From Botryllus schlosseri (taxonomy: Eukaryota), in the NCBI GenBank assembly GCA_051294905.1, contig CM119372.1:2296001-2360000 (forward strand): 64,000 bases of DNA, in the 5' to 3' direction. The notes below the pieces were generated by a model, which ran no database searches, was not told where the DNA came from, and saw only the letters and a list, made by a program, of their open reading frames with translations. Both the position numbers and the translations under genes were made by a program. Below are positions 1-64,000 of the stretch, one piece after another (the first letter of the stretch is position 1; the number at the start of each line of letters is the position of its first letter).

Positions 1-331
1 CATGGTCGGTGGGCCTAACCAAGTTGAAAGAAATACTTCACATCATTTTTTCCTACTGAACACTACTTCCTGAAGTCAGACTTGGAGAACTCGGCAATTC
101 TAATTGCATAATTAGAGAGATATGCCTGTATTTTAATTTGTGAAATGTTTCTATGATCTCATTTTTACTATTTGGCTGTTCTGTGCTATTAAAGAAAGCT
201 CCTTTGATCTGCGTGTGTGATCAGGATTGCAAGAGTACTCAGAGCGGTCATTAGTCAGCCAACTAGTGCGTACAACGGGAACTGTAGCTGTAGCGTCGAC
301 TCCAATCAAGCCATTTACCAGCGTGTCTTGC

Positions 332-617
332 AACACTGTTGCCCTACCTTGCCCAGACATTGCTTCATTGATCATTTGCTACCATCGTTTAATTTTTCTT
401 CTATTTTCCTTTTTTAACTTCACATTTTTTAAAGCCAGACTGTTCAGAGTCAAGTGTACCTGTTTGATGCTGGTGTGATCAGACTAGATGACCTTCACGG
501 TCTTATCGATCATTCCTATCTAATACCGAATACTGTGCATGCATATTTTCTGTACCACCCTCACTGCAGTTTGTTATGTATTTTGGTTGGATGAAAATAA
601 AGACTCTCTCTCTCTCT
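332..617 (+). mobile_element. 5'-truncated 3' end of a CR1/L2-type LINE (same family as 41355-42133 and 18937-19660)
   Basis: Near-identical to 41846-42133; ends AATAAAGA(CT)n. Confidence 0.8.
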
Positions 618-1254
618 GGTTTTCCTGCAAATGCTACTGAGAACTACACAGTGCACAGTGCGAAACGAACAATCTTGGTGTACAGACATTTGCTATGCTC
701 ATGAGAATGAACTTTGTTTTGATATGAACTGTACTTGATTCAATTTCTCAGGTTTTCGCGAATTCAGCAAGTCTAATTCTAATTTGAAAAAAACTGTGTA
801 GGTAGCTATAATTCAAATCTAAATACGGTGGATGTTTCAGGCAAAATTAGGCCTGGAATACCCATTTTATGTGCTTGTAAGTTGCTATTTCTACCTAATT
901 AGGAATTTACAAAGTTACTTCTACTCGAGTACCAGCCATGACTTTGGACCACCTTTGGTGGAAACTGGGGCATAAGCCGCACATTATAACTGCCATAGAG
1001 TTGAAGGGTAGAGTATCGAAACATCAGGGATGGGATTTAGGGCAAGGTTGGAGTTGAGGTATCATAATATTAAGGTTGGGAGTAAGAGCAATGGATACAC
1101 CACACCACAACTCTAAGTCAATTATAAACGGCATGAATTTGAACATATTCATGGGGAGCCCTGATTTGTGCTGGTCATGTTGTTGTGGATAAGAAAAACA
1201 CTAGACGTAGACTTGATATGATAAATACTATTATTGAAATGGATCATAAATTAC

Positions 1255-1479
1255 TTGTAAAGGGTATGGGCGATTAAATGGCCAAACTGCATCAGCAATT
1301 GACTTACCATAGCCAAATCCTACTTCAAGTACATGATCACTTTCTTGAGCTTTCAGTTTCAGGAAAGTCTCTTGCGTCAAGGGAGCATTTCTCTTCAGAA
1401 ATATCCTTGTCAGATACCCCCAAAATCCGGTAGAAGGCTTCCTCAGATGAGGAGAGATATATTTTGCGAATCTAGACAT
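1255..1479 (-). CDS. First coding exon of a class I SAM-dependent methyltransferase; remaining exons not found, probably left of the window
   Basis: MSRFAKYISPHLRKPSTGFWG...RNAPL...DHVLEVGFGYG contains SAM-binding motif I (ExGxGxG). Donor uncertain (exon end 1288 or 1255). Confidence 0.75.
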
Positions 1480-2260
1480 TTGTCAGCTCCGTGGAGATCT
1501 GCGTGTGGGTTTACAGCCTAAGATGCATATGTAGGGATGCTGCAAAACCCACAAAACGGCTGCTGTAGTACCTCAAACATGCTCTGGAAACTATTGTAAA
1601 ACTGAGGCTGGACAAGCTGTCCAGGTAATGCAGTGTCGCTGCACGATCTTTGAAGTTAACAATTTACCATGAATAACATCAATTCATGTAATCTTAATAC
1701 GTTATATATGTCTTACTATGCTGTGCATTGCGCAAGTGCGCAGGGGCAATAATGTTGCAACCACCAAAGTCATAGTTGAGTGACTTTGGCAACCACTCGC
1801 AATACCACTGTGATTCTATTAGAATTTTTGGCGAAAATCGGTGATCGGGTGAATCATGTAAATATACTCGGGTGTCATTACGTTTTGTGCTTTGGAAATT
1901 ACATAGGCATATTCATGAGCCTCTTGCCATACTATTTCTTGGTCATGTATTCAATGACAAATGCACGTAAACGACTGTTTTCGGGTGTAATTCCAGATAT
2001 AATGACGAAAGAACAATTTTAAGAAGACGAATAAATGCCAACCACACAGCCGTTTGACTGAATATTTTGCAAAGAAATCGTCAGAAATGTATCGATGATA
2101 ACGCTCAACAGACCATGTCTATCGACAATCCTTGGGTATAAATAATTAAATATATTTCGAAGAGTGCGGGAATGGTTTGACACCGGCGGCTGCTACGAAG
2201 AATCATCATTTTCTCGAATATATGATCACGACGAATAGCAGAACACTTTTTTAAAAGATT

Positions 2261-4477
2261 TAGGCTCCGGACTCTACATATATCTCATCAGAATCGAATT
2301 GAAATCGGACATTTTCGAAATTTCGGTAATCCGGACACAATTATGGCCCCAGTTCGACCCTTGGGACGTCGACTTGAATAATAATTTTGGTCTCGATAGA
2401 AGTGGCCAGACTAGTAGAGTTCATTTCAAAACGAATTAGGCTTCGGACTCTACATATATCTCATTAGAATCGAATTGAAATCGGACATTTTCGAAATTTC
2501 GGTAATCCGGACACAATTATGGCCCCAGTTCGACCCTTGGGACGTCGACTTGAATAATAATTTTGGTCTCGATAGAAGCGGCCGGACTAGTAGAATCCAT
2601 TTCAAAAAGAATTAGGCTTCGGACTCTACATATATCTCAATAGAATCGAATTGAAATCGGACATTTTCGAAATTTCGGTAATCCGGACACAATTATGGTC
2701 CCAGTTCGACCCTTGGGACGTCGACTTGAATAATAATTTTGGTCTCGATAGAAGTGGCCAGACTAGTAGAGTTCATTTCAAAACGAATTAGGCTTCGGAC
2801 TCTACATATATCTCATTAGAATCGAATTGAAATCGGACATTTTCGAAATTTCGGTAATCCGGACACAATTATGGCCCCAGTTCGATCCTTAGGACGTCGA
2901 CTTGAATACTAATTTTGGTCTCGATAGAAGCGGCCAGACTGGTAAAATACATTTCAAAAAGAAATAGGCTTCGGACTCTACATATATCTTATTAGAATCG
3001 AATTGAAATCGGACATTTTCGAAATTCTGATAATCCGGACACAATTATGGCCCCAGTTCGACCCTTGGGACGTCGACTTGAATAATCAATTTGGTTTCGA
3101 TAGAAGCGGCCAGACTAGTAGAATCCATTTCAAAAAGAATTAGGCTTCGGACTCTACATATATCTGAATAGAATCGAATTGAAATCGGACATTTTCGAAA
3201 TTTCGGTAATCCGGACACAATTATGGTCCCAGTTCGACCCTTGGGACGTCGACTTGAATAATCAATTTGGTCTCGATGAAAGCGGCCAAACTAGTAGAAT
3301 CCATTTCAAAAAGAATTAGGCTTCGGACTCTACATATATCTCATTAGAATCGAATTGAAATAGGACATTTTCGAAATTCTGATAATCCGGACACAATTAT
3401 GGCCCCAGTTCGATCCTTAGGACGTCGACTTGAATACTAATTTTGGTCTCGATAGAAGCGGCCAGACTGGTAAAATACATTTCAAAAAGAAATAGGCTTC
3501 GGACTCTACATATATCTTATTAGAATCGAATTGAAATCGGACATTTTCAAAATTCTGATAATCCGGACACAATTATGGCCCCCGTTCGACCCTTGAGACG
3601 TCGACTTGAATAACAATTTTGGTTTCGATAGAAGCGGCCAGACTAGTAGAATCCATTTCAAAAAGAATTAGGCTTCGGACTCTACATATATCTGAATAGA
3701 ATCGAATTGAAATCGGACATTTTCGAAATTTCGGTAATCCGGACACAATTATGGTCCCAGTTCGACCCTTGAGACGTCGACTTGAATAACAATTTTGGTT
3801 TCGATAGAAGCGGCCAGACTAGTAGAATCCATTTCAAAAAGAATTAGGCTTCGGACTCTACATATATCTGAATAGAATCGAATTGAAATCGGACATTTTT
3901 AAAATTTCGGTAATTCGGACACAATTATGGCCCCAGTTCGACCCTTGGGACGTCGACTTGAATATTAATTTTGGTCTCGATAGAAGCGGCCAGGCTATTA
4001 GAATCTATTTCAAGGAGAATTAGGCTTTGGACTCTACATATATCTCATTAGAATCGAATTGGAATAGGACATTTTCGAAATTCTGATAATCCGGACACAA
4101 TAATGGCCCCAGTTCGGCCCTTGGGACGTCGACTTGAATAATAATTTTGGTCTCGATAGAAGCGGCATGACTGGTAGAATTCATTTCAAAACGAATTAGG
4201 CTTCGGACTTTACATATATCTCATTAGAATCGAATTGAAATAGGACATTCTCGAAATTCTGATAATCCGGACACAATTATGGCCCCAGTTCGACTCTTGG
4301 GACGTCGACTTGAATAATAATTTTGGTCTCAATAGAAGCGGCCAAACTAGTAGAATCCATTTCAAAAAGAATTAGGCTTCGGACTCTACACATATTTTTC
4401 AATAGAATCGAATTGAAATTGGACATTTTCGAAATTTCGATAATCCGGACACAATTATGGACCCGTTTGATTCTTGG
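2261..4477 (+). repeat. 176-bp tandem satellite array, ~12.6 copies (left arm)
   Basis: Unit starts (tagg) recur at 2261, 2437, 2613, 2789 ... 4021, 4197, 4373. Confidence 0.97.
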
Positions 4478-4711
4478 GTTTGAATTGTATAAGTTATCTA
4501 TGGCTCTACTCTATCCTTTTATTCAACGTATATATGTAAGTACACAGCTGATAAGCCTGAAAGAATGAACAATGCCTTCTCCAATGATACAGACCAATAA
4601 AAGAACACTGTAGCAAGTCCGATTTTGTAACTTTTTTCGCAATGTAGGAATGTACAAGATGATGATAACAAGTACGGGAAAGCACATTCAAAATTGTGGC
4701 TGTTCTATTAA

Positions 4712-5296
4712 TCAAATTATTATCATAGATGAGTAACATCCTAGGAGTTCTTCAGCGTCTTTGTAATTGAGTTTTTTTTTTAACATGGTTAGTTTGATTA
4801 TAATTTCAATCAAAATTACAAGTTCAAAATATGAATGGACTTTGAAATCTGGTTTCAAAAATTTCATAATATCACAGTTTTCTGCAATAACGCCAGGGTT
4901 GATTACTTCAATTGTTAATTCCCCTGGTCGAGAAAGTATTCTGCCGGATGCATTTGAATTATTCGCAAACGTCCTCAGTAAGCAAAGTTTCGACTTGACG
5001 TACTTCCACACCGAGAATACGTCATTGTATTCCCAAATCGAATTTGTAAAGCCATGCATTTTCAACCTGTCATGATTTTTTGATAGCAGAAAAAGCTGGT
5101 GTCGATGAAGGTGTTGCTGCTCTTGATTTGAATTGCTTAGCGAGCTTACGGAAATGCTCCTTATGTGTTCAAATATTTCTTCGATTTGTTCCGCCGACAA
5201 AATTTCCGGGATCGGTGCTTGAAATGTCTTGAAAATCGGTACTCTCTCGTATATAACCGGTGATGAAGATTCCGGCAATTTGCGGCGCTTTCCCAT
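4712..5296 (-). CDS. Orphan 194-aa ORF in the foldback loop
   Basis: ATG-initiated open frame in AT-rich DNA with basic N-terminus MGKRRK; no recognised domain. Confidence 0.4.
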   Translation of the reverse strand: MGKRRKLPESSSPVIYERVPIFKTFQAPIPEILSAEQIEEIFEHIRSISVSSLSNSNQEQQHLHRHQLFLLSKNHDRLKMHGFTNSIWEYNDVFSVWKYVKSKLCLLRTFANNSNASGRILSRPGELTIEVINPGVIAENCDIMKFLKPDFKVHSYFELVILIEIIIKLTMLKKKLNYKDAEELLGCYSSMIII

Positions 5297-5590
5297 AGAA
5301 ATTTTGTCTTGGTGCGTGATTACATCGTCATCCTCGGAGCTCTATTCGATCAGCAGATGCGGTCTTTTAAGATCGTTTCTGAAATAATTAAAACGTTTAC
5401 TGATGTGATATTTAAAAAAATGTATAAATTTCTTGCTCTGTCGTCTAATTATATTGTATCCTATAAGACAGTGAAAATAGAAAAGATTGTAGAGAGCTAC
5501 AGTTACGGAATTAATTGAACTCGCACTTAAACTTTTCTTTTTCGATTAGAATATGCTACATAGTATTCAATAGGGAGGGTGTGAACATAG

Positions 5591-6149
5591 AAGGGTTATA
5601 ACCAAGTCACAATTCAATCTCACTTTTATAGTTTTGACTCGAGTAAAGTCGAGTCATTTTTAATTCACCACCGAGTCAAGTCCGAGTCTAATTCAGCGAG
5701 CAGTGGGTCGAGTACGAGTCGTGGTATTATGACTCGAGTGCGAGTTCAAATCATTGCGTTTACTGCTCACTGCTCAGTTTCGAATTAACGTCTTGATGAA
5801 AACCACTTATTATAACTCTGTTCGGTGATATCGAATAGTTCGCACTAAAGATATACAAATTTCATCACTTTCAACAGTTTCTGGTCGCATTTTCAAGTAC
5901 CAGTACGAATAGGCGAAATACCAACAGTGTGGTCACTTTGCTATTCTTTTAAATAACAATGAAATGTTGGCCTTGACCGTTGGAATTCGATTCATATGAC
6001 TATTGACTTGGTGCGAGTCATGAGCAATGACTCGAGTCCAAGTCGAGTCAATACACAGATTAACTTGACTCGAGTTGAGTCATTTTCGCATTTTGATAAA
6101 AGCCAAGTCGAGTCATCCAAAAATCATGACTCGAGTCATTGCAACCCTG
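5591..6149 (+). mobile_element. hAT-derived MITE (GACTCGAGTC family) nested in the foldback loop
   Basis: Ends AAGGGTTATAACC...GCAACCCTG; TSD gaacatag/gaccatag (7/8 match). Confidence 0.85.
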
Positions 6150-6437
6150 GACCATAGTGTGGTGTTGCCACAGCGCTATTGAACGGCTTACTGCATTTAG
6201 TTTACGACACACTTTCCATTTGTCCAAAGGCAATTCAGTAGCCTCGCCCTACAGGAACTTTTCCGCAAACTAAGAACACCAACTAAATGTCTTCATGCAA
6301 GTAATCAGAGGTGTGCACCTAGCAAGATAGCTGCGGATACCAATTTTCGAGTCTTTGGTGTGACCCGGCCGGGGATCGAACCTACGTCCTACCGATCGAC
6401 AGGCCGGACGGACGTATCACCATTGCACTATCTCTCC
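6150..6437 (-). mobile_element. tRNA-derived SINE (body resembles the Meta-type central domain)
   Basis: Minus strand: A box TAGTGCAATGG, B box GGTTCGATCCC, then GGGTCACACCAAAGACT..AAAATTGGTA; 3' boundary approximate; Meta assignment from memory. Confidence 0.7.
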
Positions 6438-6512
6438 AGCAGAAGTTTAAGTAATATCTTAAATTTCTACCCAATTAGAGGTAGGAATCGATATCCAAGA
6501 ACGTGAGAGGTC

Positions 6513-7257
6513 TTAAAAGCATTCAAGTAAGTAGTTTCAAAAAGTAGATTTGGTCGAGGCGTCATATGATCTTGGTATTCGATCAGAGGTGACAGTTCTC
6601 AAAACTGAAAGATGCATCATCGCAGACAATGCAAAATGATAAATCAGTTGCTCTGAGTTTGAATTGAATTGATGTAACTATCAAAATTCATACCGTCAGC
6701 ACCAGGACTCCACAGTTAAAAGTGTCGGTTTGGGCATCGTGTGGAAAGCATTTTACGGTCCAATCCGCGGAATTCGCGGGCTCGGGCTTGTGATAACTCC
6801 AGTACCCTCTAATTTTCGATAAACCAAGCAATGAAATTACTTCTTCAATTTTACCTTCTCAATAATCTCACCGCCAGTGTTGCAACAAAGTTTTTGCGTA
6901 GACCTCTTCATTGCCAAGGGAATCGTAAACATAAAGAATCTTTGCTTCTATGTCGTTGGCCTCAACAAAAACGCAAAGCGAGGTTTTATGGCTGCTAAAC
7001 AGCATGCAGCCAAAATTATATCAAGAAAATTGATTACCATAAAAATCCAATGATTACCAAGGTCAATAGATGCTACGATTGATTTTTCAAGTGGGTTCTG
7101 CATCTAAACATACTACGCATTACGGCCCATTCCAAATAATGCCATGAGGAATGCGATGATGCGGTACCTTTTTGGTGTGTGACTTTCCGTGGAAAAGACC
7201 CTGGTACCACCATTGTGTCGAAAGCTGACAAGAAACGAAGTTATCGGGTTTCTCATT
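6513..7257 (-). pseudogene. Spliced Ulp1/SENP-like cysteine protease (peptidase C48) gene remnant
   Basis: GT-AG exons 7257(or 7224)-7168, 7103-7038, 6960-6872, 6808-6694 join in frame: ...SIDLGNHWIFM-ANDIEAKILYVYDSLGNEE...FPHDAQTDTFNCGVLVLT (His, Asp, Gln, Cys). Next exon 6604-6513 appears disrupted; no start exon found. Confidence 0.85.
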
Positions 7258-7344
7258 CTAACGCGAATTGAACGGCATTGATATTTCACAATACTTTAAC
7301 ATAATTAGCGAACAATAATAATGTTACCTTTATACACACAAAAA

Positions 7345-7682
7345 TGATAAATTTTTCCCGACTTTGTGGTTGGTTGACTTAAAGAAAGGTCATTTTCCGA
7401 CTTGGCTCTAGAAATTCACGCTTTTGCTGAATTCTTCGTAGATTGACTAAAATAGACAAAAATGTCGACTTTCCAGCTCAGCTCCCGGAATGTCCTCCGG
7501 AACGTTACTCCGGTGCTGATTTACTGTACCTCAGTCGAATTTCACCCTATATATTTAACCATAATTCGCAAACAAATAGGACAAAATCTAAAAAAAACAG
7601 AAATTTGAGCGTCCTCCGGGGACACTTTCAAAATAGTCAAAAAATAGGACAAATCCTCTTTAAAGGAGGTAATGTAACCCTA
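7345..7682. mobile_element. Partial hAT-like MITE (TAGGGTTACC-ended family; related copies 15221-16223, 22660-22940)
   Basis: Shared aggacaaatcc and ggacactttc motifs and terminal gtaacccta; left boundary approximate. Confidence 0.55.
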
Positions 7683-7759
7683 ACATTACTACAGATTACT
7701 TCTGCACAAAAGTTAGCTGTACAATATCAGCTGCTCGTCAACAGAGTGCTGGACGAACA

Positions 7760-10700
7760 GACGCCCCGGGTCAAGCGGGGCCCAATTTGTAATTCGGGTA
7801 CCCAAATTTCGGAAATGCCCAATTTCAATTCCATTCTAATGAGATATATGTAGAGTCCGAAGCCTAATTCTTTTTGAAATGGATTTTAATAGTCTGGCCG
7901 CTTCTATCGAGACCAAAATTATTATTCAAGTCGACGTCCCAAGGGTCGAACTGGGGCCATAATTGTGTCCGGATAATCAGAATTTCGAAAATGTCCGATT
8001 TCAATTCGATTCTATTGAGAGATATGTAGAGTCCGAAGCCTAATTCTTTTTGAAATGGATTCTACTAGTCTGGCCGCTTCTATCGAGACCAAATTAATTA
8101 TTCAAGTCGACGTCCCAAGGGTCGAACTGGGGCCATAATTGTGTCCGGATTATCAGAATTTCGAAAATGTCCTATTTCAATTCGATTCTAATGAGATATA
8201 TGTAGAGTCCGAAGCCTAATTCGTTTTGAAATGAATTCTACTTGTCTGGCCGCTTCTATCGAGACCAAAATTATTATTCAAGTCGACGTCCCAAGGGTCG
8301 AACTGGGGCCATAATTGTGTCCGGATAATCAGAATTTCGAAAATGTCCGATTTCAATTCGATTCTATTGAGAGATATGTAGAGTCCGAAGCCTAATTCTT
8401 TTTGAAATGGATTCTACTAGTCTGGCCGCTTCTATCGAGACCAAATTGATTATTCAAGTCGACGTCCCAAGGGTCGAACTGGGGCCATAATTGTGTCCGG
8501 AATACCGAAATTTCGAAAATGTCCGATTTCAATTCGATTCTAATGAGATATATGTAAAGTCCGAAGCCTAATTCGTTTTGAAATGAATTTTACTAGTCTG
8601 GCCGCTTCTATCGAGACCAAAATTAGTATTCAAGTCGACGTCCCAAGGGTCGAACTGGGGCCATAATTGTGTCCGGAATACCGAAATTTCGAAAATGTCC
8701 GATTTCAATTCGATTCTAATGATATATATGTAAAGTCCGAAGCCTAACTCGTTTTGAAATGAATTCTACTAGTCTGGCCGCTTCTATCGAAACCAAATTG
8801 ATTATTCAAGTCGACGTCCCAAGGGTCGAACTGGGGCCATAATTGTGTCCGGAATACCGAAATTTCGAAAATGTCCGATTTCAATTCGATTCTAATGATA
8901 TATATGTAAAGTCCGAAGCCTAACTCGTTTTGAAATGAATTCTACTAGTCTGGCCGCTTCTATCGAAACCAAATTGATTATTCAAGTCGACGTCCCAAGG
9001 GTCGAACTGGGGCCATAATTGTGTCCGGAATACCGAAATTTCGAAAATGTCCGATTTCAATTCGATTCTATTGAGAGATATGTAGAGTCCGAAGCCTAAC
9101 TCGTTTTGAAATGAATTCTACTAGTCTGGCCGCTTCTATCGAAACCAAATTGATTATTCAAGTCGACGTCCCAAGGGTCGAACTGGGGCCATAATTGTGT
9201 CCGGAATACCGAAATTTCGAAAATGTCCGATTTCAATTCGATTCTAATGAGATATATGTAAAGTCCGAAGCCTAATTCGTTTTGAAATGAATTTTACTAG
9301 TCTGGCCGCTTCTATCGAGACCAAAATTATTATTCAAGTCGACGTCCCAAGGGTCAAACTGGGGCCATAATTGTGTCCGGATAATCAGAATTTCGAAAAT
9401 GTCCGATTTCAATTCCATTCTATTGAGATATATGTAGAGTCCGAAGCCTAATTCTTTTTGAAATGGATTCTACTAGTCTGGCCGCTTCTATCGAAACCAA
9501 ATTAATTATTCAAGTCGACGTCCCAAGGGTCGAACTGGGGCCATAATTGTGTCCGGATTATCAGAATTTCGAAAATGTCCTATTTCAATTCGATTCTAAT
9601 GAGATATATGTAGAGTCCGAAGCCTAATTCGTTTTGAAATGAATTCTACTAGTCTGGCCGCTTCTATCGAGACCAAATTAATTATTCAAGTCGACGTCCC
9701 AAGGGTCGAACTGGGGCCATAATTGTGTCCGGATTATCAGAATTTCGAAAATGTCCGATTTCAATTCGATTCTATTGAGAGATATGTAGAGTCCGAAGCC
9801 TAATTCTTTTTGAAATGGATTCTACTAGTCTGGCCGCTTCTATCGAGACCAAATTAATTATTCAAGTCGACGTCCCAAGGGTCGAACTGGGGCCATAATT
9901 GTGTCCGGATTATCAGAATTTCGAAAATGTCCTATTTCAATTCGATTCTAATGAGATATATGTAGAGTCCGAAGCCTAATTCGTTTTGAAATGAATTCTA
10001 CTTGTCTGGCCGCTTCTATCGAGACCAAAATTATTATTCAAGTCGACGTCCCAAGGGTCGAACTGGGGCCATAATTGTGTCCGGATAATCAGAATTTCGA
10101 AAATGTCCGATTTCAATTCGATTCTATTGAGAGATATGTAGAGTCCGAAGCCTAATTCTTTTTGAAATGGATTCTACTAGTCTGGCCGCTTCTATCGAGA
10201 CCAAATTAATTATTCAAGTCGACGTCCCAAGGGTCGAACTGGGGCCATAATTGTGTCCGGATTATCAGAATTTCGAAAATGTCCTATTTCAATTCGATTC
10301 TAATGAGATATATGTAGAGTCCGAAGCCTAATTCGTTTTGAAATGAATTCTACTTGTCTGGCCGCTTCTATCGAGACCAAAATTATTATTCAAGTCGACG
10401 TCCCAAGGGTCGAACTGGGGCCATAATTGTGTCCGGAATACCGAAATTTCGAAAATGTCCGATTTCAATTCGATTCTAATGAGATATATGTAAAGTCCGA
10501 AGCCTAATTCGTTTTGAAATAAATTCTACTTGTCTGGCCGCTTCTATCGAGACCAAAATTATTATTCAAGTCGACGTCCCAAGGGTCGAACTGGGGCCAT
10601 AATTGTGTCCGGAATACCGAAATTTCGAAAATGTCCGATTTCAATTCGATTCTAATAAGATATATGTAAAGTCCGAAGCCTAATTCGCTTTGAAATGAAT

Positions 10701-11225
10701 TCTACTAGTCTGGCCGCTTCTATCGAGACCAAATTTATTATTCAAGTCGACGTCTCAAGGGTCGAACTGGGGCCATAATTGTGTCCGGATTACCGAAATT
10801 TCGAAAATGTCCGATTTCAATTCGATTCTAATGAGATATATGTAAAGTCCGAAGCCTAATTCGTTTTGAAATGAATTCTACTAGTCTGGCCGCTTCTATC
10901 GAGACCAAAATTATTATTCAAGTCGACGTCCCAAGGGTCGAACTGGGGCCATAATTGTGTCTGGATTACCGAAATTTCGAAAATGTCCGATTTCAATTCG
11001 ATTCTAATGAGATATATGTAAAGTCCGAAGCCTAATTCGTTTTGAAATGAATTCTACTAGTCTGGCCGCTTCTATCGAGACCAAAATTATTATTCAAGTC
11101 GACGTCCCAAGGGTCGAACTGGGGCCATAATTGTGTCCGGATTACCGAAATTTCGAAAATGTCCGATTTCAATTCGATTCTGATGAGATATATGTAGAGA
11201 TATGTAGAGATATATGTAGAGCCTA
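7760..11225 (-). repeat. 176-bp tandem satellite array, ~19.6 copies (right arm, inverted relative to left)
   Basis: ccta recurs at 7863, 8039 ... 11031 (176-bp period); sequence is the reverse complement of the left-arm unit. Confidence 0.97.
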
Positions 11226-12406
11226 AATCTTTTAAAAAAGTGTTCTGCTATTCGTCGTGATCATATATTCGAGAAAATGATGATTCTTCGTAGCAGCCGC
11301 CGGGGTCAAACCATTCCCGCACTCTTCCAAATATATTTATACCCAAGGATTGTCGATAGACATGGTCTGTTGAGCGTTATCATCGATACATTTCTGACGA
11401 TTTCTTTGCAAAATATTCAGTCAAACGGCTGTGTAGTAGGCATTTATTCGTCTTCTTAAAATTGTTCTTTCGTCATTATATCTGGAATTACACCCGAAAA
11501 CAGTCGTTTACGTGCATTTGTCATTGAATACATGACCAAGAAATAGTATGGCAAGAGGCTCCTGAATATGCCGATGTAATTTCCAAAGCACAAAACGTAA
11601 TGACACCCGAGTATATTTCCATGATTCACCCGATCACCGATTTTCGCCAAAAATTCTAATAGAATCACAGTGGTCTCGCAATCATCGCAACTGGCAAAGC
11701 GCTTTTTTGTTTACAATATCTTGTGGCGTTTTTCATGGTTCGATGCCGACAACCACTGTGAGCTGTTAGCCCACCCCGGGGATACGAGATAGATTACTTG
11801 GATATGGCGAACAAAACCACTTGCGTTGTAATTACCAAGCAAACAACACCTCTGGATTTGAAGCTCAATTCCGGAACAGGATTGGGATTTGGGAAAATAT
11901 TGCATCCGTTCGTCTCTGCCGATGATATATGGATGAACAGACATTTAATGTGAATTTTGAAGACTTAGCCTAGTCCTGGAAATCAAATAGCACATACATT
12001 TGTACTATCATGAAATGAAGTCTGGTTGTATGTAGCAAGTGCTGGTAGTAGAAATACTTCGCCCCTCCTGCTATTGTTCATTGGAATGAGAGTTACATCA
12101 GAATCCTATCCATCCTAGCTAGACATACCATAACAGATTCATTTCATTCCAATTTCTTTTATCGATTGAAAATACTACATGTAATAAGATTGAAGAACCT
12201 TCTCTACTCACACCGGTTTTGCCTGTTGTTATTCAATCATGAGACATGTCTCTCTGTAAACCCACGAGCGATATGCAGTGCACTAATTAGTCTACCTTGA
12301 AGAGCAATTCCATGATCCTGATACATCGGCTACCAACTTTAGGAAAAAAATGTACGAGAAGCTCTGTATAATGCATGCAATATGAACCTATACTTTGCTC
12401 CATATG

Positions 12407-12412
12407 TTTATT
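12407..12412 (-). promoter_or_regulatory. Candidate polyadenylation signal AATAAA of the mosaic gene
   Basis: tttatt on + strand, ~110 nt downstream of the TAG at 12521-12523. Confidence 0.45.
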
Positions 12413-12520
12413 GAGCTAAAACAAAGGCACAACACGGAATCATCGAACAACTATTCACATTAACGTCAAGGTAGATTGATCTGAATAGTGCAAGTCGATG
12501 CAAGCAGTCATTCATTTTGC

Positions 12521-63725
<51,205 letters not shown>

Positions 63726-64000
63726 CTGTGAATAGAACGTAAATTTCATACAACTGTTTATTCAATAATTCAGAAGTACAGCAAGATTGCAAATTTTGGA
63801 CATAAGTAGCAACGAATGTGGGTCTTCTTATCTTCCATTCTTGGAACAAGATTGCCAATAGCAAGCTAAAAAAAAGAATCGCCTAAATAAGTCGATCAAT
63901 CCGGCAAATATCACATAGTGGCTATGAAAGCCATTAAATTAATGCCACAAAGAAGACTCATGCCTAGTCAATTTCCAATGAAAGTTAGGTCCATTTGAGA

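Follow-up and report, generated by a model that had tools for sequence, protein, structure and literature searches.

A 9.9-kb foldback element with satellite-filled arms and a predicted protease gene fragment in Botryllus schlosseri

Element boundaries and arm structure

In the analysed window, a stretch of 64,000 nucleotides from Botryllus schlosseri, positions 1804–11674 are occupied by a foldback element of ~9.9 kb, in which two inverted arms of 2,675 and 3,876 bp enclose a loop of 3,320 bp (4479–7798), as measured for what the initial annotation had given as a ~3.3-kb loop. The perfect 8-bp target-site duplication (TSD) claimed there is exact, CTCGCAAT being found on the forward strand at both 1796–1803 and 11675–11682; the chance of an exact 8-mer recurring at the second end is ~1.2e-5. 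An X11 contig aligns on the left flank up to exactly position 1803. Both ends of the element begin 5'-ACCACTGTG, and reading the sequence with shifted boundaries yielded no TSD of 5, 9 or 10 bp. Transib and RAG-like transposons have CAC termini and 5-bp TSDs. Such a reading was rejected here, since CACTGTG begins two bases inside the end without a flanking 5-bp TSD, and other copies end at 1804.

The outermost part of each arm is a non-repetitive terminal inverted repeat (TIR) domain. The left one, starting with ACCACTGTG, was delimited from the sequence and a contig alignment to 457 bp (1804–2260, forward strand), and the right one spans 449 bp (11226–11674, reverse strand). They differ by 7 substitutions in 449 aligned bases and an 8-bp indel, in keeping with the ~450-bp near-identical outer repeats described earlier; the 8 extra bases of the left domain have no counterpart in the right arm or in many aligned contigs of the family.

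The remainder of the arms was resolved by tandem-repeat analysis into arrays of a 176-bp unit, with 12.6 copies on the left (2253–4478, forward strand) and 19.3 inverted copies on the right (7799–11199, reverse strand). Of the earlier description (~12.6 versus ~19.6 units), the left count, the inequality and the inversion were retained and the right count was corrected. A short 12-bp tandem duplication (11185–11221, reverse strand) marks the junction of the right array with its outer domain. The arrays are ~93% complementary across 2.1 kb ungapped, and with these arm lengths a stem of more than 2.5 kb could form in single-stranded DNA, as had been suggested.

Comparison of the units (27 of the 29 segments, leaving out a 178-bp unit and a 352-bp double unit) gave a mean pairwise difference of 7.3% among the 11 full units of the left array and 4.6% among the 16 of the right array, where three sets of units are identical (R06=R08=R17, R07=R16 and R12=R13). 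No unit is shared without change between the 11 on the left and the 16 on the right, the closest pair differing at 3 sites. The similarity between the terminus and the unit is at chance level (532 of 1000 shuffles were equally good), and a binding motif common to both is thus without support.

Family copies and the insertion site

The summed depth of the outer repeat relative to the flank was 193–537 in X1, 72–192 in X11 and 17–57 in X12, rough values that do not represent copy number; X1 and X11 are conspecific runs, the former perhaps being the source sample itself. In eight RNA reads (X23) and two contigs (X12), the sequence before 1804 is unlike the present flank, so that the loose ends of other copies likewise start at 1804. 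The further copies with these termini that the initial annotation had proposed to collect are therefore present as a multi-copy family, judged by depth and loose ends, with the TSD observed at one copy and the terminus common to the dispersed ones. Its long, modular TIRs and the tandem repeats inside them place the element in the foldback-type structural class and, together with the exact TSD and the many copies sharing a terminus, uphold its identification as a foldback DNA transposon. The terminal motif had no matches in metagenome contigs, and its 13 genome and 2 viral matches were dismissed as chance 17–26-mers.

An X11 contig of 1,277 nt (record 9) aligns with positions 900–1803 and then continues for 229 letters off the repeat. 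This contig, which comes from another individual and ends its alignment at the TSD, likely represents the empty site that had been predicted; the departure at the TSD is observed, and we infer the identity of the 229 letters. Furthermore, a second haplotype in X1 (record 7) has at least 150 letters past 1764 that do not lie on the repeat. The X1 junction contig is identical to the present junction and extends just 27 nt into the repeat, under the 31-nt bar. The TSD and the depth of the family support the earlier view of a recent insertion, which is still best called probable.

It is hardly credible that the structure is an assembly fold-back or inversion artefact, the objection raised in the initial annotation. 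Although assembly copes poorly with long inverted repeats, so that the unit counts may be imperfect, the TSD is exact, the arms differ in sequence, unit order and unit haplotypes, the outer domains differ from each other, the X1 junction contig is identical and the same terminus occurs in other copies.

Contents of the loop

What had been called a cargo loop was confirmed as a loop; its coding content had been missed. As predicted from the sequence, the loop would consist mostly of a spliced, broken gene on the reverse strand, encoding an Ulp1/C48-type (SUMO-type) protease domain and, beyond a premature stop codon, an orphan open reading frame (ORF). Exon prediction placed exon 1 of the surviving fragment at 7168–7257, and motifs together with a profile placed exon 2, with the putative catalytic His (HW), at 7038–7103, exon 3, with a YDSL motif and an uncommon GAG acceptor, at 6872–6960, and exon 4, with the Gln and catalytic Cys motif (Q..NCG), at 6694–6808. 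In predicted exon 5 (6473–6604, 3' boundary uncertain) the second codon is a premature stop, TGA. With four predicted GT–AG introns of 64, 77, 63 and 89 nt, 120 codons stay open; the exon boundaries were set by eye, guided by motifs of such proteases. No RNA run was among those listed as sharing the loop, a result that weighs in neither direction.

The triad of protease motifs was found in none of 3000 simulated loops. Against a home-built profile of 19 bacterial PF02902 domains, the spliced product scored 19.8 bits (P 3.5e-8), compared with best control scores of 7.4 bits among 1,274 ORFs of the window and 6.6 bits among 1,000 shuffles. The presumed His, Asp, Gln and Cys appear in the expected order and spacing, in columns conserved in 19/19, 18/19, 17/19 and 18/19 references, respectively. 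These references came from PF02902 searches that gave 0/5, 0/301, 0/401, 13/401 and 3/401 genomes, 19 of the 21 loci being used after a locus with an internal stop and a second copy on one contig were dropped. Pfam returned no C48 match for the unspliced pieces, namely the single exons and the intron-containing read-through piece; the latter had no homologue among 31 candidates, and PDB sequences gave 2 chance matches only. Members of C48 are described as differing in their target, which may be SUMO, ubiquitin or Nedd8 (PMC4822132).

The predicted last exon is the orphan ORF (4712–5341, reverse strand), delimited by ORF and homologue search, with 209 aa from stop to stop and a probable frameshift near 4724. 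It is 71% identical over 191 aa to the Logan protein P0002, its sole relative among 3,588 candidates, and no longer relative was found among 329 candidates; its predicted structure has a pLDDT of 37.7. A Kelch/RAG2 reading of this ORF was rejected, with Atlas feature matches of 0.78–0.81 under the 0.9 bar, a Kelch protein match of just E 7.6e-4 over 30 aa and no Kelch Pfam match in P0002.

An AATAAA motif (4518–4523, reverse strand), which lies ~40 bp inward of where the left arm stops, may serve as the polyadenylation signal. The predicted intron before the orphan ORF contains a nested, GACTCGAGT-rich, MITE-like dispersed repeat (5592–6149) that recurs at 69–92% identity in many further parts of the window, and the 540 bp separating the gene fragment from the right arm contain a fragment (7574–7660) that is 77% like a dispersed repeat at 15523–15609. 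Rfam gave no match in 1000–13000.

A 5' portion of the gene was not recovered. Pfam detected neither a transposase nor a C48 domain in the 29 ORF pieces of the loop or its edges or in the read-through piece, and neither a MULE-type DDE domain, a PHD finger nor the KDZ transposase domain (PF18758) was matched in the loop ORF pieces of this truncated gene. As the loop also has no room for a transposase, the 9.9-kb copy is non-autonomous, as the initial annotation had thought probable.

Related transposons and likely origin

Foldback architecture with a link to satellites has already been published for Rehavkus, Tetris, Galileo, Tm1 and Muta1, and so has the presence of Ulp1 domains on transposases. 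The parallels drawn earlier were with FB/FB-NOF and TU elements; Rehavkus and Tetris, the closest published cases, had been missed. The MuDR/MULE-associated Rehavkus elements (Rehavkus-1_TC and -3_TC of Tribolium) likewise have a central part between inverted termini filled with tandem repeats of satellite length, whose number is given as 2–12, 6–8 or up to 50 units (bioRxiv 10.1101/2024.12.02.626372, PMC6446971), and Rehavkus-1_HR, at 10.7 kb, is of similar size. They differ in the TSD, for which 9 bp is given (PMC6446971, Table 1 and supplement) against 8 bp here, and in having a PHD finger and a DDE domain; neither was detected in the present copy, which instead bears the putative Ulp1 fragment and the orphan ORF. 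Tetris of Drosophila virilis shares the outer non-repetitive domain, variable tandem units (~220 bp), the middle domain and the lack of a transposase, and has been proposed as a satellite source; in contrast to the coding loop and chance-level unit–terminus likeness seen here, it is described as having no apparent coding capacity and a unit sharing 37 bp with the outer domain (PMC4079207). Muta1, Tm1 and Galileo also have modular TIRs with internal tandem repeats unequal between arms; the TSDs of Muta1 are 8 or 9 bp, like the 8 bp here, but its repeats are 12 bp long in a 145-bp TIR, the TSD of Tm1 is 9 bp, that of Galileo, which encodes a P-type transposase, is 7 bp, and the cited passages on the three report no protease (PMC5499845, PMC3169594, PMC3573991). 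Ulp1 domains are described on Mutator transposases of hydra, lancelet and plants and on Ginger1 (PMC2836005), and on Crypton (PMC3212892). The present loop would have in common with these a spliced C48/Ulp1-type domain in a DNA transposon; here what comes after it is not a PHD finger but an orphan domain of ~200 aa, for which the databases gave a single relative, and the transposase is missing.

As no transposase was seen, assignment to a superfamily is tentative, a MULE/Rehavkus-like affiliation being the likeliest. The 8-bp TSD and 457-bp outer domain lie within the 8–10 or 8–11 bp TSDs published for MULEs and their TIRs of >100 bp, and the presence of tandem repeats within or beside the terminal inversions is as in Rehavkus, whose 9-bp TSD, known from few families, is not matched. 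The 8-bp TSD and the multi-exon gene, its exons being predicted, also fit Zisupton.

On balance, the following reading as a whole is moderately probable: this foldback copy, with satellite-filled arms and without recognisable transposase, was likely inserted recently by the transposase of a complete relative, most likely of Mutator/Rehavkus type. The loop would then be what is left, at the 3' side, of a multi-exon gene belonging to the element itself; deletion of the transposase part would have spared an Ulp1 domain and orphan tail, into which a stop, a frameshift and nested repeats later came. The transposase would cut at the ACC termini with an 8-bp staggered cut in the target, and the 176-bp units may supply extra binding sites for it, by analogy with Muta1, whose repeats are described as strengthening binding and excision. 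Unit number would change independently in each arm through unequal exchange or slippage. The protease of an intact element may remove SUMO or ubiquitin-like marks and thereby ease transposition or escape silencing, a role already proposed in print.

We regard it as unlikely that the loop is instead a foreign fragment of another Ulp1-bearing transposon, nested or captured in Pack-MULE or FB-NOF style within a real non-autonomous element of an otherwise gene-less foldback family. The fractions of loop words found were only 0.10 in X11 and 0.08 in X12 despite the high depth of the outer repeat, and the loop, being rare in near-identical form, may thus not be the usual interior of the family; the gene also lacks a 5' end and its sole relative is just 71% identical. 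However, this comparison records near-identical word sharing, of which 5% divergence leaves about one fifth, so that 5–7% divergence would by itself reduce it; the 3' end of the gene and the polyA-like signal sit directly beside the left arm, where a native gene would have them, and an unsystematic look noticed no internal TIR/TSD pair around the gene.

Zisupton carries a SUMO-protease domain and has short TIRs. The former would suit a second improbable reading, in which a transposase of Zisupton/KDZ type, or another producing 8-bp TSDs, moved the family and the foldback arms are convergent, while the latter speaks against it, as does the failure to find KDZ, SWIM or SAP sequence in the loop. 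Zisupton is described as making 8-bp TSDs (PMC12730594) and as multi-exonic (PMC9297572), and foldback arms are known in unrelated superfamilies (PMC3169594). Titles and abstract openings yielded no description of a Zisupton with satellite-filled arms. Somewhat more doubtful still is an undescribed lineage of active foldback transposons with 8-bp TSDs and ACC...GGT termini, present as hundreds of arms in each genome and bearing arrays of nucleosome-sized (176-bp) units. Its transposase, which might be of KDZ/Zisupton rather than MULE type, would have at its end a SUMO-type protease joined to a new ~200-aa domain family that acts as an anti-silencing module.

General concepts are left unchanged by this element. 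It is a clean, probably polymorphic case of a transposon in which kilobases of satellite-length repeats are carried along and reshuffled, the setting in which satellites have been proposed to arise (Tetris, Tribolium Rehavkus). With many copies in the family and a site that is apparently segregating, long-read data should allow a direct measurement of how the arrays turn over between arms and between copies.

Architecture of the element and its arms

The foldback element extends from position 1804 to 11674 of the window, and both of its termini start 5′ with ACCACTGTG. Immediately outside each terminus lies the 8-mer CTCGCAAT, an exact target site duplication (TSD) expected to recur at the second end by chance with a probability of ~1.2e-5. 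The outer domains of 457 bp (left) and 449 bp (right) differ by seven substitutions and one 8-bp indel, in agreement with the 8-bp TSD and near-identical ~450-bp outer repeats reported in the initial annotation. Tandem Repeats Finder placed the 176-bp arrays at 2253–4478 (12.6 units) and, inverted, at 7799–11199 (19.3 units), the two being ~93% complementary; the previously described inverted arrays of unequal length are retained, with the right count lowered from ~19.6. The loop measures 3,320 bp, as expected from the earlier ~3.3 kb. At 4460–4480 and 7760–7800 the arrays decay and end at nearly the same unit register, which suggests an ancestral inner boundary.

Comparison of 27 full-length units (11 left and 16 right; two of the 29 segments were left out for their length) yielded a mean difference of 7.3% among left-arm units and 4.6% among those of the right arm, with 6.6% between left and right. 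No left unit was identical to any right one, while the right arm contained identical sets (R06=R08=R17, R07=R16 and R12=R13, numbered as right-array units), a pattern that fits local duplication inside each arm and no mirrored read. The arm-specific units, together with the identical sets of the right arm, largely refute an assembly inversion artefact; the element is real and well formed.

Coding content of the loop

The initial annotation treated the loop as cargo and overlooked its coding content, since Ulp1/C48-type exons are predicted there on the minus strand at 7257–7168, 7103–7038, 6960–6872 and 6808–6694, followed by GT-AG introns of 64, 77, 63 and 89 nt, respectively. Joined, these four exons give 120 open codons containing HW, DSLG and Q-x4-NCG in that order, all motifs of the Ulp1 family; the window has this triad a single time, and none of 3,000 simulated loops contained it. 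Pfam returned no Ulp1/C48 match for the separate loop pieces, and a profile was therefore built from 19 bacterial PF02902 matches. The predicted spliced product (five exons, 164 amino acids, stop written as X) scored 19.8 bits against it (P 3.5e-8), the top controls being 7.4 bits among 1,274 window ORFs (the exon-2 ORF itself, judging from its index) and 6.6 bits among 1,000 shuffles. His48, Asp65, Gln108 and Cys114 fall in columns conserved in 19, 18, 17 and 18 of the 19 references, respectively, and the second codon of predicted exon 5 is a stop. As predicted from sequence, the loop thus holds a broken C48-type gene.

The ORF at 5341–4712 (minus strand), preceded by a predicted intron with a MITE-like repeat, shares 71% identity over 191 amino acids with just one Logan-derived protein, P0002, which has no Pfam family. 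Past 4724, the window read in a shifted frame looks by eye like the tail of P0002, so a frameshift near that position is probable. AATAAA is found at 4523, ~40 bp from the left arm. Upstream of the first predicted exon, ~540 bp extend to the right arm, partly as another repeat; this segment gave no Pfam match and is too short for a DDE core. Pfam scans of the loop ORF pieces found no transposase, consistent with the non-autonomous copy proposed earlier. Near-identical copies of the loop are rare: of its 346 words, the fraction present was 0.38–0.47 in public runs X1–X4, 0.10 in X11 (another individual) and 0.08 in X12 (labelled as another organism). A tRNA-like box motif seen by eye at 6290–6430 (minus strand), adjoining the MITE-like repeat and suggesting a SINE, has a weak match at 34273–34311 and none in Rfam.

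Family size and probable insertion polymorphism

Four public runs were aligned to window 900–2240 for depth and junctions. Depth rises sharply at the element terminus, with outer-repeat/flank ratios of 193–537 (X1), 72–192 (X11) and 17–57 (X12); as summed contig depth is not copy number, these rough ratios mean only that copies are many, of the order of hundreds of arms. Eight RNA reads (X23) and two X12 contigs have loose ends before 1804 dissimilar to the window flank, so the terminus is common to other insertions; this and the depth jump bear out the multi-copy family anticipated earlier. Alleles at 2034, 2037 and 2091 and their mirror positions, common to both arms and absent from nearly all aligned depth, suggest either a minor subfamily or the conversion of one arm by the other.

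A 1,277-nt X11 contig matches 900–1803, stops exactly at the final TSD base and carries 229 further letters not aligned to the outer repeat. This is the pattern predicted for an empty site, the 229 letters presumably being far flank; the empty allele that the initial annotation proposed to look for is thus likely in another individual. One contig of X1, possibly the source sample, follows the window haplotype without substitutions up to 1830, 27 nt inside the repeat and below the aligner's 31-nt bar. Since a second, divergent X1 contig has at least 150 letters past 1764 not listed as matching the repeat, the insertion is probably limited to one haplotype. The X11 flank differs from window 900–1803 by 70 substitutions and 43 gaps in ~900 bases, and flank indels cluster at 1735–1800, adjoining the insertion site.

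Affiliation and proposed mechanism

The element works like the Rehavkus, Tetris, Tm1 and Galileo foldbacks; its type has already been described, and it is a further example with a coding loop. Zisupton elements have a protease domain and short TIRs. The 8-bp TSD agrees with published work on Zisupton. According to the sections consulted, this length is also within the range of MULEs broadly (PMC5499845 among sources), Ulp1 domains occur on Mutator, Ginger1 and Crypton elements (PMC2836005 among sources), and Tribolium Rehavkus has inverted termini with 2–12 and up to 50 satellite monomers. Because the TSD listed for Rehavkus is 9 bp (PMC6446971, in part) vs 8 bp here, the element cannot be classed as Rehavkus; a MULE/Rehavkus-like affiliation is most likely.

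Building on the established ends, TSD, multi-copy family and broken C48-type gene, the element would be a deletion derivative mobilised in trans by cut-and-paste, with the target cut staggered by 8 bp. The 176-bp units might act as extra transposase-binding sites, by analogy with the 12-bp repeats of Muta1, for which the relevant part of PMC5499845 gives this role as shown; no motif common to terminus and unit was found. Unit number could drift through unequal exchange, as partial accounts describe for Tetris and Galileo. An intact protease would be predicted to strip SUMO-like marks. PMC2836005 suggests that it has a part in transposition, and C48 substrate specificity is, according to the excerpted literature, not readable from sequence.

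Elsewhere in the window, an ORF at 23545–24024 (minus strand) resembles a C-type lectin exon by eye, and Pfam on this piece gave no C-type lectin match. Two related ORFs (19331–19822 and 41282–41932) resemble 3′ fragments of a LINE-type element. A 287-bp dispersed repeat at 332–617 has 94–96% copies at 18947–19233 and 41846–42132, and a 74-bp tandem repeat spans 61571–61818 (3.4 copies, 98% matches).

Follow-up and report, generated by a model that had tools for sequence, protein, structure and literature searches.

The stretch of DNA analysed here, hereafter the window, comprises 64,000 nucleotides of the Botryllus schlosseri genome (C2:2296001-2360000 in an assembly of 495 Mb and 219 contigs); its base composition is about 38-40% G+C. 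On its minus strand we find four short exons, with GT..AG introns of 64, 77 and 63 nt between them, whose joined frame encodes a His, an Asp, a Gln and a Cys in the order that is characteristic of peptidase C48. The exons lie in the loop of a foldback DNA transposon of 9871 bp (window 1804-11674). The features of the element and of the exons are collected in Table 1.

Table 1. Features of the foldback element and its C48 exons (positions count from the first base of the window).
Feature	Positions	Strand	Basis or remark
Left target-site duplication CTCGCAAT	1796..1803	.	same 8 bases at 11675-11682, just outside the inverted termini
Left terminal non-tandem arm part, terminus ACCACTGTGATTC	1804..2252	+	94% inverted match to 11674-11171
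Left tandem array (176-bp unit, 12.6 copies)	2253..4478	.	92% matches; 93% complementary to the right array
Loop frame of 209 amino acids, same strand as the C48 exons and downstream of them	4712..5341	-	ORF listing
Last C48 exon (C-terminal tail), predicted	6513..6599	-	acceptor lost (TG at 6601-6600, AG in relatives); premature TGA 6539-6537; natural stop TAA 6515-6513
C48 exon with oxyanion Gln (6732-6730) and catalytic Cys (6714-6712), predicted	6694..6808	-	open frame, copy comparison, profile alignment
C48 exon with catalytic Asp (6924-6922), predicted	6872..6960	-	open frame, copy comparison, profile alignment
C48 exon with catalytic His (7052-7050), predicted	7038..7103	-	open frame, copy comparison, profile alignment
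C48 exon, 57 nt, acceptor CAG 7227-7225, predicted	7168..7224	-	sister-copy comparison
Remaining 3'-terminal 10 nt of a C48 exon that has 36 nt in fuller copies, GT donor 7327-7326, deletion breakpoint adjoining	7328..7337	-	copy comparison
Repeated arm-proximal block, in place of the transposase ORF and first C48 exons	7339..7776	.	arm-contiguous in L037; recurs elsewhere
Right tandem array (176-bp unit, 19.3 copies)	7799..11199	.	tandem-repeat and inverted match
Right terminal non-tandem arm part	11200..11674	-	inverted homology
Right target-site duplication, 8 bp	11675..11682	.	equals the left copy

An earlier, sequence-only reading of this DNA had proposed four exons at 7257-7168, 7103-7038, 6960-6872 and 6808-6694, which join to 360 nt in frame and without a stop. 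The intron lengths, the GT..AG boundaries and the open frame of that proposal are borne out; its first exon is not. Because sister copies place the acceptor at the CAG of Table 1, the true start of this exon would be at 7224, giving it 57 nt instead of 90 nt and returning the remaining 33 nt to the intron. All splice sites are predictions, made from sequence and its conservation among copies. The exon pattern nevertheless goes beyond chance, since the same exons and introns recur at seven other places in the genome with 84-95% DNA identity, and since four intron positions are shared with a family in which the identity of the transposase is only about 48%.

How secure is the assignment of the spliced peptide to C48? 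When tested singly against Pfam, none of five single-exon peptides matched any family, and a six-frame scan of the genome with PF02902 returned 43 matches that do not include the window locus, whose exons are too short for such a scan. The second intron of the sister copy L034 is open by chance, which gives a read-through frame of 77 amino acids; this frame scores 17.7 bits against PF02902 (E 0.0034), under the cut-off of 20.7 bits. A proxy profile was built from six Pfam-passing C48 domains of the same genome (L001-L005 and L051) and was run on 515 sequences, namely the spliced peptides and all open frames of at least 80 amino acids in the window and the fetched loci. In this set, below the known C48 ORFs, the spliced window peptide of 109 amino acids scores 30.2 bits (E 8.9e-9 for 515 sequences), next to relatives at 61.6 bits (L047, spliced), 48.2 bits (L034), 46.2 bits (L032) and 31.7 bits (the L042 ORF). 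Below these no sequence exceeds 12.6 bits, and the best of the remainder are read-through frames of the window's own family.

In the profile alignment the HW, YDS, Q and NCG motifs of the window peptide occupy the catalytic columns of the six Pfam-verified domains. The Cys codon is kept in six of eight copies, the exceptions being Ser in L031 and Gly in L035, and the sister family has Asn at the position of the catalytic Asp. The proposal that the predicted peptide is a Ulp1/SENP-like C48 domain is therefore well supported by the proxy profile and by the aligned columns. One might still suspect that short open stretches spell the motif order by chance, as the failure of single exons to match Pfam would permit. 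Such an accident has practically no probability left given the profile score, the conservation across eight copies and a diverged family, the GT..AG boundaries at every intron and the agreement of the catalytic columns. What survives in the window is a fragment of the domain, because its first exon is gone and its second is reduced to 10 nt; the N-terminal WLND region is absent from this copy, and both missing exons are kept in L034, L031 and L032.

The inverted homology that defines the element extends past the tandem arrays to sharp ends, where the terminus reads ACCACTGTGATTC, a sequence shared with loci L035, L036 and L037. The 176-bp arrays of the two arms, which measure 2.7 and 3.9 kb, are 93% complementary, and the 8-bp target duplication CTCGCAAT flanks the whole (both ends were checked at this one copy). 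Apart from its seven close recurrences, the C48 stretch is found at one further place with 69% identity. Within the 10-kb stretches fetched around the seven, arm repeats are present near five; none occurs within 10 kb at L032 and L033. Arms of tandem subrepeats around a loop, and hence the foldback build, are found also in L031 and L034-L037. Because loop and arms recur, and because the inverted structure has defined termini and a target duplication, we regard the locus as a member of a transposon family and not as a host gene. With respect to the remaining loop contents, a 267-aa frame of L034 (7097-7900) that is homologous to the 209-aa frame of the window has no Pfam match, and a tRNA-like insert of 120 bp (window 6314-6433) is matched by neither ARAGORN nor Rfam.

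Could the exons be a piece of a host SENP gene, captured in the manner of a Pack-MULE and without a role in the element? Mutator-like elements are reported to capture host fragments (PMC8277862), and the presence of introns would be natural in a captured gene. The closest host-like C48 gene of the genome (L001, 166.8 bits with PF02902) shares, however, only 33% identity with the spliced peptide along 73 amino acids. Moreover, no copy that still has this part of the loop is without the exons, and they are present, with the four shared intron positions, in the family whose transposase has diverged to about 48% identity. A quick tree of 22 C48 domains also sets the window family beside domains carried by members of this transposase clade and apart from L001 and L002 (SH-aLRT 91 for the grouping), a result that is suggestive only in view of its many long branches. 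We consider host capture very improbable; the multi-copy occurrence and the distance to any parent-like host gene agree with the sequence-only reading in favoring a transposon component.

Three fuller copies, L034, L032 and L031, illustrate the arrangement from which the window copy derives. Each of them has, on the strand of the C48 exons, a DDE transposase ORF upstream and two extra C48 exons of 119 and 36 nt, the first of which ends in WLND(K), the motif that opens C48 domains. In L034 (C1:5525200-5535199) the loop measures 5.9 kb, and a transposase frame of 531 amino acids is located just inside the left arm; homologues of this frame occur at 86 scored places in the genome, many of them within open frames of 1000-1884 amino acids. 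Since the 119-nt exon starts in phase 1, it would need an exon upstream of it. A phase-1 donor with the sequence TCAG or TCTG followed by GTATTA is located 23 nt before the stop of the transposase ORF in all three copies that have this part. In the window's own family it is this one conserved candidate donor that would join the transposase to the C48 domain.

The sister family (L043-L048), with 48% identity over the transposase core, offers a clearer view of the putative fusion. The long frame of L047 ends at AATGAA/GTAAGT and can be continued in frame through seven predicted exons, which yield a stop-free C48 part of 234 amino acids. Four of its introns stand at the places used in the window's family: one behind the exon with the WL motif, one behind the HW exon, a phase-2 intron ahead of the Gln/Cys exon, and one behind the VLK downstream of the Cys. 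Exon 2 of L047 equals two exons of the window's family, and a Cys-rich exon follows the C48 part. In other members the fusion needs no splicing: L051 is a single ORF of 1131 amino acids with the same transposase and C48 (27.9 bits with PF02902, and a PHD finger at 33.2 bits), and L042 is likewise a single-frame transposase-C48 fusion, recognized by the proxy profile. Across the genome, a comparison of match tables shows seven transposase matches that are closely followed by a PF02902 match in the same orientation, and 19 that are followed, likewise in the same orientation, by a UCH match no more than 4 kb downstream.

The simplest reading of these arrangements is one gene that would encode a transposase with a C-terminal C48 domain and that is split by small introns. 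A separate accessory gene with a start of its own, comparable to the second genes of some Mutator elements, would account for the stop codon at the end of the transposase ORF in the window's family and for the distance between this ORF and the first C48 exon in L034 (about 800 nt, or about 360 nt without a 447-bp insertion). That arrangement is hard to reconcile with a first C48 exon that begins in phase 1, has no ATG-led start and borrows one base from an exon upstream, with the conserved phase-1 donor just ahead of the ORF's stop, with the in-frame splice of the sister family or with the occurrence of transposase and C48 in one protein in L051, L042 and 11 of 44 public homologues, and we judge it to be quite unlikely. 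Rather than forming a free-standing gene, the exons in the window most likely constitute the 3' part of the foldback transposon's transposase gene. The earlier view of C48 as transposon cargo is thereby upheld as to its residence in a transposon and revised as to its form, since the phase-1 start, the donor within the ORF and the fused relatives speak against a cargo gene apart. In its full form, the proposal is that a cut-and-paste transposon of the foldback type, probably related to Mutator, had a transposase gene with a C-terminal C48 domain and that the exons are what remains of this domain; it appears to us highly probable.

To which superfamily does the transposase belong? Pfam is of little help here. 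None of seven family members matches PF10551 (MULE) or PF18758 (KDZ) at E-values up to 5, none of 44 long public homologues does so at E up to 0.001, and one of the seven members matches PF21056, a MULE-derived RNaseH-like domain, with an E-value of 0.0016, a match below the cut-off of that family. A homologue search with the transposase returned none among longer proteins and only two among proteins of near length; a profile of the transposase core collected 1542 proteins at E up to 0.001 among 1.84 billion representatives. A PDB sequence search with the transposase profile found weak matches to UCH and Ulp1 tails and no transposase. Among the 44 long homologues, UCH (PF00443) is found in 16, PF02902 in 11, both in seven, PHD (PF00628) in seven and no Pfam domain in 19.

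An AlphaFold model of the transposase core, computed from a 32-sequence alignment, has a pLDDT of 88.1. In VIA-align its best match is ISCth4, an IS256-family transposase (Z 11.8, rmsd 4.4, 214 aligned residues), ahead of Hermes (Z 9.5) and the P element (Z 9.1), so that the lead over hAT and P is about two Z units; Foldseek likewise ranks ISCth4 first with an E-value of 0.008, all of its E-values being above 0.001. The nearest ESM-Atlas clusters point in the same direction, 20 of 30 containing the PF10551 MULE domain. MULE transposases have as a signature a DDE core in which the second Asp is followed by a CxxH motif. This signature is found in the alignment: D73, C119, H122 and E338 are conserved across the 32 sequences, and the consensus shows the first Asp in DATG. 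A profile-profile comparison by hhalign with a classical MULE transposase of the same genome is not significant (E 0.15 and 0.07), and the sole aligned stretch, at E 0.07, falls on the CxxH motif. The IS256 family comprises bacterial relatives of Mutator. IS256 and MULE are named as one family in PMC3169594, and MULE target duplications are given as 8-11 bp (PMC6446971), a range that includes the 8-bp duplication seen at one copy here and goes along with the long inverted arms.

We call the transposon Mutator-like because of the fold, the ESM-Atlas neighbors and the D/D/CxxH/E columns, and despite the lack of a Pfam match; this affiliation is reasonably likely rather than firm. The sequence-only reading, which had invoked Mutator-like elements, thus gains the ISCth4 fold and the MULE clusters as support and has to do without a PF10551 match. 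Its second suggestion, a link to Zisupton, fares worse. A superfamily outside Mutator with 8-bp duplications, be it hAT, P or Zisupton/KDZ, the last of which would bring a C48 domain with it, would fit the duplication in the window, since Zisupton duplications are given as 8 bp (PMC12730594), and would also fit the missing PF10551 match and the scores of Hermes and the P element close behind that of ISCth4. Animal Zisuptons are, however, reported to match PF18758 (PMC9297572), and this domain is absent from the seven members and the 44 homologues at the thresholds given above. The top structural match is an IS256-family transposase, the atlas neighbors are MULE clusters, one member has the weak PF21056 match, and the range of MULE duplications accommodates 8 bp equally well. 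On balance a non-Mutator origin seems unlikely to us. A different, tentative possibility, which we regard as rather unlikely, is that the transposase defines a deep unnamed branch of IS256/Mutator-like enzymes with at least 1542 homologues, in which PHD fingers and UCH and/or C48 domains would recur in the same protein and to which the MULE and KDZ models of Pfam are blind.

The window copy itself is, by its lesions, a dead, non-autonomous deletion derivative. Its homology to the fuller copies ends at 7338, and it has neither the transposase ORF nor the first 1.7 of the C48 exons. Beyond the breakpoint lies a 438-bp block (7339-7776) that adjoins the arm directly in L037, that occurs at whole length with 90-94% identity in at least 10 further places and that in part (about 7340-7682) occurs elsewhere at 76-82%, both counts referring to the 40 places scored out of 3581 first-look candidates. 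A search of 7320-7720 revealed no terminal inverted repeat. Because homology stops at 7338, the block runs into the arm in L037 and the search revealed no inverted repeat, we conclude that the upstream part was deleted and not, as had been proposed, interrupted by a MITE.

The last exon carries two further lesions. Its acceptor, TTTAG or TTAAG immediately before AGAAC, is present in seven of eight copies, where it yields phase 0, and the window copy has TTTTG instead; contrary to the earlier suggestion, no base has to be restored for the exon to be in frame. The premature TGA stands where sister copies read CTA (Leu), so it is not an altered CGA, and the stop of the family follows eight codons further on. 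The general verdict of decay in the sequence-only reading is borne out by the lost acceptor, the premature stop and the deletion of the transposase and first exons.

This decay is shared by the family, as all eight copies compared carry disabling lesions. L031 has a stop in the Asp exon and the replacements Cys to Ser and Gln to Arg; L032 has an insertion of about 970 bp in its first C48 exon; L033 has a 1-bp deletion; in L033, L034 and L035, CAA replaces the acceptor of the 57-nt exon and 4 bp are deleted from the last exon; in L035 Gly replaces the Cys; and both L036 and L037 are truncated. Near-identical transposase frames are limited to that of L034, whose N terminus is cut by the arm, a copy on C8 at 95-96% that is split in two and a copy on C3 at 79% with six stops. 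Exon and intron identity among copies are almost equal (e.g., 0.897 versus 0.864) and dN/dS ranges from 0.58 to 1.22; judged by these comparisons, the window's family is decaying neutrally.

How does the element relate to known systems? Ulp1 domains, often together with PHD fingers, have been described at the C terminus of Mutator-type transposases from hydra, lancelet, Arabidopsis, maize, rice and melon by Bao, Kapitonov and Jurka (2010, PMC2836005). Like these, the relatives of the window element combine a DDE transposase with C48 and often PHD. Classical examples exist in the same genome, where ORFs at L005, L008 and L010 carry PF10551 and PF02902, with PHD in L005 and L010. Unlike them, the window's clade lacks PF10551, its C48 domain is split by introns, and many relatives add UCH (C19).

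The same source describes Ginger1 of Hydra and other animals, which carries a C-terminal Ulp1 or OTU protease, sometimes a PHD finger, and 0-4 introns (PMC2836005). The shared traits are a transposase with a C-terminal Ulp1 domain and PHD in some members. In contrast, Ginger1 has a Gypsy-integrase-type transposase and short inverted repeats, whereas the transposase of the present family has a fold closest to those of IS256, hAT and P-type transposases, and the arms are of the foldback-array kind.

A further relative in architecture is Tm1 of root-knot nematodes, a foldback-like element with a Mutator transposase of the Phantom subclass and duplications of 8-10 bp (PMC3169594). Common to both are composite long inverted arms with internal repeats, a majority of decayed, non-autonomous copies and a Mutator-like transposase. 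The Tm1/Phantom proteins combine FLYWCH and MULE domains and have no protease, whereas in the present family there is no MULE Pfam match and the relatives carry PHD and C48. Rehavkus, a Mutator relative of insects and annelids with a PHD finger, a minisatellite and a 9-bp duplication (Repbase; Dupeyron et al. 2019, PMC6446971), resembles our element in the PHD finger of the relatives and in the minisatellite of the window copy. It differs in its 9-bp duplication, as opposed to 8 bp, and in that the description drawn upon mentions no protease where ours has C48. Rehavkus would be an attractive candidate name for the window element, taken from a comparison of descriptions.

Zisupton and KDZ transposons carry a SUMO-protease domain, and their 8-bp duplication is like that of the window element; none of the window-family members tested has PF18758. 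The multi-exon transposase genes of Zisupton encode up to 1400 amino acids (PMC9297572). Host SENP/Ulp1 proteins have the same catalytic domain and the same order of residues; the window domain differs from them in lying in a multi-copy transposon and in being truncated and broken. A literature search for animal transposases with UCH and C48 returned nothing relevant. What differs from the known Ulp1 transposases is the combination of a clade unrecognized by Pfam, an intron-split protease, foldback arms and a frequent UCH partner in relatives.

In light of these comparisons, we propose the following model for the intact element. It would have long inverted arms, each consisting of a unique terminus followed by an array of the 176-bp unit, and would encode one intron-split protein composed of a PHD finger (in some members, perhaps), a DDE transposase and a C48 protease. 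The DDE part would cut and paste the element and leave an 8-bp duplication of the target, such as the one that flanks the window copy. The C48 part may take SUMO, or a different ubiquitin-like modifier, off a protein that is located at the transposition complex or close to it; this role is suggested by the domain family, by retention of the domain in diverged relatives and by the UCH domain beside it in many of them. It is conceivable that the protease of intact relatives acts on the transposase itself or on chromatin or repair proteins at the element, and that the PHD fingers guide it to chromatin. The copy in the window is dead and therefore incapable of any of the steps proposed for C48 or the transposase.

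What is the relevance of such a relic? Genome annotation should treat the exons as the remnant of a transposon, to be masked, and no SENP-like gene should be called from them. Beyond this, the locus leads to a large transposase clade, unrecognized by Pfam, that has kept C48, often with UCH and PHD, over deep divergence. It also leads to intact relatives in the same genome, namely L047-type copies with ORFs of 1041-1054 amino acids and the L051 type. A contribution of ubiquitin-like deconjugation to DNA transposition was already suggested by Bao et al. (2010), (PMC2836005), and the proteases retained in this clade strengthen that suggestion. Should the tentative placement of the transposase in a deep branch of its own prove true, taking off ubiquitin or SUMO marks would be built into transposition itself, or into the evasion of chromatin silencing, rather than being an activity carried as occasional cargo.

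The clade to which the window's transposase belongs is also joined with a ubiquitin hydrolase (UCH) domain, in long intact frames elsewhere in the B. schlosseri genome (three examples in the table below). Nineteen transposase–UCH pairs were found in that assembly, counting UCH domains on the same strand and at most 4 kb downstream, and a Pfam scan of the long public homologues of the transposase placed UCH in 16 of 44.

In the sister family, the C48 domain of L047 carries an asparagine at the position of the catalytic aspartate (LLNPLG versus VYDSLG in the profile alignment), with the histidine, glutamine and cysteine retained. This family looks intact.

The loop of the element holds an open frame, kept between transposon copies in the copy comparison, as a 209-residue frame in the window and a 267-residue counterpart in L034, one of the fuller copies. 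A Pfam scan of this frame gave no match; it may represent a second gene of the element or additional exons of it.

Copies of the family also differ by insertions and in length. L032, another fuller copy, is interrupted by an element with inverted ends, beginning TAGGGATGG, and with the 8-bp repeat ATTAACAC on both flanks, which looks hAT-like. The 447-bp insertion of L034 is missing in L031 and L032. At window 6681–6683, L033–L035 are longer than the window and L031 by about 290 bp, and L032, L036 and L037 by about 1040 bp; this size difference may reflect either insertion in the longer copies or deletion in the window. The window's 120-bp extra stretch has a tRNA-like appearance by eye; neither ARAGORN nor Rfam returned a match for it.

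Features outside the window's C48 exons (G000, B. schlosseri assembly; C, contig)
Feature	Location	Strand	Remark
Transposase-clade + UCH frame, 1884 aa	G000 C2:19337532-19340552
Transposase-clade + UCH frame, 1678 aa	G000 C14:4973863-4976745
Transposase-clade + UCH frame, 1503 aa	G000 C13:12185052-12187991
C48 stretch with catalytic Asp position	L047 3523-3611 (G000:C16)
Open frame, 209 aa	window 4712-5341	-	downstream of C48 exons, same strand
Open frame, 267 aa	L034 7097-7900	+	downstream of C48 exons, same strand
Inserted element, roughly 970 bp	L032 about 5580-6539 (G000:C8)		in first C48 exon
Insertion, 447 bp	L034 3888-4334 (G000:C1)		between transposase frame and first C48 exon
Extra stretch, 120 bp	window 6314-6433		25-40 bp in sister copies
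Length-variable point	window 6681-6683		intron after C48 Cys exon
Open frame, 1018 aa	L005 G000:C2:23708780
Open frame, 1018 aa	L006 G000:C13:4960538
Open frame, 1018 aa	L007 G000:C14:4487910

The same genome contains three 1018-residue open frames with equal scores (L005–L007). In L005, the one of the three subjected to a domain scan, a classical MULE domain, C48 and PHD lie within one frame. These loci look like a Mutator-Ulp1 family with recent activity.
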